Below, in pieces: positions 1-64,000 of a stretch of DNA of 64,000 nt. How positions within the stretch are numbered: the stretch's first letter is position 1; the number at the start of each line of letters is the position of its first letter. A program made the position numbers and the translations under genes. The notes under the pieces were generated by a model. It had not been told where the DNA came from. It was given only the letters and a program-made list of their open reading frames with translations, and did no database searches. This DNA is from a virus (lineage: Duplodnaviria > Caudoviricetes), in IMG/VR virus record IMGVR_UViG_3300033066_001396, positions 1 through 64,000 of that record. The stretch is one strand, 5' to 3'.

Positions 1-890
1 CTTCCTGTAACGCTAATTGAACTAGTTACTGATGGCGTGATACTCGAAGTTACAGATATGCTTGAAGTGACCGAAGGAGTTGTACTGGATGTAACGCTAA
101 TTGAACTGGTCACCGTAGGCGTTACGGTGGCGGTTACCGAAATGGAGCTGGTAACAGATGGAGTTATACTTGAAGTTACTGAAATACTAGAGGTGACACT
201 TGGCGTTACTGAAATCGAACTGGTTACTGACGGCGTAACGCTTGCAGTTACGGAAATTGAACTGGTTACACTTGGAGTAATGCTTGACGTAACCGAAATA
301 CTACTAGTTATAGAAGGCGTAATGCTAATAGAACTAGTTACCGATGCGGTTACCGAGGCCGTGATTGAAATGCTCGAGGTAACGGATGGCGTGATTGAAC
401 TCGTGACTGAAATGCTAGATGTAACCGAAGGGGTTATGCTGCCGGTAATGCTTATTGAACTTGTGACCGAAGGGGTTACAGAAGCGGTCACCGAAGCAGT
501 AACGCTAATTGAATTTGTCGTAGTGGGTGTTGCGGTGACCGAAGCAGTAACGCTTGGCGTGGCCGAATTACTTGTCGAAATACTATTAGTTGTCGACGGG
601 GTAATAGAAGGGCTGGGAGTGGTACTAGCTGTTACACTTGCTGTGATGCTGCCGGTTATAGAAATAGAACTAGTTACGCTGGGGGTAATTGATCCTGTTA
701 CCGAAGGGGTTGGGGTGACGCTAGACGAAGCCGATTGTGTGGGCGTATAACTTATTGACTTGGTAACGGAAGGCGTGACGCTGGCGCTCCTGGTCATGGT
801 AGGAGTTATAGAAACGCTTCTGGTAACGCTTCCTGTTATGCTTGTTGATGGGGTTGTTGACCCGGTTACCGAAGCAGTTGGCGTTGGGGA
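1..890 (-). repeat. Degenerate coding tandem repeat, ~10-14 aa unit TPSVTSSISVT(S/A)S(I/V)
   Basis: Repeats are conserved at peptide level but synonymously diverged at DNA level. Confidence 0.85.
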
Positions 891-1263
891 GCACCTGACA
901 AATGGATCGTATGAAAGACTAAGGCTCTTAGACGGTGTTAGACTGAGACGCGGCGTATTGATTGCCTTGTCAAGTCTGGACTTCAACGCGGTTAAATCCC
1001 GGGCGATATTGAAATAGACCTGGTCCCTGGGATCGTGATCATCATATTCAAGAAGATTGGCAGTTACCTGCAATAATTCTTTAAGATCTTTTTCTGCCCG
1101 CCTTAATTTTATAAGATAGTCTTCCGATAGGACCTCATCTACTGTATATAGCTGTCGGTTGGTGTATGCGGTTAACCAATGATCGATCAATACGGATAGG
1201 GGACGATTTGTTAGATCTCCACTGTCCGTTAGATAAATAGCATCGTCTCGCAATACATGTCAT
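1..1263 (-). CDS. Mucin-like Ser/Thr/Pro-rich protein (partial, runs off left edge); missing from ORF track
   Basis: ATG at 1263-1261 overlaps the TAA of the upstream gene (TAATG). Frame is open to position 1: MTCIARRCYLSNGQW...DPFVRCSPTPTASVTGS then ~290 aa of (TPSVTSSISVTSSI)n repeats. Confidence 0.9.
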
Positions 1264-3563
1264 TATCCTTCTTTTCGTTCGTCTGCCGCATATGCCTCTT
1301 TCCTGTCATGTGTGATAGGGGAAGCCAATAACACACCCGCTTTGATTTCCCCCCTTATCTGCAGCCCAAATACATAGGCCATCTGGGTTCTTTCATGCGG
1401 ATGTTCCGGTATCCAGGTCAAAAATACCTTTTTATTGCCTGCTTTACTAAACAAAAGTGGCCAGTTGCAGTAGTATACATCACCAATGGCATATGCGGTC
1501 CCATCAAAATTACCTAGATAATCAAACTTGGTAGCCGGATGGTTAAGATCAAACCCATGGACAGGGAGCTTGTTATAGTATGGCCATTGATCATCGCGGA
1601 CATCTTGCTCCACATTATACCACGATACCTGCACCTGGTTATCCATAAACACCTCTGTAAATGTTAGCTTAAGAAAATCAAGCTCTTCTTTAGCCATGAT
1701 CCCATGAATAACATCCCATAACTTAGGAACGTAGCGTCTAAACCCATTACGGCAAAACTCTCCCTTCATATCCTCTCCATTCAAGGTCATATCATCTTCG
1801 AAGAAGACATAGTAATCAGCATCTAACTTATCAAAGTGCTCAGCCACATACTGCCTTGCTCCATTGATTCCAAGGTTCTCCATCAATGGAATATGCTTAA
1901 ATCCGTGTTTCTTACACACCTCTGCTATTCCAGCCCTGGCTTCTGGGTCTGTGCTGTTGTCAACCACATACTTCAGTGGTACCGTGAGCCAGTCAGGACA
2001 TGTTTTCTGCATATGAGATATGGTCGTGTCAAGCTGATTTGGCTTTTGGAAGGCAAGAAAATATATGGCTGTCCTGTCTCTTAGCTCGTGATATTCTTTA
2101 TTTAATACGTTCTCTCCGGTGATCACTGCGTTGTCGTTTATCACGGCTTCAAGGAACGGAGATATTATTGTTCCTGGCAATCTGTATCGTCTGAAATAAT
2201 TGGGTCTGAGATAAGACATGATAGCAAAGATCGTCTCCTCCGTACCCATGACTTTATCGGAAAGGCTCATATCAAGCAATCCATAATATTGACTATGCGC
2301 ATATCCTATTGCTCTTTTGGTTCCTCCAAAAAGACCTCCACGACACACATGGTCAACAACGGTCCCGGCATACTGGTGAACCTTTTCGCGCTTCATCCCA
2401 TGTATCTCGGCGGTGGTATTGCTGTAGTCAAAGCTCAGGAAAAGAAATGGATCTATGTACTTGGTCACCTTTCGATAAAATTCAGGTTCACAAAGCAACT
2501 GTTCTGGAACCGTATTGGTGAGTCCTCCATCTACCCATAAGAAGTATTTAGAGTCAAAGGGGTTCCACAGGGTTACATCGTGCATCATAAACATCTTACT
2601 TTGCACAATAGGATTATACCATTCAAGACGCGCCTGCGGGCTTCCTGTAAGCCATCCTCCTTCACCTGTTATGTTAAGCCATTCTTTAGATGTTCTGATT
2701 TCCTGGGTTCGGTCCCAGAAAGGATTATACAGGTTTTTAATGTCACTGAGCTCATAGATTCTTACCTGAGTATTTTCCTTTCTCCTTATCTCCCATACCA
2801 CATGCTCGTATTTTGCTTCTATGAAGACAAACATAGAGCACGGGGCTTTTAATAACTGCCTGAATTTAACCAGGTAATGACTTTCAAAGTCACGCTCGTC
2901 ACGACCTATATTCCATAATCCGGTGACTACTGTCAGCCTGGGATTTGAATTGGTAGCGGGTATATCCATAGATGCAGTTTGAGCGTTTTTGATAACAATA
3001 TGATTTCCACGATCACTAACCTCCATACCCTTAGTTAGTTCTGATAGTTCATCTCGATATGCGTCCATATATCCATCTTCACCACCATATCCATTGATGT
3101 CTTCGATAACGTAAATACCATTAGGTGATAATAAGTTTTTAAGATTCCGAAGCGTTGCCATCTGATATTTAGGGTTGTGATTGCCATCGTCTATGATGAC
3201 ATCATATTGCTTATCGAGTAATCCTAAAATTCCAAGGCCGCTGGAGTCTCCCATTACTGTCCTTATGCGTTCTTCGGTGAACATACAGTCAGAAGCAATA
3301 TCTACGCCCGTGATCTGAGCACCAGGAAAATAATCACGCCATGATCGAAGTGATCCACCAGGAAGGTAATGTGGGAAAAGGTTTAAGTTTCCGGCAAAGC
3401 TAGAAACAACAGATCTATCCATTGTTCCTATGCCTATCTCCAAGACAGCCTTGCACGTATTTCTTATTGGCTCAAAAAGTTCTTTATATGTTGCGGTATA
3501 TCCGCTACGATTTTTATCTGTTCCATAGAAATCGAAAATGCTTTCCAAATCGGTTGACTTCAT
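1263..3563 (-). CDS. Tri-domain glycan-modifying enzyme: class I SAM methyltransferase + HtrL/YibB-like glycosyltransferase + GT-A/GT2-like domain
   Basis: N-term YGTDK, VLEIGIG, GVDI, DVIIDDGNH, GIYVIEDI. Middle LTVVTGLWNIGR, FLWVDGG, GGLFGG, GTEETIF. C-term VVDNS, ENLGINGARQ, VFFEDD. Confidence 0.75.
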   Translation of the reverse strand: MKSTDLESIFDFYGTDKNRSGYTATYKELFEPIRNTCKAVLEIGIGTMDRSVVSSFAGNLNLFPHYLPGGSLRSWRDYFPGAQITGVDIASDCMFTEERIRTVMGDSSGLGILGLLDKQYDVIIDDGNHNPKYQMATLRNLKNLLSPNGIYVIEDINGYGGEDGYMDAYRDELSELTKGMEVSDRGNHIVIKNAQTASMDIPATNSNPRLTVVTGLWNIGRDERDFESHYLVKFRQLLKAPCSMFVFIEAKYEHVVWEIRRKENTQVRIYELSDIKNLYNPFWDRTQEIRTSKEWLNITGEGGWLTGSPQARLEWYNPIVQSKMFMMHDVTLWNPFDSKYFLWVDGGLTNTVPEQLLCEPEFYRKVTKYIDPFLFLSFDYSNTTAEIHGMKREKVHQYAGTVVDHVCRGGLFGGTKRAIGYAHSQYYGLLDMSLSDKVMGTEETIFAIMSYLRPNYFRRYRLPGTIISPFLEAVINDNAVITGENVLNKEYHELRDRTAIYFLAFQKPNQLDTTISHMQKTCPDWLTVPLKYVVDNSTDPEARAGIAEVCKKHGFKHIPLMENLGINGARQYVAEHFDKLDADYYVFFEDDMTLNGEDMKGEFCRNGFRRYVPKLWDVIHGIMAKEELDFLKLTFTEVFMDNQVQVSWYNVEQDVRDDQWPYYNKLPVHGFDLNHPATKFDYLGNFDGTAYAIGDVYYCNWPLLFSKAGNKKVFLTWIPEHPHERTQMAYVFGLQIRGEIKAGVLLASPITHDRKEAYAADERKEG

Positions 3564-3570
3564 TTTTATT

Positions 3571-5193
3571 TTATTTTTTTATGTATACGTTTTCAATAAT
3601 TAATCCATCCATTTCAGTGCTCTCGAGAATTGTCATGGCATCACGAACACTTGAAAGGATAGGCTTGCCATCGACATTAAACGACGTATTTAAAAGAACC
3701 CCAAATCCTTTTATATTATCAAACTGAGTCAATAGATCGTATAAGAATCTATTATTCTCCCGGGTCACTGTCTGTACCCTGGCAGTGCCGTCAATATGTG
3801 TTATGCTTGCTAGCTTCTCCCTCCATTCTTCACGAACAACTGGGCAGAAGCTCATCCACCTACTCTCTCCTTCAAAGTGGAAATACTTGCTGACATCCTC
3901 AAGTCTGACTACCGGAGCAAAAGGCCTATACCATTCCCTGTGCTTTACCTTAGCATTAAGAACATCTTTCATGTTTGGATATGAAGGATCACATAATATA
4001 CTTCTATTTCCCAGTGCGCGGGCACCATGTTCTGATCGTCTTCTGGCCACCCCAATAATCTTTCCGTCAGCCAAATCCTGGGCAACTAGTTTACGGCTTG
4101 CATTCTGTACAGTATAGTTAATAGGTGAGTTTTGTAGATATCCAAAAAGCATTGAGGCATCCATTAACTCTATTCCTGAGTACGTGGCATCATAAGGCTC
4201 TGCAGGCTTAAGGTGGTTAAGCATCATACCCAGTGCAATACCACAATCGTTTGGATTGGGACCAATAAAAACATCTCTTTGCTCTCTTATTTTAGTGTTC
4301 AATAGAATATTTAGCGCACAACCTCCTACAAATACCAGTGGCATTTCTGGATACTGGTCTATATATGGCTGGGTAACCTCAAAAAAACAGCTTTCAAAGG
4401 CTGCCTGGCTAGTAGCCGCAACATTATAAGCAATTTCATCATAAAGACGATTGTTAATGTCAAAAGATACACCTATGTGCCGACCAATGATGTCATTGAC
4501 CATTGTGTACTGATTAACCTGAGAATCCGGCGCAAACACGCCTCCTGGATTCTTTTTGTAAAAATCTATAAAAAATGGAAGCCATTCTTTCACCACAGAA
4601 CCATATGAGGCCAAGCCCATGATCTTGCCTGGATAAACAAGGTTCCCTATGGTTAGAGATTCATACTTTATATCACCAAGGAACTCTCCAAAAAACATGT
4701 ATGGGTATCCAAGGTCATATTCCTGCACCTGGTCATATGGGTTCATTACGCGTTGCAGTAAAACAGGAGACTGCCCCCGCTTGCAGGTATATATATTAAA
4801 CTTGCCATCATTGGCGCCACCATCTACTGAAAATATAAGCGCCTCAGAATATGGTGACTGATAAAAACCACCAGCCGCATGAGATTGATGGTGTAATCCG
4901 TAAACATATTTATTGGCTGGGATGAACTGATCAAGATGATATCTATCAGTAGTGATAACATCCGTATTCATATAAAAGCAGGTGTCAAACTTCTGCACAT
5001 TATATTTTCTCATAATGTGCCCTGCCATATACTTTGCAAGGTACACAATAAGATTATATCGTGGACACATATATTGAGCCATGCCCACATTCTTAAAGTT
5101 CAAAAAACGCTCCATCTCTAAGACCTCAAGGATCTTGCCATTCTCCTCTACAACAAATGTTGCATTATGAGAACCATAAAAAGCTATATTCAT
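3571..5193 (-). CDS. O-carbamoyltransferase, NodU/CmcH/TobZ family
   Basis: HHQSHAA, VDGG, GKIMGLASYG, GGCALN, NDCGIALG, GARALGNRSIL, KHREWYRPFAP, HIDGTARVQTV, LLNTSFNV motifs. Confidence 0.93.
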   Translation of the reverse strand: MNIAFYGSHNATFVVEENGKILEVLEMERFLNFKNVGMAQYMCPRYNLIVYLAKYMAGHIMRKYNVQKFDTCFYMNTDVITTDRYHLDQFIPANKYVYGLHHQSHAAGGFYQSPYSEALIFSVDGGANDGKFNIYTCKRGQSPVLLQRVMNPYDQVQEYDLGYPYMFFGEFLGDIKYESLTIGNLVYPGKIMGLASYGSVVKEWLPFFIDFYKKNPGGVFAPDSQVNQYTMVNDIIGRHIGVSFDINNRLYDEIAYNVAATSQAAFESCFFEVTQPYIDQYPEMPLVFVGGCALNILLNTKIREQRDVFIGPNPNDCGIALGMMLNHLKPAEPYDATYSGIELMDASMLFGYLQNSPINYTVQNASRKLVAQDLADGKIIGVARRRSEHGARALGNRSILCDPSYPNMKDVLNAKVKHREWYRPFAPVVRLEDVSKYFHFEGESRWMSFCPVVREEWREKLASITHIDGTARVQTVTRENNRFLYDLLTQFDNIKGFGVLLNTSFNVDGKPILSSVRDAMTILESTEMDGLIIENVYIKK

Positions 5194-6041
5194 CTAAAAA
5201 AGTTACTAAATGATACTTGGTTGGGATCGTAGGCATCCTTCCAGTCTTCATGATAAAATGTGTCAAACATCCATATGCTGAACCACTGAGGATACTTATT
5301 TACAATGTAAGTACTTATCTCCTCGTCATTACACAAATAATCGGTGAGAAGAAGTCGATGGATTAAGGCGTAAGCTTCGGTTGTATATTTCATTAAGTAA
5401 TCAAAAGAGCCACCGAAAAATCCTCCAACAGGATATGCCTCAGCATGAAAATCACCAAGTTCTTTCTTTAGTCCCAATATGTCAGCATCAGTAGATGGAC
5501 GACACAATACCACAATCTTGCCTTGTACTCTATCCTCTATCTTTTTTAGAGTGCCTGGGGTGAAGGCTAGATCATAATGGTATGAATTTTGCACTCCTTC
5601 TAGGTCATATGATCGCATAGAGCCCGGGAAGAGTCCACTATGGGACAGACCGCAATCAATCCAAAAAACATTCTGTCCCATATCGGCCTCTTTATGCAAG
5701 AAAACGAACTTTGACCAGTATATAATTGATGGCCTGTGGTACCTGTGAATCTTGTCAGGATCGTCGTATTCTTCTGGATTTGACTTCCTTATTGACAATA
5801 CCCTATTAAACCAGGGGCTCTCCTCAAGAACATAAACTTTTATAGTAAGATTACTGAGATTGTTCTTTTCCTTGAAAGCAGTAAGTTGATCATATCCACG
5901 GTTATCAGTATAGCATACTACTGGACAGCCAAAACCACATATTGACCGTAAAGAGTAAAGATACCACAGTTCTCTACTCATCTGTCCCCAGTACGGGGCA
6001 CCAAGATGATTGGCGTAATATGCTGTAACTATTTTTGCCAT
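5190..6041 (-). CDS. HtrL/YibB-like putative glycosyltransferase
   Basis: KIVTAYY, WSKFVFL, FWIDCGLSH, VGGFFGG, DEEI; paralogous to the middle domain of 1263..3563. Confidence 0.65.
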   Translation of the reverse strand: MAKIVTAYYANHLGAPYWGQMSRELWYLYSLRSICGFGCPVVCYTDNRGYDQLTAFKEKNNLSNLTIKVYVLEESPWFNRVLSIRKSNPEEYDDPDKIHRYHRPSIIYWSKFVFLHKEADMGQNVFWIDCGLSHSGLFPGSMRSYDLEGVQNSYHYDLAFTPGTLKKIEDRVQGKIVVLCRPSTDADILGLKKELGDFHAEAYPVGGFFGGSFDYLMKYTTEAYALIHRLLLTDYLCNDEEISTYIVNKYPQWFSIWMFDTFYHEDWKDAYDPNQVSFSNFFR

Positions 6042-6050
6042 AAAACCATT

Positions 6051-6560
6051 TTATTGATTTCTCCACTTACTGGGCTCAATAGGATCTGGCAGTGCCCATA
6101 ATCCATATTTTCCGGCCTGAGCTTTTTTCATGAGTTCAACACCATGTTTATAGCCTTTTACCGGGTGATATCCTTTGTATGCCCATCCCCAGCCGTTTTG
6201 AAGTATAATGTCATCTAGCCGTTCTGTGTCTATAAGCACAAAAGCCATTACCCTGCCAAACTTATCCTTACCATAATAGGTCAGTGTGACATTCTTGCCT
6301 TCAATGAGGTTTTTTACCATCAATTTAGCATCATCACCAAACGGCTGGGCTGGTCTTTTCTTAGGTACAAAGTAAATCTCCGGGCAGTCTACGTTGACAA
6401 GTCTTATCCGCAAGTCGTCAACTATCTTTCCTTTGTAACTGGCGGAATCTACAACGTAGGTGTCTCCATCTATGACACGACCTATATGTGCTTTAGATGT
6501 TTTTTGTGCCTCGATCTGAAAGCAGAGAAGCATTGCGATGAATACAAATATTTTTTTCAT
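6051..6560 (-). CDS. Thermonuclease (staphylococcal nuclease-like) with signal peptide
   Basis: VIDGDT, RIRLVNVDCPE, QPFG, DKFGRVMAFV, GLWA..P.EPSKWR; hydrophobic N-terminus. Confidence 0.9.
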   Translation of the reverse strand: MKKIFVFIAMLLCFQIEAQKTSKAHIGRVIDGDTYVVDSASYKGKIVDDLRIRLVNVDCPEIYFVPKKRPAQPFGDDAKLMVKNLIEGKNVTLTYYGKDKFGRVMAFVLIDTERLDDIILQNGWGWAYKGYHPVKGYKHGVELMKKAQAGKYGLWALPDPIEPSKWRNQ

Positions 6561-6570
6561 AATAAACTTT

Positions 6571-6810
6571 TTATTTTAAATTGGTTGATAGTGTTCCGGT
6601 ATAACACTTGCTGTCAAAATACAATTCCTTTGGCGTTGTGCGAGTATCATTTTGCATTTTCATATAAAGTGGAATATGTCTCGTGAGAATTACTTTATTA
6701 TTCTTGTCAGTAATTGATACAACCTCATTCCCTACAATAATATTTAGGGCTTTCCTTTGAATCATTCGTTGCTCTTTCCTGTTAAATAGGAATAAATAGT
6801 CTTTTTCCAT
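6571..6810 (-). CDS. Hypothetical protein
   Basis: Co-oriented ORF, tightly packed in the operon. Confidence 0.6.
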   Translation of the reverse strand: MEKDYLFLFNRKEQRMIQRKALNIIVGNEVVSITDKNNKVILTRHIPLYMKMQNDTRTTPKELYFDSKCYTGTLSTNLK

Positions 6811-6811
6811 T

Positions 6812-7213
6812 TTATCTCCAAGTCCCTCTTAAATTTAGATATCCATTGACTTTATAAAACCAATATCCTGGCCCTACCCAGGTGCCATTAGGAAGGTCAG
6901 TAAAATAAAGGTTTTTGCCATTAAGTACAAAAGTAGTAGGAATCCCTACACTTGTATCTATTTTGGCTGTTTTTGGTAGGCATTGTGAAGTTATTACATC
7001 TCTCCTTGGAGGGGTAGGTGGCATGGTCCATGGAATATCTGTTGGCTTGAACTCATACATCTCAGAAGGATAGAGTGGATTGTGATCCACACAATGCGTT
7101 ACCCTAACACTCGGGATAGGCGTTGGAGTAGTCCCTGGAACAGGCTTGTGTTCCACAATTAATTTAATAAATGGGAGCATCAAAAAGTTTTTTATAAACT
7201 CTGATCTATTCAT
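6812..7213 (-). CDS. Hypothetical protein with degenerate Tat-like N-terminus and Pro/Thr-rich linker
   Basis: MNRSEFIKN..., PVPGTTPTPIP; ATGA overlap with the upstream gene. Confidence 0.65.
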   Translation of the reverse strand: MNRSEFIKNFLMLPFIKLIVEHKPVPGTTPTPIPSVRVTHCVDHNPLYPSEMYEFKPTDIPWTMPPTPPRRDVITSQCLPKTAKIDTSVGIPTTFVLNGKNLYFTDLPNGTWVGPGYWFYKVNGYLNLRGTWR

Positions 7214-10200
7214 GATTTTAATTTTTCCAATACCATTGAAAGCACTCGTTGATTAGGTCGGTTATTCTTTTTGTTAGGCAACACACTAAATCCAATTGTC
7301 TTCGCGGCAGCGGAGATAGCCGACGATCGGCACTCACCCACAAGGCAATGAACCAATACATTAGCCTTTATCTCGGCAGCATGGCGTAACACCTTAGCGA
7401 TAGCTTCTGCCTGTGCTGGCTGTATACTTTCTGCTTCGGTGGCCAGGACTCCTTTGCTTGTCCATTCATCAGAAAAAGCGAAGTAATACCTTTCCAGGGG
7501 ACTGAATTTAGGCTCAGGAAAGTCCTCTCCGGCATCAAGTATCTGGATTAGTATGGTATTGTCTCCTACTTCAAAATGCTTTCCGTCAACTATGTCTTGC
7601 CTGCTTACATTCTGAATGAAAGGCTCCGTAGGCACACTGTAGTCTTCTGGCACCGGAAGTATTATCTCGACACGTTCAGCCCACTCATCGGACGTTGTTT
7701 GTCCCCAGTAAACCACCCGTGCGACACGTTTATCCATATCATGAGTGAAATACTTAGCATAATGAATAACTCCATTCTGGAAGTTTGGTGGTTGATATTC
7801 CAGGTTTATACCTATTCCATTCTCATCATCAAACGCAACCAAAATATGCTTGTAGTCATTACGAGGGAAGTCTTTGCGTTCTACATTCACAACATAGTAA
7901 AATGATTTTTTCAAACTAGCAGTATAATCTCCAAGTACCAGGGGATTAGGAGGTGGTTGGTTGTCTACGGTGTACTGTTGCACGGCACGGCGCTTAAAGT
8001 CAAGGCCGGCAAATTTCTCATACTGAGCTACCGTCCTGGCTGTACCAAGTCCATAGGTTGGATCGAGGGTTATGTGGGGATGATCTTCTATGCCAAAGAG
8101 CTTCATGATCATCTTCCGGTTTTCATTCTGTTTTTCGTCCCAATGGATTCCCTTACGGTTGTCATCATCCCATTTGCATATCTGACTTCTCTCCTCTCTC
8201 ATCGTGCCGTGCCATAGGACAAGGCGGTGTGGATGATAGAAATCATATCCGTGAGTCCATGACCGTACTGTCAGGTTTATCTCTTCCCCGGCGAAGTAAA
8301 TGCTGGGGTCATGTCGCACATCCCTGGCCCACTGGCTCCTGGCGAAGTCAAAGTGACCACACAGGAAGCGGGCCGGAATGGGCTTGGTTGCCGTCTCCCA
8401 CCCATTAAGAGATTGTGGTCCTATAAATATTGTCCCAAAAGGATAGAAGCACCGGAATCCAGACATCCAGGGGTGTGTAACTCGGTCGCCAGGATCGTTG
8501 AATGGGCTGTATTGTGGTGTGTATCCGGTTAATATCGGCTTTTCTACGCCATCAGCTTCCAACCCATTAAGCATACCGATCATAATGCAGTCCCAGTCTT
8601 TTACAAAGCGGTGATGGGCATCAAGCTGCAGTACATAATCTTCGTCAGTCAGCAAGGTGTCGTTGATCAGCCCCCTGGCATAAGGAAGCCCCTTGGCCTC
8701 TTCATACGGCATATCAATGATCTTAAATCTGGGATCACTCCTGAACTCATCAAGGTTGTCAAACCCATCAGTAGGATTGTATTGCCGGCATATGCCGAAA
8801 TGTATACGGGCAGGATGTGTTGCGTGTAACAGCGCATCGAGTATCGTTGGAATCAGTTCTGGCTCCCGGTATGCCGGAAGATGCACCAGGATGGTCTCGG
8901 AGAATGTGTCTAGCGCCATATCCTCATTCACATCATCGATAGTAGCTATCCCTGGCGTTTGTGTGTATGGGGTTTCCAGGTTCTTTTTATACAAAGCAAC
9001 CATGTCCGTTTTTGACGGTGGAGGCATAGCTACTTCAACATGAGGCCGATCTTCAACATGGGTCTCGCTTGACGCTGCCTTAACAACGGCCTTTCCTCTC
9101 AGATCTTTCCATATAGGATCGGCCCATCCTTTTGACGTGCTGAATGGCCATACCAGGGCTTTTACAGGCACCCGATCATAAAAGAACTCCCTCCATATCT
9201 TACAATACTTGTCTGGATCTTTGAAGTATCTTTCTATCTCTGCTGGTCCGGCATCTTGACGATACACGTCCTGATCATGCTCGTCACGGAACGCAACCAC
9301 CCAGAACTCATAATCTTTCTCCGGGACTTCATGATATCCTATATCGATACAATGCTTAAAGAATGGGAGAAAGGACTGATCATATTGTTCTTTTATCGCA
9401 TAATATGGGTTGGGAGGGGGATAGTTGTTTATAGTATATTTCTGGACGCTGCAGTCTTTAAACCGGATTCCTGAAAACTTTTCATATTCATCGAGCGATC
9501 TTTCTGTCCCCAGGCCAAACATACCCAGGTCTTCCCGATCACACCTAATACCTAAAAGCCTTCTGAATCGATCATGCGCCCGGCTGTTAAGTTTGTCATA
9601 TTGTGATCCGTTGTCGTCCCAGTGTCGCTTAAATCCTTTGCGCTCATAAAAGTGGTATATAAAACAGCGGTGAGGGTGAAAAAGGTCATATCCATGGGTA
9701 AAGGCGCGAACTGCTATGCTGGGCTCTTCACCATGAAAGTACATCTGAGGATCATGAGGGACCTCCTTTACAAACAAACCAGTGGTGAAAGCAAAATGGG
9801 CTGAATATAAGCGAGCGCGTATAGGCATTGTTATTTTGCCGGTGTCAGGCACATTCTGTGGTTCCACGTGTAACATCCCGTCATCAGGAGCAAACCTATT
9901 AAATCGCAAGGTCCACACTTCGTCTTTGTTGATATAAACCTCGGTCTGTGGATCATACCCTGGGACATATCCGGTTAATAGCGGCTTTTTAAATCCTTTG
10001 GCCTGAAGAGATAAATAGGTATCTATAAGATACAGGTCCCATGATTTGACAAAGCGGTGATGAGAATCTAACTGAAGCGTGTATTTCTCTCCATTATATT
10101 GCTGTTGAAGCATGTTCCTTGCCCAACATACTCCGCCAGAGTTTTTGTAATCAATGTCAATGATTTTAAACCGGGGATCGTCTTTGAATTCATCAAGATC

Positions 10201-10419
10201 GTCCCAATCATCTTCTTTGGCATGTTGCCAGCATATGGAAAAAACAAGGTTTTGTGGAAAGGCCGCCTTAGCAATACAATCCCTTAGCGTCTTTTTTAGT
10301 TCCGAGTCTCTATAAGCTGCAATCTGAATGAATATCGTGTTGTCAGGGTTATCAGAAATGATGTCCATGACATCCAATAACTCAACACCCTCTTGTGTTT
10401 TGTCAAGACTTTGTTCCAT
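7210..10419 (-). CDS. Tandem GT60-like (polypeptide GlcNAc-transferase type) glycosyltransferase x2 fused to a C-terminal CX5R phosphatase-like domain
   Basis: Two copies of: IFIQIAAYRD/ILVHLPAYRE, GVCWAR/GLPYAR, LQLDSHHRF..WD/LQLDAHHRF..WD, SAHFAF/CGHFDF, HDP..YF.GEE, R.(F/W)THGYD..HP. C-term NVLVHCLVGECRS. Confidence 0.85.
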   Translation of the reverse strand: MEQSLDKTQEGVELLDVMDIISDNPDNTIFIQIAAYRDSELKKTLRDCIAKAAFPQNLVFSICWQHAKEDDWDDLDEFKDDPRFKIIDIDYKNSGGVCWARNMLQQQYNGEKYTLQLDSHHRFVKSWDLYLIDTYLSLQAKGFKKPLLTGYVPGYDPQTEVYINKDEVWTLRFNRFAPDDGMLHVEPQNVPDTGKITMPIRARLYSAHFAFTTGLFVKEVPHDPQMYFHGEEPSIAVRAFTHGYDLFHPHRCFIYHFYERKGFKRHWDDNGSQYDKLNSRAHDRFRRLLGIRCDREDLGMFGLGTERSLDEYEKFSGIRFKDCSVQKYTINNYPPPNPYYAIKEQYDQSFLPFFKHCIDIGYHEVPEKDYEFWVVAFRDEHDQDVYRQDAGPAEIERYFKDPDKYCKIWREFFYDRVPVKALVWPFSTSKGWADPIWKDLRGKAVVKAASSETHVEDRPHVEVAMPPPSKTDMVALYKKNLETPYTQTPGIATIDDVNEDMALDTFSETILVHLPAYREPELIPTILDALLHATHPARIHFGICRQYNPTDGFDNLDEFRSDPRFKIIDMPYEEAKGLPYARGLINDTLLTDEDYVLQLDAHHRFVKDWDCIMIGMLNGLEADGVEKPILTGYTPQYSPFNDPGDRVTHPWMSGFRCFYPFGTIFIGPQSLNGWETATKPIPARFLCGHFDFARSQWARDVRHDPSIYFAGEEINLTVRSWTHGYDFYHPHRLVLWHGTMREERSQICKWDDDNRKGIHWDEKQNENRKMIMKLFGIEDHPHITLDPTYGLGTARTVAQYEKFAGLDFKRRAVQQYTVDNQPPPNPLVLGDYTASLKKSFYYVVNVERKDFPRNDYKHILVAFDDENGIGINLEYQPPNFQNGVIHYAKYFTHDMDKRVARVVYWGQTTSDEWAERVEIILPVPEDYSVPTEPFIQNVSRQDIVDGKHFEVGDNTILIQILDAGEDFPEPKFSPLERYYFAFSDEWTSKGVLATEAESIQPAQAEAIAKVLRHAAEIKANVLVHCLVGECRSSAISAAAKTIGFSVLPNKKNNRPNQRVLSMVLEKLKS

Positions 10420-10423
10420 CGAA

Positions 10424-10431
10424 CAAATATA
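10424..10431 (-). promoter_or_regulatory. Bacteroidota sigma -7 element TATATTTG, 4 nt before the ATG of the glycosyltransferase cluster
   Basis: CAAATATA on + strand; matches the TAnnTTTG consensus. Confidence 0.65.
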
Positions 10432-10440
10432 ACAAAACTT

Positions 10441-10725
10441 TTACGGGTGTACGCAAGCTATCTGATTAAATGTTCCGGGGGTCACGCAGCCACAGCCTTG
10501 CCCCGGCACACATACGCAGTCACCAGGACAATAATCGTTGACGCCGGAACAAGCCAGACAATGATCTCCAGCCTGAGTCGTCTCAACACATGATGTGGGA
10601 ACCACCGATCCATTATCACAAGAGCCGCAGAGCGGATCATAACAAGATCCGCTACAGCAACCATTATTTATTGAGGCCCCGAAACATGGGGTGCCTGCCG
10701 CTATACTTCCATTGCCTATTGCCAT
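10441..10725 (-). CDS. Small cysteine-rich protein
   Basis: 94 aa with about 15 Cys (CC, CxxC, CxC); directly follows the giant Cys-rich gene. Confidence 0.8.
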   Translation of the reverse strand: MAIGNGSIAAGTPCFGASINNGCCSGSCYDPLCGSCDNGSVVPTSCVETTQAGDHCLACSGVNDYCPGDCVCVPGQGCGCVTPGTFNQIACVHP

Positions 10726-10740
10726 ATACTTTTTAGTTTA

Positions 10741-13700
10741 TTAAGATAAAATTGATTGTTGAGCACAACATATGTCACCTGCCGCAGGGTTGATCAATGT
10801 ACCTGAACAGCACTGGTATCCTGGTAATAATTGCTGACCACCACAACAGTAGATTGACACACCACAAATATAACCCGTATAGCTTGGTCCGTAGCTTGCG
10901 CAATTGGTATTACATGGGCTTAGCGATGGGCTTGCGGATGCTGTCCTAGTAGCCGTAGGAGTAGCTGTGGCAGTAATACTTGCAGTAGGCGTTATTGATG
11001 GCGTCTTACTTGCAGTAGGCGTTGCACTTAGTGGTGGAACAGAAGTGCTTGGTGTGGCAGATGTACCATTTGAAGGAGTTGTGCTTGGACTAGGCGTGGC
11101 ACTAGGCGTGACAGGTGCCGATCCACTAAGCGACGGACTTGCAGTAGCGCTAGCCCCCGGCGTGCCGGATAAGGACGTGCTTGGCGTTGTGCTAGGAGTT
11201 TTGCTTGGACTTGGGCTAGGAGTATTTGAGTAAACAACTATTCCGCCTTGGTCTGGGCTCGTACTGATTGACGGGGTTATAGTCCTGGTTTGAGTAACGC
11301 TAACCAAAGAATGTGTAACCGACTTAGTAACACTAGTAGTAATGCTTGGCGTTGGAGCTATTGTACAGTCATACAGCTCAGTATATACTTTAGAAGTACA
11401 ACCAAGTATGCTTCCTCTGAATTCAATAGTTGTATTGTTAGGAATATTAATGATAGTACTTCCTACAACGGTGCCTGTACCTGATATAATCTCTATCGTT
11501 GGAGCATCAGCGAATATGATGTCGTAGGTAGCAGGGCTGTTGGTGCAGTCACGTGTCCAGGTCAAATTAACCTCTGATCGCGGAACCAAAACAACATCTG
11601 ATACGCACGCAACATCAAACTGAGCGAAAATAAAAATGTCGTCATTCAGTCCGGCCATGGCCTCGCTTAGCGTAACTTCTCTATTTACAATGCCTCCATT
11701 GATATCTGTGTTCACCGTCTCAATAAGGGTGCCATCGTTTCTATAGATAGACAAAGCCCGTGAAGGATAAGCAGTAGATATCGTATATCGTAGCTTAAGG
11801 ACACCGGACCCATCAGAATAGTATCCTGTGGTACAAGTGGTAAGCGCACTGATAATACGAGGTTTTAAGCAGGTCAATGCTTTCTCTCCTGCGCAATTAC
11901 ATAAGGCCTCGGCAACATAAAGCTTGCCATATTCTATGCCGTCAGGATTGGCAGGTTGAGTGCCGTCAAGTATTGCTTTGTCGGAGCCACCTGAAATAAA
12001 CTGTCGCTTGATCAGTGTTCCGTTCTCAAAGAAGTTGACTTTAATGTCTGATTTTGGACGCGGAAGTTCTTCTTTTACTATATCTACATAACCTGCGCTA
12101 TCCATGCGTTCTGTGTCTCCGTCACAAACTTTAGATGACCAGTTTGATGCCGAAAAGTTATAAACACAACCATCTACGAATGTAACGCCTACTAGAGAGA
12201 TCGCAACCCAAGCAAGGCAATTATCGCACAAGTGCTCATTGTCTCCGTAGGTAAATGGAATGTCATCGCCAGTAGGATGAAGTACATCTATTGCGCTTAA
12301 ATTGAAAGTGGTATTGTCGCTGAGTGATACTATAAATGTAAGATTAGCCGATCCTGTAAGATCAACTTGTCCGAACGTATAACAACGTGCGTCTTGAACT
12401 ATGCCCACAATTGTCTGGCTATTGGTATTGTTAACCAATGTAATTCCAGTAATGTGAGTGCCGATAGTTGAAGGCCATCCCATACAAAGCCTTAAAAGCG
12501 AATGATTGTCGGCATATGTCCCACCGGGGGCTGTTCCGCTATATACTCGCTCAAGACTAAAGCTTGAGGTAAAAGAATCCTGTGCCTGGGCACTACATGG
12601 AATATCTACATATCCGCCCACCTCGTTGACATTAGCAATGTCTACTATCTTCCTGAATTCAGGAGCATCAACAAGGAGTTTTCCGCTCTTAATAAATGGA
12701 TTAGCGCCATATCCCACCTCAAACAACCCCTTTAAAGCGTTGGTATTCGCAAAATCTGATTGGAAAGTGAGTCTAAAGAAGTCACCCATTTTGGTAACGG
12801 TCTTTATGAATATCGGCAATGGTCGTTCTGCATCACATGGGCATGTTGACGCCGGAACACTTACCTCATATTTGCTGCCATTTTGTACAACAACCACATC
12901 AGCATCTTCAATATCACATGCTGCAGAAGTACGTATTTCAAGGGTTCTGGTTCCTTCTTCGTTGCCTCTACGGAGCGTAACGGTATTCACGCCAACTATC
13001 CCCGGCACTGTGGCACCAGGTACATATGGTCCGAATCCTGATCCGTTGACTTTAATCTGATAGGTGTCGCCCGGCTTGTCAGCAGAATATATGCTACCAG
13101 GAGGTATTTTAATAACTGGCGTGTCGCCTACTTTTTCAAGTTGAAAACTTAGGTCAGCACATGGGAATATTCCCACCTTTCCGCCAGGGCATCCAACCTT
13201 GCTCCACTCAACTACTATAAGCTTTTTAGGATCGGTAGTGATAGGTCCTTGTCCGACAGGAGTAAAGGTAAATGGCTTGTTGAAGTTGGCAGTACTCAAT
13301 ACTGATTTGCTAATAGGATAACCATTCAGCCTATATGTAACGGCATCGTTAAGATTGCCCATTGTCCTGTTGCTGGTACAGTGACCATTTAAGATTGGCT
13401 CGAAAGCGTTACAGCAATTTTTTTTTTCACTTCCGGTAGCAGTTCCACAAGGGAAGTTTACTGTATAGTCATATACAGGAGCCCCTTCGATCCATGCGTC
13501 AGCGATAAATGTTACTTTCTCAGCATCATCGATCTCGGGACTTATATTAGTTCCGTTGTGAACCCTCATAGTTACAGAGGTGAACGTAGGGGTATATTTT
13601 GCTTTCCAGAAAGTGTATCTGACCTTTGTTCCGGGAGGCACAGGTACACCGCCAACAACCAGGTCATTAGCGCATTCAGCATCAGGAATTACTGATGGAG

Positions 13701-16107
13701 GTACCGGAGGAGTAAAGTTGTGCGTATTGACACATTCATAACCGTTATTGCAGACCATTCTTAAGGTCACAGTCTTTATACCTGCCTTGTCCGTAAAGTG
13801 TCCGCTATATCCTGCATTGAATAGGTTAAAACCGCCAGGGACCACACTCGTGCCATTGATTAATAGTTCAAATTTCTTGTTTTTGTTAGCATGGCAGGTC
13901 TTACCAATAACCACATCTACTGATTGACCACATGAATTAGGGTCTATGTCAGCGGTGAAGTCAGGAGGATTGCAGAATACAATATATTTAGATGTGAGTG
14001 GCTTACAACTGCAGTCAGTCTTTAACCCATAGTGGAAGCAGCTTTCTACATACTTCACACCATTAACCACCTCGTCATTTAGTCGATCGACAAATTTCCC
14101 TGCTGAGTCAAGAGGGACATACGCTGTCCTGAACCAGGTACTTGCATCAAAGTTGCCGTTAGCACTCTTATACCAGATGAATTTTGGCAGTCTGGTGTCG
14201 TTATTGGATGCCGTTCCGGACATTCTTACACTTCCAAAGCCACTGTTAGTGATCACCTCAAAACGGGAAAGTTCTTTGGAGCCAGGATATTTGCAAGTGT
14301 TCTTAAATACCCAGTCATGAGAACTGAGAATAAAAGTAACGGAACTGACAATCCTGTTTTCTCCGACGATACCAGAAGAGATAGGGAAGCCATTCATTTG
14401 ATAGATAGTGACGTTACCCATTGGTATAACGCCGGCATTGGCTATTGACTGAGATAGCGTCTGAACCATGGCGTCCGGACGAATACCATTGATCGGCTGG
14501 AAGTTGGTGATTACATCTAATTTCAATGTTCCACCATCCGCCGTTTCGTTTATGCTAATGTCTGGGTTGATGGTGTTGCTAAGCAACCAGTTATCGTCTC
14601 CCAAATTATTACCTAAGAACAACTTGGCATCAAAACCAATGGTATGAGTGCCCGATGTCTTTGGTTGCCCAGGAGTGCTTGCCTTTAAAGTAGATATCAA
14701 GTTGGCTGATATTACAGGGCAGCCGCATTCGCGATCTTTAGTCAGTTGACCCTCTAGCTTACATCCCGCATCAATCTTTACGATTTCCAGGGTGTCTTTA
14801 CATAGGTAGTCTGGATCCCCTTCGCAGGTACCATTACCACTACATCGGCATCCTTCGTGAGCCGCGCAGTCGCCGTTATCACAGCTAAAGAACTCGCATG
14901 GCACACATTTATTTTTATCGCACGTGCAGCCATCGCCGCATTCTCCTTTAGTATTGCAGTTACCAGCGCATTTGTTACCAGTTCCTACACAGTTACCGTT
15001 CTGGCATTCACAGCCAAGAGCTCTGGCGCAGTCACCATTGGTGCAGCTCAGCTTAGAGCAGTCCACACATTTAGTGTCAAGACAGCCGCAGCCATTTCCA
15101 CCGCCACCACAACCGCCTCCATTGGTACAGTCACCGGTGCATTTATCGGATACGCACTTGTCGTTTCCGGCACAATGGCATCCATTAGCACATCCTGAAC
15201 TACAATTTCCGCAGGGGACGCATACGCATACCCCTTCTATACTTTTACATACCTTACCTTCATTAGTACATGAAGAAGGCTTATTACAGTCACATTTTTC
15301 GAGACAGTCACCGTTAACACATATCTGACCATCTGGACACTGTCTTGGAACGCACTTTCCATTTATACATTCACCGCACGGACCGCAGTCGTTTCCTGTA
15401 CATTCAGGTTTTGGATCGCATTTCCCGGTCAGTGGATTAAGAACAAATCCTGGGCAACAAACACATTGGTTGCCGGTGCTACAACAGAAGTTGTCACCTT
15501 TGGCAGAACAGTCTCCGCCAGCAACACATTCTTTACAAATACCATCGCGAGGATCACATACTCCATTGCCTCCACAAGATCCCTTATATACACAGGTGCC
15601 ATCAACACAGGTATAGCACTTTCCATATTTAGCCTCACAATGGTTTTGGGTCTGACACTCAACACATCGGCCATTGCCCATGTCATAAGGCTTCCCTGGT
15701 CCACACTGGCATTTGCCTGCAATACATTGCTGGGTGCCTGGGCATGGGTGCAGTTCATCACAATCAACACATATATTATTGGTCTCGTCACATACACCGG
15801 TACATCTATCAACGCAATATCCTTGTGGTCCGCAGTCCTGGCATGGTCCGCAGCCAAGTCCATTGGCGCAGAAACACACATCCCGCTCAAGTAGTTGGTT
15901 TATTCCACAACTAGTACAGGCAATAAATAGCTTGATACATTTTTTGTCGCTTCCTGTAAGGGGAGTGAGAAAAGATACATCAACACAATTGCTGTTGGGA
16001 GGGCAAGAGATAAGGACGCCTGGTTGTTCTATCCAGGTTATAACAGGATTGGCGCAACAGGAAGGAATTCCGGTTACGCAATATGTAATTCTTGTAAGCG
16101 CTGCCAT
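10741..16107 (-). CDS. Giant Cys-rich putative virion appendage/fibre protein (1788 aa): Cys-repeat N-region, beta-rich middle, mucin-like S/T/P tract, Cys-rich tip
   Basis: aa ~75-435 are CxxxxxC..CxCxxxxC repeats; ~150 aa TPSxTPS tract near the C-terminus; lies in the structural operon. Confidence 0.75.
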   Translation of the reverse strand: MAALTRITYCVTGIPSCCANPVITWIEQPGVLISCPPNSNCVDVSFLTPLTGSDKKCIKLFIACTSCGINQLLERDVCFCANGLGCGPCQDCGPQGYCVDRCTGVCDETNNICVDCDELHPCPGTQQCIAGKCQCGPGKPYDMGNGRCVECQTQNHCEAKYGKCYTCVDGTCVYKGSCGGNGVCDPRDGICKECVAGGDCSAKGDNFCCSTGNQCVCCPGFVLNPLTGKCDPKPECTGNDCGPCGECINGKCVPRQCPDGQICVNGDCLEKCDCNKPSSCTNEGKVCKSIEGVCVCVPCGNCSSGCANGCHCAGNDKCVSDKCTGDCTNGGGCGGGGNGCGCLDTKCVDCSKLSCTNGDCARALGCECQNGNCVGTGNKCAGNCNTKGECGDGCTCDKNKCVPCEFFSCDNGDCAAHEGCRCSGNGTCEGDPDYLCKDTLEIVKIDAGCKLEGQLTKDRECGCPVISANLISTLKASTPGQPKTSGTHTIGFDAKLFLGNNLGDDNWLLSNTINPDISINETADGGTLKLDVITNFQPINGIRPDAMVQTLSQSIANAGVIPMGNVTIYQMNGFPISSGIVGENRIVSSVTFILSSHDWVFKNTCKYPGSKELSRFEVITNSGFGSVRMSGTASNNDTRLPKFIWYKSANGNFDASTWFRTAYVPLDSAGKFVDRLNDEVVNGVKYVESCFHYGLKTDCSCKPLTSKYIVFCNPPDFTADIDPNSCGQSVDVVIGKTCHANKNKKFELLINGTSVVPGGFNLFNAGYSGHFTDKAGIKTVTLRMVCNNGYECVNTHNFTPPVPPSVIPDAECANDLVVGGVPVPPGTKVRYTFWKAKYTPTFTSVTMRVHNGTNISPEIDDAEKVTFIADAWIEGAPVYDYTVNFPCGTATGSEKKNCCNAFEPILNGHCTSNRTMGNLNDAVTYRLNGYPISKSVLSTANFNKPFTFTPVGQGPITTDPKKLIVVEWSKVGCPGGKVGIFPCADLSFQLEKVGDTPVIKIPPGSIYSADKPGDTYQIKVNGSGFGPYVPGATVPGIVGVNTVTLRRGNEEGTRTLEIRTSAACDIEDADVVVVQNGSKYEVSVPASTCPCDAERPLPIFIKTVTKMGDFFRLTFQSDFANTNALKGLFEVGYGANPFIKSGKLLVDAPEFRKIVDIANVNEVGGYVDIPCSAQAQDSFTSSFSLERVYSGTAPGGTYADNHSLLRLCMGWPSTIGTHITGITLVNNTNSQTIVGIVQDARCYTFGQVDLTGSANLTFIVSLSDNTTFNLSAIDVLHPTGDDIPFTYGDNEHLCDNCLAWVAISLVGVTFVDGCVYNFSASNWSSKVCDGDTERMDSAGYVDIVKEELPRPKSDIKVNFFENGTLIKRQFISGGSDKAILDGTQPANPDGIEYGKLYVAEALCNCAGEKALTCLKPRIISALTTCTTGYYSDGSGVLKLRYTISTAYPSRALSIYRNDGTLIETVNTDINGGIVNREVTLSEAMAGLNDDIFIFAQFDVACVSDVVLVPRSEVNLTWTRDCTNSPATYDIIFADAPTIEIISGTGTVVGSTIINIPNNTTIEFRGSILGCTSKVYTELYDCTIAPTPSITTSVTKSVTHSLVSVTQTRTITPSISTSPDQGGIVVYSNTPSPSPSKTPSTTPSTSLSGTPGASATASPSLSGSAPVTPSATPSPSTTPSNGTSATPSTSVPPLSATPTASKTPSITPTASITATATPTATRTASASPSLSPCNTNCASYGPSYTGYICGVSIYCCGGQQLLPGYQCCSGTLINPAAGDICCAQQSILS

Positions 16108-16949
16108 ATGTCGGTTTCGTTGTGAACATCAAAATCTGTAAAAAAATATTCTTTTCCTTCAGCTGTCACGATCATTGGACATCTTTTCTCTCCATTGAAC
16201 TTGACACTCATTCCGCAGCTGTATATTTTTTTAACAAGCTTTGCGTCCACTCCACAATTCATAATATTTACATAATCGTGGAATCCAACATCGCACTTAC
16301 TACTTTTAATAAGCGCCTTATAATTAATCTTACACGTATTCTTTGTGATTACGCCAACATAATTGGCTTCACAACTCTTATCGTCAGTAAAGATATTATA
16401 TTTTATAATACAATCTGCGTGCTTTTGCGCTATTTCGGCAAAAATCTCGCAATCGACCTTCTTTTGTATAATATCCGCAGCCAACTGACAGGCTTTATTT
16501 CCATCTACCCTGGTTATGGTCAACCCCACCATATCGCATACACGGTACATGGCTGCTTGCCACTTATCGTATGAAATACAAAATGGATTAGATGGAGTCC
16601 ATTCCGATAGTCGGCTTGAGTCTATCTCTAATCCTAGTAGGTTTTTTCCGGAGCACTTTAGGCCCAGGGTCCTGCTTATACCTTCGCATATAATATGCAC
16701 CTGCTTGCAGCTTAAACAAAGAGAGCCCTGATTTCTCAGGGCGTCCCTCAACCTGCAAAGCAGACTATGGAACACGTTGAGTTTTCTTATCCTGTCGTGA
16801 TCTTCAACAAGACGTGTTCCGTAGAGCATATTGTTCAATAGTCCTTCGCCTATCGCAGATATCTCTTCTTTGACAGCATAAAGAACCTCTGTAACCCCGT
16901 TAAGGGTAGGCTCCTCACAACATAATATGCTATGGGCGCAATTTCTCAT
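16074..16949 (-). CDS. Cys-rich hypothetical structural-module protein
   Basis: Likely start MRNCAHS at 16949 (ATGA overlap with the upstream stop). Confidence 0.7.
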   Translation of the reverse strand: MRNCAHSILCCEEPTLNGVTEVLYAVKEEISAIGEGLLNNMLYGTRLVEDHDRIRKLNVFHSLLCRLRDALRNQGSLCLSCKQVHIICEGISRTLGLKCSGKNLLGLEIDSSRLSEWTPSNPFCISYDKWQAAMYRVCDMVGLTITRVDGNKACQLAADIIQKKVDCEIFAEIAQKHADCIIKYNIFTDDKSCEANYVGVITKNTCKINYKALIKSSKCDVGFHDYVNIMNCGVDAKLVKKIYSCGMSVKFNGEKRCPMIVTAEGKEYFFTDFDVHNETDIWQRLQELHIA

Positions 16950-17212
16950 TTTACTTGCCGCAACCGCAGCCACCGCCGTTTGTCATTGGTATTTGTTTTT
17001 TTGATTGTTAATTGCAACTCTTTTTCATCCAGCAACTTTTTTATGCTGTCCATCTTCATCTCCAGCCTAGCGCCTTCAATGTAAACTAAGGAATCTAAAA
17101 CCTTCTTTCTTTCATTACTAATGACAGCACTAGGCATGTTTGGCCTCTTCGTTTCTGTTTCTGTGAACAGTAAGAATAACGCTGTACTGACAATTAATGC
17201 TGATAGTTTCAT
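16946..17212 (-). CDS. Small exported/membrane protein (possible lysis accessory)
   Basis: Hydrophobic N-terminus MKLSALIVSTALFLLF, coiled-coil-like body. Confidence 0.5.
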   Translation of the reverse strand: MKLSALIVSTALFLLFTETETKRPNMPSAVISNERKKVLDSLVYIEGARLEMKMDSIKKLLDEKELQLTIKKTNTNDKRRWLRLRQVK

Positions 17213-17511
17213 TTTCTCCTTTTATTTAGCTCTTCAACTTTATCGTGTAAATCATCAATTTTTCTGGCATATCTGGCATTTAACTCCTCGTATTTAAGAA
17301 TATAGTTATTATAAATATCCATCTTTTCTTTATTACAAGCCTCTTCCTTTATTACCATATCCTGAAACATCTCCTTCCGTTCTTTGTACAATGACACAAT
17401 CACAGAGGATAATGTCATGATAATTATCCCAGAGCCCACTATGATAGCAGCCCGGGGATTGGCCACGGCTAACGTGAACCAGTTGTTTGAAACCTCTTTT
17501 TTTTCCCTCAT
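17209..17511 (-). CDS. Single-TM coiled-coil protein (holin- or spanin-like, uncertain)
   Basis: TM AAIIVGSGIIIMTLSSVIVSLY followed by a charged coiled coil. Confidence 0.5.
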   Translation of the reverse strand: MREKKEVSNNWFTLAVANPRAAIIVGSGIIIMTLSSVIVSLYKERKEMFQDMVIKEEACNKEKMDIYNNYILKYEELNARYARKIDDLHDKVEELNKRRK

Positions 17512-17521
17512 TATTCATATT

Positions 17522-18688
17522 TTATACACTTGTACTGGGGGTGACAGAAATACTCTTAGTGACGCTTGGTGTAACGCTGATGCTACGAGTAACACTGATA
17601 CTTGAGGTAATGCTGGGGGTAATTGATATGGTAGACGTGACGGACGGGGTTATTGTTGGCGTCACGCTTATAGTAGGACTGAGCGGTATCGCTGGCCTCC
17701 GTACTCTGATCAGAATATTAAATACCACATCGTCTACCGGGTCGGCAATTACGCCTCCAACCTCATGAGTAAAGGCTAGCTGGTTTTCACTAATCCTTCC
17801 TCCATCGATATTAAATGGGGTATTATAATCTGGTGTAATAAATATATTGGTGTGGTTCCATGTAAATGCTCCTGCTAGAGTAGCCCGGTAATCTCCTCCG
17901 CTGACACGAGTCCATACAATGGTTCCAGGAAACTCATTGTTGTTTACATATACTGATGGCGGACCGCCATCAGCACGTAATGTCACAAACCCCTCATATT
18001 CTGTAGGGTCTGTAAACAACTTATTTATCTTGACCGTGGCTGTAGAAAAAGAACTGTACGGATTACCATCAGCACAATTATCACATGTCACTGTATAATC
18101 AAAATAACTATCCTTTTTAGGATTGATCCTGACAATATTTGCCCAACCATCCTTAGTAATACTGATTACATTGACATTGATAGAACTGTTCGCTACTAAA
18201 TTATATCCTTTAGTGCAGCAAGGACAAATAACTGTGTCGTTGCCTCCAACATAAACTCTTTCATATAGGTCATCATCAGAAATCTGAATACTTGGAGTAA
18301 TAAAGCTTTCAGGATTGCACGGCACATCTCCAACCTTAGATACAAATACCCTACGGAGATTGTTTTCCAGGATAGCGTCTGACTCGTTAAGTGTCAACGC
18401 CTGGGTAATTACCATATTAAGAAGAGAGATGTCATCGACACTATATTTTATCTTAATACTTTTCAGCCCTTTCCTGTAGATATTACCTATGGTCCATATG
18501 CCCAAACTTGGATTAAATACTCCATTGCCTGGTGCCACAGTATGTGACACATAAGAAAGACCGGCCACCGGCAAAGTAAATGTCCCTATAACACCGGTGG
18601 CGTCAATAAGGGCACTTATATTCCTGGCGGTCCACTCAACCTCGAACTGATCACCATTGTTTTTAACGAAGTATTGATTGTTTTGCAT
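17522..18688 (-). CDS. DUF11/Ig-like domain structural protein with C-terminal mucin-like tag
   Basis: Likely start MQNNQ at 18688; GDQFEVEWTARN..LP.GLSYVS..G.FN...GIWTIGNI is DUF11-like; ends TPSVTKSISVTPSTSV. Confidence 0.7.
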   Translation of the reverse strand: MQNNQYFVKNNGDQFEVEWTARNISALIDATGVIGTFTLPVAGLSYVSHTVAPGNGVFNPSLGIWTIGNIYRKGLKSIKIKYSVDDISLLNMVITQALTLNESDAILENNLRRVFVSKVGDVPCNPESFITPSIQISDDDLYERVYVGGNDTVICPCCTKGYNLVANSSINVNVISITKDGWANIVRINPKKDSYFDYTVTCDNCADGNPYSSFSTATVKINKLFTDPTEYEGFVTLRADGGPPSVYVNNNEFPGTIVWTRVSGGDYRATLAGAFTWNHTNIFITPDYNTPFNIDGGRISENQLAFTHEVGGVIADPVDDVVFNILIRVRRPAIPLSPTISVTPTITPSVTSTISITPSITSSISVTRSISVTPSVTKSISVTPSTSV

Positions 18689-18690
18689 TT

Positions 18691-19149
18691 TTATGTAGTT
18701 GAAATGTCGGCACCAGCATCGATACATCCTTCAGTACACTCGTCGCATATCTGTCCGTCAGGGCAGGAGATAGTTGCGCACACATCTTTAACACACACCA
18801 CTATTTCGAAGAAATCTCCCCGGCCAGTGGTGGGGCATATTACCTGTCCTCGTATACGATAGCACGCGGTCTTAAGCGCCGTTGTCTTAAAAGCATAAGT
18901 AATAATCCCGTCGTTTAAGGCAACCCAGTCAAAGCCAGAATCCCATGAGTCAAGTTTAAAAATGACACCGGTTCCGCATACTGTACTGTTGCGAGTATTT
19001 ATGTCCAGGCTCTTGAAATCAATTGTTCCTACCTGACCACAGATCCCTACGCTGTCTTTGCTATATACTACATGATACCCACCAACAATGCATCCTGTCT
19101 TGCAGATAGGGTTTGTGGGGGTTGATATTGTTGTGCATTTACATCCCAT
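18691..19149 (-). CDS. Cys-rich hypothetical structural protein
   Basis: C-terminal CATISCPDGQICDECTEGC resembles the repeat CPDGQICVNGDC in the 1788-aa protein. Confidence 0.7.
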   Translation of the reverse strand: MGCKCTTISTPTNPICKTGCIVGGYHVVYSKDSVGICGQVGTIDFKSLDINTRNSTVCGTGVIFKLDSWDSGFDWVALNDGIITYAFKTTALKTACYRIRGQVICPTTGRGDFFEIVVCVKDVCATISCPDGQICDECTEGCIDAGADISTT

Positions 19150-19150
19150 T

Positions 19151-19663
19151 TCACTTACATTTACAGTTACAATTAAGTTCTTCTAGTGAGCTCTTCACTT
19201 CCTCGAACATTACCCTGGAATGTTCTATATTCTTTCTCTCTGCATCTCGCTCGGCCATTCCCAGGAGCCTTTGGATTCTTTCTACTTTTACAAAGTCTGA
19301 ATCCCTAGCATCTTTCTCAATAAGTTGATAAACATATTGATCAAGACAACATTGGGTCTTGCAGGCATTGAGGCGATATCTTATATAAGTATCTTCACAA
19401 GTTTCTACTTTGATGCATATTATTCCTTCCGGTATTGTTCCCTCAAACCCCAGTTGTTCCGGAGTCCAGTGATTAACACCATCTGCTTTTACAGTGATCC
19501 TTCGACCACCACCGCTCATAGAAAAAACAATGTCGTAGGTAGCTGGCTTTTCATAGTTTGGGCCATCTTCCCACTCTGACATGTCCTCATAGGTAAGTGC
19601 ATCGCATCCATTGCTACGGAGGACAAAGTCAAATCGATTGTTCTTTATACACGAGCATTTCAT
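19151..19663 (-). CDS. Cys-rich hypothetical structural protein
   Basis: Starts MKCSC, ends NCNCKCK; coupled in the operon. Confidence 0.7.
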   Translation of the reverse strand: MKCSCIKNNRFDFVLRSNGCDALTYEDMSEWEDGPNYEKPATYDIVFSMSGGGRRITVKADGVNHWTPEQLGFEGTIPEGIICIKVETCEDTYIRYRLNACKTQCCLDQYVYQLIEKDARDSDFVKVERIQRLLGMAERDAERKNIEHSRVMFEEVKSSLEELNCNCKCK

Positions 19664-19920
19664 TAAGCGAAGCCAGCGGCTTTATCTGCCAAATAAGCTG
19701 CTTCTGTCGCCCAGGTCCACGTTCCGTTCTTTGAGTATCCCACATAACGAACGCCGGTAACGGAATCGTCTAAGGTGAGTGTGTTGTTGCAACAATTGAC
19801 ACCGCAGCATCGTCGTTCAGTAACACGATCAAGAACCTCACCCATATCGGTGAGGCCTTGATTTTGTTTTGTATCGTGAATCAACCCGATCTTCGCCAGT
19901 ACACCGCTAAGAACTCCCAT
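19663..19920 (-). CDS. Hypothetical protein
   Basis: TAATG coupling on both sides; RCCGVNCC motif. Confidence 0.7.
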   Translation of the reverse strand: MGVLSGVLAKIGLIHDTKQNQGLTDMGEVLDRVTERRCCGVNCCNNTLTLDDSVTGVRYVGYSKNGTWTWATEAAYLADKAAGFA

Positions 19921-21626
19921 TAGTGACTAGTTGAAGGGGTTACGGAAATAGAGATGCTAGGGGTTACGGAAATACTTTTCGTTACGGAATGTGTAATCGA
20001 TACGCTCTTAGTAACAGAAGGTGTTACGGAAGGCGTGGCATATGGTGTAGTGCTTACGCTTGGTGTTGGAGGTCCTGGGTTAGGATCTTCGGTACAAGCG
20101 ATGTCAACAATGCCATAGCAGTTATTTACATTCTTAAGCGCATTAAGATCATCTACAAGAGCTTCCTTCTGTGCGAAAGATTGGGGTATTGCAATAATAT
20201 TCCTTACCACGGTGCTACCAATCAGCCCAATAGGGTCTGCCCAATGGCCGTACGCGTTAGCCTCCCAGCTGATTACACAGTAAGGAGTAGGACAGTCAAG
20301 AAGAACTCCTTTGCTCCTGGCAATATCGAGTAGTTTGTCATATTGGCCACCTGTGCGTAACTCTGAATCATTATATCCAGGTCGTGGCTCAGAGCCATAG
20401 GCATCTTCCCACAACTGCACTCCAAATCCTTCTGGAGACACAGCCGGAACCACTATCTCAAAGACGCCATCAACAAATCCTTCGATAGCTGACACATCTA
20501 CATTGGTTGGATAATAGGTTACTGGGTAGTCACTCTTGCCAAGGCAATCACATCCTTCTTCTGCAAGGTCGCCAACGAAGCCAATGGCACAGCCATAGGT
20601 CTTGGTCTGTGATGCTGCAGAACCGCAGTTGACACAGTTTTTAGGAATAGTCCTCGAGAAGGAAACCGCTTCACTTCTACATGGATCAATATAAGTGCCA
20701 TCATGCTTGATGAGTTGAACGCCCATGCATGAGTTTATAGTAAGCTCAATGTCGATGCAGGATGAGGACAAGTCTCCATCACTGATCCAGGCTGCGCCTT
20801 GATGAGCATTGAACGCACACCATATCTCATTCAGCAGTTGATTGATTTGGCTTGCATTGGTTGTTGTAGCAGAACTGAGGGTGCCACTGAACAACGTATC
20901 TACACCCTGGATACGGACACCTTTGATGCCTGTATATGAATCACATACTCCGCAATCTCCGGCAACACCGGTAAGGCAGAAGATGTAATTAGTAGGGTTG
21001 TATACAAAGGCCTTTACAGGCTTTGGCTCTTCACGATAGTCAAAGAACCCGGCATTGTTTCCCATGGTTCCGTTAAACATATCAACCATGCCACAGGCTA
21101 TCTCACGACAATATGTGTCATCATCGCATGTATCACATGCCGCATTAACACTGGTGTCATAGGAAATAGGATACCTAGCCGCCTTATCCATTGCATACTC
21201 CTGGCGAGTACGGTTGGATTGGATGTCTACGTTCAAACCGTAAATGGTATTCTTTCTTACACAATCAAAAAGCCATCGGCTCACTTCTCTGCGGCCTATG
21301 TTGGGGGCAACAGCGTGCATACTCAAAACGTTATCCGCGCTGATCTTGTCTCCAATGATCTTATCGATCCGATCAATCACCCCAAACTTATTGGCCTTGT
21401 ATTGTCCCAAAATTAAATTGGGGACATTAGGAGTGGCTGATGGGTCTACGCTGATACCGTCAGTGTTCTTATAGAACACAAACATATCAGGTAATGCTTC
21501 AGCTGGATAGGTAACTCCCTTACCCTTGATACAGTTTCCGGTAGGACAACTATGGGCTTTGATACCTGCAGGCAGAATACCATTGTCCTTGTTGCTTACC
21601 AAATACCTCTGTTTTGTTACACTCAT
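19920..21626 (-). CDS. Cys-rich putative capsid-associated structural protein with C-terminal mucin-like tag
   Basis: Third gene after MCP, where crAss-like phages encode auxiliary structural proteins; ends TPSVTKSVSITHSVTKSISVTPSISISVTPSTSH. Confidence 0.65.
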   Translation of the reverse strand: MSVTKQRYLVSNKDNGILPAGIKAHSCPTGNCIKGKGVTYPAEALPDMFVFYKNTDGISVDPSATPNVPNLILGQYKANKFGVIDRIDKIIGDKISADNVLSMHAVAPNIGRREVSRWLFDCVRKNTIYGLNVDIQSNRTRQEYAMDKAARYPISYDTSVNAACDTCDDDTYCREIACGMVDMFNGTMGNNAGFFDYREEPKPVKAFVYNPTNYIFCLTGVAGDCGVCDSYTGIKGVRIQGVDTLFSGTLSSATTTNASQINQLLNEIWCAFNAHQGAAWISDGDLSSSCIDIELTINSCMGVQLIKHDGTYIDPCRSEAVSFSRTIPKNCVNCGSAASQTKTYGCAIGFVGDLAEEGCDCLGKSDYPVTYYPTNVDVSAIEGFVDGVFEIVVPAVSPEGFGVQLWEDAYGSEPRPGYNDSELRTGGQYDKLLDIARSKGVLLDCPTPYCVISWEANAYGHWADPIGLIGSTVVRNIIAIPQSFAQKEALVDDLNALKNVNNCYGIVDIACTEDPNPGPPTPSVSTTPYATPSVTPSVTKSVSITHSVTKSISVTPSISISVTPSTSH

Positions 21627-21634
21627 TGTTTGTT

Positions 21635-22342
21635 TTATTTATTGTACATGTTTACTACTTTTTCAAACTGACTCTTGGCCTCCGCGTAATTGCCTTTGTC
21701 TCGCGACGCATAATAAACAGCTATGTCTATTATCTCGTCTGACTGCATGTCGTCAAGTTCAAAGGGCTTGTTGCTGTTTCCTAGCATAGCCCTGGCGCCT
21801 TCCTGGTAGCAGTCGTCAAGTTCTACACTGTATATGGGTGTAGGCTTGCGATAGTAATCGATGTTGACCGATTCGATGCTAAAATCCCCCTTGCCTATTC
21901 TAAGGCCCTGGGAGTTTTCATCGGCAAAGGTCCGTCGCCACAAGAAAGAGGGAGCGTAGTTAGGATCATTACTGGTATTAAACCAGTCATCACCTTGTAA
22001 CATAGGCACCTCAAGCTGAGCTACGGTATCACATCCTTCCTTCTTGGCAGTTACCACGATCATTTGTATGTCGTAGTATTCTTCCGGAAGTTCGGCTATG
22101 ATCCACTTCGGATTCTTGTTGTCAGTTATTTTCAACTTTTTATCGATAACCTCCAGCTTTCTGAGATCATATCTTACTTTGTTGTTCGTCTTTGAGATGG
22201 CTGCTCTCAGCTTAACCCAGGCGCGGTAGGCTTCATTAAAGTAGCCGTCCCATTCCTCGGTATTTATCTCCTCTGAGCCATTAGATGTTACTCTGTCAAA
22301 CCTTCGTTTGAGCTCACTATGTATTTGGAGATTGCTGACCAT
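21635..22342 (-). CDS. Putative neck/ring (head-tail connector) protein, crAss-like conserved gene
   Basis: Position after MCP; EEWDGYFNEA, DLRKL, ELPEEY, IDYYRKP, EIIDIAV pattern resembles ring/adaptor proteins. Confidence 0.6.
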   Translation of the reverse strand: MVSNLQIHSELKRRFDRVTSNGSEEINTEEWDGYFNEAYRAWVKLRAAISKTNNKVRYDLRKLEVIDKKLKITDNKNPKWIIAELPEEYYDIQMIVVTAKKEGCDTVAQLEVPMLQGDDWFNTSNDPNYAPSFLWRRTFADENSQGLRIGKGDFSIESVNIDYYRKPTPIYSVELDDCYQEGARAMLGNSNKPFELDDMQSDEIIDIAVYYASRDKGNYAEAKSQFEKVVNMYNK

Positions 22343-23348
22343 CGTTTAGTTTGGCGTTATCTGCCAGGCTATCCTCATATGCTCCAAGATCATCCTTGGC
22401 CTGTTTTCTGCGTTGCTTGATACCGGCCTTCAGGTCTTTAACCACCTTCTCGTTCATTGCCATCTTCATGAAGTCAACACACTCATCCTCATGGCGTCCA
22501 AGAATAACTCCATTGAAGGTGTACATATCCTCATCATTAAGAGAGATAAGCCTTGTGCGTCTTCCATCCATGAATGTATCGTACAGCATCATGGTCTCTT
22601 TGTTGAAGTTTAAGAACTTCTCAAACCATGCAGCCCTGGACTTGGGTCCTAGAGTGATAGGGCTTGCCTTGATCACCGCAAACACCCGGCCTTTGATAAT
22701 ATCGTCACTTGTCTCTGGACGAACTTCGATATTCCACAACTTGGCCAGGACAGTCAATTGTGGCCGTCCCATCTCTTTTAATTTGGCGCCAATATTGATC
22801 TCTGACATTGCTGCTGTCTCTCTTGCGGCCTCCATATGCTCAATGAGTCCTATTGAATAGATCTCTGAGCTAAAGCTTGGCTCTTCATCACCGTATACCG
22901 GCATAAATCGCTCTTTGTCGGCAAAAAAGAATGCTGCTATCACCTTATTGCGGGGGTTGGCATCGCTCGTGTCCATCACCACTCGACCACGGCTCATCAG
23001 CACCGTCATATCATCATTACAGAAAAAAGGCTCGTCCTTATTGAAGAAGTTGATTTCGTCAATACTTGTGATAGTCCTTTTGGTAACATCATTCATGATG
23101 GCGCACTTAGGAATCAATGCCTTAAATTGCTCCCTGGTCATGAATTTCTCGTCCCATACATAGCCACCGTTAGCTAGAGAATAGTTTATAGCTATCCTTG
23201 AACTGCCGGTAGAGCGTCCGTCAAAAGGCTCAGTCTTTATATTACGTGGATCGACGTTTGGATCATCCATGTCGCCACCTAGCATAACTTTGGCATCGCG
23301 TAAAAACGGTGCCGTTCTGAGAAGTTCAATTACTACTTGTTGTCCCAT
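22317..23348 (-). CDS. Conserved protein immediately downstream of MCP (crAss-like)
   Basis: Likely start MGQQVV at 23348, removing the overlap with MCP; C-term YTFNGVILGRHEDECVDFM; stop is TAG-TGA. Confidence 0.6.
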   Translation of the reverse strand: MGQQVVIELLRTAPFLRDAKVMLGGDMDDPNVDPRNIKTEPFDGRSTGSSRIAINYSLANGGYVWDEKFMTREQFKALIPKCAIMNDVTKRTITSIDEINFFNKDEPFFCNDDMTVLMSRGRVVMDTSDANPRNKVIAAFFFADKERFMPVYGDEEPSFSSEIYSIGLIEHMEAARETAAMSEINIGAKLKEMGRPQLTVLAKLWNIEVRPETSDDIIKGRVFAVIKASPITLGPKSRAAWFEKFLNFNKETMMLYDTFMDGRRTRLISLNDEDMYTFNGVILGRHEDECVDFMKMAMNEKVVKDLKAGIKQRRKQAKDDLGAYEDSLADNAKLNDGQQSPNT

Positions 23349-23364
23349 ATACTTTGTTGATTGA

Positions 23365-24921
23365 TTACTGAACGTTAGGGTAAAACCATACCATATCCTC
23401 TGGGTTACGCAAGTTGAAACCAATGGTTTTCTGCCAGTGGAGTTCATAGTATGCACCAGAGTGAGAACTGTTTCGTCGGTTAATATTCGAACTCATATTG
23501 GACGGTCCAAGAGGACCCCACATACCAATGATGTAGTTGTAAGCTTCGCTGTTTGCTTTCTCAATGGTCTCGATGTTCTTTTTAGCAGAACCTTTGATAC
23601 CAAGGTTGAAAACAAATCCCCACCAGCTACTAATCGGATGGCCTTCCAGTTTTAAGTCTGGGCCAAAGAAGTGCGGGCTGTCAAGATCTGGCCAGTGTGT
23701 AGCCAAAAGCGATCCATATGGATCAAAATTGATCTTGGTGAATTGTTTGGTATTGAAAGCAACACCTTCGCGATTTGTTTTGTCTATTGCCTCTGCACCG
23801 GTAGTCATATCGCGGAAATTGGTGACGAAACCGGACATACCAAACTCTCTCTTGTTGCTGTTGATCAATGCTTCTGTGAATTTATATCCACCAGCAGCAA
23901 TCCAGTTGTAGTCAGAGAATCGTAATCGACCGTTGACCACACCTTGCAGCTGATCAAATACGTATCGAGAACTTAATTTTCCTGCAAAATACTGGCGAGT
24001 GGTAGAGTACGTAGCATACCCGAAGAAACCGGTTCCCACATTTACATGATATCCGGAACTTGCGTCCTCGACATCAGAAGCGGTCAAAGGAGCAGCGTTG
24101 GCCGTTCCCCACAGGTAGAAGTCTTCTTGCTCCACATGAGTCTGTGCCACAAATTCTGCCTCCGCAAAGTCAACGATTTTTTCACCTAGGTCATCCATTC
24201 CGAACTGTGCCTTGTCGAAGCAGTTTTTGAACACCAGGTAAGTTGCTTGGGCTTTGTCAGTGACTTTCATCTCTTTGGTAAGAGTAGTCATGTTGTTGCC
24301 GTATTCTATCCATCCTTTGTTGAAGGAACTCATGTAAGAACCTCTCTTGCTGGTGGCTTCGCCGCCAGCACTGAATCTTTTCTCCCATTTGGTGTTTGAG
24401 GTCAGATATCTTTTCTCAAAGAATTCACCTGTAACGCTAGTGAACTTTACCTTGTACAGATATCCACGACCATATTTCTCTGGCCGCTGAGACACTACCC
24501 GTACCTGCTTTTGTTTGGCATTAGCCGGGGAGATATAGTCTCCATATTTCAGGCGCCCTTCGTTTAATACAAGAGGGAAGACATCGCCGCCCTTTCCAGG
24601 ACATTCGTCGTCTTCATTAAGATCCTGCAACACAACCATATAGTCGTGCCCATCAAATCGCTGTTTATAGCTGAAAAACTCGGTGGTCACCGTTCTTTTG
24701 GTGCCATATTCCTCCATGATCTTTTTGAAAGGATGGCGATAATTGGTATAGTCTTCCAGCGCAGTGGTTATCTTCTGCCATGGCATATCTGATATGTCTG
24801 CGACTGTACGTATACCAGGCAATGAAGCGGTAAGGAGGTTCTGGTCGATGTACGAACTAAGAAACTCTCTTTTGTTTACATTTACCTTGTTTACAACAAA
24901 CTGCGATTCTTGAAATCTCAT
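23365..24921 (-). CDS. Major capsid protein (crAss-like, HK97 fold)
   Basis: 518 aa; order TerL-portal-acidic protein-this gene; GNNMTTLTKEMKVTD, EDFYLWG, NVGTGFF segments. Confidence 0.8.
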   Translation of the reverse strand: MRFQESQFVVNKVNVNKREFLSSYIDQNLLTASLPGIRTVADISDMPWQKITTALEDYTNYRHPFKKIMEEYGTKRTVTTEFFSYKQRFDGHDYMVVLQDLNEDDECPGKGGDVFPLVLNEGRLKYGDYISPANAKQKQVRVVSQRPEKYGRGYLYKVKFTSVTGEFFEKRYLTSNTKWEKRFSAGGEATSKRGSYMSSFNKGWIEYGNNMTTLTKEMKVTDKAQATYLVFKNCFDKAQFGMDDLGEKIVDFAEAEFVAQTHVEQEDFYLWGTANAAPLTASDVEDASSGYHVNVGTGFFGYATYSTTRQYFAGKLSSRYVFDQLQGVVNGRLRFSDYNWIAAGGYKFTEALINSNKREFGMSGFVTNFRDMTTGAEAIDKTNREGVAFNTKQFTKINFDPYGSLLATHWPDLDSPHFFGPDLKLEGHPISSWWGFVFNLGIKGSAKKNIETIEKANSEAYNYIIGMWGPLGPSNMSSNINRRNSSHSGAYYELHWQKTIGFNLRNPEDMVWFYPNVQ

Positions 24922-24940
24922 TTTTCTGTAGTTTAATTAT

Positions 24941-26026
24941 TTAATATGTTCTTGATTCTAATTCTTCGATTATTCTTGGGTTGTGAGCAGGCGTTTTCTT
25001 GCCGATCAAAACTTTTTTGTCTGAGTTGAAAACAGCGCTACTAAGCTGTTTTTCTAGGTCGTTGCCAAATGCTTTAGCACCGGCAGCCATAGGCATTCGC
25101 AGATCCATACCCTCTGCAATCAATACCATTAACTTGGCAGCCTTCACCGGGTCTTTGCGGATATCAAGCAGGTTTTTTACGTACTTACTTACCGTATCGG
25201 TAGTGCCATCATCATAAGTCACCTTTTCGGTGTCTTCGTAGATGGCGTCAAGTTGTGCCTTGGTAATGCTGTCGTCATTTTTTACGCCAAACAGATCTCC
25301 CTTTCTTATAACCTCTTTAACCTGATCATTAAAGGAGATATCTGCCTTGTCATCATTGTTTAGTTTGTCCAGGATTCCACGCTTAAAAGCATCTCGTTGC
25401 GTGCCGGCAAACTTTACCGATTCGGCAACCAGGTCTTCAAAATCTTCTGAATACTCATCAATATTGTCAATAGCCCTGCGCTGAGCTTTCCCCGTAAGGG
25501 TAGACTCATACATGTGGGCTATAACCGCCTTAGCGTTGTTTATTAATGCCTCTTGCTCTCCTTTACTGGTATTTTCGTCTATTTTAAAGTTGAAATTAGC
25601 GTAAGCATTCAGCTTGTTAAACTGCTCTTGCTCAGGGAATTTAAGCTGCCCGGAGTTAAGCATCTTGCTGGTCTCAAACATCTCGTCCGTCCATCCTTTG
25701 CGCTTAGCATATTGCTCTGCAATTTTTTCGGGATCGCCGATCGCTACCTCCTTAGCCTTTTTAAAGACATCTTTGATCGTTGCTTTTTCGTCAAGTTCTC
25801 CGATGTCAATACCTTCATCTTTAAGCATTCGGCTCAAGACCATTGGTACGCTTAGGTTCTGGGGGGCTTCTTCTTCAGATTGAGTCTCCTCTTTTTCTGG
25901 AATCTGTGGGGCAGGCACCTCTTTGGTGTCTGGCAAAGCTTTCTCTAGTGCATCAAATGGATCACCTGTGGCTACCTCACCATAAGTTGATTCATCAAGC
26001 ATTTCTATTACGCCTTTCTTTTCCAT
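24941..26026 (-). CDS. Acidic helical protein between portal and MCP (scaffold-like)
   Basis: Highly E/D/K-rich; conserved position in the head module. Confidence 0.55.
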   Translation of the reverse strand: MEKKGVIEMLDESTYGEVATGDPFDALEKALPDTKEVPAPQIPEKEETQSEEEAPQNLSVPMVLSRMLKDEGIDIGELDEKATIKDVFKKAKEVAIGDPEKIAEQYAKRKGWTDEMFETSKMLNSGQLKFPEQEQFNKLNAYANFNFKIDENTSKGEQEALINNAKAVIAHMYESTLTGKAQRRAIDNIDEYSEDFEDLVAESVKFAGTQRDAFKRGILDKLNNDDKADISFNDQVKEVIRKGDLFGVKNDDSITKAQLDAIYEDTEKVTYDDGTTDTVSKYVKNLLDIRKDPVKAAKLMVLIAEGMDLRMPMAAGAKAFGNDLEKQLSSAVFNSDKKVLIGKKTPAHNPRIIEELESRTY

Positions 26027-26031
26027 TGGGT

Positions 26032-26039
26032 CAAATTTA
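26032..26039 (-). promoter_or_regulatory. -7 element TAAATTTG, 5 nt before the ATG of the scaffold/MCP operon
   Basis: CAAATTTA on + strand. Confidence 0.55.
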
Positions 26040-26074
26040 TTTTTGTTAATTAATATATTACACGTGTATCAGCT

Positions 26075-28591
26075 TTACTTTTTGACTTTTGTGGCTAAGC
26101 GTTTCACTTTTAAGGACGCCTCGATCTTTTTTAAATCGATTTCTCTGTCAATAGCCATCTGTTTTTCCTTAAGTCTTCGGTCTTTTTCATCCCTTTGGCG
26201 CTCGTACTCCAGGGTAGCATCGTTGCGCTGGTTGATATCGCTTTGGTTGTCTTTGTCAACATCTACCGCATTATACATTTGCTTGCTATTGATGTCGGCC
26301 AGTTCAATAGCTGTCATGTTCTTATCGGTAGCCAATTTGTCCTGGTGCTGCAATTGCTTATCGATGGCCTCGGCCTCCTGTTGCGCCAATTGCTGTTGTT
26401 GCTGCTGCTGAGAAGCCTGTGCCTGCTCGCGCATATTCTTAGCTTTGCGGGTAAGGCTTTCTGCTGCCTGCAGTATCTCTCCCCATGACTTCGCTTGTTT
26501 GATGCGTGCAAACTCACCAATAACCTCGTAGGCTCCATTCTGGATAAATGGCAATGTCTCCTGCTTAAATTCCCTCAGAGATATCTGGTCTTCTATTGTG
26601 TTGCCAACAAAAACGCCCATGCGGCCAAAGTTCAAAAAGTCATCAGATATAAGCATCTCCATGTTCATGTCGTTAGCCACCCAGCTCAGTGCCGCAGGGT
26701 TTTTACGATACACATACATGCAGAAATCCATATACATCTGGAGAGTGTTGTTTACATATTTGTTGTGCTTATTGTACACATCAAATGTCCTGCTGCTAGC
26801 ATTTTGCTGGCTTGCCCTGACGTTTTCCATGCTTGCATATGGACTAATCTCTCGCTCCTGCGCACCCATGGCTCTTCGCATATTGCGATAAAGTATTTCA
26901 ATCTGCTCGATAGAATCTTTTATCGCAACAATATTGCTCATATCAATTGAGTTGAATATCCTACCACCCTGAAGCAGTGCTCCGGCTAGTGTGGGATTAA
27001 GCTTTGTCTCATCGAGAGATATGACCCTGGTTCCTTTCATAACATCGAAAAACATCTCTGGGGTCCAGTCATCAGGCCTGGCAGACTCCAACATCAGGAA
27101 CACTTTGCCGATATTAAATCCTTTCTCCTCTTCAAGTCTTCCAGCCTCCACGTTTACCTTTATCTGGAAGTTAATCCCTTTTTCCATTGGAGGTACAGGC
27201 TCTCCACCGGATTCGCGCCCATAAAAACCACCTGAGTACGGCAATTTTTTCTTTCTAGGATCGCTGATGTCGGCCCAGTCGTATTTAAGTGGTCCGGCAT
27301 CGATATATATTTTGTTTTTTCCCTCTCCAATAGCGCGGCATCCACGTACCTGAATACTTTTAATGGCCTTGATTTCTATGTCTCCATAGTCTGGATTCAT
27401 CACATAGTCTGAATCTCTCCAGCAAAACTCAACCCGCCCATTTACTACCCTGGTAACCATATTGATCATAATGGGGGTTTTGTAGACTATGTGGCAATCT
27501 CTGTATTTCCTGTTGGCGCCTCCACGGTAGAACATAGATCTCAGTCGCAACATAGTGTCTTGCCCTTCAGGAGTTCTTATATTTATACCATCAGGATAAA
27601 GTTCCTTGTAGTTGTCGGCATAAAAGCCCATCATCTGACTCTCAAGAATAGGTCCCTGAATATTAAAGTCTCCATTAAGACCTTGTCCAAAATTTCCAAG
27701 AGACTCAAGCTTCTCTAAATCAGATTTGCTTAATAAACCACCATAGTCATTTATTATCTCAATAAGACTCCGGTTGTTCATCTCATATTTTAATGCGTCA
27801 CCATCCTCGATACAGTCAACATCTTCTCCACCTTCCCATGAGGCTCCTTTTCGAAAGCACGTCTTTATCCTCGGCATACCATGACTCTCATATATATAAG
27901 ACATCTCAAGGCCATGATTATATCCTTGGAAAAAACGAGTATCAAAGTGATCTTTTAAATTCTTTGACTTACACTCAAGATCCAATAACATCTGAGCCAT
28001 TTCTGAAAACGGACTCACATACTCTTTGTCAAAATACTCATTGATCTTCTCCGGCATCATCTGTTGTATTCTATTAGATATGTCGGACTGCATTTGCTGT
28101 TGATCCTCATGGGACATCTGGGTGATGTCAGCGACGCCATACTGCATCATGTATTCCCTGGTTATCTTTTCCTTATACGGTTCGTAGATGTGTTTTTTTA
28201 ATCCATCTTGCAGTTGCATTAGATGAAGTCGGTTTTTTTCACTACCACTGTATAAGCTTATGTCTACGGCACTGGGCTCAAAGGGCTGTTTCTCTAGTTC
28301 CCCAATAGCCTCTCCTATAACCTGGTCGATAAGCGGGAAGTGGGGTATGGTATTAAAGTCTTTTTTCCTGGCGTGCCCATACATCTTTATATTGAGAGAG
28401 GCCATAAGTAATGGATTCAACGGCGGCATCTCTCCCTTGGCCAACTTATCTCTTAGGTGTATTTTCTGAAGAGACATTTGGTCTAATCCCATCCGGTTGT
28501 CTAACAAGAAGTGGACATCCTTATCCCATTGAAAGTCCTTTTTGTTTTTTTCATAGATGCTGGCGCTATGATTGATTTCAGTTAGTAGCAT
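26075..28591 (-). CDS. Portal protein (crAss-like)
   Basis: 838 aa after TerL; IPHFPLIDQVIGEAIGE, KLPYSG, SIDMS segments; Gln-rich C-terminal barrel helix. Confidence 0.85.
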   Translation of the reverse strand: MLLTEINHSASIYEKNKKDFQWDKDVHFLLDNRMGLDQMSLQKIHLRDKLAKGEMPPLNPLLMASLNIKMYGHARKKDFNTIPHFPLIDQVIGEAIGELEKQPFEPSAVDISLYSGSEKNRLHLMQLQDGLKKHIYEPYKEKITREYMMQYGVADITQMSHEDQQQMQSDISNRIQQMMPEKINEYFDKEYVSPFSEMAQMLLDLECKSKNLKDHFDTRFFQGYNHGLEMSYIYESHGMPRIKTCFRKGASWEGGEDVDCIEDGDALKYEMNNRSLIEIINDYGGLLSKSDLEKLESLGNFGQGLNGDFNIQGPILESQMMGFYADNYKELYPDGINIRTPEGQDTMLRLRSMFYRGGANRKYRDCHIVYKTPIMINMVTRVVNGRVEFCWRDSDYVMNPDYGDIEIKAIKSIQVRGCRAIGEGKNKIYIDAGPLKYDWADISDPRKKKLPYSGGFYGRESGGEPVPPMEKGINFQIKVNVEAGRLEEEKGFNIGKVFLMLESARPDDWTPEMFFDVMKGTRVISLDETKLNPTLAGALLQGGRIFNSIDMSNIVAIKDSIEQIEILYRNMRRAMGAQEREISPYASMENVRASQQNASSRTFDVYNKHNKYVNNTLQMYMDFCMYVYRKNPAALSWVANDMNMEMLISDDFLNFGRMGVFVGNTIEDQISLREFKQETLPFIQNGAYEVIGEFARIKQAKSWGEILQAAESLTRKAKNMREQAQASQQQQQQQLAQQEAEAIDKQLQHQDKLATDKNMTAIELADINSKQMYNAVDVDKDNQSDINQRNDATLEYERQRDEKDRRLKEKQMAIDREIDLKKIEASLKVKRLATKVKK

Positions 28592-30890
28592 TTTGATATA
28601 TTTTAGGCGTGTACGCTTGACTGTATCCGAGGTTGCGCATGGCCATCTCGTATATTTCCCTGGCGTTGTTACTCTTCTTCTTCTGTTGATCTATGTCCCC
28701 TGGATCGAAAACAGTTCCGGCGTCGGCCCTATCCCAGATAGCGTGCAATATCATTGCGCTTATATTATCAAAGTTTCCTTCTCCATAATTAGCTATCTCG
28801 TCGAGTATAAGTAAATCATCTATGTTGTCAATATTTCTGATGGGCAATCCTCCATTATCGTCATCATTCCCTATCTCAGTAGTAAGAAACTCATTCAGAG
28901 CTGTAAGTCCATAGTCTTTTAGCTCAGCGTTGTCTCCCATTTTAATACCTACATTGTATATTGCATTGCCACTAATTTTCATGCTAGACCCCAGGTATGG
29001 AGTAGGGGCCAGAAAACGAGCCTTTTTCTTTGTGCGGCAGTAGCTAGGGAAGTCACCAACATCATCCTCGTGCAGGACGAGTGCATTGTAAAATTCCGCA
29101 GCAAATATGGCTTGCTCGTGTGTCTTGTCTTTTGATCCCGGCCGCCCAGTATATCTTGCCACAACAGTGTTCTGCTTGCCCCTTTTGGATAGATCAAAAA
29201 GCTTCCTGACTATTATGGACGCCATAGACGCGTCGTCAGTTTTGCCGTCACCGTCAGACCGAATGGTATCATATGTTATCCGATACAGTCCTTTTTGGGC
29301 TCCCTTAATAGGCATCTCATAGATAACCCAAGAGTTCTTCTTTGGCTGCTTACTCGTCTGGCTGCTGTAATTATCGATAACCGTTCCCAGGCGGTTTAAG
29401 GTGAAAATAACCTTTCCCTTTTCGTCATAGCTAAAGTCGCCAACGGAACGTACAGGAGGGTCTTCTAACAATCTTACCCGTCGTATGCGCGCTAGGTCAG
29501 AGCACAGCTTACCGCTCTGCGCATCCAAAAACATTTGGCTTGGCCAGTTAGGATTATTGAGCTCGTGATCGCGTATCTCCTGACCAGAAGCGTGGTTCTC
29601 CTCTAACAACTTAACCCGGGCCACAGAAGCGTTATATGCATCCTCGATGATTGTATTTCCATTCTTGTCTTTATATCTTGAGTCAACGTAATAATCAGGC
29701 ATGAAAAGACCAATTAAGGAGTCTGGCTTCTCCCAGTAGTTAGGTATGCCGTAACAGCCAAAACGAGCCGGGTTATAAAATACTGTCTTTGGTCCTTCTA
29801 TCTTCTTCAAGAACCCTGACGTACCTAAGTTTACAGCAATACCCAGCTTAACGCCTTCTGTTTTGTTTTTTAAGGTCTCAGCTTCGGCACCGATAACCGT
29901 AACGATATCATCAATCAAACCAAACTCTTCTCTGATAATGGTAAAGCGCCGGCCACCAACAAATAGTGCCGCATTTTGATACACACCAAACTCCAACGTG
30001 CTACCAGATCCTTTGATTTCTTTGGTAACGGAATCGGTATACTGGTGTTTTACTTCACCATCACCCCATGCACCAACAAGACGACGATATAGTGGGGATG
30101 GAAGTATTATGCCGTCTTTGTTGTATTTACCGGGCATGTTTTTATAAAAATCCAGTATCACGTCAGAGAACCCCTTGACCTTTTTGCTATCTACACTGCC
30201 TATGCCAAATCTGTTGTTATTGACACCGAGATCTCCTATATTTTCCCAGTCCCGTACTCCTCCGGTAAAGAACTCATGACATACGTGACCACCAGCCACC
30301 GCCATTGTCTTGGTACTGTTACGGGCTCCCATAATGGTGGCGTCCATCATGTCGTTCTCGTAAAGTATTTTTCCAAGCGGCTTGCCCTGTGGCTCTTTAA
30401 CCAGGTAGTGCTCTGTGAGGTAATCCCAGGCCCTCACATATTTTTTCATCTTGCCATGCTTATCATATAGGTTGGGGTTACTGTCAAGTTGCTGGCGTTG
30501 AAAATAGTCTAGTTCGACATTTCTCTCTACGTAATCTACCACCAGGTTAGATGTGAAAAACTCGTCCTCGGAATACCCAGAGAACCCATAACAGCAAAGG
30601 AGATAGGTGAATATGATCCACTCTCTATCGGTAAGGGTTAGGAAACTTACCTTTTTGGTATTAAATTTAGTTGTGACTACGCTTCCTACAAATATGTTTA
30701 TTTGCCAGCAAAGCTTAGGCATCATGTGTATCCAGGTGCCTTCGTCATTAATCCATCTACCCTCAATAACATTTCTTATCTGCTGGTCCCAATACTTATC
30801 TCTTTCAAGTAAAGGGACGGCATCGTGATTCCTATTGTAGAACAGTTCACGGTTTTTTATCTGGTATGGAAATATGCTCGCTACTTTCAC
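28578..30890 (-). CDS. terL: Terminase large subunit
   Basis: YWDQQIRNVIEG N-term, Walker A-like GARNSTKT, Walker B TIIREEFG, LGTSG coupling motif, nuclease YRITYD, ARYTGRP, GNFDNISA. Confidence 0.88.
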   Translation of the reverse strand: MKVASIFPYQIKNRELFYNRNHDAVPLLERDKYWDQQIRNVIEGRWINDEGTWIHMMPKLCWQINIFVGSVVTTKFNTKKVSFLTLTDREWIIFTYLLCCYGFSGYSEDEFFTSNLVVDYVERNVELDYFQRQQLDSNPNLYDKHGKMKKYVRAWDYLTEHYLVKEPQGKPLGKILYENDMMDATIMGARNSTKTMAVAGGHVCHEFFTGGVRDWENIGDLGVNNNRFGIGSVDSKKVKGFSDVILDFYKNMPGKYNKDGIILPSPLYRRLVGAWGDGEVKHQYTDSVTKEIKGSGSTLEFGVYQNAALFVGGRRFTIIREEFGLIDDIVTVIGAEAETLKNKTEGVKLGIAVNLGTSGFLKKIEGPKTVFYNPARFGCYGIPNYWEKPDSLIGLFMPDYYVDSRYKDKNGNTIIEDAYNASVARVKLLEENHASGQEIRDHELNNPNWPSQMFLDAQSGKLCSDLARIRRVRLLEDPPVRSVGDFSYDEKGKVIFTLNRLGTVIDNYSSQTSKQPKKNSWVIYEMPIKGAQKGLYRITYDTIRSDGDGKTDDASMASIIVRKLFDLSKRGKQNTVVARYTGRPGSKDKTHEQAIFAAEFYNALVLHEDDVGDFPSYCRTKKKARFLAPTPYLGSSMKISGNAIYNVGIKMGDNAELKDYGLTALNEFLTTEIGNDDDNGGLPIRNIDNIDDLLILDEIANYGEGNFDNISAMILHAIWDRADAGTVFDPGDIDQQKKKSNNAREIYEMAMRNLGYSQAYTPKIYQNATN

Positions 30891-31378
30891 TTACCGACAA
30901 GACCCTGCTCCGCCCGCGACGGAATGTAGTTTCCTATGCCGACTGCTTGATTTAACTGCCTGGCGGCTGTCAAATCTTTCCTGATCTTAAGTAAGTTGCT
31001 TATAGCATCCTTTACCTTGGCCTGTCCCTCCGTTTTAAGCTTAGCGTTCTGAAGAGTAGTGGGGACCTGTGTCTCGTAAAACTGTTCTGTCTTTCTAAGG
31101 TCCCTTAATGTTCTTGCAAAGTCAATTTCTAATTCTGGAACCAGTTCTAAATATTTTTCTTGTTGCTCTATTACATAAGGATCTGTTGGATCAAAATCCG
31201 GATACGCTTTTTTCACGTATTCCAGGCGACGAGCATCGTCAGTCTCCATAGCTATTTCAGAGCGCGGATCATAATACATTTCTATGGCATACATCATATC
31301 ACTACTACCTGACATTGCAACAAACTCATCGTCGAATGCCAGGCATAGAGTAGGATGTTTCTGCCAGAAAGTTTCCAT
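30887..31378 (-). CDS. Hypothetical protein upstream of TerL (possible terminase small subunit)
   Basis: Helical protein with a 4-nt overlap with the TerL start. Confidence 0.45.
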   Translation of the reverse strand: METFWQKHPTLCLAFDDEFVAMSGSSDMMYAIEMYYDPRSEIAMETDDARRLEYVKKAYPDFDPTDPYVIEQQEKYLELVPELEIDFARTLRDLRKTEQFYETQVPTTLQNAKLKTEGQAKVKDAISNLLKIRKDLTAARQLNQAVGIGNYIPSRAEQGLVGK

Positions 31379-31379
31379 T

Positions 31380-33176
31380 TTATCTACAAACCTTAATAGT
31401 TGAATAAACCAGAGAGTCCTTGGTAACTTTTACTACCGAAGTAATTGTACTGTCTTTACAAACTACCGCACCACCGATCGAATAGGCTTTCAAGTCTGCA
31501 ATATGCAAATAAGTTAATCCTCCTATTGCCTGACATTGTATTTTAATATATCTAGCTTTGTTATTAACCGGAATATCTAAAGACTGGTTTGGTTGCAAAT
31601 ACCCGTTTGCTGCATAAATCGGATTTGGTTGGTTGTAATCTCCAATTACCGGAGGCATATCATTGAACAACCAAACCTTTAAATTTCTTATTCGCCCATT
31701 ACAACAGTCAACGCGTGAATAAATTTTTACGTTTCGAATATCTTTTATTGCCCCTAGATCGACATACAGCCATGGTGCAACTTCGGCGTTGGTGTGATTA
31801 AAGGTCCTCATATTGTCATCTACGGCGTTCGAAGCCGGATACCCACCATACTCAGAGCTTTGAAAAGCTTTAGCGCCCTTGGCTATATTAACAGGATTGG
31901 CGGTATCAACAGGGGTAGGAGGAGGTGGGGGTGGAGGTGTTCCGCAATCCATTGGCACACATCCTGAATTCACCGCACTCAGTATCTTAGCTTGTGGGAG
32001 AGGACCAAAGCCATTGGAAAAGTTTATTCCAATAGATGTCAGGTGACAATAACTCATAATGGTTCCTTTTCCCGGCCCAGGTGTCGGTCCCGGTGGGCAC
32101 GACCCTTCCTGGGTATAACAATTGTCGATCGGTCCGCCTGGCCAGGTGCAGCTATGGGTGTGGGGAGAACTAAGGTTGTGTCCCAGTTCATGCGTAATAA
32201 CCTCAACGCTCCACGAAAACGGAATGCTGGCAGCTGGCGTTCCTGGTGCAAATGTGGCATAGTTAAACATTGGTTCAGCTACAGAAAATCTGTAGGCTGG
32301 CGCACAAAGGCCGTTGACATAAGCTATCCCTGACAGGGCGCCGCCATTCATTCCTCGGACTAACTGCGCCAGGTTACCCTTATAAGCTGGATCGTTTACT
32401 CGTCTCTTAGAAAAATCGACAAGGGCTTCCGCTGTGTTCTTTGAATATCCATCAGGGGCAGTCCATACATACATATAGTTGATATTAACTGTAATTCCTG
32501 CAGCAGCATAAATAGATTGGCACCCGGCAAATACTCCAGTGAACCAGTTTACTCCCGCAGCAACCGTACCGAAGTGTTGATATACTTCATAGGTAAGTTC
32601 GTAGTCTATCTTTACGCATGGGTTACCAACCGACTTAACCCTTATCGTGTTTTTTAGCTGAGCCTCTACTGCCCTGATCAGGCTATCGTTTTCCACGGCA
32701 TCACATTTAAAGGTGATATCTCCGTTATTGCTCTGTTCCATTATAATATAATCAGGTCCATATTTCCCTATGTTTAGATTGCCAAGGTCTTTACTGGATA
32801 CCATGCCGGTAATCTCGCCATCCACAATAGATATTGTGACTACCGATGTCGGATCCCCATCTATTGTCCCGCTGAAATACTTTCCGGGTTCATATAATAC
32901 CCGGCCATTGTTTGTCTGAACAGAGAAGTCTTGTGAAAACAGATTAAGTCTTTTAAGGTTTAGGGTAAGAGCCTTCCCATCAAAAGGAACCGCCACATCA
33001 AAGGTATTTAGAGCGGTGGAAGACAGAAAGGCAACACCGGCAGAATCTATCTGCAGTAGCGAATGGGTTCCTATCCCTTCCAGGCTTATCGCGTTTTTTT
33101 CTTTGAATAATAGAACAGGGATGGCCGGATTACAGCCAAAGACCATGATAACGGCCAACAAAAAAAAAGTTTTCAT
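31380..33176 (-). CDS. Lipoprotein metzincin (M12/reprolysin-like) metalloprotease with C-terminal F-type (fucolectin/discoidin) lectin domain
   Basis: Lipobox VFGC; HELGHNLSSPH zinc motif; Met-turn GTIMSYCH; Pro linker; lectin motif H-X26-RVD-CCNG-R. Confidence 0.85.
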   Translation of the reverse strand: MKTFFLLAVIMVFGCNPAIPVLLFKEKNAISLEGIGTHSLLQIDSAGVAFLSSTALNTFDVAVPFDGKALTLNLKRLNLFSQDFSVQTNNGRVLYEPGKYFSGTIDGDPTSVVTISIVDGEITGMVSSKDLGNLNIGKYGPDYIIMEQSNNGDITFKCDAVENDSLIRAVEAQLKNTIRVKSVGNPCVKIDYELTYEVYQHFGTVAAGVNWFTGVFAGCQSIYAAAGITVNINYMYVWTAPDGYSKNTAEALVDFSKRRVNDPAYKGNLAQLVRGMNGGALSGIAYVNGLCAPAYRFSVAEPMFNYATFAPGTPAASIPFSWSVEVITHELGHNLSSPHTHSCTWPGGPIDNCYTQEGSCPPGPTPGPGKGTIMSYCHLTSIGINFSNGFGPLPQAKILSAVNSGCVPMDCGTPPPPPPPTPVDTANPVNIAKGAKAFQSSEYGGYPASNAVDDNMRTFNHTNAEVAPWLYVDLGAIKDIRNVKIYSRVDCCNGRIRNLKVWLFNDMPPVIGDYNQPNPIYAANGYLQPNQSLDIPVNNKARYIKIQCQAIGGLTYLHIADLKAYSIGGAVVCKDSTITSVVKVTKDSLVYSTIKVCR

Positions 33177-33400
33177 GTTTTTTTCCTTTTAAGAAGGTGT
33201 TTTAAATAAAGATATATCAAAAAAAACCAAAACGCAATAAAGATCGCGAACAATATGCATACGCCAACCGCTACCACAAACAACCAGGGATATGTTGGAA
33301 CCCATACCCATTTCCACGGGATATCTACAAAGGTTTTTAACCCTAAAAAGATTAGCTGAACTACAGCATAGGCAACAATTCCTAGTTTTTCATCGCTCAT
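33173..33400 (-). CDS. Small two-TM membrane protein
   Basis: IFLGLK....IPWKWVWVP.. family pattern; hydrophobic. Confidence 0.65.
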   Translation of the reverse strand: MSDEKLGIVAYAVVQLIFLGLKTFVDIPWKWVWVPTYPWLFVVAVGVCILFAIFIAFWFFLIYLYLKHLLKRKKT

Positions 33401-33804
33401 TGAGTCTTTCGTATTGTGCCGTATAGTTCAAGAGTCACATTCGCCTTGTCAGGATTATACACCAGCTGCCCAATATTGTTGGGTACCTTTAGCTTTTTGT
33501 CATCCTCCAAAAACAACCTGATTGTAGCCCAGTAAGGACCACGCTCAACTCCGGTATCTGCCCGGCCTGAGTTAAAGTTAACCTCTATGCCGTCTTCTCT
33601 GATCGAGAATCCATCAGAACAAGGACAGTTGATGATGTAGTCAACTATCTTGCTTCCAAGCTGGTTAGTTGGAATATCACACAGTTCGTTTGGGTTTTTA
33701 AACGGTAAAAACAACTTTACAGTTGCACCAGAAACTAGTTCCCCATAAGACACTTCTGTCGTGAATCGAGTCTTATACTCTGCTGAATTAAACACTTTCT
33801 CCAT
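33397..33804 (-). CDS. Hypothetical protein (Ig-like, CPCS motif)
   Basis: Co-oriented and coupled in the operon. Confidence 0.55.
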   Translation of the reverse strand: MEKVFNSAEYKTRFTTEVSYGELVSGATVKLFLPFKNPNELCDIPTNQLGSKIVDYIINCPCSDGFSIREDGIEVNFNSGRADTGVERGPYWATIRLFLEDDKKLKVPNNIGQLVYNPDKANVTLELYGTIRKTQ

Positions 33805-34219
33805 AGCCTATAATTAATTTTATTTTATATAATAATTTGTTTTTTTTGTAAACTACAGGGTCTCTTTCTACCGCCCCCCACTTGCCAGCGCTGCACTCCG
33901 CGTCAAGGTCATAAGTTTTTTCAGGCATCTTACAACCACAGTCAAGGCACTTGCCGGCCTCAACACACGGTTGACATACTATTTGCCTAACAAGTACTTG
34001 CTCGAGGATGTGGGGCTGAAGAAACATGTCAAAAACCACTCCCTTGACAAAAGATACCCACTTAACAGGACTAACCATGTCTCGTATCCGCATTCCAAAA
34101 AGCATCCAATAACTGTTTCCGTTGTCGCTTTTTTTAAGATGCAGCCGCAGATCCGGATTCCTGGACTCCCACTCCTGTATTAAGCCTGATAATATGACCA
34201 ATAAGACAACAAAGATCAT
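33788..34219 (-). CDS. Cys-cluster protein (CxxC..CxxCGC..C.xGKW)
   Basis: CQPCVEAGKCLDCGC...ECSAGKW. Confidence 0.6.
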   Translation of the reverse strand: MIFVVLLVILSGLIQEWESRNPDLRLHLKKSDNGNSYWMLFGMRIRDMVSPVKWVSFVKGVVFDMFLQPHILEQVLVRQIVCQPCVEAGKCLDCGCKMPEKTYDLDAECSAGKWGAVERDPVVYKKNKLLYKIKLIIGYGESV

Positions 34220-34731
34220 TTTAGCATCATTTCTTTATCCATGACACATTCTATGTATCCGGTGGGTATTAACACCACATAATTTTTGTCGCTTCGTTTC
34301 CTGAATGGCCGATGATCATAACTATACAGTTCAAGGAACTTTATAATATTGACCTCTCCAAGATATTGTGGAGGAAGTTCCCGCTTGTCATTCGGATAGG
34401 CTTTGTTATGATACACAACAGTATCATATTCTGGATTGGGCACAGGTGGCTTGGTAATGTCGTTAGAAAGCTTGATAATGTCTCCGGCCTTAAACTTGGG
34501 AGAGTCTACTAACACCTTGGCAAAAGGAAACATGTTTAGCTTTCCTTTTTTAGAGTCCCCGTTTTCGGAGTCCCCTAAGATGGCGTCCGCCGTAGGGTCT
34601 ATTACTAGACCACTTTCTCTGTATATGAATAACTCCGCCAATACGTAATCGGGAGTTGGTTTTGTCTTAGCCAGCTGTTCAGCCAGGCGGTTGTCTGCAT
34701 CAAACAACCTAAATCGTTCTAATGAATCCAT
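34216..34731 (-). CDS. Divergent GroES-like co-chaperonin
   Basis: KPTPDYVLAE..ESGLVI..AKVL..KFKAGDII follows the GroES pattern P..DRVLV..GGII..G.V..VKVGD. Confidence 0.45.
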   Translation of the reverse strand: MDSLERFRLFDADNRLAEQLAKTKPTPDYVLAELFIYRESGLVIDPTADAILGDSENGDSKKGKLNMFPFAKVLVDSPKFKAGDIIKLSNDITKPPVPNPEYDTVVYHNKAYPNDKRELPPQYLGEVNIIKFLELYSYDHRPFRKRSDKNYVVLIPTGYIECVMDKEMMLK

Positions 34732-34736
34732 TTAGG

Positions 34737-34961
34737 TTATTGGTTTGAGTGGTTAACAACTTCGTTAAAATTCTTGCACACTATTCTTTCAATAGCGCGC
34801 ATAAAGCCCTTGCACTCCTTGGCGTCTCTTATGATTGTCGTGCCAGCGGGGTCGTCATTTTTTACTCCCTTGTTTGTTTCTGGACGCACTGAGCCGTTCG
34901 AGGCGGCTACATAAAGCTCGGTAAGCGCCGTAAGCTCTGGGATCGTCAATTTCTCTGCCAT
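34737..34961 (-). CDS. Hypothetical protein
   Basis: Likely start MAEKLTIPE at 34961; overlaps the end of the IHF-like gene by ~107 nt. Confidence 0.45.
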   Translation of the reverse strand: MAEKLTIPELTALTELYVAASNGSVRPETNKGVKNDDPAGTTIIRDAKECKGFMRAIERIVCKNFNEVVNHSNQ

Positions 34962-35298
34962 TTCTAAACCGTTTTTTGTAGTAATACATCTTCGGGGCAT
35001 ATCCCGAATCAATCAACATTCTTCTAACTACAAGAAGGCGATAGAGCTTGTCCCGTTCTCTAGCACCATTACTTTCCCTTATCTTCTTTATTTCCCGACG
35101 AATAGCCTTATTAACCACCCTGTATTCTGGCCTAAATGTGCCGAAATACTTAATTTTAATAACAGGCATTTCGTCCTGAGACATAAAGAACTTTATGGTG
35201 TACCAGAAGACTTCTACGGCTCTCATGAAGTCTCCGTGTACAAAACCTCTTTCTTTTTCTACCTCTTCAATGATAAAATTTTCAATATCATCGATCAT
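34855..35298 (-). CDS. IHF/HU-like DNA-binding protein
   Basis: IIEEVEKE.G....F..AVEVFW..IK..M...E...IKIKYFGTF; typical of crAss-like head modules. Confidence 0.65.
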   Translation of the reverse strand: MIDDIENFIIEEVEKERGFVHGDFMRAVEVFWYTIKFFMSQDEMPVIKIKYFGTFRPEYRVVNKAIRREIKKIRESNGARERDKLYRLLVVRRMLIDSGYAPKMYYYKKRFRNGREIDDPRAYGAYRALCSRLERLSASRNKQGSKK

Positions 35299-35651
35299 AA
35301 CTTCATATGGTAGTCAACAACTTCTTTTTTCACCATGGCCTTTGCCATATCGAAAAGCACAGGCGGAAAGACAAAGGCCTTTCCGCTAGACTTCATCCAA
35401 TTTGTCTTTTTTATCCTAGTAATATAGGTATATCTGTATCTAACCAAAACCAAGGGGACATTTAGACTAGCTATCCATCCCCTTGAAGGTTTATTTCCTG
35501 ACGCAAAGAACTCTAACATAGCAGAATACAATGATCTTTGTTGTACACTTAACCACTTGCTTCTGTCAACGTTGAGCACCATGTATGTATACACGGCATT
35601 TGCTATTCTCTTTCTTGTATCTACACCAGATATGTCTTTAGTCACTTCCAT
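35295..35651 (-). CDS. Hypothetical, possibly winged-helix DNA-binding protein
   Basis: Preceded by TATATTTG (35660-35667). Confidence 0.55.
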   Translation of the reverse strand: MEVTKDISGVDTRKRIANAVYTYMVLNVDRSKWLSVQQRSLYSAMLEFFASGNKPSRGWIASLNVPLVLVRYRYTYITRIKKTNWMKSSGKAFVFPPVLFDMAKAMVKKEVVDYHMKL

Positions 35652-35691
35652 AACACAGACAAATATATAATCTTTTTGGGATTATACATAC

Positions 35692-35976
35692 TTATGCCGC
35701 CATTTTCCACGGTTTTAAGGCATAACTCCACTTGTCTCCAGCACTCAAGGTCTTAGCCTGAGAGCTTGGATGTGTAGCAAAGATGCCACGCACGATTTGT
35801 AGATAGTTGATGACCGCCCCTACCAATATCATTGTGGCCTGAACAAAGTGCTCAGAGAACAATGCCGGCGCCCAATCTGGCAACCCAACCACCTTGGTTC
35901 CAAGTAAAACCAAAAAGGTTCCAATGCCAATCCAGGCAGAAGTCACCTTGGCCACCCATGCAGGTAAATTTTCCAT
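35692..35976 (-). CDS. Two-TM membrane protein, holin candidate
   Basis: Likely start MENLPAW at 35976; two hydrophobic helices and a basic C-tail; own TATATTTG at 36013-36020. Confidence 0.5.
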   Translation of the reverse strand: MENLPAWVAKVTSAWIGIGTFLVLLGTKVVGLPDWAPALFSEHFVQATMILVGAVINYLQIVRGIFATHPSSQAKTLSAGDKWSYALKPWKMAA

Positions 35977-36028
35977 AATTATTTGTTGTTTTAAATTAAA
36001 AAATATTTCTATCAAATATATACACAAT

Positions 36029-36634
36029 CTAGGATATAACCAGTTTTTTGGTCTTGGCTATCTCATCAATAAACCACTGATCGCTTGGATGCCGGCGCAC
36101 CAGATGACCTTCGTCGTCAACCCCTTTGTTGATCCATTCGAGATACCTTGCAGCCTCTCCCCTCATGTCATCAAATCGCTGTTGGCCCCAAACCTCAATC
36201 ATCATAGACTCCATGGCAGCTACGGTCTCTGGTTTGTCTACATTGTGCCTGTAACAGCATATTCCGCTATTAACCGGATGGGTCCACAGTTGGTATATGT
36301 GTGATTTAGCGTAATAATGAGATACCTGGGCCGTATAAAGTCGGTTTGTAACTCCCTGCAAGAAGGGCTTCCTGTCGATCCAGCAAAAAGATGTCAGTCC
36401 TTTTTTTTGGTAGAAAGGGAATATTTTGGCCCGCCAATGATATTGTAGCTTTGCCTTTAACTTCTCCCGGTCATGGTTGGGAGATATTCGCCTCTTTACA
36501 GCCTGGTAATATTTTTTTTCTTTGCCCTTGCTTTCTTTTATAGAAGCCTTCCATGCTGATATCTTCTCCCGATTGCATTCGTTACAAAAAGCTCCTTCCT
36601 TATAGAAAGATCCATGAACTTCACATACTGGCAT
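36029..36634 (-). CDS. NinG/Rap-like His-Me finger nuclease
   Basis: N-terminal CxxH..CxxC; CWID...VSHYYAK...LWTHPVN..ICCYRHN resembles NinG; TAG stop. Confidence 0.6.
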   Translation of the reverse strand: MPVCEVHGSFYKEGAFCNECNREKISAWKASIKESKGKEKKYYQAVKRRISPNHDREKLKAKLQYHWRAKIFPFYQKKGLTSFCWIDRKPFLQGVTNRLYTAQVSHYYAKSHIYQLWTHPVNSGICCYRHNVDKPETVAAMESMMIEVWGQQRFDDMRGEAARYLEWINKGVDDEGHLVRRHPSDQWFIDEIAKTKKLVIS

Positions 36635-36734
36635 ATTATATCAACCTAACCCTGAAAAGAACTTAATATTCCAATACCAAAAAGAAATACAAATAAAAAA
36701 ACTACTAGCAGCTTTAAATTCAAATATTTATTCA

Positions 36735-37043
36735 TTAAGGATATATTTTTAATTCAAAAAATAGCTGACCCCAACTATCAGTACTTAATAATCCACTAGG
36801 GGTACAATCAAAAACCTCTAGGAACAATTCATTATCTCCATATCGGGTTAATCTCCCAAAAGGAACGCCACTTATAGAGTACCATAGGTTATTACTAATT
36901 ATAGGCTTAGACAATAATATCTTATATTGACCTTTTGATTGATATTCCGTAGCAAAAGTCACCAATGGAGCATTCGTACTTTGAATTACGATTCCTGGTT
37001 TAGAGTTTGACATTGAATATAAGTATCCGGATATTGCTTTCAT
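36735..37043 (-). CDS. Small beta-rich structural-like domain protein
   Basis: Resembles the C-terminal domain of 37051..37551. Confidence 0.55.
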   Translation of the reverse strand: MKAISGYLYSMSNSKPGIVIQSTNAPLVTFATEYQSKGQYKILLSKPIISNNLWYSISGVPFGRLTRYGDNELFLEVFDCTPSGLLSTDSWGQLFFELKIYP

Positions 37044-37050
37044 ATTTTGT

Positions 37051-37551
37051 TTATTGATATACTCTTATTTCAAACGGCACGTTAGTCATCGCATTGTCTG
37101 AATAATTACCTATAAATCCTATTGAAGAAAAAATATAAAAATTATCAGAATCGCCACCACCACTATCTAACGTATAAAAATATACGCCTTGTGATTGAGG
37201 TGATATAAAATACATAGTTTTACTAGGAGGAAAAGCCCCTGTCTTTGTAAGAACATAATTTCCTGGACTTGTTCTTGTAAAATGTCCTGGAAGGATGTTC
37301 AACGTGTTTTCTAACACTGTTGCAGTAGGGGCGTTGGTGCCAGATTGGTTCAACAATGCTGAGAAAACTTTATATAATGAACCACTAGATATCTTCTCAA
37401 TAACTCCATTATTATTCCCCCAATGTTCTAAATCTCCTGTACCTGTATTCCTAAATGTTTGCTGAGTACCAACAGGGAGATCTGCTAAAGTAGGATCAGT
37501 ATTTATAGTGGGAAACTGATATAGATGATCTGAACTTACTATTGATTTCAT
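37051..37551 (-). CDS. Structural-like protein (YKVFSALLNQSGTNAPTATVLENT domain)
   Basis: Domain also echoed in 17522..18688. Confidence 0.6.
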   Translation of the reverse strand: MKSIVSSDHLYQFPTINTDPTLADLPVGTQQTFRNTGTGDLEHWGNNNGVIEKISSGSLYKVFSALLNQSGTNAPTATVLENTLNILPGHFTRTSPGNYVLTKTGAFPPSKTMYFISPQSQGVYFYTLDSGGGDSDNFYIFSSIGFIGNYSDNAMTNVPFEIRVYQ

Positions 37552-37871
37552 CTTTTGTAAATTATGATTGTGGATGCAGATGTTATTCCGCCGAAATAAA
37601 GTTTATAATCATCTTCAGAAAAAGCATTTACAACAAACGTATTCCAGCCTACTACGGTGGCAGTACTGGTCAATACATCTGTACCTCCTGGCGTTGTTCC
37701 TATTGTCAACGCGGCAAGAATTGAATTAGATTTTACTTTTATCATATCTACTTCTGATCCGCCAGATATTTTTAAGTTAAAATCTGTAGCTGTGGTAATC
37801 TTGGAGCGTTTATTACAGCACTCTTTGTCTTCAAGCGCCTTAATCCTTTTTTCTAATTCTAACCAATCCAT
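37548..37871 (-). CDS. Small structural-like protein
   Basis: N-terminal coiled coil LEKRIKALE, then IGTTPGGTDVL. Confidence 0.6.
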   Translation of the reverse strand: MDWLELEKRIKALEDKECCNKRSKITTATDFNLKISGGSEVDMIKVKSNSILAALTIGTTPGGTDVLTSTATVVGWNTFVVNAFSEDDYKLYFGGITSASTIIIYKR

Positions 37872-37886
37872 GTGATTTTATTGTTT

Positions 37887-38153
37887 TTAAAGCTTCAATA
37901 TAACGATTCCTCGCTTATTTGCAAGGATAAGGATGTTAATGTTTAACTGATCCAGGGTTTGGCCGGTTTTTTCAACACATAAGCTGACAAATCTTTTTTT
38001 AAGAGCGGCTGGCTTATCGTATTCTATTACGTAAGTATCTCCTGGGCGCATACGCTCAACATTCGGCCACAGGTCCTCTTTTTTCATCTGAAAATGAGGG
38101 GATCGGGTTGAATGATTGAATTTTATGTCTTTTTCTATTTTAAAGTCAATCAT
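37887..38153 (-). CDS. Hypothetical protein
   Basis: FKIEKDI...MRPGD; upstream TATATTTG at 38237-38244. Confidence 0.55.
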   Translation of the reverse strand: MIDFKIEKDIKFNHSTRSPHFQMKKEDLWPNVERMRPGDTYVIEYDKPAALKKRFVSLCVEKTGQTLDQLNINILILANKRGIVILKL

Positions 38154-38309
38154 ATTTAAAAAATCTTGGTGATATCTGTTTCAATACCACCAAGTCATGA
38201 CCAAATTTAATGCTTAAAATTTAATACTTACAGGTACAAATATAATAAAAAAAGGTATGACGAACTCGCCATACCCATCCAAAAATTACTAATCACAAAA
38301 AAATGTCTT

Positions 38310-38335
38310 AAAAAAGGCGGCATTGCACCGCCTTT
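38310..38335 (-). terminator. Rho-independent terminator after 38368..39042
   Basis: Minus strand AAAGGCGG-TGCAATG-CCGCCTTTTTT; second hairpin at 38336-38354. Confidence 0.75.
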
Positions 38336-38367
38336 CGGGGATCGTTATCCCCCGCCAGTAGTAGGTT

Positions 38368-39042
38368 TTATTTTTGAGGCGAAGTAATGACTATACCTGC
38401 CCTGAATTGACTTTGAACTGACTTGGTAAAAGGAGTGTTGTATTCGGCTAATAGCCCTAGTGCGCCAGAGATAGGTACAATCAATGTACTTTCAAGCGCC
38501 GCAAAGTTCTTCATATCCAGGTTATGCATAACATAAACCGGCGTAAAGCTCAGCGTAACCGGATAACCGCTTTCAACAACTTTCTTGGCAAAATCTATCC
38601 CAGCAAAGATCTTTGTCTCCTGGGGAGTAAAGCTTGTTGCTCCTGGTAATAGTTTATAAGCCAGACCGCCATGTAATACTGTTTCTATTGCCCCGCTACC
38701 AATGACCTTATAAGGGTACACACCTATGGAAATTCCTTTATCTCCATTCAAAAATCCTCCAAGGCCTTGTCCGAAATCGATATTAACATTGCTCACAATA
38801 GGCAGCTTTAACCCGCCAACAGAGACATCATAGATAATCTTTCCGGACAATAAAATATTATCCTTTAATCCGTCTGTGTGGTCATTGAAGGCTGTGGTAA
38901 GTGTCGATCCAAGCCACAGGCTGTGGACAGATACGCTTTTGACCAGTTCCGGTCGCTCCCTGTTAAAAATAGCATATGGCGCCTGGGCAAAGGTCGTTGC
39001 CAGCACCAATAACATAGGTATTAGTAAACTTAATCTTTTCAT
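38368..39042 (-). CDS. Exported protein, probable outer-membrane beta-barrel
   Basis: Sec signal ending TFAQ; alternating amphipathic beta-strands; own promoter TACCTTTG (39067-39074) and terminator. Confidence 0.55.
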   Translation of the reverse strand: MKRLSLLIPMLLVLATTFAQAPYAIFNRERPELVKSVSVHSLWLGSTLTTAFNDHTDGLKDNILLSGKIIYDVSVGGLKLPIVSNVNIDFGQGLGGFLNGDKGISIGVYPYKVIGSGAIETVLHGGLAYKLLPGATSFTPQETKIFAGIDFAKKVVESGYPVTLSFTPVYVMHNLDMKNFAALESTLIVPISGALGLLAEYNTPFTKSVQSQFRAGIVITSPQK

Positions 39043-39769
39043 GTTGTTTTGATTTATTTAAAGGGGCAAAGGTATGAATTTGGCACAATTTCCCCAAAAC
39101 TTTAATGTATGTGTTTAAAGTTGATTTTTTAGTATTAAAGTTATTTGTTATTCCAAGTTCCAATTTTGAGGTAATCTTCTTTTTTATTTTAGGCTATACC
39201 CTCAACTTTATTAATGTGGACAACCCCTAAACAACCCTAATCCGCGACGGCAATCATTTGTTTGTGCCAGGCTGCTGATGTTATGCTCAGGCTCATAGAA
39301 AGCCCATAAACGCCGTTTTGCATTTTGGGTGGAATGTTTTTGCAGATAGTATGGCTTATAACGTCTTGCTTCGCGCCTGAACCTCAAGGAAGATTTTCTT
39401 TTAACCACTGACGGCAATTTGCCGAATCCCGGGATAACCTTCAATAAGCCAATACCTAAATGCTCGGAGGAACCTCACTGCTATACCGCAGGTTTACAAA
39501 ACCTCCACCGAGATACAGCCTGTACCCTTTCTAATGTAGTGCTGCACCTGGGTTTGTGATACTAAATAGGAAGGCAAAAAATGCTCGATCCGATTAGTTT
39601 TGTTTCTGAGGCACACCGATGGATCGAGCTGATATCATACCCGGGGAAGGTATAAATTTAAGTCTTTCTACGATGTGTCTCAGAAATTATCACGAAGCAA
39701 ATGTATTAATAAAAACAGAATTTCAAAATTAAATAAAAAAAATATTTTTTCAACTTCACAATAAGTTTG

Positions 39770-39777
39770 TATATTTG
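39770..39777 (+). promoter_or_regulatory. -7 element TATATTTG driving the rightward gene block
   Basis: In the AT-rich divergent intergenic region, 34 nt before ATG 39812. Confidence 0.65.
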
Positions 39778-39811
39778 TCTCCATAGATATTGACAAAAAC
39801 CCTGTATATGT

Positions 39812-40102
39812 ATGGCAACAAAAGACCAGTATTATCGACCAATAAATATGGTAAAAGAATCTAAACAACACATGGCCCAGGAGCAAAGCACTAAGGACAT
39901 GGCTATATCTGTAATAAGCCGGGTCAAAGATGATTTGATCAAAATAGACCAGGCCTCCTTTCAGCTAGAATATATCGAAAGAATAGAGGTCTTTCTGAGC
40001 TGCGCCAAGTCTATTTGCAAGCCGGAAGTAATTACCGAAGAGGAAAAGAAATCAATTTTAAAAATATTAAATATAGATAATGGTAAGAAAGGCAATAATT
40101 AA
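39812..40102 (+). CDS. Hypothetical protein
   Basis: First gene of the plus-strand block. Confidence 0.65.
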   Translation: MATKDQYYRPINMVKESKQHMAQEQSTKDMAISVISRVKDDLIKIDQASFQLEYIERIEVFLSCAKSICKPEVITEEEKKSILKILNIDNGKKGNN

Positions 40103-40298
40103 AAAGCTACGTAAAGACGTTGACGGAATATATTCGTCCTATTTACAAACCAACGGTAGTTGGTCAGGAAGGGATCACTGGATTCTAATTTATCCTATGC
40201 AGTTTTTTGGTGATACCGTACAGGCCTTGGAACACCTTGAAAAGATTAGCGAGCCGGGAGAGGTGTATGTAATAGAATTCGCATTTGTAAAAGAGTGA
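40080..40298 (+). CDS. Hypothetical protein
   Basis: Packed in the operon. Confidence 0.6.
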   Translation: MVRKAIIKKLRKDVDGIYSSYLQTNGSWSGRDHWILIYPMQFFGDTVQALEHLEKISEPGEVYVIEFAFVKE

Positions 40299-40307
40299 TC
40301 CTGCCTA

Positions 40308-40718
40308 ATGGTTAAAATGATTGTCACCGGGTCCAGGGATTTTAATTACCTGTCCTACATGTTTAAGGTATTGGACGGTATACTTATGAAGTATAAAAAA
40401 GACATCAGCATAATTTCTGCCGGGCGAAGGGGCGCCGAAACTAGGGGAGAGTGTTATGCCAGAGCCAACAGGTATTCATTGATAAAGATCCGTCCGGACT
40501 TCAAAACACTTGGGTTAGACGCACTATTGGTGGCGAACAGGGAGATGATTGATATAGCCACACACTGCATATGTTTTATCAATAAGCACGACCCGGAGAT
40601 GGAGTTGCTTTTGAAGATGTGTGAAGAAAAAAAGATAAAGACCAAGCGCGTTTTTTACGACAAAATAGTTGACTGGATAGACGTGGATAACCTGCAATTT
40701 ACCTATGATGAAATCTAA
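40308..40718 (+). CDS. SLOG/YspA-like (DUF2493) nucleotide-binding protein
   Basis: KMIVTGSRDF, IISAG.RGAE..GE.YA, NREM.D.A. Confidence 0.75.
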   Translation: MVKMIVTGSRDFNYLSYMFKVLDGILMKYKKDISIISAGRRGAETRGECYARANRYSLIKIRPDFKTLGLDALLVANREMIDIATHCICFINKHDPEMELLLKMCEEKKIKTKRVFYDKIVDWIDVDNLQFTYDEI

Positions 40719-40926
40719 TGTCCTTACTGACGAACAAAAACTAGAGGCCATCATGGTTGTTCAGTCATTAAAGCTGTTAAAGATAACCAGGGCCAGGCAT
40801 AAGGTTTTTGAAGAACTTTCTAACGAAAGCAATTATTATAATAGACTTAGGTTAGAAAAGGAGTTGGCGCTACTGGACGACGACAGAGACAAGGCCGCAG
40901 ACCTGCTTACTCTTACATTTGATTAA
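40705..40926 (+). CDS. Hypothetical protein
   Basis: Packed in the operon. Confidence 0.55.
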   Translation: MMKSNVLTDEQKLEAIMVVQSLKLLKITRARHKVFEELSNESNYYNRLRLEKELALLDDDRDKAADLLTLTFD

Positions 40927-40948
40927 TAGTTTATTAAAATAAATTAAT

Positions 40949-41227
40949 ATGCCAGAAGAATATGGTTTTATAGCCCTTAGTAAAAATAACTGGAAGGGTA
41001 TTTCGTCTAATGAAAACATCAATACAGGCTGCCTACAAAGAATAGCCGCCGCCACAGAAATTATGGCAAGCAACTATCAAAGAATGGAAGCTGAGCGTGA
41101 CATGTATAAACGTTGGTATTATGACAGCCAGGAAAGGCATAAGGTCTTAAATAGAAAAGTAATCGCCTATCGGGGAGTAATTACTAAGCTTAAAAATATG
41201 TTGGTAGATGCTAAAGCAAAAAAATGA
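40949..41227 (+). CDS. Hypothetical phage protein
   Basis: GCLQRIAAATEIMA..Y; GVITKLK. Confidence 0.65.
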   Translation: MPEEYGFIALSKNNWKGISSNENINTGCLQRIAAATEIMASNYQRMEAERDMYKRWYYDSQERHKVLNRKVIAYRGVITKLKNMLVDAKAKK

Positions 41228-41288
41228 ACACCAACGATATCACCATAAGTATTAACATCAATGCCGTCCGGTCTTCTTCCTTGATCAT
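41211..41288 (-). CDS. 25-aa hydrophobic peptide MIKEEDRTALMLILMVISLVFIFLL (not in ORF track)
   Basis: Own TATATTTG at 41312-41319; single TM; TAG stop; fills an otherwise empty gap. Confidence 0.5.
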   Translation of the reverse strand: MIKEEDRTALMLILMVISLVFIFLL

Positions 41289-41325
41289 AAGATTAAAATA
41301 ATTTGTCAATGCAAATATATAAAAA

Positions 41326-41586
41326 ATGAGTGAAAATAAAATTTATCGAATAATGGCTGACGGAGCATATGTGGAGTTGACTCCCGGCAAACACGTACAT
41401 TCTGGATGTGGTTTTTTGGTTGAAAAGGTTGATAATAAAAATGGCAAGGTTGAAGTGTTTTCCGCCACTTACACTAACAGCCATGTTCAATATTCTGAAT
41501 CTACAGACAGAAAAACCTATGAGAAGAAAAAAAGGGAGATGCTAAAATTTATAAACAAACTTATTATGAGCAAATGTGCCCAGTAA
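41326..41586 (+). CDS. Hypothetical protein
   Basis: AT-rich leader, co-oriented. Confidence 0.6.
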   Translation: MSENKIYRIMADGAYVELTPGKHVHSGCGFLVEKVDNKNGKVEVFSATYTNSHVQYSESTDRKTYEKKKREMLKFINKLIMSKCAQ

Positions 41587-41990
41587 ATAAAAAGCTATAC
41601 CCGGAAAACTGGGATTCTGAGCTGCGGCCAAGGGTGTTAGAGCGTGCCGGAAACTGTTGTGAGACATGCAAGGTTCCTAACTACCAAGTTGTATTTAGAG
41701 GCGTTATGGATGGTGTAGAGGTCTACCAGTATGCAACCGGTGAAATTTTTAACTCAGAGACCGGAGAATATATTGCCACGGATTTTTATGCAGACATAGT
41801 TCCGCTTTCCGGAGATCCCAACCAGGTTGCTATAAAAATTATTCTTACCATAAGCCACCAAAACCATGATGTCTCAGACAATAGAATGGAGAACTTAAAG
41901 GCACTTTGCCAACTTCACCATAACAGGCACGATGCTCAATACAGAGCCAACAACAGAAAGAGACGGCGGTGGCAGTTGGAAATGTTTTAA
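41574..41990 (+). CDS. HNH-family nuclease-like protein
   Basis: YPENW..LR..VLERAGNCCETC...LTISHQNHD..DNR.ENLKALCQLHHNRHD. Confidence 0.75.
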   Translation: MCPVNKKLYPENWDSELRPRVLERAGNCCETCKVPNYQVVFRGVMDGVEVYQYATGEIFNSETGEYIATDFYADIVPLSGDPNQVAIKIILTISHQNHDVSDNRMENLKALCQLHHNRHDAQYRANNRKRRRWQLEMF

Positions 41991-41997
41991 TTTAATT

Positions 41998-42005
41998 TAT
42001 ATTTG
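41998..42005 (+). promoter_or_regulatory. -7 element TATATTTG immediately upstream of tRNA-Met
   Basis: 3 nt before tRNA position 1. Confidence 0.6.
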
Positions 42006-42008
42006 TAT

Positions 42009-42084
42009 TGCGGAATGGAGAAGTTGGTATCTCGTAGGGCTCATACCTCTAAGATCGGTGGTTCAAGTCCATCTTCCGCTACCA
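42009..42084 (+). tRNA. tRNA-Met(CAT), initiator (fMet) type
   Basis: Cloverleaf: acceptor TGCGGAA/TTCCGCT with 1:72 mismatch, A11:U24, anticodon arm TAGGG-CTCATAC-CTCTA, TTCAAGT loop, encoded ACCA. Confidence 0.92.
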
Positions 42085-42118
42085 TCATATTCATTTAAGG
42101 TTTTTTAGAATTTAGTTT

Positions 42119-42144
42119 GGGAGCTTGAAAAAGCTCCCTTTTTT
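42119..42144 (+). terminator. Rho-independent terminator after tRNA-Met
   Basis: GGGAGCTT-GAAA-AAGCTCCC-TTTTTT. Confidence 0.85.
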
Positions 42145-42290
42145 AAGCGTTTTTTTAATCATTTTTAAATATTTATCTTTATGCGATTAGCGGCAATTGA
42201 GTAGCTGCTAATCGCTTATGTGATAGCAGCATTTCTCCTTTCGTTTACCGGGGTTCCTATAATTTATTTTTACCCCAAAAATTAGAAAGC

Positions 42291-42319
42291 AAAAGGGACC
42301 TTTACCGGGTCCCTTTTTT
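42291..42319. terminator. Bidirectional terminator-like hairpin
   Basis: AAAAGGGACC-TTTACCG-GGTCCCTTTTTT. Confidence 0.7.
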
Positions 42320-42386
42320 ATTTCATATTTCAAAAATATATCTATATACACTTGTATTATATATACAAAGCTGTTATATTTGCATC

Positions 42387-42683
42387 ATGGAAGAGCAAAT
42401 AGTGGACATAAAAAGCGCAAGACGAGCCGTGCTTGTGTTGAGGGCTGTAAATCACAAGCTTAGGGGGCGCATTTTGCCTTTATTGCACGACAGGGATTTT
42501 ATGTCAGTCACAGATATATATATAGCTTTAAGGATAGAGCAGTCTGTGGCTTCGCAGCATTTGGGTATATTATTACGAGCAAGGCTTATCACAAGTCAAA
42601 GGAGTGGCAAGTTTGTATACTACTCGATCGACAAAAAAAGGCTGGCAGAAGTTGAGTCACTTATTAATAAGATGCAAGGATGA
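42387..42683 (+). CDS. ArsR/SmtB-family transcriptional regulator
   Basis: LRAVNHKLR..IL, SVTDIY..LRIEQSVASQHLGIL, RSGKFVYYSI; TATATTTG 4 nt upstream (42375-42382). Confidence 0.9.
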   Translation: MEEQIVDIKSARRAVLVLRAVNHKLRGRILPLLHDRDFMSVTDIYIALRIEQSVASQHLGILLRARLITSQRSGKFVYYSIDKKRLAEVESLINKMQG

Positions 42684-43678
42684 TTTGTATTACACACGGA
42701 AGAGATTTAGATGGTTGGGCCAGCGGAGCTATTGTCAAGCATAAATATCCTCAATGCAAGATTATTGAATGGGACTATGGGCAGCCTATTCCCTGGGAAA
42801 GCATTCCTTTTGGGGAACATGTTTTTATGACCGACATAAGTTTTCCAATGGAGGATATGCAACATTTGTCAGGGAGATGCGGGCTTACGTGGATTGATCA
42901 CCATATTTCCGCTATAAATCAATACAACCTATATCATAATTTTTCCTGCAGGGCCTTGCTGGATACCACCATTTCTGCCTGTGAAGCTACATGGAAGCAT
43001 TTATTTCCCGACAAGGGTGTCCCGGTTGCCATACAGTTGCTTGGAGAATACGATACATGGCGATATTCCGATACTCCTCGCTGGGAAGAAATAATATTGC
43101 CGTTTCAGTATGGAATGAGACTTCGGTGTAGTTCGGTTGACACATTTGATTCTTTTCTATTTAACGACGCACCCTTAAACAGATTATTAACATCGGATGA
43201 CGAGATATCATTAATAATAGAAGAAGGCAAAACCGTAATAAAATATCAAAGACAAATCGACCAAGTTCAATGTAAAAAGGCCTGGGTAACACAGTTTTTT
43301 GGTTTTAGGGCATTGGTAATGAATGGAAGCCAATTTAGTTCCCTTTCCTTTAAATCGGTATATGATGAAAGCCTTCATGACATTATGATGGTGTTTCAAT
43401 ATAATGGCGCCATTGATAAGTGGGTTTTTAGTATATATACCACCAATGACATTGACTGCTCGGCAATAGCTAAAGCAATGGGTGGAGGAGGGCACGCAAA
43501 GGCCGCAGGTTTTGAACTAGATAATGCTTCCTTTGTTAGTTTGGATGTTTTTCATCGACAGGAGACATCCATATCCAGAGAACAGTTTATAAAAAAGTGG
43601 GGAAACTGTAGCGATAACGACTACGGTGGGGAAGAAGATTTTATTAAGGATCTTGACCTATTAATTAAAAGTAAATGA
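42680..43678 (+). CDS. DHH/DHHA1 phosphoesterase
   Basis: H..DLDG..SG, MTDISF, WIDHH, GGGGHAKAAGF. Confidence 0.9.
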   Translation: MICITHGRDLDGWASGAIVKHKYPQCKIIEWDYGQPIPWESIPFGEHVFMTDISFPMEDMQHLSGRCGLTWIDHHISAINQYNLYHNFSCRALLDTTISACEATWKHLFPDKGVPVAIQLLGEYDTWRYSDTPRWEEIILPFQYGMRLRCSSVDTFDSFLFNDAPLNRLLTSDDEISLIIEEGKTVIKYQRQIDQVQCKKAWVTQFFGFRALVMNGSQFSSLSFKSVYDESLHDIMMVFQYNGAIDKWVFSIYTTNDIDCSAIAKAMGGGGHAKAAGFELDNASFVSLDVFHRQETSISREQFIKKWGNCSDNDYGGEEDFIKDLDLLIKSK

Positions 43679-43902
43679 GTCTTGTTTCTGTACTAATTAA
43701 ACAGTTTAAGGATTTATTCAAGCGCAAAGAGCCTGTGCCGGGAAGCAAGCGCTGGTGTCGGAAAACGAAGAGGATGCTTAAAAAAAAGTATCCCAGGGGA
43801 ACAGACATGAGGGGATTGAAAATATATTATGACTATTACTTTATGTTTCAGAAAACAAAAGAGGATAGGTTGGCTGAAATCTATAAAAACAAAACAATAT
43901 GA
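43675..43902 (+). CDS. Hypothetical basic protein
   Basis: ATGA coupling on both sides. Confidence 0.6.
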   Translation: MSLVSVLIKQFKDLFKRKEPVPGSKRWCRKTKRMLKKKYPRGTDMRGLKIYYDYYFMFQKTKEDRLAEIYKNKTI

Positions 43903-44480
43903 TTGCTGATAAGGAAATAAAGTCATTGGGGTGGATACCACTGGTTTCTCACGGAGAAATCGTCAAAATGTATGTAATTGGATCTTTTGTTTTGGTAGCT
44001 ACAAAACAACATGTGGTTATTACGCAGAACGACAAAGGGAATCCATCTACAGTGTATAAGAGCGATGATGCTGACTGTTTTAGGATTAAGATAGTAATGC
44101 GGCATTTAAAAATACCAATTAATGGATCTTTAGACCCAATAGTGACGGCAACGGATACGCCAAGACAAGGAGAACCACTTGCTGAGACTCCAATAAAACC
44201 AACTGATGAGGTAAGGCCAAAACATGTATTTGATCGGTTTAGGGGAACTTATATAAAAGACCTGGGCCATATGGTTTTGGAGTGCAAAATATCTCTGTAT
44301 AGTTTAGTGGATCCAAAATTGTCACTTGAAATATCTTCCTACAGGGTAGGGGAAAAGGGAATTGTTATAGATAATAATGGCTGTCCAAAAGAAACATATT
44401 CTAACATTTCTTTTGTCATAGGCGTAGACCAGGCGGTGGAGGCATATTTTTTGGCTTTCCAAAAAACTCACTTGCTATGA
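43899..44480 (+). CDS. Hypothetical protein
   Basis: ATGA coupling. Confidence 0.65.
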   Translation: MIADKEIKSLGWIPLVSHGEIVKMYVIGSFVLVATKQHVVITQNDKGNPSTVYKSDDADCFRIKIVMRHLKIPINGSLDPIVTATDTPRQGEPLAETPIKPTDEVRPKHVFDRFRGTYIKDLGHMVLECKISLYSLVDPKLSLEISSYRVGEKGIVIDNNGCPKETYSNISFVIGVDQAVEAYFLAFQKTHLL

Positions 44481-45232
44481 AAGTAGTAATAGAATGTCTT
44501 GATGGAGGTGAAATAGTATCAGACTATTGCTTTAAGGGGTGTCTCGGTGCAAGAAATGCTGGACATGATGTGATATTGATGCCTTTGTCGCAATTATCGA
44601 TGGTTAAAGACAGATCTTTTTTAAAGGATGTAATGCCTATTGGATCTATAATGTATATGACTTGGTTTTTTAATTACGTTCATAACATGGAGGTTCCGGC
44701 GCCCTTAAAAGTTCATAAGGTCCCTGGCTTGTTTGATCTGAATTGGGCGGAAGTAGAGACTAAGGATAAAATACGATATCCATCGTTTGTCAAGCCGCTG
44801 AATGACATAAAAAAGTTCGCTGGTTTTGTAGCTAAGTCAATCGAAGATTTTGACTTATATCCTGAATTAAATGGCTGGGATGGACCATATTTCTGCTGTG
44901 AACCTAGGCGTTGTAATATTGATTCAGAGTGGAGAATATTTTATCACAGAGGAAAGATTGTAAACGTAAGTCATTATCGTGGAGATCCTATTGTTCTTCC
45001 AAATGATTTGTGGGGATCTGCCGGTGCCTTTACCAGGGATATTAATGATAACATAGAATCTTTGCCATTGGCCTTTACGGTTGACGTAGGCGTCGATATG
45101 GAGCAGGAATATACCTTTCCAATTGAGCTTAATGATATGTGGGCTATTGGTCCGTATGGATGTCCAGAGGACGTTTATTTTAAAATGCTTAAAGATCGTT
45201 GGTTTGAAATTTTAAAAGGAGATAAGATATGA
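44477..45232 (+). CDS. ATP-grasp protein (DUF4343/R2K-like)
   Basis: PIGSI, FVKP...KKFAGFV, SEWRIF, FTVDVG, IELND.WAIGPYG. Confidence 0.8.
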   Translation: MKVVIECLDGGEIVSDYCFKGCLGARNAGHDVILMPLSQLSMVKDRSFLKDVMPIGSIMYMTWFFNYVHNMEVPAPLKVHKVPGLFDLNWAEVETKDKIRYPSFVKPLNDIKKFAGFVAKSIEDFDLYPELNGWDGPYFCCEPRRCNIDSEWRIFYHRGKIVNVSHYRGDPIVLPNDLWGSAGAFTRDINDNIESLPLAFTVDVGVDMEQEYTFPIELNDMWAIGPYGCPEDVYFKMLKDRWFEILKGDKI

Positions 45233-45606
45233 CGATATACTTGGATTTTGACGGAACAGTAGTTCATCATGCTTATCCTAAAATAGGTAAGTATAATGAA
45301 GGGTGCCAGGAGGTTCTTAATAAGCTTCAGATGGCCGGTCACAACATTATACTAAACACACGCCGGGTGGAATTTAATGACGGATCGCTGGAGGCGGCAC
45401 TCGTATACTTGACCGAACTAAATCTTCAACGGCCCATCGTTGAGTTCTCCAAGACAAAAATTGATCCTGGGTTCTGGAAGCGCATGAAGGATGAAAACAT
45501 TTTGTTTATCGATGATGAGTGTATAGGAATTCCCGTAATAACCAATCCGTTCCGGGTTGACTGGCATGAGATTGACAAACAACTTACACAAGAAAAAATC
45601 ATTTAA
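45229..45606 (+). CDS. HAD-superfamily phosphatase
   Basis: IYLDFDGTVV.H.YP.IG, IILNTRR, FIDD. Confidence 0.85.
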   Translation: MTIYLDFDGTVVHHAYPKIGKYNEGCQEVLNKLQMAGHNIILNTRRVEFNDGSLEAALVYLTELNLQRPIVEFSKTKIDPGFWKRMKDENILFIDDECIGIPVITNPFRVDWHEIDKQLTQEKII

Positions 45607-45616
45607 GAAAACTACC

Positions 45617-46282
45617 ATGATATCAACAATCCTACTTCCGTTATTTCTCTTTTTCAAGGAGTTCCGCCAACCGGAAGGTAACACGTTCGTTAATTACCGG
45701 GTTGAGACCGGAGACATGTTTTACGATTCAGGAGGGAAAGACGGAAACTACCTCAACTGCGATGCCCCTGGCGACCGATGTTTGTCTACGGCCCACATTT
45801 GCGGAGCGGGAGTTGTCAGCATAGTGATAAATAAGCTTAGCATATTCCCGTCAATTGGCGGAGACAACCTGATCATATACTCTGGGCTGGAAGAACTTTA
45901 CAACAATCTAAAAGATGCTTCGCCGGTGGGGAAAACCATTACAAGCCGTGCGCCGGACGGATGCCTTACTATTACTTTTATGGCTACTTCATTAAATAAC
46001 AGTTATGGGTGGGAGGCCACGTTTTTGGTTACCACGCCTACGGTAATACAGACAGAGCCGTGCCGGTATACATGCAGGGCCAATGCAGAAGTGTCTCTAC
46101 CCATAACCTACCAGGATCTTGTCATGAACCCAACCCCTGGCTGTAACTATGATCTGACCTTTCTTGACGTAGCCGGAAACATGGTCGATCAGAGAAGCTT
46201 AAAGCCAGGGCAGACATTCACCTATAAAGCCGGAGATACCAACGTTAATTATTGCTGGGGACACGTAAAAATCAAACCATAA
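45617..46282 (+). CDS. Exported protein with CUB-like domain
   Basis: Likely start MISTILL at 45617; FYDSGG..GNY, DNLIIYSG, GCLTITF, GWEA. Confidence 0.6.
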   Translation: MISTILLPLFLFFKEFRQPEGNTFVNYRVETGDMFYDSGGKDGNYLNCDAPGDRCLSTAHICGAGVVSIVINKLSIFPSIGGDNLIIYSGLEELYNNLKDASPVGKTITSRAPDGCLTITFMATSLNNSYGWEATFLVTTPTVIQTEPCRYTCRANAEVSLPITYQDLVMNPTPGCNYDLTFLDVAGNMVDQRSLKPGQTFTYKAGDTNVNYCWGHVKIKP

Positions 46283-46285
46283 TAT

Positions 46286-46597
46286 ATGAAAGTATTATTA
46301 GAAGGCCACCGCTACATAGCGGCCAATTTTGAAAACCCAGACCATGGTCAGGTTATTCAGTTCATACACAAAGAGCCCATAGTTGCAGGGCAACCGGAAT
46401 TAGAAACCCTGAGTGATGGTACTACCAATGAAGAATTGTTGGCTGTGCTTATCGACAGGATCCAGTATCTTAATAAAAAATTCCCAAGCAGGGAAAATAG
46501 CATTGTGATCACAAAGCTCGAGGAGAGCCTTATGTGGTTGAATAAGAGGACTGCAGATCGTAAGAGTAGAAATGTTGAAGGCAAGGCAATGGTGTAG
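46286..46597 (+). CDS. tad1: Tad1-family anti-Thoeris cyclic-nucleotide sponge
   Basis: GHRY..IQF..GTTNEELL.VLIDR....FPSRENSIVITKLEESLMWLNKRTADR..RNVEG matches the Tad1 pattern HEY..IKFQ..G...DLL.IVRDR...F..RENA.ALT.VEEALMW..RR..DR..RNV.G. Confidence 0.82.
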   Translation: MKVLLEGHRYIAANFENPDHGQVIQFIHKEPIVAGQPELETLSDGTTNEELLAVLIDRIQYLNKKFPSRENSIVITKLEESLMWLNKRTADRKSRNVEGKAMV

Positions 46598-46600
46598 ACG

Positions 46601-46629
46601 AAGGCCGCGCTCCCTCAGCGGCCTTTTTT
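46601..46629 (+). terminator. Rho-independent terminator after tad1
   Basis: AAGGCCGC-GCTCCCTCA-GCGGCCTT-TTTT. Confidence 0.75.
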
Positions 46630-46641
46630 AAACTTTGAAAC

Positions 46642-47106
46642 ATGATAAGAGTTACAAAAAATCTTTATGTAGGAGACAAGAGCGAATACGCTAATGCTGT
46701 AGAGCATGGCGCCGCGATCGTGTGTGCTATGAATAACGGTGCAGGGAACTCATACCAGTCCAAAGTAGGCAAAAAAACTCCTGACCATCCAGACTACTTG
46801 TACAAGGAGGTGGGTAATGAGATTTACCTTAACATGATTGACGGCAAAGATCCTAAATATGTTCACGATGATATGATCGATGCCGCAGTGCGTTTTATTG
46901 ATCGGAAGATAAAGGATCAGAATGTTTTTATCTATTGCTCCAAGGGAGAGTCCAGGGCTCCCTCGCTGGCCATGATATACATGATGGACAAGGGGTTAAT
47001 CGCCAAAGACCGAACTGGAATAATGGAGTTTCACAGATTGTATCCTGGATATTTGCCAGGTGAGGGAATTAAAAAATATATCACTCATAGATATGGATTG
47101 AAATGA
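46642..47106 (+). CDS. Dual-specificity (CX5R) phosphatase-like protein
   Basis: NLYVG, VFIYCSKGESRAPSLAMIYM. Confidence 0.8.
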   Translation: MIRVTKNLYVGDKSEYANAVEHGAAIVCAMNNGAGNSYQSKVGKKTPDHPDYLYKEVGNEIYLNMIDGKDPKYVHDDMIDAAVRFIDRKIKDQNVFIYCSKGESRAPSLAMIYMMDKGLIAKDRTGIMEFHRLYPGYLPGEGIKKYITHRYGLK

Positions 47107-47336
47107 GCAATACAGTTAAAGAACTATTATACTGGATTGAACAAAATCCGCCGAAGGCAGAAGATTATGACTATACCATGATAGCCGGTGGAAAGTTTAT
47201 AGCAACCTACCAGGACTCGGTTCGAAGAAATAGTGGCATGTCAGATGACTTAGTTAAAGCACTAAGAGAGGCGGAAGGAATACCCGAAGGTGCCTATCAA
47301 TTCAAGTTGGTGGACATAATGAAAATAAGAAAATGA
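47103..47336 (+). CDS. Hypothetical protein
   Basis: ATGA coupling. Confidence 0.6.
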   Translation: MSNTVKELLYWIEQNPPKAEDYDYTMIAGGKFIATYQDSVRRNSGMSDDLVKALREAEGIPEGAYQFKLVDIMKIRK

Positions 47337-47800
47337 CCCAACCCGAACTAATACGATCGAAGTATTCAGAAACAGGCCAGCGCCTAATGCTGTGTGATTT
47401 TTGGGATACCAGCAGGACGAACATTTTGTTCATTGACCTTGTTCCTCCTAACGAAGAAAGAGAAAAGTACTTTACGGACATTGCTAAGTCACATAAGTTT
47501 GGGGGAATATACCTATGCAGTGTTTTCCCCTGTATGATTGATAGTCCCTCAGACGATCAGCTTATAGCCTCCGGCAGCGCAGAAAACGACATGACCATTA
47601 TGCAGAGTTCTCTTAAATGCAGTACTGTGGTATTTGCCTGGGATAGCACATTGCCACAGACTACGGGACGAGACCTTGAGCTTTTTAAAATTATAAAATA
47701 CGCCCCGACAATGTATCATTCGAAAATAAAGATACTTAAGCGGCAAACAGATTTATTGTCTCGTGGGCCATTGTTATTACCTTATCCAGAAAATAAATAA
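47333..47800 (+). CDS. DUF1643-like protein
   Basis: R..L...WD....ILFI.L.P, FGGIY..SVFP, END, VVFAW. Confidence 0.55.
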   Translation: MTQPELIRSKYSETGQRLMLCDFWDTSRTNILFIDLVPPNEEREKYFTDIAKSHKFGGIYLCSVFPCMIDSPSDDQLIASGSAENDMTIMQSSLKCSTVVFAWDSTLPQTTGRDLELFKIIKYAPTMYHSKIKILKRQTDLLSRGPLLLPYPENK

Positions 47801-47822
47801 TCAAACTAAAAACGATACAATT

Positions 47823-48254
47823 ATGTGGAAAAAAATAAACATAAATAAATTACCTGATGGGGTGGTTATTGCCAGACGAGGATCGCTAGCTCGTAGTGGA
47901 TATTTAAAAACAGTTCCTGATGGAATGATTTTGCTAGTATCTGAATACGGCAGAGAGGTTCTTATTGAATGGCCGGAATGGTATATAAAGATATTTGATT
48001 TGCTAGAATTGCCTTTTGAGGCATCTGCAAAAGATATCTTGACCAAGGAAATTGCCAACAGCGCCTCCGGATTTAATGGAGTTATAGTCCACCCTAAGCT
48101 AGCAGACCGGCTTATTGAAGAAGGGGCTATTGTATCAAATGTATCGCCTGTTAATGGTTATTTGTTTCCTATAGAAACCCGGACTGGATTGGTACACCAC
48201 AAAATCTATGTATCTTCAGACAACATGGAGCCAGAGCAGGTTATTGTTTTTTAA
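47823..48254 (+). CDS. Hypothetical protein
   Basis: Likely start MWKKIN at 47823. Confidence 0.6.
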   Translation: MWKKININKLPDGVVIARRGSLARSGYLKTVPDGMILLVSEYGREVLIEWPEWYIKIFDLLELPFEASAKDILTKEIANSASGFNGVIVHPKLADRLIEEGAIVSNVSPVNGYLFPIETRTGLVHHKIYVSSDNMEPEQVIVF

Positions 48255-48274
48255 TTTATAAATTATACTCAAAG

Positions 48275-48610
48275 ATGAACTGTTTAGCATATGCGTTAAG
48301 GTTTTGGAGCGAGAACCCCAATTATAAATTGTGGTATAATAGCAATCATGTTATCAACATTCCAATTGGGCTCGATGCTACTTTTACTCATAATTCAGAA
48401 TATCCTTACGCTATAGCCTACTCGCCAGCTGAGCAATGGGGATACAATTACTTTGCCAGCGCCTTCAAGGGGTTGTTGGATAAAGACGAAATGGAGTTGT
48501 TAAAGAAATATTTTAAGAAAAAAGACCCTATTGAAATAGTCGCAGAGGCCATTATGGCTAGCGATGGAGACTGCCTATTAGAACCCTATCCATTTTTGTC
48601 AGCAAGGTAA
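48275..48610 (+). CDS. Hypothetical protein
   Basis: MNCLAYALRFW..; co-oriented. Confidence 0.6.
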   Translation: MNCLAYALRFWSENPNYKLWYNSNHVINIPIGLDATFTHNSEYPYAIAYSPAEQWGYNYFASAFKGLLDKDEMELLKKYFKKKDPIEIVAEAIMASDGDCLLEPYPFLSAR

Positions 48611-48673
48611 GCATGGAAGAGGATCGGATTATTGTTTTCACTATTCCTAAAATCAAATAAAATTTAAAACTAT

Positions 48674-48946
48674 ATGAATAATTTAGATTTGCAAAAGGAA
48701 TTAAGCTTTGAAGAAGTACAGCGCTTCTTTTCTAAATGTAGCGAATATGAAGTGTCGAAAAATGACGACAATACAATTAAGTTAAACCTTAAATTCTTAA
48801 AGTCAGTTACTTATAATCCAACGACTAAAGAGCATACTCATGAATATCACAATATTGACACATTGTTATATAGACCAACATTGCAAACATTGATAAGAGA
48901 CATAAATGGTCTTGGATATCGTAGCCATGCCATCAAACCTAAATAA
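48674..48946 (+). CDS. Hypothetical protein
   Basis: A-rich leader. Confidence 0.6.
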   Translation: MNNLDLQKELSFEEVQRFFSKCSEYEVSKNDDNTIKLNLKFLKSVTYNPTTKEHTHEYHNIDTLLYRPTLQTLIRDINGLGYRSHAIKPK

Positions 48947-48981
48947 CAATCATTCACTCACATCAAAAATCAAACAAAATC

Positions 48982-49410
48982 ATGTCAAAAAACTTTTTAC
49001 CAGACTATTCGGATGCAGATCGGTTGCAGATACTAAAAGAAACGTCCGATCACATTGAAGAAACTACCTATTATCGTGATTTATCTGAACACGACATTGA
49101 TGTCAAGAACGAGTCCTTTGTGGCCAATTGTATTGAGATATCAAAGCACGACGCAGAACTCAGCAAAGCAAAGCTGGTCCACAAAACAAATACCAAACCA
49201 TTAGCAGCCATTAACGCAGTGCTGTTAGAGGAGATCAGCACCAGGAAAGAAATGGCTAAAGGGCTATTGTTCGGCATTGCCGACCATGAACTGGGCGTAA
49301 TGAATACTTTTGACGAAAAAGGAGAGTTTATTTCATCCCGTAGACTTCGTCCTGACGAAAGACAGACCAGGATGGTTGTTCATCCAGGATTGAAAGCCGT
49401 TAACGATTAA
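48982..49410 (+). CDS. Conserved Bacteroidota-phage protein
   Basis: RLQILKE..D.IEE..Y, SRRLRPDERQ; typically paired with the next gene. Confidence 0.65.
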   Translation: MSKNFLPDYSDADRLQILKETSDHIEETTYYRDLSEHDIDVKNESFVANCIEISKHDAELSKAKLVHKTNTKPLAAINAVLLEEISTRKEMAKGLLFGIADHELGVMNTFDEKGEFISSRRLRPDERQTRMVVHPGLKAVND

Positions 49411-49438
49411 TTTTATTTCACTAATTAAATAATAGTTT

Positions 49439-50152
49439 ATGCCAGAGCAAGTATTTCATATCAATGACGAGACCAGGCACCTCATTATCACCAACCGCAA
49501 AGGGTTAGATGAGGAAACTCCATATTCGTTTCACCAGATCGGTAGGATTGACAGCGTTTCGAGATTTATTAATTGGAGCCCGGAAAAAATTTCAGGAAAG
49601 CAGGCGCCTACTATTAACTCAATTATAGAGGTCTATCCAGATAAGGGATCAATAATTCTAATCATAGACCCTAACGATCGTTATGGGAACAAGGTTACCG
49701 GATCATTGGAATCGGCTCCCGATCTGGATCAATTTAAGATCAACACCAACAAGAAGTATGATAGAAACGATTTACTAAAACTTATTCGATTCAACTCATA
49801 TCGTATAGATAACGCAAAACGGCTTATCGAGGAACTGCAAAAACTCAATATCAGTGCCAGTATTCAGTCTAAAAACCAAAAAGACCAAAGGGGTAATGTA
49901 GATAAACTTTTTTCTAAGAACATAGTTTCTGAGATACCAGAGTCGTTTGTAATTACTATGCCGGTTTTTAAATCGATGCCGGCAGAAAAGTTCCGGGTAG
50001 ACATCGTCATGGAGGCTACGGATTCGTCTGTGGAGTTCTGGCTTGAGTCGGTAGAGCTACACCAGTTGATTGAAACGCGCAGGGCCGAAATCCTGGACGA
50101 AGAAGTTAAAAAAATTGAGGAAAGTGGATTCCTCGTCATCTATAAAAACTAA
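49439..50152 (+). CDS. DUF2303-like conserved phage protein
   Basis: G.IDSV..F, VTGSL, DQRGN, IPESF..TMPVFK. Confidence 0.55.
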   Translation: MPEQVFHINDETRHLIITNRKGLDEETPYSFHQIGRIDSVSRFINWSPEKISGKQAPTINSIIEVYPDKGSIILIIDPNDRYGNKVTGSLESAPDLDQFKINTNKKYDRNDLLKLIRFNSYRIDNAKRLIEELQKLNISASIQSKNQKDQRGNVDKLFSKNIVSEIPESFVITMPVFKSMPAEKFRVDIVMEATDSSVEFWLESVELHQLIETRRAEILDEEVKKIEESGFLVIYKN

Positions 50153-50156
50153 TAAA

Positions 50157-50330
50157 ATGGAAGTTGCAGTAAATAAAAAGTATTTAGCAGAACTCCCAAG
50201 TATTGGGATTGTGGAGGTGGTTATTATCCAAAAAACCAAAAGTGGCATGTTTATTTTCATAGATGGCCGTGGCGTATCTAAGTGGATAAGGACTGCTGAT
50301 TTTATAGCTATGATCCTAGAAGAAATTTAA
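50157..50330 (+). CDS. Hypothetical protein
   Basis: Likely start MEVAVNKK at 50157. Confidence 0.55.
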   Translation: MEVAVNKKYLAELPSIGIVEVVIIQKTKSGMFIFIDGRGVSKWIRTADFIAMILEEI

Positions 50331-50341
50331 AGCTAACAAAA

Positions 50342-50413
50342 GTGAACGTAGCTCAGCGGTAGAGCAGTGGACTCTAAATCCACCGGTCATGGGTTCAACT
50401 CCCATCGTTCGCT
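50342..50413 (+). tRNA. Amber-suppressor tRNA, anticodon CTA (reads UAG); amino-acid identity uncertain
   Basis: Full cloverleaf: GTGAACG/CGTTCGC, D-arm GCTC-AGCGGTA-GAGC, anticodon arm GTGGA-CTCTAAA-TCCAC (CTA at 50374-50376), T-arm ATGGG-TTCAACT-CCCAT, U73, no encoded CCA. Confidence 0.9.
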
Positions 50414-50426
50414 CAAAATATCAGCC

Positions 50427-50594
50427 ATGAAAGAGAAGCTTGAGAAGATCAATGAGGCTATAAAGACCTTAAAGGCGGTGAAGCGGGAGATTAAGCTGTC
50501 TAAGCTTTATGCGGACGATGTTAAGATCAGCATAGCTCACGAGGACAGCAGTATAACGATAAAGATCAAAGAGGGATGGGTTCAATCGGTGTAA
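50427..50594 (+). CDS. Hypothetical protein
   Basis: Start MKEKLEK after the tRNA; the track start at 50367 lies inside the tRNA. Confidence 0.55.
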   Translation: MKEKLEKINEAIKTLKAVKREIKLSKLYADDVKISIAHEDSSITIKIKEGWVQSV

Positions 50595-50681
50595 AAATTT
50601 AATTTATGGATAGGAAAAAGTACGAAGAGGATTTAAAGCGTAGGCAGGAAGAGCATTTATGACAAATCCGGAGAATAAGAT

Positions 50682-51413
50682 ATGAAGTCAAGTTCTTTGG
50701 TATATAATACTGACTGCATGGTGGGTATGCCTCAATATCCCGATCACTATTTTGATCTGGCCATATGTGATATTCCCTATGGCATTGGAGTAGGTAAGAT
50801 GGCATATTTATCAGAATTAAAGAACAGGGTAAGGCAAAAAAACGGAAGTAGGTTAAATGCCAATGCCAATAAAAAAGCCTACACAAAAAAAGAGTGGGAC
50901 ACAAACGTTCCTGGTCAGGATTATTTCAATGAACTTACTAGGATATCTAAGCATCAGATAATATTTGGAATTGAATATGTAACCTGGGATGGCGTGGGGT
51001 CCGGCAGGATTAAATGGAACAAAGGCACCCCCGATGGTGTAAGCTTCAAGAAGTATGAAGTGGCGTATTGCTCAATCATTGACCATGAAGTTGAGATCCA
51101 TTTGCTGTGGGCGGGAATGAATCAGGCCAAAAGTCTTTCCGAGCCAATGGTTCAGCAAGGGAATAAAAAGCTAAATGAAAAGCGAATTCATCCTACACAC
51201 AAACCAATATTACTATACCAAAGACTTATAGCCGACTACGGTTTTCCTGGGTGCCGGATAATTGACACGCATGTAGGAGGAGGCAGTAGCAGGATAGCGG
51301 CTGACATGACCGGGTGTGAATATGTGGGGTTTGAAATAGATCAGGAGTACTTCGAAAATCAGGAGAAAAGGTTTCGTGTCTATAAAAATCAACTAAATTT
51401 GTTTCGATCATGA
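50682..51413 (+). CDS. DNA methyltransferase (N4-C/N6-A, beta class)
   Basis: DLAICDIPYG, HPTHKP, IIDTHVGGGSS, GFEID. Confidence 0.88.
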   Translation: MKSSSLVYNTDCMVGMPQYPDHYFDLAICDIPYGIGVGKMAYLSELKNRVRQKNGSRLNANANKKAYTKKEWDTNVPGQDYFNELTRISKHQIIFGIEYVTWDGVGSGRIKWNKGTPDGVSFKKYEVAYCSIIDHEVEIHLLWAGMNQAKSLSEPMVQQGNKKLNEKRIHPTHKPILLYQRLIADYGFPGCRIIDTHVGGGSSRIAADMTGCEYVGFEIDQEYFENQEKRFRVYKNQLNLFRS

Positions 51414-51583
51414 GTCCAAAATCATACATATTTAAGAAAACCGGAGGCAAAAACATCAAAAAGAGAGAGCCTAAGTGGTTAAAGGAATACGCCAAGTCCG
51501 TCCAAAATTTAATGGATAAAATAGGATACTGTTTTACTGATGACAATGTACTTCTCCAATATTTTAGAAACAATAAACAATAA
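51410..51583 (+). CDS. Hypothetical 57-aa protein (not in track)
   Basis: ATGA coupling with the MTase; MSPKSYIFKK...NNKQ. Confidence 0.5.
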   Translation: MSPKSYIFKKTGGKNIKKREPKWLKEYAKSVQNLMDKIGYCFTDDNVLLQYFRNNKQ

Positions 51584-51586
51584 ACA

Positions 51587-52381
51587 ATGAAAACAATAAC
51601 ATTAGGACAGCTAAAACAATTACATGCCGCAGGTGAACTGGGTTCTTTTAATAGCAGAATTGATTTTGTATTAATAGATAACAGAAAAAACAGCGACGAT
51701 ACAGAAATAAACTTTGAAATAGATATGTTATGGTTAAAGACCGACAAACAAAGAGATCTGTTAACCCAATGGGGCTTTATAGAACCAAAATTTAAAGAGG
51801 GTGATTATATTATTCATCCAGAAGTTGGTTTTTGTAAAATAAGGACTATAATTGGGAATGCTATTGAATATGTTTATGAAGGAAGTACTTTGGTTTGTTC
51901 TATGCATATCGAGTCAGGTAATTGCAAAAACTCCCGACTTGCGACTCCGGAAGAAATAGAGGCCAATACCTTAATCAAATTAGAAGTAGGTAGTTATATT
52001 GTTGATCATTTTGGAAAAACAAACCAAATAGTATCAGTTGATTCAAGGGGATATGTTGAAGTTAAAAGAAAAGAAGGGTGGAATACGGCATTTTGGATTG
52101 GTAGTGACTTTCACAAAAAAGCAAAACTTGCAACCCCAGAACAAATAAAAGCATTCAATACCGTCTGGAATGAAGGTATTGAAGAAGCCCGTAAGTACAA
52201 GGATGGGCAACCGTGCTTGGTTAATTGCCTTAATAATCCCGGTGGTTGGTTTCTCAGATATGCAGACGGCAATGGTTTTTTTTATGATGCTTGTAAAAAA
52301 AGCGGGAAAACAATTATTACCTGGGATCGCCACATGCCACTAAACGAGACAACAATTAAAAATTTACCTGTAAATGAGTAA
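51587..52381 (+). CDS. Hypothetical protein with duplicated small beta domain
   Basis: FKEGDYI...RLATPEEI and LEVGSYI...KLATPEQI. Confidence 0.7.
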   Translation: MKTITLGQLKQLHAAGELGSFNSRIDFVLIDNRKNSDDTEINFEIDMLWLKTDKQRDLLTQWGFIEPKFKEGDYIIHPEVGFCKIRTIIGNAIEYVYEGSTLVCSMHIESGNCKNSRLATPEEIEANTLIKLEVGSYIVDHFGKTNQIVSVDSRGYVEVKRKEGWNTAFWIGSDFHKKAKLATPEQIKAFNTVWNEGIEEARKYKDGQPCLVNCLNNPGGWFLRYADGNGFFYDACKKSGKTIITWDRHMPLNETTIKNLPVNE

Positions 52382-52384
52382 TAT

Positions 52385-52555
52385 ATGAAAAAACAAGATT
52401 TTACATTTGATGAATGGTTTGACATCGTTTTGGGCAAAATAGAGAAAGGCGGATGGAATGGAGCGGTCAATAAAGATTCTTTTGATCTTGAATACTTAGA
52501 AGGCATGTCGCCAGAACAAGCTGCAAAGGAGTTTTTGGAAATACACCAAGGCTAA
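52385..52555 (+). CDS. Hypothetical 56-aa protein (not in track)
   Basis: MKKQDFTFDEWF...YLEGMSPEQAAKEF. Confidence 0.6.
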   Translation: MKKQDFTFDEWFDIVLGKIEKGGWNGAVNKDSFDLEYLEGMSPEQAAKEFLEIHQG

Positions 52556-52567
52556 TTTTTTAAAGTT

Positions 52568-52783
52568 ATGAGTAGCATAGATCCAAGCAGAGAGATTGTT
52601 CCATGGAATCCACCTGAGAAAATGGACCTTGTGACTTATATTACAACTTGCTGCTTCTACGGTGAATTTTACAATCCATTTCAGCCATATACCGTTGATT
52701 ATAGAGATGTATTTGGTATACGTGCCCCAGGTGATGAATTAAAGATGAAGTTATTAAAACTAGGATGGAAAAAAATAAACTAA
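52568..52783 (+). CDS. Hypothetical protein
   Basis: Packed in the operon. Confidence 0.55.
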   Translation: MSSIDPSREIVPWNPPEKMDLVTYITTCCFYGEFYNPFQPYTVDYRDVFGIRAPGDELKMKLLKLGWKKIN

Positions 52784-52787
52784 TCAT

Positions 52788-53252
52788 ATGAAATCAGGAG
52801 TAGAACTTATTGCCGAAGAAAGACTGGAACAGATCTTAAAACACGGCATAACAACTGAAAGAGATGTTGAAGAAAATTGTGATTATCAGTTACGTATTGG
52901 AGCAATGCGATTAATTGGTGATCGAGATGATTATCCTGCCCCTAATGGATGGAATAAGGCTCTGTGGGCTAAGATGATATCTAAACCACACAAAGATCGA
53001 TTGATAATTGCCGGTGCTTTGATAGCTGCTGAAATTGACCGGATTCAGGAAGCGGAGAAAGACAAAAATGTCGAACCCAAATCAAAAACCTACCAAGAGA
53101 TGCAAATGCTCTTAACCCTTTATAGCATAGATCACAAGGTAATAGACCTTACTGAGGACGGTAATGGTTATGGTAAGGTGATCTGCATTAAAAACGAAGA
53201 CCTGAAAAAGCTTGAATATTTAAAACAAATCTCAAACGAATTAAACCAATGA
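52788..53252 (+). CDS. Conserved phage hypothetical protein
   Basis: GVELIAEER..Q..KHG.T.E.D; LIIAGALIAAEIDR. Confidence 0.7.
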   Translation: MKSGVELIAEERLEQILKHGITTERDVEENCDYQLRIGAMRLIGDRDDYPAPNGWNKALWAKMISKPHKDRLIIAGALIAAEIDRIQEAEKDKNVEPKSKTYQEMQMLLTLYSIDHKVIDLTEDGNGYGKVICIKNEDLKKLEYLKQISNELNQ

Positions 53253-53611
53253 ACAGAAGTACTTTTTTAAAAACGCTCTTTGGGCTGACCCTGGCTCCCT
53301 TCGTCCCGGTCCACAAAAAACCAACCACATACAAATTTATGAGCCCAGACGTACTTCTCGGAGGCACCAGCTGGATACAAGAAAACTGTCACCGCTCCTA
53401 TTCTATATCCCGGGATCCGGTAAATTCCTTTGAGTATGTGGATCGAAGCTTTACTGGTAACTCCATCTATCATCCTGGCACAGGATTCTTTGAGTACGCG
53501 GATACGCAAAATATGTACCTTTTTGACTCACAAAAACTTACCATGGGAAAATTGTCAAAAATGTTTGTTGAATTAGAAAAAACAAAAAAGTATCTTAGCA
53601 CCATGAAATAG
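53249..53611 (+). CDS. Hypothetical protein with degenerate Tat-like N-terminus; ends at the TAG inside the Pth2-like frame
   Basis: MNRSTFLKTLFGL...; in frame with 53603..53947. Confidence 0.6.
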   Translation: MNRSTFLKTLFGLTLAPFVPVHKKPTTYKFMSPDVLLGGTSWIQENCHRSYSISRDPVNSFEYVDRSFTGNSIYHPGTGFFEYADTQNMYLFDSQKLTMGKLSKMFVELEKTKKYLSTMK

Positions 53612-53947
53612 ATTAAATTAATCACCGTCGTCCGGAATGATCTTGTCCCAGGATCGCAGCTTGTTCAGTCAATGCACGCAGCCATGGACTTCGCCCACAA
53701 CTATTCACACTTACCTTCATATATTGCCTGGCGCGACAGCCTTTATATCGTAAGTCTGTCAACATCTCAGAAATCACTATTCGCTCTATGCGACAAGCTT
53801 GACAGCCTGCAGATCATTTACCAGCCATTTACCGAGCCCGACATGGGCAACGAACTGACGGCAATATGTATCGAGCCTACTGATGCGGCACTGAAGGCAG
53901 TATCTCATTTACCACTAGCATTAAACAATTTAAATCAAATATTATGA
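53603..53947 (+). CDS. Pth2-like (peptidyl-tRNA hydrolase II fold) protein with in-frame amber at codon 3
   Basis: ATG AAA TAG then IKLITVVRNDLVPGSQLVQSMHAA...YIVSL...FTEPDMGNELTAICIEP...VSHLPL; the family N-terminal motif lies upstream of the track start 53672. Confidence 0.8.
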
Positions 53948-54210
53948 AAGGATGTAAATCATTGACACCAGAACAACTAGCGGCACTAAACGAAAGAGAG
54001 GAGCAGCGTTACAATTCAAGAACTTCTGCCCACCTATTCCAGAAAGAAAAAAGTTTATTTAAGCTTATTCCTTTTGACGAAAGTCATTACATAGCGGTAA
54101 GGCTTAATGAAGACTTTTCGCTGATCAGTGCAAGGCCGGAGAGCAGCGACCTTTTATTTCACGGCCCCAAATCACGTGCCATCAAGCACACCAAATTTCA
54201 CCGGCGCTAA
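53944..54210 (+). CDS. Hypothetical protein
   Basis: ATGA coupling to the Pth2-like gene. Confidence 0.55.
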   Translation: MKGCKSLTPEQLAALNEREEQRYNSRTSAHLFQKEKSLFKLIPFDESHYIAVRLNEDFSLISARPESSDLLFHGPKSRAIKHTKFHRR

Positions 54211-54344
54211 AACCTACTATTGTCGATGTGGGTGGGTAAAATCATTTCCGCTAACGGAAAACGGCTTGCTGATGTCAGCACAAAAGTTTAATAAGTGTAC
54301 TTCTGTTGGTTTAAGCACATCAGCCCTGCTTTTGCCAACATAAT

Positions 54345-54568
54345 GTTGGGCGTAGTTTTTCTTATGGAAATTAAAATTGATAGAAACGAAGAAAGAATGG
54401 AAGTCAAAAAAATTAAGATTTTCACTCAAAATAAAGAGTTCACCATTTACATTGACAAGTTTGGTGAATTGATTGTAAACAAAGAGCAATACGGAAAGGA
54501 AGAAAGCGGCATTGTTGTTAGACCTAAAGTGTCTAATGAAATTGGGTTGTCTTAAAATTACGCCCAAC
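54345..54568 (+). mobile_element. Gene-cassette-like unit 1 bounded by complementary GTT.../...AAC core sites
   Basis: GTTGGGCGTAGTTTT (54345-54359) vs AAAATTACGCCCAAC (54554-54568): 14/15 inverted match. Confidence 0.6.
54364..54555 (+). CDS. Hypothetical 63-aa protein in cassette 1
   Basis: Likely start MEIKIDRNEE at 54364; stop abuts the inverse core site. Confidence 0.6.
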   Translation: MEIKIDRNEERMEVKKIKIFTQNKEFTIYIDKFGELIVNKEQYGKEESGIVVRPKVSNEIGLS

Positions 54569-54691
54569 GTTTCCGCTATGAGTAGTGGCGGTTTTGGAAC
54601 TACTCACTATCAAAATACAATAAATGACAATAGAAAGCACAAACGATAATAACAGCACGAACACCGCCATTACTTATAGCGATTGTTATGC
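54562..54691. repeat. attC-like imperfect hairpin
   Basis: GCCCAAC, then arm CGCTATGAGTAGTGGCGGT (54574-54592), loop, arm ACCGCCATTACTTATAGCG (54663-54681), then GTTATGC. Confidence 0.6.
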
Positions 54692-55730
54692 ACAGGTTTT
54701 TTCTCGTCTTTTTTTAGGGGATTGCCTTATTGAAAGCGATAAAATTGAAAATTATTCAGTTGATATGATTTTAACTGATTTACCTTATGGCACAACTGCT
54801 TGTAGTTGGGATGAGATAATACCATTTGAACCAATGTGGAAAATGTTTTACAGAGTATTGCGACCAAATGGATTTATAGTATTAACTGCTTCGCAACCAT
54901 TTACAAGTAAATTAGTAAGTAGTAATATTGAAAATTTTAGTCATAATTGGGTTTGGAATAAGAAGCGAGGAACTGGACACTTATTAGCTAAAAAGCGACC
55001 AATGATGGCAAGTGAAGATATAGTTGTATTTTCAAATGAATTAAAAAAACACGATAACACTGGAGAAAACCCTGTACGAGAATATTTAGTAAATGAGAAG
55101 AAAAAAAGCGGAATGACGAACAAGGATTTCAATTTGCTATTTTCAAAATACACTAATAAAGAAGGATGTATAAATAGAAGTGTGATTGAACATTATTGGG
55201 GTAAAGCACAATTTACATTTCCAACACAAGAAATTTATGAGAATGTATTGCAACCTACGGGGTATTTTCAACAACCATATTCATATATTTATGAAATAGG
55301 CAAACCATACAGAGAAAATAATAATAAACTACTTGGCGAAAAATACCCAAGAGTTTTTAACCCACAAATGAGAGAAAGAAATAAACCAAGATTATCAAAA
55401 AATAATGGTAATACAGAAGTGTATGGTAATCAAAATAAATTTAATGGTGAAATACTTGAGGAAAGTTATCCGATAAATATAATTGAATTTGATAAAAGTG
55501 GACATTCAAATATGTTGCACCATCCAACACAGAAGCCACTTGAATTATTAGAATACTTAATAAAAACCTATACCGATGAAGGAATGATTGTACTTGATGC
55601 AACAATGGGAAGCGGTAGCACTGGGGTCGCTTGTAAAAACAGTAACCGTTCTTTTATCGGCATAGAAAAAGACGAAGCATATTTCAAAATAGCAGAACAG
55701 CGAATAAATGCACGGACGCTGTTTTCTTAA
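54624..55730 (+). CDS. DNA methyltransferase (N4-C/N6-A, beta class) with internal insertion
   Basis: GDCL, LTDLPYGTTAC.WD, SQPFTS, HPTQKPLELLEYLIKTYT, LDATMGSGSTG, IGIEKD. Confidence 0.92.
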   Translation: MTIESTNDNNSTNTAITYSDCYAQVFSRLFLGDCLIESDKIENYSVDMILTDLPYGTTACSWDEIIPFEPMWKMFYRVLRPNGFIVLTASQPFTSKLVSSNIENFSHNWVWNKKRGTGHLLAKKRPMMASEDIVVFSNELKKHDNTGENPVREYLVNEKKKSGMTNKDFNLLFSKYTNKEGCINRSVIEHYWGKAQFTFPTQEIYENVLQPTGYFQQPYSYIYEIGKPYRENNNKLLGEKYPRVFNPQMRERNKPRLSKNNGNTEVYGNQNKFNGEILEESYPINIIEFDKSGHSNMLHHPTQKPLELLEYLIKTYTDEGMIVLDATMGSGSTGVACKNSNRSFIGIEKDEAYFKIAEQRINARTLFS

Positions 55731-55743
55731 ACTTGTGCATAAC
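54685..55743 (+). mobile_element. Gene-cassette-like unit 2 (MTase) bounded by complementary core sites
   Basis: GTTATGCACAGGTTT (54685-54699) vs AAACTTGTGCATAAC (55729-55743): 14/15 inverted match; visibly more AT-rich than its neighbours. Confidence 0.6.
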
Positions 55744-55824
55744 ATAGAGATTGACGAAATATGAACATACAACTAATTAGCAATAAACCAATTGTATTCC
55801 TAAGTTAAAAACAAAACACTACAT

Positions 55825-56472
55825 ATGAAATGTACAAGATGCGGCAAAGAAGCCTATAATCACCGCCGCTGTGATGCCTGCATAAGGAAATGGACTGACA
55901 TGAGAGCCACAATATGGGAAACCCTCACCATCAAATACGGAAAATTCTCCCCAGAGAACATCAAAGAATGGCAAAAGGAAACCAGAAAGCTCGAAAACAT
56001 ATGGAAAAAGGACGAAACCAAATTCACAGAAGCTATAAACAAAATCCACATGACAGACTGCTACTTCATCCCCTCAAAAGAATCCTCTTCCGCAACCATC
56101 TGCGCTAACTGCGGCCAAGAAAAAATGGTACACACCGCAGGCGAAGGCCTTAAAGCAAGTAAAGTCATCATGAACTTTACCCAAGAAGAACAAACAGAAC
56201 TCCAAAGGCTCTCAACTATCATCCACTACAAACAACCCACATATGACGACCTGGAAAAAGCCGACGCCCTTTCAAGGAAAAAAATTGGGTATCAACAGAG
56301 CCTCAAGCCAGTAACCCTTACGCGCATCCCCCATAAATTCAAAAAAATCCTTGTAAAAAAAGACGGTTCCACCTGGCACCTATCTAACTCCGAAGTAAAA
56401 GACTGGGAGAAAGCCGGCTCAATATCCCCGGGCGACATACTTTACCGAATAGTCACCGACACCCTTTACTAG
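55825..56472 (+). CDS. Hypothetical protein with CxxC motifs
   Basis: CTRCG..CDAC..CANCG; TAG stop directly followed by an in-frame ATG. Confidence 0.6.
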   Translation: MKCTRCGKEAYNHRRCDACIRKWTDMRATIWETLTIKYGKFSPENIKEWQKETRKLENIWKKDETKFTEAINKIHMTDCYFIPSKESSSATICANCGQEKMVHTAGEGLKASKVIMNFTQEEQTELQRLSTIIHYKQPTYDDLEKADALSRKKIGYQQSLKPVTLTRIPHKFKKILVKKDGSTWHLSNSEVKDWEKAGSISPGDILYRIVTDTLY

Positions 56473-56973
56473 ATGAAAAAAATTACAGCCAACGACATAA
56501 GCCGACAACTGATAGGGTGGGTGCAGTCTTCCGGAGCCGAAATATGCATACCCAACTACTACTACGGACCCTATGAAATGGACTTGTTCCGCCTTACAAC
56601 CTCTGGCTACGTATATGAATACGAAATAAAAGTATCGTTACAAGACTTTCGAAAAGACCTGGCAAAATCACAAAAGGTGTATAACCGGTCTGAAACAAAA
56701 AAACACGAGACAATGGCCTCAGGAACCGCAACACCCAACAAGTTCTATTTCGTCGTCCCAGAAAACCTAGTACCCCTAAAAGAGATCCCCCCATATGCCG
56801 GCCTCATCTGCTTCTGCAGATCCCGACCATTTCTAAAAACAATTAAGCCCGCCCCCTTTATTCACCGCAACCCATTCCCCCAAGACAACTATAAGAAAAT
56901 AGCTCTCTCCCTTTCCTGGCGCGAAATAAGACTGCGCTCAAAGATAATCAGACTCACAAAGCCTTCTACGTAG
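56473..56973 (+). CDS. MmcB-like PD-(D/E)xK nuclease-fold protein
   Basis: EMDLF...YVYEYEIKVSLQDFRKD, PNKFYFVVP, PPYAGLI. Confidence 0.7.
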   Translation: MKKITANDISRQLIGWVQSSGAEICIPNYYYGPYEMDLFRLTTSGYVYEYEIKVSLQDFRKDLAKSQKVYNRSETKKHETMASGTATPNKFYFVVPENLVPLKEIPPYAGLICFCRSRPFLKTIKPAPFIHRNPFPQDNYKKIALSLSWREIRLRSKIIRLTKPST

Positions 56974-57072
56974 ATACCATCCTCCATCCCTCTTTTCAAG
57001 CTCTCTTTTCCTTAACCCCCCCACATACGCTAAAGTTCCGACCTTAAGAACGCTCAGCTAACTTAACACCTG

Positions 57073-57573
57073 TCACGAAAACCTTGCAAATTCACCACGA
57101 TGAATTACGCTAGCTTCAATATACGCCTTAGCAGCATCCCCTTTGTCATTATATCTCCCCAAATTTATAGTCTTCCCGTTAATGGATATTGCAGCAACCC
57201 ACCTCCTTTTCTCCCTACACCAAGATACTCCTTTATGCCCTGATGTATTTGTTCTTGTTATCCCACAGTTACTACTATTATCTGAATGAGTTGCTAATCG
57301 CAAATTCTCAATCCTGTTATCTTGCTTGTTCCCGTTAAAATGGTCTATCTGATACCCTTCTGGTATAGCCCCATAGTGCCATGACCATATAACCCTGTGT
57401 TCAAAATATCTAATACCATCTATTCCAAGTGATCTGTACCCCTTCCCTCTTACACTCCCTGTCCGATCTCCTTTTAAAACATTACCCCTACTTATCGCCC
57501 AAAACAACTTACCTTCTTGATAATTAAAAAGATATCTCAAATATTTAACATCCGGAAGAGCATTTATTTTCAT
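57073..57573 (-). CDS. HNH homing endonuclease with AP2 domain
   Basis: HRVIW, IDHFNGNKQDNRIENLRLAT, NTSGHKGVSW...WVAAI...LGRY. Confidence 0.9.
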   Translation of the reverse strand: MKINALPDVKYLRYLFNYQEGKLFWAISRGNVLKGDRTGSVRGKGYRSLGIDGIRYFEHRVIWSWHYGAIPEGYQIDHFNGNKQDNRIENLRLATHSDNSSNCGITRTNTSGHKGVSWCREKRRWVAAISINGKTINLGRYNDKGDAAKAYIEASVIHRGEFARFS

Positions 57574-58025
57574 ACGCTAATTTACCAATTTATATCAACA
57601 TAAACAATAGATAACCCGTTGAATACTAACCCATATACGTACATGACCTGCCAATACCTCACATCGATAAGGCGATATATAAGACCCCCGCCTGTCTGTG
57701 TGCGTGGATACCCGCCCTCACCCCTGCCCCTGCCCTGCCGGTTTTTCCGCATCCCCCCGTGTGTTGACCTGGGCGTAATTTGGCACAATTTGCCAGACAC
57801 AAATTTTTTATATGATCACTTTGAAAGGTGCCACTTTGCAAATTGGATTTTAAAAAACCAGGCTAAGAGGTGAGGCATTAAGATCAGCGCATTTTTGCTG
57901 AGGTGGTGTAATGTTTTGCCATATGGATAATAGGCATTAGGATAATAAAGAATATTAACCCATGACATTTTTCTAAATATGTTATTACTACTTTCAGGGT
58001 ATAGGATTCGGGGGTCTGGCTGTCT

Positions 58026-58033
58026 TATCTTTG
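58026..58033 (+). promoter_or_regulatory. -7 element TATCTTTG (early-region promoter)
   Basis: 34 nt before ATG 58068; the same motif recurs at 59704-59711. Confidence 0.6.
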
Positions 58034-58067
58034 TGCCATCATTTTAACAAACCTAAAACAAAAATTT

Positions 58068-58250
58068 ATGAAAGCGGAAATTATTAAACAAGGCAACGTT
58101 GAAGTACTACAAATTCAAGTACCAATTGTAAAGCGATCAAGCGCAAGCGGCAAAACAACAATTATTGCCAGTACTAATGGCAACCAACCGAGTACGGTTA
58201 TTATGGACGGCAAACCCGTAATTGTTGGCCTGAATGCATGGATTAAGTAA
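58068..58250 (+). CDS. Small conserved hypothetical protein
   Basis: SSASGKTTIIASTNGN...VIVGLNAW. Confidence 0.7.
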   Translation: MKAEIIKQGNVEVLQIQVPIVKRSSASGKTTIIASTNGNQPSTVIMDGKPVIVGLNAWIK

Positions 58251-58263
58251 AATAATTCTGACA

Positions 58264-58286
58264 GCCTGGAAAGACAGGCATTTTTT
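58264..58286 (+). terminator. Terminator-like hairpin
   Basis: GCCTG-GAAAGA-CAGGC-ATTTTTT. Confidence 0.55.
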
Positions 58287-58315
58287 ATTTTGTTTAACCT
58301 AAAAAATATAAAATT

Positions 58316-58642
58316 ATGAATGACTATACCATCACTTTAAGCCCGCACGAATTATACACCCTAAAACAAGCCTTATTGACGGCTGAAATGCACGCGAAGA
58401 AGCTTGGAGCGGGTGCCTCCCGTGATATTTCCGCCCTGCACGCTGACATTGACCTACAAATAGAGCACGCTCAGATCGAACACCCAGAAAGGTACAGGGA
58501 AGAGCGCACCGGAATTGACCTTATTAATGACAGCAAAAAGCAATATGTGATTAAAGACCTTCAATTAACCCAGGATATAAACGATCAGATCAAAGCGATC
58601 GAAGCCAATTATTTACTAACCAATCAAACCGAATCAATATGA
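58316..58642 (+). CDS. Hypothetical protein
   Basis: A-rich leader. Confidence 0.6.
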   Translation: MNDYTITLSPHELYTLKQALLTAEMHAKKLGAGASRDISALHADIDLQIEHAQIEHPERYREERTGIDLINDSKKQYVIKDLQLTQDINDQIKAIEANYLLTNQTESI

Positions 58643-58743
58643 AAAGAGAATTAACACCATCCGAGGCCGCAGGACTATTCCTATTTTACGGCCTTGTATT
58701 AATGGCCTCCGCCATATTTTCAACCTATTTACTAACTAATTAA
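58639..58743 (+). CDS. 34-aa membrane peptide (not in track)
   Basis: MKRELTPSEAAGLFLFYGLVLMASAIFSTYLLTN; ATGA coupling. Confidence 0.5.
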   Translation: MKRELTPSEAAGLFLFYGLVLMASAIFSTYLLTN

Positions 58744-58800
58744 TATCAAATATACATTCTATATAATTTATATAATCTATATATTTTATATATTTGCTCT

Positions 58801-59046
58801 ATGAATGTATTAATATCTTTACCGGATAGCCTCTTGGAGACAATCGAGGCCTCCGCCAAACAATCCAGGCGCAGCAGAAAAGCTGAGATAGAAAACATTA
58901 TTTTATCTCATTACAACGCTTTATCAACTACCGAACCCGCTTTGCCTGACCTCGGAGATACCGATACCATGCAAACAAAAACCGCACATCTATCTAAAGG
59001 GCAGCAGGTTAGACTAAATAAACTACAAAACCTAATAAAAAAATGA
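58801..59046 (+). CDS. Ribbon-helix-helix (Arc/CopG-like) regulator
   Basis: VLISLPDSLLETIEASAKQSRRSRKAEIENII; TATATTTG 4 nt upstream (58789-58796). Confidence 0.7.
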   Translation: MNVLISLPDSLLETIEASAKQSRRSRKAEIENIILSHYNALSTTEPALPDLGDTDTMQTKTAHLSKGQQVRLNKLQNLIKK

Positions 59047-59356
59047 AGTCCATCTTATTTTCTTTGTTCCTAATCATTGGCACCTGGCCATACTTACCCC
59101 ACAAATCCGGCCTGCCATACGCTCATTACAGCCTCAAGGCCGAGCGCAAGAGCCGGAAGGAGCGCAGGCACCAACGATAAACCAATCTAAGCACTAAACG
59201 AGGGGAAACGTGGGGAGGGGGCCACTCCCGCCCACCCAAACGGGTCCCAATCGATAGTGTTCGAGACTAATTTTAGTTAAAATTGGGGGTTAAGCGAAAA
59301 AAGAGTGGGTGTATCAAGGATTTACATATTACCTAAACAATCAAACTTAAAAAGCT

Positions 59357-59644
59357 ATGCGAATCTTTAATATTGATCAGGAAACAGATGCCGGATATAT
59401 GGCATATAAGGCCATGACAAAGACAGATAGTTCAGTATTTCAGGCTATTGAAAAGGAGTTTGACAAGTGGATAGACGGGCGGCCGGATTATAACGAAATG
59501 TATTTTAGTGATGAAGCGGTATACACTAAAAAGGGGGCAATAATACAGGCTATTGATCAGGCCCTTGAAGTGATGGAGGAATATAAACTTAAATGGATTG
59601 ATTTGAATGATAGCCGGTTAGACTTGTGGGCAGCGTTTGAGTGA
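59357..59644 (+). CDS. Hypothetical acidic protein
   Basis: A-rich leader. Confidence 0.6.
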   Translation: MRIFNIDQETDAGYMAYKAMTKTDSSVFQAIEKEFDKWIDGRPDYNEMYFSDEAVYTKKGAIIQAIDQALEVMEEYKLKWIDLNDSRLDLWAAFE

Positions 59645-59758
59645 TTTTTTGTATATATGTTAATACCATTTTTGTGGTATTGTTTAGGGGTGGGGGGCGG
59701 CGGTATCTTTGTACTTCAATTTTTTAATTAACTTTTTTTAATCCAAAAATCTAATAAC

Positions 59759-61042
59759 ATGAAAAATTCATTTAGCAACGTTAACGGGTGGGACGTAGAA
59801 ATACACACCGGAAAAAATTACAATGGTATTATTGCGTGTAGTGCGCAATTCGGCACCAGTAAACAGAAGAACGGGTATAGCACGTTTGAATATGCTATGT
59901 TTACCGATCCCAATATAGTTTTGGCCAAGTCAGCACCGGGCACCAGGGCAACGGAGAAGGCTATACAAACCATTCACGCGGCCGGACTAGCTAAGTTCGA
60001 AGCCATGAGGGCGGCGGGTGAATTGCCGATTAAAAAATCAGTGTCAGAAATACAGATAGGGCAAATATTATTCCTGAACGGTTACGGTCAGGACGAGCAC
60101 AGCCACGAACAAGAGGCCGTTTATAAGATCGAGGGCCAACGGTATTTTACGGTTAATATGTCAACCCTTGCCCTTTCCAGTCATGAACACGTTAGGCCGA
60201 TTGAGGAAAAATTTGGGATCGGTACGTATTACAAAAAGGGCGACACGTTGCCGATTGAAGAGGTAGAGGCCGCAGTGATTAAGGCCCTGGAAAAAAGAGA
60301 GGCCGATAATATCGCCGAAATAGAGGTACAAAAGGCCCAGGAAGAAGAAAGAGCCGCCAAAATAGCGGAGGGGTCTAAAATATTACCCGCTATTCCTGTA
60401 GGGGTTACACATGTAATTGTAGCAGAATTAAGGGAGAACACAAGCGACCCCATGACGGACTACTTTGGCTATATTACAGTTAAAACCGTATACCTTGCAT
60501 GGTCCCGTCACGATCGCAATTTGTTTGATGAGATGCGCAAGGCAGCAGCCAACGGGAGCCCGGAGATAGCCGTATTATCCGAAAACAATTCCAATATGGA
60601 ACATCGGGAAAATTATAGCGGCGGCTCGGGTATGTATTTAGGGGAATCCAAGTATTTCGGATGGATCATAAGAAAGCGCAGGGTGCCAACCCTTGAAGAG
60701 TTGCAAATAGCTGCAGCAGAAGGCCGAGTAAATATCCCGGACGAGGACACACCAGGCCAGGCACCCGCAGACCTGGGCGGAGATATCGCAATGCTTGACT
60801 ATTCAGAAAAGGCCTTTATAGTTAGGGGAGAAGGCACCAGAGCAATAAAAGACGATTTACGGGGCCTCGGTGGAATGTTTAATTTTAGATTACAGGGCGG
60901 CCCTGCCTGGGTATTTAGCAAGACCAAACTGGATAAAGTAATGAATTACTTGCAAGGCCTTAAAACCCGCCAGGATGAGGTAATAGGAGCCCTTAAAGAC
61001 GAATATTCCAAGATGCAGGAATTTATAGGATCAGAAGCATAG
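59759..61042 (+). CDS. Multi-domain early protein (polyvalent-protein-like)
   Basis: SDPMTDYFG motif, EHRENYSGG.G.YLG, C-terminal DYSEKAF.V.G.TRAIKD.L..LGG.FN..L...WVFSK domain; own promoter at 59704. Confidence 0.6.
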   Translation: MKNSFSNVNGWDVEIHTGKNYNGIIACSAQFGTSKQKNGYSTFEYAMFTDPNIVLAKSAPGTRATEKAIQTIHAAGLAKFEAMRAAGELPIKKSVSEIQIGQILFLNGYGQDEHSHEQEAVYKIEGQRYFTVNMSTLALSSHEHVRPIEEKFGIGTYYKKGDTLPIEEVEAAVIKALEKREADNIAEIEVQKAQEEERAAKIAEGSKILPAIPVGVTHVIVAELRENTSDPMTDYFGYITVKTVYLAWSRHDRNLFDEMRKAAANGSPEIAVLSENNSNMEHRENYSGGSGMYLGESKYFGWIIRKRRVPTLEELQIAAAEGRVNIPDEDTPGQAPADLGGDIAMLDYSEKAFIVRGEGTRAIKDDLRGLGGMFNFRLQGGPAWVFSKTKLDKVMNYLQGLKTRQDEVIGALKDEYSKMQEFIGSEA

Positions 61043-61125
61043 TTTTTTTTAGGTTCAATTTTCCAGGGCCGTTTTTAGAAGTAATTACGGCCCCGGTTTT
61101 TCTTCTCACATTAAAAGACCTTAAC

Positions 61126-61335
61126 ATGAGTATAGACAAAACAATTCACTATATAGGGGCTCAAATTGTTGACCATATAAACAGCTTAACCCTGGGCCAG
61201 TTACGAGCCATGAAACAGGCATTAACCGAAGATATAAGCATTCCGGTACCCTGGAATAAACAAGGCACGCCGGAACTATTTAAACGTACTATTGAACTGC
61301 AATATATTAACCAACGATTAAAAAACGAATCATGA
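61126..61335 (+). CDS. Hypothetical protein
   Basis: Coupled early gene. Confidence 0.55.
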   Translation: MSIDKTIHYIGAQIVDHINSLTLGQLRAMKQALTEDISIPVPWNKQGTPELFKRTIELQYINQRLKNES

Positions 61336-61571
61336 ATATCACATGGAAAGACAAAAAAACGCTTTTCCTGGGGCGCAACGGTACATTTAAATGTACCGGG
61401 GTAATTGTTTCGGAAATAATGTACCTACCAAAAGACAAAAGCGCAAGCGCATTTAACGGGGTTGCAATAGAGCCCTTAACAAGTCTTGGGAAAATTGGCA
61501 GATGTGCTATTGATATCCCAATAGAATCAATACCGGAACTGATTGAAAACCTTAAACAATTTATAAAATGA
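61332..61571 (+). CDS. Hypothetical protein
   Basis: ATGA coupling. Confidence 0.6.
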   Translation: MNITWKDKKTLFLGRNGTFKCTGVIVSEIMYLPKDKSASAFNGVAIEPLTSLGKIGRCAIDIPIESIPELIENLKQFIK

Positions 61572-61861
61572 AAACATTAGCAGACTTTAAGCGCAGGATT
61601 AAACCAGGCGTTAAACTTCATACTATTTTCCACAGCATGGCCGGAGACATCGACAAAGGTATTCGACCGGTTACCATTGTAAAAACCCAAAATTTTGCAC
61701 TCAAAACAGAACAGCCCGATAAAACTGTCGACTCCTGGGTGAATTTTCCCAGGTCCAACGACTTCAAAATAGTAGACTGTAATACCGTTCAAATGCTGCA
61801 TTTTAACCCGATCACCAAGCACACCCAAGTAATATTAACCTATAAATTTATTGAGGCATGA
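61568..61861 (+). CDS. Hypothetical protein
   Basis: MKTLADFKRRIKPG; ATGA coupling. Confidence 0.6.
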   Translation: MKTLADFKRRIKPGVKLHTIFHSMAGDIDKGIRPVTIVKTQNFALKTEQPDKTVDSWVNFPRSNDFKIVDCNTVQMLHFNPITKHTQVILTYKFIEA

Positions 61862-62118
61862 GACATATATCAGCAGGGGAGGTATTCACAAAAAACTTAC
61901 TTGAGCGGCTTAATTATAAAGCTTGGGAGAAAACAGGGGTTAAGGGTCAGGTTATTGTATTAAAAGACCACAAACCAGGCTATAACTTTGCATTAAAAGA
62001 AAACCGGACAGAAATAGCACTACCAAAGGACGCCATAAATGGAAGCCCTAGCCGCTTCATCCGGGATTTTGAGACGACAATGAACTCATTTGTTTATCAA
62101 ATAAAACTAACGCCATGA
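61858..62118 (+). CDS. Hypothetical protein
   Basis: ATGA coupling. Confidence 0.55.
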   Translation: MRHISAGEVFTKNLLERLNYKAWEKTGVKGQVIVLKDHKPGYNFALKENRTEIALPKDAINGSPSRFIRDFETTMNSFVYQIKLTP

Positions 62119-62345
62119 CAATCAAGATCCAGTTAACCAAGTTAACCAACCACGTAATTACCCAATCCATCAGCCCACCCGGCCCGGTTGAAATAGATTA
62201 TATTATTGATCGTGTTGGTGAAACAGTACGTAATTATTTGCGTGCCGAGATTAAAGACGCTAAATACGGCCAGATCGTTGACCTGGAAATAAACATTAAT
62301 ACCCTGGAATCCCAGGACATTAATCCAGAAGAAGAAGGCTTTTAA
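62115..62345 (+). CDS. Hypothetical protein
   Basis: ATGA coupling. Confidence 0.55.
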   Translation: MTIKIQLTKLTNHVITQSISPPGPVEIDYIIDRVGETVRNYLRAEIKDAKYGQIVDLEININTLESQDINPEEEGF

Positions 62346-62551
62346 AAATATTTCTTAACCCGATGGGCCGCCCATAGTAAAATCCGAATTAGATGCAATC
62401 GGCCCGTCATTTTTTAACCTAAAAAAATGAAAATATACAGAGTCAAGGCAGGTGTTACAGAAAATTACAAAACTGGTATGGTTTATAAGGGATATTTGGC
62501 CCACAGAACTTCTTTGTGAATTGATATTATAAACTTAAAAAACTAAAACTT

Positions 62552-62737
62552 ATGAAAACATATCTTAGTATAAGGATTGTTAAAGCGAGCAATAAAAAGA
62601 GGGCAATTGAAAAGATCCAAAACGAGGATTTTGTAGAAGATCATAAACTTTCAGACGTGGTAATCACAGAAAATGAATTTATGAAAATATATACCAAAGC
62701 AGCAATTGTAAATCATAAAACATTTAGAAAAACTTAA
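62552..62737 (+). CDS. Hypothetical protein
   Basis: A-rich leader. Confidence 0.55.
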   Translation: MKTYLSIRIVKASNKKRAIEKIQNEDFVEDHKLSDVVITENEFMKIYTKAAIVNHKTFRKT

Positions 62738-62741
62738 AACC

Positions 62742-64000
62742 ATGTTTGGAATTGATTTTTATCCAACTCCTCCAGATGTCATTGATATGATGATAGACAT
62801 ACCAATACGGGGAAAAACGATTTTGGAGCCCTCGGCCGGGCGTGGAGATATAGTGGACTATCTGTTAGCCCAGGGAGCTAAAAACGTGCTGGCCGCAGAA
62901 ATAGACCCATCACTAAGGACTATTCTAAAAACCAAAGCCGAACTTGTGGCCATAGATTTTTTGGATCTTAAAGCGGAGCGCATTTCGCATATCGATGCTA
63001 TTATCATGAATCCGCCATTTAGTCGGGCCGCTGAACATATTTTGCACGCCTGGGCAATAGCACCGCCAGGCACACAAATACGGGCATTGCTCAACATGGC
63101 AACAATTAAAAACACATATAGCCAGGCCCGAGTCGATTTAACTACAATTATAGAAGAAAACGGATCGGTTGTATCATTGGGCAATGTGTTCAATAAAGCA
63201 GACCGGCCCACAGAAGTAGAGGTAGGCCTGGTAAGACTTAAAAAACCTGGAGAATCAGCAACTCAGGAATTTGAGGGCTTTTTTATGGATGAGGATATAG
63301 AGGCCCAAGGCGACGGCCTAATGCCTTATAACGTTGTCCGGGACATTGTAAATCGATACGTAGAGGCCGTGAAAATATTTGATCTGCAACTGGAACAGGG
63401 GGTGAGACTCAACAGTATACTAAAAGGTTTTTATGGTCATGAGTTAGGATTGCAGGTAACCCAGGAAGGCCGGGCAAAATCTAAAAATGAGTTTAAAAAA
63501 GATTTACAGCGTGACGCCTGGAAGTATATTTTCGATAAACTGGATTTAAGCAAATATACTACCAGGGGAGTAATGAATGATATTAATAAATTCATTGAAC
63601 AACAGACCGAAGTTCCTTTCACCATGCGAAATATATATTGGATGCTGTCAATAGTCAGAGGCACCACCGGATCCAGAATGGATAAGGCACTGTTAGAGGT
63701 ATTCGAAAAACTTATATCCATGTCCTATGATGGAGAAAACAAATACTATCCCGATGGCCGTTGGAAAACCAATAGCCACTACCTGGTAAATGAAACATTT
63801 ATTATTCCACGCATGGCCGAGACCGATCGATGGCATAAGGGCAATAAAATACAGCAAAATTATGGGGGGTATTGGGATTACATTGAAGATCTTGTAAAGG
63901 CCCTTTGTTTTATCACCGGTGACAAATACGAATCCTTTGGCACACTATCAAATACCATAAGATACGAGTATAAGATTAGAACTGCCGATACTGTTAAATA
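62742..64000 (+). CDS. N6-adenine methyltransferase-like protein with DUF4942-type extension (partial; missing from track)
   Basis: MFGIDFYPTP, ILEPSAGRGDIVD, AAEID, DFL, IIMNPPFS; frame open to the window end. Confidence 0.85.
   Translation, partial: MFGIDFYPTPPDVIDMMIDIPIRGKTILEPSAGRGDIVDYLLAQGAKNVLAAEIDPSLRTILKTKAELVAIDFLDLKAERISHIDAIIMNPPFSRAAEHILHAWAIAPPGTQIRALLNMATIKNTYSQARVDLTTIIEENGSVVSLGNVFNKADRPTEVEVGLVRLKKPGESATQEFEGFFMDEDIEAQGDGLMPYNVVRDIVNRYVEAVKIFDLQLEQGVRLNSILKGFYGHELGLQVTQEGRAKSKNEFKKDLQRDAWKYIFDKLDLSKYTTRGVMNDINKFIEQQTEVPFTMRNIYWMLSIVRGTTGSRMDKALLEVFEKLISMSYDGENKYYPDGRWKTNSHYLVNETFIIPRMAETDRWHKGNKIQQNYGGYWDYIEDLVKALCFITGDKYESFGTLSNTIRYEYKIRTADTVK

What the first reader, a model, noticed from the sequence alone, without database searches (positions are those of the whole stretch)
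53603..53947. Pth2-like gene gated by an in-frame amber at codon 3 (ATG-AAA-TAG): suppressor-tRNA-controlled translation-rescue switch
Seen: the family N-terminal motif (IKLITVVRNDL.PG.QLVQS.HAA) begins directly after TAG 53609-53611, and the only ATG upstream of it is two codons before the TAG. A full-length protein therefore needs readthrough, and a UAG-reading tRNA lies 3.2 kb upstream. Established: Pth enzymes recycle dropped-off peptidyl-tRNA, and two-codon minigenes (lambda bar) generate peptidyl-tRNA that burdens Pth. Inference: unsuppressed, the locus is a Met-Lys minigene; suppressed, it makes a Pth2-like factor. Output would then depend on suppressor tRNA versus RF1 competition. Caveats: the canonical Pth2 catalytic Lys is not evident, and readthrough could instead fuse the upstream 120-aa ORF to the domain.
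Basis: partly seen in the sequence, partly recalled or inferred. Interest (0 to 1): 0.9.

Follow-up and report, generated by a model that had tools for sequence, protein, structure and literature searches.

The report
Amber-gated phage Pth2-like gene
A phage with the normal genetic code keeps a UAG stop as codon 3 of a small tRNA-hydrolase-like gene and carries its own UAG-reading tRNA; dozens of distant phages, some lab-grown, keep this pairing, so the protein is probably made only when that tRNA overrides the stop, which gives these puzzling tRNAs a target.

Summary
Confirmed: ATG-AAA-TAG (53603-53611) opens a 111-codon Pth2-fold frame. A CUA tRNA lies 3.2 kb upstream on the same strand, in a 124.6-kb standard-code phage.

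The stop is conserved. Of 97 family loci, 64 have an early TAG and 2 an early TAA, against 0 of 101 canonical phage Pth2 genes. 59 of the 64 have a CUA tRNA; both TAA-gated phages have a UUA tRNA. Gates inside the domain and a shared UAG-purine-U context favour readthrough over reinitiation. Cultured Bxz1, Myrna, XacN1 and RsoM2USA are gated too; the XacN1 and RsoM2USA papers named no target for their suppressor tRNAs.

Not supported: a Met-Lys minigene burdening Pth (codon 2 and gate position vary) and canonical Pth2 chemistry (catalytic Lys and DAGxT replaced; several phages also carry a canonical Pth2). Ungated members still sit beside the tRNA (21/28), so the protein probably acts on the suppressor system, most likely as a brake (inferred).

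No expression data. I found no paper describing it. This scan has noted it on other DNA many times (260 notes, at least 172 genomes).

The parts
53603..53947 (+). Amber-gated Pth2-fold gene; readthrough product M-K-X plus 111 aa (114 aa)
53609..53614 (+). Gate: in-frame TAG at codon 3 with the family's 3' context (TAG-ATT; purine then U)
50342..50414 (+). tRNA with CUA anticodon (amber-suppressor type; G1:C72, U2.G71, U73, short variable loop, no encoded CCA). ARAGORN's 'Pyl' label follows from the anticodon only
53249..53611 (+). Upstream 120-aa ORF of unknown function that ends at the same TAG. It could feed ribosomes to the gate by coupling or give a 232-aa fusion
53672..53674 (+). Internal ATG used by gene callers (91-aa truncated call, P0002); lacks strand 1 and R8, D10, Q16, Q19

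Best explanation
The gene is a stop-codon-gated partner of the phage's own suppressor tRNA. Ribosomes start at ATG 53603, or arrive from the upstream ORF, and meet UAG at codon 3. RF1 ends most of them. Only when charged phage tRNA-CUA out-competes RF1 is the 114-aa Pth2-fold protein made (gating about 0.85 likely; shown by comparative genomics, not by expression). The protein most likely acts on the suppressor system itself: it binds or deacylates aminoacyl- or peptidyl-tRNA-CUA with a rebuilt active site, and so caps suppression. That would be a negative feedback loop like prfB autoregulation. This step is inferred; the confidence given is for the whole chain.
For: Gate in 64/97 family loci against 0/101 canonical phage Pth2. 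The gated proteins are diverse: median identity 44%, 23 clusters at 60%. CUA tRNA in 59/64 gated records, plus 4 atypical CTA-centred elements. Both TAA-gated genes, which lie apart on the tree, have a UUA tRNA. TAGs inside the domain in L001, L034 and L044 share the 3' context. Purine-U after the gate in 53/65, against 12/89 and 12/102 ordinary TAG gene ends. Neighbouring HD-domain and other partner genes are gated too. The sister phage shows 14 synonymous and 3 non-synonymous changes behind the TAG. Ungated members still lie beside a CUA tRNA in 21/28 loci, so the link goes beyond needing the tRNA for translation. Pth2 fold, Z 14.6, rmsd 1.8 over 103 residues, with invariant or near-invariant Q16, Q19, H22, W40, E75, D77, T83. 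TAG stays an ordinary stop in these genomes, so suppression needs a limit.
Against: No RNA, ribosome or protein data. Whether the tRNA is made, charged, and with which residue is unknown; its acceptor identity elements vary across the family. The catalytic Lys is gone, so hydrolase activity is unproven. About 30% of members have no early gate. Phage Summit has a suppressor tRNA but no family gene. In this phage the tRNA is 3.2 kb away and the partner genes are absent. The sign of the feedback cannot be read from sequence.
Confidence: 0.45

Rival explanations
1. Readthrough-gated, but the product is an output aimed elsewhere. The gate senses RF1 shortage, infection stage or damage to tRNAs by host defence, and switches on a factor acting on host translation or on a defence system.
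For: Several partner genes share the gate, which looks like a small amber regulon. The loci often lie in tRNA arrays. PMC12386605 proposes a counter-defence role for 'non-functioning' phage suppressor tRNAs.
Against: Does not by itself explain why ungated members stay next to the tRNA (21/28). No defence-system match was shown for the partners.
Confidence: 0.2
2. Readthrough-gated positive loop: the protein helps charge, edit or protect the suppressor tRNA, giving a switch-like onset of suppression.
For: Rebuilt active site with a new invariant Asp. The tRNAs lack one fixed synthetase identity. No release factor gene found in this genome.
Against: It needs leaky start-up. Strong suppression should be costly where TAG is a normal stop. 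The Pth2 fold is known as a hydrolase (own knowledge).
Confidence: 0.15
3. One reading: unsuppressed, a Met-Lys minigene causes peptidyl-tRNA drop-off that burdens host Pth; suppressed, a canonical-type Pth2 rescues translation.
For: Codon-3 gates are the commonest (30 of 64) and Lys often precedes them. The fold is Pth2.
Against: Gate position (codon 2-10, or inside the domain) and the preceding codon vary. Catalytic motif replaced. A canonical ungated Pth2 coexists in the same genomes.
Confidence: 0.08
4. No readthrough: the short ORF is a leader, and ribosomes reinitiate at the ATT or GTG after the TAG, or at an internal ATG.
For: ATT follows 35 of 65 gates. In cluster C mycobacteriophages a GTG follows the TAG and is the annotated start.
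Against: Many gates are followed by GTA, GTT, ACA, ACT, AAT or AGC, which are not start codons. TAGs inside the domain with the same context cannot be bypassed by reinitiation. It does not explain the TAG/CUA and TAA/UUA matching.
Confidence: 0.08
5. Sequencing error or pseudogene.
For: Reads could not be checked.
Against: Same TAG in a sister phage, with purifying selection behind it, and in more than 60 distant phages.
Confidence: 0.02

Closest known systems
Stop-codon-recoded phages with suppressor tRNAs (code 15 Lak and crAss-like, code 4; 10.1101/2021.08.26.457843)
   Same: A phage tRNA that reads a stop codon is proposed to control expression of phage genes holding in-frame stops.
   Different: There, many late and lysis genes are recoded. 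Here the genome uses the standard code, structural genes have no in-frame TAG, TAG ends ordinary genes, and one translation-related gene is gated. That preprint does not mention a hydrolase.
Orphan suppressor tRNAs of standard-code phages: XacN1 (PMC5852040), RsoM2USA (PMC8504454), Summit (PMC9022506), Zeta crAss-like (PMC12386605)
   Same: CUA tRNA in a phage without recoding.
   Different: Those papers named no target gene. I find a gated family gene in XacN1 (ATG AAG TAG upstream of ORF364) and in RsoM2USA (ATG TTG TAG, unannotated), but none in Summit.
Pth2 peptidyl-tRNA hydrolase (PF01981; archaeal and eukaryotic; in jumbo phages, PMC7824862)
   Same: Fold (Z 14.6 to 1wn2) and the Q-x-x-H-A and T-A motifs.
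   Different: GK of the first motif and DAGxT are replaced by G-x-Q and EPD; the gene has an early stop; it is tied to a suppressor tRNA.
prfB (RF2) autoregulation through an early in-frame UGA (own knowledge)
   Same: A translation-factor gene reports on termination versus bypass at its own early stop.
   Different: prfB bypasses by +1 frameshift and senses a release factor. Here bypass is in-frame decoding by a phage tRNA.
Lambda bar minigenes (own knowledge)
   Same: ATG-one codon-stop layout in the commonest form.
   Different: A conserved folded domain follows in frame, and the gate's position and preceding codon vary.

Membership tests
Pth2 (canonical peptidyl-tRNA hydrolase 2) | Pth2 alpha/beta fold | tested here: met
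   AF2 pLDDT 96.9, pTM 0.89; Foldseek E 3e-7 to MJ0051; Z 14.6, rmsd 1.8, 103 aligned to 1wn2
Pth2 (canonical peptidyl-tRNA hydrolase 2) | Pfam PF01981 at the gathering cut-off | tested here: not met
   19.2 bits against 23 for the window protein; some relatives pass
Pth2 (canonical peptidyl-tRNA hydrolase 2) | Catalytic Lys in GKxxAQxxHA (catalytic role from own knowledge) | tested here: not met
   Aligned position is Ser here; Y, A, L, Q, D, S cover 77 of 84 family members
Pth2 (canonical peptidyl-tRNA hydrolase 2) | DAGxT motif (catalytic Asp and Thr; own knowledge) | tested here: not met
   Replaced by EPD (E 83/84, D 84/84); the downstream TA Thr is kept
Pth2 (canonical peptidyl-tRNA hydrolase 2) | Hydrolyses peptidyl-tRNA | not testable with these tools
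   needs an enzyme assay
Stop-codon-recoded phage (code 15) | In-frame TAG throughout structural and late genes | tested here: not met
   Terminase, capsid and other long genes have 0 in-frame TAG; ORF coverage 80% against 83% with TAG read as sense; TAG ends 12 of 161 ORFs
Amber suppressor tRNA | Cloverleaf with CUA centred in a 7-nt loop | tested here: met
Amber suppressor tRNA | Expressed, aminoacylated, reads UAG | not testable with these tools
Pyrrolysine system | tRNA-Pyl architecture and pylS/pylBCD genes | tested here: inconclusive
   Best Rfam match is generic tRNA RF00005 with a normal D-arm and variable loop; pyl genes were not searched for
Lambda bar-type minigene | Fixed two-codon ORF without a downstream in-frame product | tested here: not met
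   Gate at codon 2-10 or inside the domain; conserved domain follows in frame

The most novel reading that the evidence does not exclude
A widespread phage module in which a suppressor tRNA and a Pth2-fold enzyme with a rebuilt active site form a self-regulating circuit: the tRNA licenses the enzyme's translation through a stop codon, and the enzyme sets the tRNA's charged level. It would be a natural homeostat for stop-codon suppression, and perhaps the stepping stone to whole-genome recoding (Lak phages keep the gene beside a UUA tRNA).
Probability: 0.35. Interest if true: 0.92.

Novelty: new variant of a known kind. Interest (0 to 1): 0.8.

Why it matters
Several papers state that the purpose or target of suppressor tRNAs in standard-code phages is unknown (PMC5852040, PMC9022506, PMC12386605). 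This gives a concrete, conserved target that gene callers truncate or miss. It is present in lab-grown phages (Bxz1 and relatives on M. smegmatis mc2 155), so the question can be tested directly. It also points to a Pth2-fold subfamily with a different active site, and to a natural stop-codon switch relevant to how recoding starts and to genetic-code engineering.

Tried and rejected
A degenerate DNA pattern for the C-terminal motif, blind to the gate, was used instead. Word-based homolog search returned only the self hit.

Ten literature searches gave no description of the pairing; most subscription papers are not held. The Pth2 catalytic residues could not be confirmed from a held paper and rest on my own knowledge.

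Promoter and terminator scans were at chance level. No RNA structure at the gate (z 0.3). A single-sequence fold of the HD partner failed (pLDDT 36). Partner families and release factors were not found in this genome, which is about 80% complete. P0154's contig looks chimeric and says nothing about the fusion. The sister-phage comparison has only one change in codons 4-23, so it does not itself prove that stretch is coding; family conservation does. Fisher tests ignore kinship and are not relied on. Genome-wide recoding was rejected.

Full report
Observation. The window is the first 64 kb of a 124,566-base virus record with terminase and major capsid genes. It uses the standard code: long genes hold no in-frame TAG, and 161 ORFs end in TAA 84, TGA 65 and TAG 12. 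ATG AAA TAG ATT lies at 53603-53614, followed by 111 open codons to TGA 53945-47. The TAG is also the stop of a 120-aa ORF from 53249. A CUA tRNA lies at 50342-50414 on the same strand. It is one of three tRNAs in the genome, and this is the only early-TAG gene with a recognisable family.

The protein. It has the Pth2 fold: pLDDT 96.9, Foldseek E 3e-7 to MJ0051, Z 14.6 and rmsd 1.8 to Pyrococcus Pth2. It belongs to a large, almost wholly viral family: 680 representatives at E 0.001 or better, clusters 94-97% viral, and only 10 motif hits in 185,579 prokaryote genomes. Against solved Pth2s, the Lys of GKxxAQxxHA is replaced by a variable residue followed by a conserved Gln, and DAGxT becomes EPD. 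That these are the catalytic residues is my own knowledge. The family keeps its own near-invariant set (R8, D10, Q16, Q19, H22, W40, E75, D77, T83), so it is under constraint but is not a canonical Pth2. Starting at ATG 53672 removes strand 1 and four of these residues; the Atlas model of that form is poor (pTM 0.37).

The gate is conserved. All six first homologs read had an early TAG. A motif scan blind to the N-terminus brought the set to 97 distinct loci. 64 have ATG then TAG at codon 2-10 (30 at codon 3), 2 have TAA, none has TGA, 2 have TAG without a near ATG, and 29 are open or fused. Gated proteins have a median identity of 44% and form 23 clusters at 60%. On the tree the gate is spread over most branches, with at least 6 changes forced by well-supported forks (three rows with a second, internal TAG were left out). 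As a control, 101 canonical phage Pth2 genes had no early TAG; 6 had a CUA tRNA nearby, and 3 of those 6 (one weak) have this family's gene there. Database proteins that start with an apparent Gln at this place are TAG=Q calls with a CUA tRNA close by. A sister phage at about 80-90% nucleotide identity keeps the gate and the tRNA, with 14 synonymous and 3 non-synonymous changes.

The key matches the lock. A CUA tRNA lay on the same strand in the fetched DNA of 53 of 64 gated loci. Whole-record follow-up added 6 typical and 4 atypical CTA-centred elements, leaving one 16-kb fragment without. Both TAA-gated genes have a UUA tRNA and lie apart on the tree. L101's nearest relatives have TAG, three of four with a CUA tRNA at nearly the same position.

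Readthrough rather than restart. ATT follows 35 of 65 gates, which raises reinitiation. But GTA, GTT, ACA and other non-start codons follow many others, and TAGs inside the domain (L001, L034, and L044 where it is the only one) are followed by ATT or GTA as well. Purine-U follows 53/65 gates against 12/89 and 12/102 ordinary TAG gene ends. A 3' purine favours amber suppression (own knowledge). Partner genes near the family gene, an HD-domain protein and a small FHFNK-motif protein, are gated in several loci.

Cultured phages. Bxz1 and Cane17 read ATG TAG GTG and Myrna GTG TAG GTG, each with a CUA tRNA just downstream. GenBank starts these genes at the GTG, which remains a real alternative for them. 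XacN1, whose authors found no target for two CUA tRNAs (PMC5852040), has ATG AAG TAG behind a Shine-Dalgarno-like AGAGG, 21 bases before annotated ORF364, an HD-Pth2-like fusion. RsoM2USA (PMC8504454) has an unannotated ATG TTG TAG ATT gene. Both also carry a canonical Pth2. Summit has the tRNA but no family match, so the module does not explain every orphan suppressor.

Mechanism. Shown by comparison: a conserved stop, a matching tRNA, a selected context and a constrained product. Inferred: gating by competition between the tRNA and RF1 (about 0.85). The role of the product is less certain. Ungated members remain beside a CUA tRNA in 21 of 28 loci, and Lak phages, where TAG is sense, keep the ungated gene beside a UUA tRNA. 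This ties the protein's job to the suppressor tRNA. TAG is still a normal stop in these phages, so a brake is the most economical reading (whole chain 0.45). An output aimed elsewhere (0.2) and a helper loop (0.15) remain open. The minigene-burden idea is weak because codon 2 and the gate position vary. The inserted residue is unknown: the anticodon loop is conserved but the acceptor and discriminator are not (A73 49, U 16, G 15). Host LysRS or GlnRS, which read U35, are the usual chargers of amber tRNAs (own knowledge). In this lineage the upstream ORF shares the TAG in both phages although its middle differs, so some 232-aa fusion or coupled restart at 53603 is possible; most relatives start on their own.

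Novelty. Ten searches of the open library found no description of the pairing. The closest are recoded phages, orphan suppressor reports and prfB. The scan has noted the same module on other DNA many times. I recorded my reading before looking and count those notes as leads only. Verdict: a real, widespread and apparently unpublished variant of stop-codon control, with an untested mechanism; interest 0.8.

Noticed in passing
window 55825-57015 (+): A 215-aa gene ends in TAG directly followed in frame by the ATG of a 166-aa gene, which also ends TAG-ATA; readthrough would give a 396-aa fusion.
   Followed up: no
window 46286-46645 (+): An Acb2/Tad1-hairpin-like gene (Pfam E 1e-7) ends in TAG. 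Readthrough adds 15 aa and ends in a TGA overlapping the start of a phosphatase-like gene (46642). The sister phage keeps this TAG.
   Followed up: partly
G000:C1:75162-75392 (outside window, L302): A 76-aa ORF ends in TAG in frame with a long cytosine-methyltransferase-like frame (634 codons to the next TAA or TGA).
   Followed up: no
L019, L080, L125 (760-1030 bases upstream of the family gene): A second copy of the gated 5' end of the Pth2-like gene runs into an endonuclease-like frame, suggesting a homing element inserted at this gene.
   Followed up: no
L071, L079, L082, L004, L032, L318: HD-domain partner (phrog_14850), separate or fused to the Pth2-like domain, often with its own early TAG; absent from this genome.
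   Followed up: partly
L016, L053, L086, L313 (Lak-like phages): Ungated family gene with a UUA (ochre) tRNA about 0.7 kb upstream, in phages of a group known to read TAG as sense.
   Followed up: partly
L288, L295, L296, L298: Huge phages carry atypical CTA-centred tRNA-like elements that ARAGORN misses or mislabels at default settings.
   Followed up: partly
window 44477-45232 and 46642-47800 (+): R2K-clade ATP-grasp gene, dual-specificity-phosphatase-like gene and DUF1643 gene in the same gene run as the CUA tRNA.
   Followed up: no
L278-L287: The few hits in prokaryote genome assemblies are MAG contigs, several of jumbo-phage size; six of the nine readable ones are gated, and most have a CUA tRNA.
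   Followed up: partly

Follow-up and report, generated by a model that had tools for sequence, protein, structure and literature searches.

The window, that is, the whole 64,000-nucleotide stretch of DNA analyzed here, corresponds to positions 1 to 64,000 of phage record IMGVR_UViG_3300033066_001396, which is 124,566 bp long and an estimated 80% complete. It contains an array of two gene cassettes (array 1; Table 1), while a sister array of three cassettes (array 2) lies beyond the window, at 75.4-78.5 kb of the record. The 63-aa ORF of the first cassette has no match in Pfam or PHROG, and the gene of the second encodes a DNA methyltransferase, which matches PF01555 (N6_N4_Mtase) at 1.7e-29 from residue 46 and phrog_67 at 1.5e-63. 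Throughout the phage, there are as many hairpins as cassettes: each hairpin is located upstream of its cassette, none is found behind the last one, and the genes of all five units are in sense orientation relative to the hairpin.

Table 1. Features of cassette array 1 in the window.
Feature	Position	Strand	Remarks
First hairpin element	54241..54359	+	Left boundary ..CCGCTAAC; AAC at 54253-54255; runs to GTT (54345-54347) plus left arm of cassette 1
Cassette 1 left arm, GTTGGGCGTAGTTTT	54345..54359	+	G at position 11
Cassette 1 gene, 63-aa ORF	54364..54555	+	Own ATG, 19 nt past GTT
Cassette 1 right arm, AAAATTACGCCCAAC	54554..54568	+	T opposite G at position 11; begins within TAA stop
Second hairpin element, MTIEST type	54554..54699	+	AAC at 54566-54568; GTT at 54685-54687
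N6/N4 DNA methyltransferase, 368 aa	54624..55730	+	ATG inside loop of second hairpin
Cassette 2 left arm, GTTATGCACAGGTTT	54685..54699	+	G at position 11
Cassette 2 right arm, AAACTTGTGCATAAC	55729..55743	+	T at position 11; begins within TAA stop
Hairpin-less terminus of array 1	55744..55808	+	ATAGAGATTGACGAAAT, similar to hairpin 5' stem arm ATTGNCGAA

Each cassette is bracketed by two arms that are nearly complementary. The arms of cassette 1 (GTTGGGCGTAGTTTT and AAAATTACGCCCAAC) pair at 14 of 15 positions, as do those of cassette 2 (GTTATGCACAGGTTT and AAACTTGTGCATAAC), for which the match becomes 15 of 16 when 54684-54699 is set against 55729-55744. An earlier, sequence-only reading of this DNA had recognized both of these pairs; three more exist in array 2, which brings the total for the phage record to five 14/15 pairs of the GTT...AAC kind, distributed over two arrays and each enclosing one or more genes. 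The same reading had placed the end of the right arm exactly at the stop codon. This has to be amended: the arm begins inside the TAA (54553-54555 and 55728-55730), and AAC follows 13 nt later. In all five pairs, the sole mismatch is a G facing a T at position 11, and all five units follow the rule GTT-N7-G-N4 / N4-T-N7-AAC. A chance origin of the pairs was rejected by a comparison of the 64 possible trinucleotide anchors, in which 15-mers with a reverse complement at no more than one mismatch within 3 kb were sought: GTT ranked first, with five pairs, all flanking genes and all in the two arrays. A transposon or MITE was also considered and discarded, since the arm sequence differs from unit to unit and no target-site duplications were seen.

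The arm rule is not limited to this phage. Among 196 elements of the hairpin family described below, 116 have a complementary, gene-specific 15-nt arm downstream, within 5 kb, and 110 of these 116 pairs show the G/T mismatch at position 11. It had been proposed at the outset that the cassette interpretation should fall if such paired ends were not enriched around other phage genes; in fact, they recur in the phage and at hundreds of genes elsewhere. The arms of cassette 1 themselves also bracket ORFs of differing length at eight other loci.

Conserved hairpins of 120-150 nt running from AAC to GTT were found in about 70 IMG/VR contigs (84 stretches) and in upward of 120 stretches of GTDB, almost all of which come from Bacteroidota. 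They are bounded exactly by AAC and GTT and are attached to many different arms on either side. In the second hairpin of the window, the stem (54574-54595 / 54660-54681) is complementary at 19 of 22 positions, contains two sense-strand G.T pairs and carries a 64-nt loop, in agreement with the imperfect 19-bp hairpin first noticed between the two units. The same loop is present in 34 IMG/VR stretches, and one other locus is 87.5% identical across 54566-54701. The first hairpin, which had been described as more degenerate, is indeed so in its 5' half; its segment 54267-54347/54378 is 92-96% identical to hairpins at four other loci, among others, and this identity ends at GTT, where the next arm differs. 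A custom covariance model, one of the checks suggested with the sequence-only reading, was built from 110 related sites and finds both window sites significant (45.6 bits, E 1.7e-8, for the first; 38.9 bits, E 6.7e-7, for the second). In array 2, two sites score 115 and 68.9 bits, and the fifth site of the phage, at 12.9 bits, is not significant.

Within the family, 99.4% of stem cells are paired, and cells with a double change number 156, compared with 32 in shuffles. Two G.T pairs of the stem are invariant on the gene-sense strand (110 of 110 and 109 of 110), at positions where the extraction pattern for hairpins permitted either A or G. An asymmetric internal loop separates the R and L boxes, and the whole has the architecture of an attC site, R''(..AAC)-spacer-L''-variable loop-L'-spacer-R'(GTT..), folded as an imperfect hairpin. 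With about 120 nt between AAC and GTT, the family consensus lies at the top of the usual attC length range (about 57 to 141 nt) or beyond it; the two sites of the window span about 102 and 130 nt from one 7-nt box to the other. Folding predicts that, in the context of a circle, all five phage sites form one continuous hairpin, 3-12 kcal/mol more stable than in the context of the array, and that in all five the fold of the sense strand is more stable than that of the antisense strand.

The ATG of the methylase, inside the hairpin loop, is the sole canonical start in its frame: no other ATG, GTG, or TTG in frame precedes the conserved LGDC motif. Residues 1-21 of the protein derive from the loop and the 3' stem arm and residues 21-26 from the left arm, after which the enzyme core begins. 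PHROG homology sets in at residue 27-28, that is, 5-6 codons past GTT, so that the starts of the Pfam and PHROG matches bear out the original observation of a gene whose first 20 or so codons belong to the hairpin and whose core lies past GTT. Among MTIEST hairpins in IMG/VR, the loop ATG is in frame with 15 of 16 distinct downstream genes, and the leader peptide reads MTIEST...AITYSEC or PPLLIA.V, through two different frames of the stem arm. A start inside the hairpin is a property of some subtypes and not of the whole family. Because the hairpin is located upstream of the gene, it doubles as the leader of that gene. By eye, neither the hairpin consensus nor the loop shows a TTTG or TAnnTTTG promoter motif on its sense strand; sigma-70 consensus scans are ill-suited to Bacteroidota. 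One hairpin subtype has TAATTTTG on its antisense strand.

These features could also be understood in terms of RNA, with the hairpin as a translated leader or translation-control element, the arms pairing the 5' and 3' ends of the transcript, and gene turnover as a side effect. The conserved sense-strand wobble pairs would then be G.U in RNA, and a start codon in the loop, a translated stem arm, and the sense orientation of the genes in all five phage units fit such a role. Even so, we hold it to be improbable. About half of the elements (81 of 170, mostly bacterial) have no sense ORF of at least 45 codons behind them, and in the bacterial loci that were opened the next gene is antisense to the hairpin. 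In addition, Rfam contains no family matching the hairpins of the window or of five loci, pairing across up to 3.4 kb would be unusual for an mRNA, and this role leaves unexplained both the association with a recombinase and the presence of whole units in unrelated contexts. Behind many bacterial hairpins, many of them without a sense ORF, there is a conserved unpaired GTTAGCGGTTCGTTG; within 5 kb, it has no partner arm at three or fewer mismatches, and a single 11/15 partner was seen, at one locus.

Comparisons between contigs show how hairpins and genes are linked. When hairpins are near-identical, the downstream arm alone is shared 42 times and the upstream arm alone twice. At loci L029 and L057, hairpin and cassette are 94-95% identical and both flanks are unrelated. 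Similarly, the C5-methylase unit of array 2 is common with another locus solely from the AAC of the hairpin to the AAC of the right arm, and in contigs of the source wastewater metagenomes the hairpin at 54566-54699 follows no fewer than three other upstream arms, the sequences diverging at AAC. Breaks occur at GTT too: contigs that share the GTTACCTGCTGTGCC cassette at 96-99% identity have upstream hairpins that agree at only 69-83%. As breaks fall at both GTT and AAC, either the boundary of the unit is not unique or hairpins are exchanged separately. Since a hairpin moves chiefly together with its downstream gene, the start codon usually belongs to the cassette itself. The suggestion that the recombination site donates translation initiation to incoming ORFs is thus half right: the hairpin supplies the ATG (15 of 16 genes), but this start is mostly borne by the cassette and is not the gift of a resident site (42 vs. 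2).

Repeated stem-loops around exchanged genes are known from other phages. In T4-type phages, PeSLs consist of a promoter and a stem-loop, flank small accessory genes in plastic regions, and act through homologous recombination. The hairpins described here could likewise be conserved intergenic repeats between which genes are shuffled by homologous recombination, with no site-specific event; the phage has no recombinase of its own, hairpins are 75-100% identical between contigs, which is enough for exchange, and break points lie on either side of the hairpin. PeSLs resemble the present arrays in these repeated stem-loops flanking accessory genes and in modular shuffling, but they are without gene-specific complementary arms, AAC/GTT boundaries, or a dedicated recombinase. 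We give this explanation little credence, as it accounts neither for the 15-nt arms with their G.T at position 11 in 110 of 116 cases, nor for the covariation of the stem and its invariant strand-specific G.T pairs, nor for breaks that fall at AAC or GTT, nor for arrays that end next to one recombinase family.

Direct traces of exchange were sought in the phage itself. Neither an excised circle, nor an empty site, nor a cassette-polymorphic close relative was found among assembled contigs, the form in which public sequencing runs were covered and one that cannot show rare joints. With the neighboring proteins 55825-56472 and 51587-52381 as queries, IMG/VR yielded no close relatives, and no exact match to the array terminus TTGACGMAATATGAACATACAAC was found. 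Two "skip" joints, 54360-54548 and 54366-54549, were considered as excision products and rejected: their sides are 20-23 nt long, and their likeliest source is other cassettes that share these arms, so the joints are not evidence of excision. In one run (X4), the left flank and cassette 1 are about 98% identical, and most of the methylase and the right flank are uncovered; as no contig bridges them, this run shows nothing either way. Cassette shuffling may occur in this particular phage as well.

The terminus of array 1 may be an attI-like half-site, given the resemblance of ATAGAGATTGACGAAAT to the 5' stem arm of the hairpins. Next comes a remnant of 15 codons (55761-55808) from the 65-aa ORF that is found after array 2. 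The sequence 55744-55760 also recurs behind array 2, and in the metagenome contig graph the ends of the two arrays are joined at 55750. Similar termini, consisting of AAC and ...TATACGCAA, are located about 100 nt from a recombinase gene at four other loci.

The initial remark that the window has no integrase holds for the whole 124,566-bp record, in which PF00589 finds no match; exchange would consequently depend on an enzyme of the host or of a co-infecting phage. The tyrosine recombinase that was to be looked for in phage or host is absent from the phage record, and an Xer/IntI-like one is found beside bacterial arrays. In bacteria, the hairpins form co-oriented, one-directional arrays that end next to this enzyme; one such array-end gene in Bacteroidota is at L218:1213-2247, minus strand. 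Five bacterial genomes have 12-22 elements each in such arrays, and, wherever coordinates were compared, a single recombinase gene was located no more than about 3 kb from one end of the array. An element occurs within 1.5 kb at six of the 20 best recombinase loci; conversely, the recombinase is present, within the DNA fetched, at 16 of about 200 element loci, including three viral ones. The array-end recombinases score 211-247 bits with NF040815. With TIGR02249, they reach about 200 bits in two pieces (cut-off, 265), with positions of about 181-237 unmatched, and matches above this cut-off are found in 2 of 39 element-bearing genomes. Judging from these profiles, neither the phage record nor the surroundings of the bacterial arrays appear to encode an integron integrase (IntI), which has a specific insertion in its catalytic domain.

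Integrons, the textbook system of gene capture, are regarded as all but absent from Bacteroidota and as rare in phages. Qi et al. (2023; PMC9892861) describe attC-like clusters without integrase in virulent phages, with orphan DNA methyltransferases, as in the present arrays; they treat the phage sites as classical attC sites for IntI1, which recombined five of six of them, and list Polaribacter phage P12002L with a CALIN and methylase cassettes. The region could accordingly be a true CALIN, whose ordinary attC sites are produced and mobilized by a canonical IntI of some host, as the same paper proposed for CALINs of phages. The AAC-hairpin-GTT layout fits this description, GTTGGGC, GTTAGGC, and GCCTAAC match classical core sites, and P12002L obeys the same arm rule, with the same 15-nt arms (GTTGGCAGTAGTTTT / AAAATTACTGCCAAC) and the G/T at position 11. 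The core-site consensus RYYYAAC / GTTRRRY gives a mixed picture: two of the five left arms match GTTRRRY (GTTGGGC and GTTAGGC do; GTTATGC, GTTATAT, and GTTAGCA do not), and family-wide conservation of the core is limited to GTT and a purine at position 4. To us, a true CALIN seems a slim prospect. TIGR02249 rises above its cut-off in so few genomes, and the array-side recombinase leaves the center of the model unmatched. Surveys with IntegronFinder found hardly any integrons in Bacteroidetes (PMC9024848), yet five genomes carry 12-22 elements each. P12002L_attC1, a short-loop member of the same layout and the sole tested site of this hairpin type, is the one on which IntI1 failed, and it was detected by HattCI only (Qi et al., 2023; PMC9892861). 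Finally, the hairpin is tied to the gene downstream, and it is the sense strand that is foldable. The comparison with integron cassettes made from the sequence alone is thus sound with regard to attC-like sites and needs correcting with regard to the classical IntI/attC pair.

The region probably belongs to an integron-like system of gene cassettes that occurs widely in Bacteroidota and in their phages, and of which it represents a two-cassette array. Sedentary chromosomal integrons (IntI, attI, attC), such as that of Vibrio cholerae with its ~125-nt VCR sites, resemble this system closely. In both, small cassettes of accessory genes are lined up in one direction, with long, homogeneous, imperfect hairpins between them that have ..AAC and GTT.. 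at their borders; cassette starts and ends are complementary, as expected of a circular intermediate; and a tyrosine recombinase of the Xer/IntI branch is found at one array end, where the site has no hairpin. In contrast, the recombinase here is below the integron-integrase cut-off; the arms have 15 nt instead of 7, and their position 11 is invariably a G.T; two sense-strand G.T pairs of the stem are invariant as well; the hairpin can encode a start codon and leader; and the host phylum is one in which integron surveys find almost nothing (PMC9024848). A classical integron cassette, moreover, is a promoterless ORF with an attC downstream that moves with it, and crossover occurs at G|TT. Here, the usual link is between a hairpin and the gene behind it, and the genes are therefore arranged as a mirror image of the classical cassette.

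In gene sense, each unit consists of C, a 100-150-nt hairpin, GTT with a 12-nt gene-specific arm, one or more genes, the complementary 12-nt arm, and AA. In the mechanism that we propose, once the unit is closed into a circle, the two arms would pair over 15 bp, with the fixed G.T at position 11, and would join the hairpin stem in one long folded site. The gene-sense single strand, folded in this way, would be the substrate of an Xer/IntI-like tyrosine recombinase, supplied by the host or by a co-infecting phage. This enzyme would cut at AA|C, and units would be inserted and excised at the hairpin-less end of the array, where AAC is followed by a half-site resembling ATTGNCGAA. The hairpin also serves as gene leader, and the second hairpin type of the window contributes a start codon and about 20 codons from its loop and 3' stem arm.

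We lean, if slightly, toward a broader view, in which Bacteroidota and their phages possess a separate, undescribed branch of integron-like gene capture. Its Xer-like recombinase would lack the IntI insertion and act on the folded sense strand; its sites would combine a 19-bp stem with a cassette-specific one of 15 bp and be marked by three fixed G.T pairs; the site upstream of the gene would encode its start; and the phages would share with host arrays an exchangeable library of DNA-modification (anti-restriction) genes. Literature searches retrieved no paper describing such a system in Bacteroidota. The phage CALIN study, in its available portion, contains neither 15-nt paired arms, nor a G.T rule, nor a Bacteroidota hairpin family, nor an Xer-like recombinase, nor a hairpin-encoded start (Qi et al., 2023; PMC9892861). 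If this view is correct, a parallel system that differs in recombinase and site grammar and has its genes in opposite orientation would extend the known reach of gene capture through hairpin sites, and it would explain why integron-finding software misses these arrays. The fixed G.T pairs would offer a direct handle on the strand choice of the recombinase.

The expression of captured genes is a second point of comparison. In class 1 integrons, attI carries a short leader ORF (ORF-11 and similar) that couples translation to the first cassette only. In both systems, a recombination site supplies translation-initiation signals that aid cassette expression; however, the leader of attI is fixed, whereas here a cassette-borne hairpin contributes an ATG and about 20 codons that are fused to the protein. 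Classical integrons rely on one shared promoter, and a start-encoding site would be another answer to the same need: with the site upstream of the gene and the translation start encoded in it, every captured ORF would arrive expressible.

The cargo of the cassettes consists mainly of orphan DNA methyltransferases, which may act as a swappable anti-restriction kit. Cassette methyltransferases can protect a phage from the restriction enzymes of its host, and the proposed system would provide a concrete mechanism for the fast turnover of orphan methyltransferases and hence of restriction-related host range. Such enzymes account for 24 of the 67 distinct phage cassette ORFs (16 N6_N4, five C5, two MT-A70, and one N6-adenine), and the best DNA match of the window methylase is in Polaribacter phage P12002L.

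The tandem units in the window are real and represent a phage-borne variant of the integron principle without an enzyme of its own. The window covers the first 64 kb of the phage record, a linear IMG/VR entry of 124,566 bp that is estimated to be 80% complete. Both inverted-repeat pairs and the imperfect hairpin between them were recovered where the sequence-only reading had placed them (Table). Its statement that the right arm ends in AAC exactly at the stop codon was wrong, as in both window units this arm begins inside the stop and AAC follows 13 nt later. The cassette region (array 1) is more AT-rich than its surroundings (GC 0.35 versus 0.39-0.43). Downstream, at the very start of an ORF, lies a sequence that matches the right arm of cassette 1 at 13 of 15 positions, including the T at position 11; it may be an orphan arm from a lost cassette, or chance.

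In answer to the refuting condition set by that reading, paired ends do recur around other phage genes. A scan of the whole record for 15-mers with a reverse complement (at most one mismatch, within 3 kb) found three further GTT...AAC pairs, which form a second array outside the window (array 2), and GTT was the best anchor among all 64 three-letter anchors; the pairs are not due to chance. The array 2 C5 methylase contains, in a different frame, an HNH endonuclease ORF of 215 aa, and its own frame stays open across the HNH-bearing insertion of ~650 nt; the homologous cassette in L037, another compared stretch, is ~700 nt shorter.

Coordinates of array features in the phage record (L001 is the compared stretch of the same record that holds array 2)
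Feature	Position	Detail
Cassette 1 arms (pair 1)	54345-59 / 54554-68	GTTGGGCGTAGTTTT versus AAAATTACGCCCAAC; 14/15 complementary
Cassette 2 arms (pair 2)	54685-99 / 55729-43	GTTATGCACAGGTTT versus AAACTTGTGCATAAC; 14/15 complementary
Hairpin separating both pairs	54574-95 + 54660-81	arms 19/22 complementary; 64-nt loop
N6/N4 DNA methyltransferase ORF	54624-55730	cassette 2
Right-arm-like sequence	56479-56493	AAAATTACAGCCAAC; ORF 56473-56973
HNH_3 + AP2 homing-endonuclease gene	57073-57573 (-)	
Upstream of array 2	74045-74059 (L001:2046-2060)	GTTAGACAACGTAAA
Array 2 arm pairs	75524-38/77284-98; 77413-27/78114-28; 78263-77/78477-91	
Array 2 unit: C5 cytosine methyltransferase	75396-77297 (L001:3397-5298)	HNH gene overprinted in another frame, 76508-77155 (L001:4509-5156)
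Array 2 unit: two ORFs		
Array 2 unit: small ORF		

The hairpins belong to a widespread family. A 16-base pattern of the 3' stem arm matched 84 IMG/VR stretches, and a 19-base version matched more than 120 GTDB genome stretches, nearly all from Bacteroidota, the matches spanning Chitinophagales, Sphingobacteriales, Flavobacteriales, Cytophagales, Saprospiraceae, and Ignavibacteria; among the hairpins of the window and of five loci, none matches an Rfam family. The consensus over 110 aligned sites reads ..N4-T-N7-AAC / GGTTTGGGTATTGCCGAAGGCGGGG / ~75-nt loop / CCCCGCTTTTGGCAATACCTT / GTT-N7-G-N4.. Sequence conservation sets in at AAC and ends at GTT, and identical hairpins adjoin many different sequences on either side. 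In this alignment, 99.4% of stem cells are paired and changes on both sides of the stem occur in 156 cells, versus 32 in shuffles, a signal that is lost when the partner is slid by one to three columns; the stem is selected for pairing. Two of the stem pairs are invariantly G.T on the gene-sense strand (110 of 110 and 109 of 110 sites, at positions for which the extraction pattern admitted A or G); on the opposite strand these positions would read as C.A mismatches. In the main hairpin type, the loop (alignment columns ~45-120) carries two or three tandem modules of ~20 nt, (A/G)CAC.AA(A/T)GTT.AAT, which may serve as protein-binding sites or as contexts for a start codon (ACAAATG).

Beyond the hairpin, in 116 of 196 elements the 15-nt GTT arm has a reverse complement downstream that terminates in AAC (searched over 5 kb, with up to three mismatches). 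These arms are gene-specific and have in common only GTT/AAC, a purine at position 4, and G on the left with T on the right at position 11, the latter in 110 of the 116 paired elements and in all five phage units. When the right arm of each phage unit was joined to its own upstream hairpin, as in an excised circle, and folded with DNA parameters, the site formed one continuous hairpin in 5/5 cases, 3-12 kcal/mol more stable than in the array context. With DNA parameters, the sense strand also folds more stably than the antisense strand at every phage site. A folded single strand is the proposed substrate of recombination. In many Bacteroidota genomes (many of the stretches L087-L206, e.g., L101, L113, L134, L144, L201), GTTAGCGGTTCGTTG is conserved behind the hairpin. 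This 15-mer is conserved at the nucleotide level rather than in a single reading frame. With up to three mismatches allowed, no complementary arm was found for it, and the sequences behind it, where inspected, read as diverse antisense genes.

Units are found in unrelated contexts. A hairpin with its GTTAGGTGCAGTGCC cassette is 94-95% identical between stretches L029 and L057, the 150 nt on either side being unrelated, and the array 2 C5-methylase unit is common to L037 from the hairpin AAC through the right-arm AAC and no further (hairpin 97% identical). Among element pairs with hairpins at least 93% identical, the downstream arm alone is common in 42 and the upstream arm alone in 2. In both phage arrays, a hairpin precedes every cassette and a terminus without hairpin follows the last one. 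From this arm sharing, the limits of shared units, and the array ends, it follows that the usual unit is C-hairpin-GTT-arm-gene-arm-AA. The cut would fall at AA|C. A classical integron cassette has the mirror-image order, with attC after the gene and the crossover at G|TT. The linkage of hairpin and gene is not absolute: one cassette, 96-99% identical across contigs, stands behind hairpins only 69-83% identical. In contigs of the metagenomes that contain this phage, three or more other upstream arms adjoin the 54566-54699 hairpin, and the sequences part at AAC. Both arrays are followed by a common sequence, ATTGACG.AATATGAACATACAAC..., which starts a 65-aa ORF behind array 2 and persists as a 15-codon stump behind array 1. 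The sequence GTTAGACAACGTAAA, 10 nt before an ORF upstream of array 2, has neither hairpin nor partner arm and may be a decayed cassette boundary.

The proposal that the hairpin supplies the gene start holds for particular hairpin types and not for the family as a whole. The loop ATG at 54624 is the only canonical start in frame with the window methylase, whose homology begins at residue 46 (Pfam) or at residue 27-28 (PHROG), 5-6 codons past GTT. The same loop contains the 17-mer ATGACAATAGAAAGCAC, found in 34 IMG/VR stretches. In nearly all cases that bear the hairpin, the ORF beginning MTIEST... continues through the 3' stem arm (translated as AITYSEC or, in another frame, PPLLIA.V) and the left arm into the next gene. 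By our count, the loop ATG is in frame with 15 of the 16 different genes behind it, where about one-third would be expected if this ATG were irrelevant; these genes include several N6/N4 methylase families, a C5 methylase, and unrelated small proteins. In a second subtype, a GTG start is formed by the last two spacer bases and the G of GTT, as in the array 2 C5 methylase (L001:3523; Pfam homology from residue 7). In the main family, counts are mixed: an in-frame ATG lies only inside the hairpin in 17 units, both inside and after it in 21, only past GTT in 32, and in neither range in 19, while 81 units have no sense ORF of at least 45 codons past GTT. The further suggestion that a resident site donates the start to incoming ORFs is for the most part not supported, because the hairpin usually moves with its gene and the start codon is thus mostly the cassette's own. 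Two ORFs (L229:5811-6725 and L242:2287-2901) keep the MTIEST...AITYSE leader without the upstream 5' half of the hairpin and look like fossil cassettes whose leader is now part of the gene.

As the sequence-only reading noted, no integrase is present in the window, and this extends to the entire record, which has five elements only and no tyrosine recombinase. By contrast with almost no integrons reported in Bacteroidetes by IntegronFinder 2.0 (PMC9024848), a covariance model of the element found 12-22 copies per genome, in co-oriented arrays, in five Bacteroidota genomes, with a tyrosine recombinase gene at most ~3 kb from one array end where coordinates were compared. This putative enzyme is encoded at 16 of the element loci, three of them on viral contigs; an element lies within 1.5 kb in 6 of its 20 best loci, and its 3' end is ~100 nt past the terminal AAC in L110, L122, L185, and L195. 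Its N-terminal domain is of the IntI type (PF13495) and its best match is NF040815 ('tyrosine recombinase/integron integrase'). Against the integron-integrase model it scores ~200 bits, where the cut-off is 265 bits, and the match is split in two, with nothing aligned to model positions ~181-237; among 39 genomes that bear elements, only 2 contain a match that passes the cut-off. The phage arrays may still be active today, presumably through such an enzyme supplied from elsewhere.

Qi et al. (2023; PMC9892861) describe CALINs (attC clusters without integrase) in virulent phages and remark on their methylase cargo. The window methylase finds its best DNA match in one of those phages, Polaribacter phage P12002L, which follows the same arm rule; its P12002L_attC1, between two methylases, is a short-loop site of the layout seen here and, according to the same study, the one site of six not recombined by IntI1. 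The literature searched yielded no paper on the hairpin family, the arm rule, an Xer-like recombinase, or a hairpin-encoded start. DNA methyltransferases account for 24 of 67 distinct viral-contig cassette ORFs (16 N6_N4, 5 C5, 2 MT-A70, 1 N6-adenine), and further viral cargo includes a SpoU methylase, a PAPS-reductase-like protein, DUF4326, and HNH; the cargo may amount to a swappable anti-restriction kit. Array 1 is followed, at a distance of two genes and on the opposite strand, by a homing-endonuclease gene (Table); behind its methylase array, P12002L has an HNH homing endonuclease in the corresponding position.
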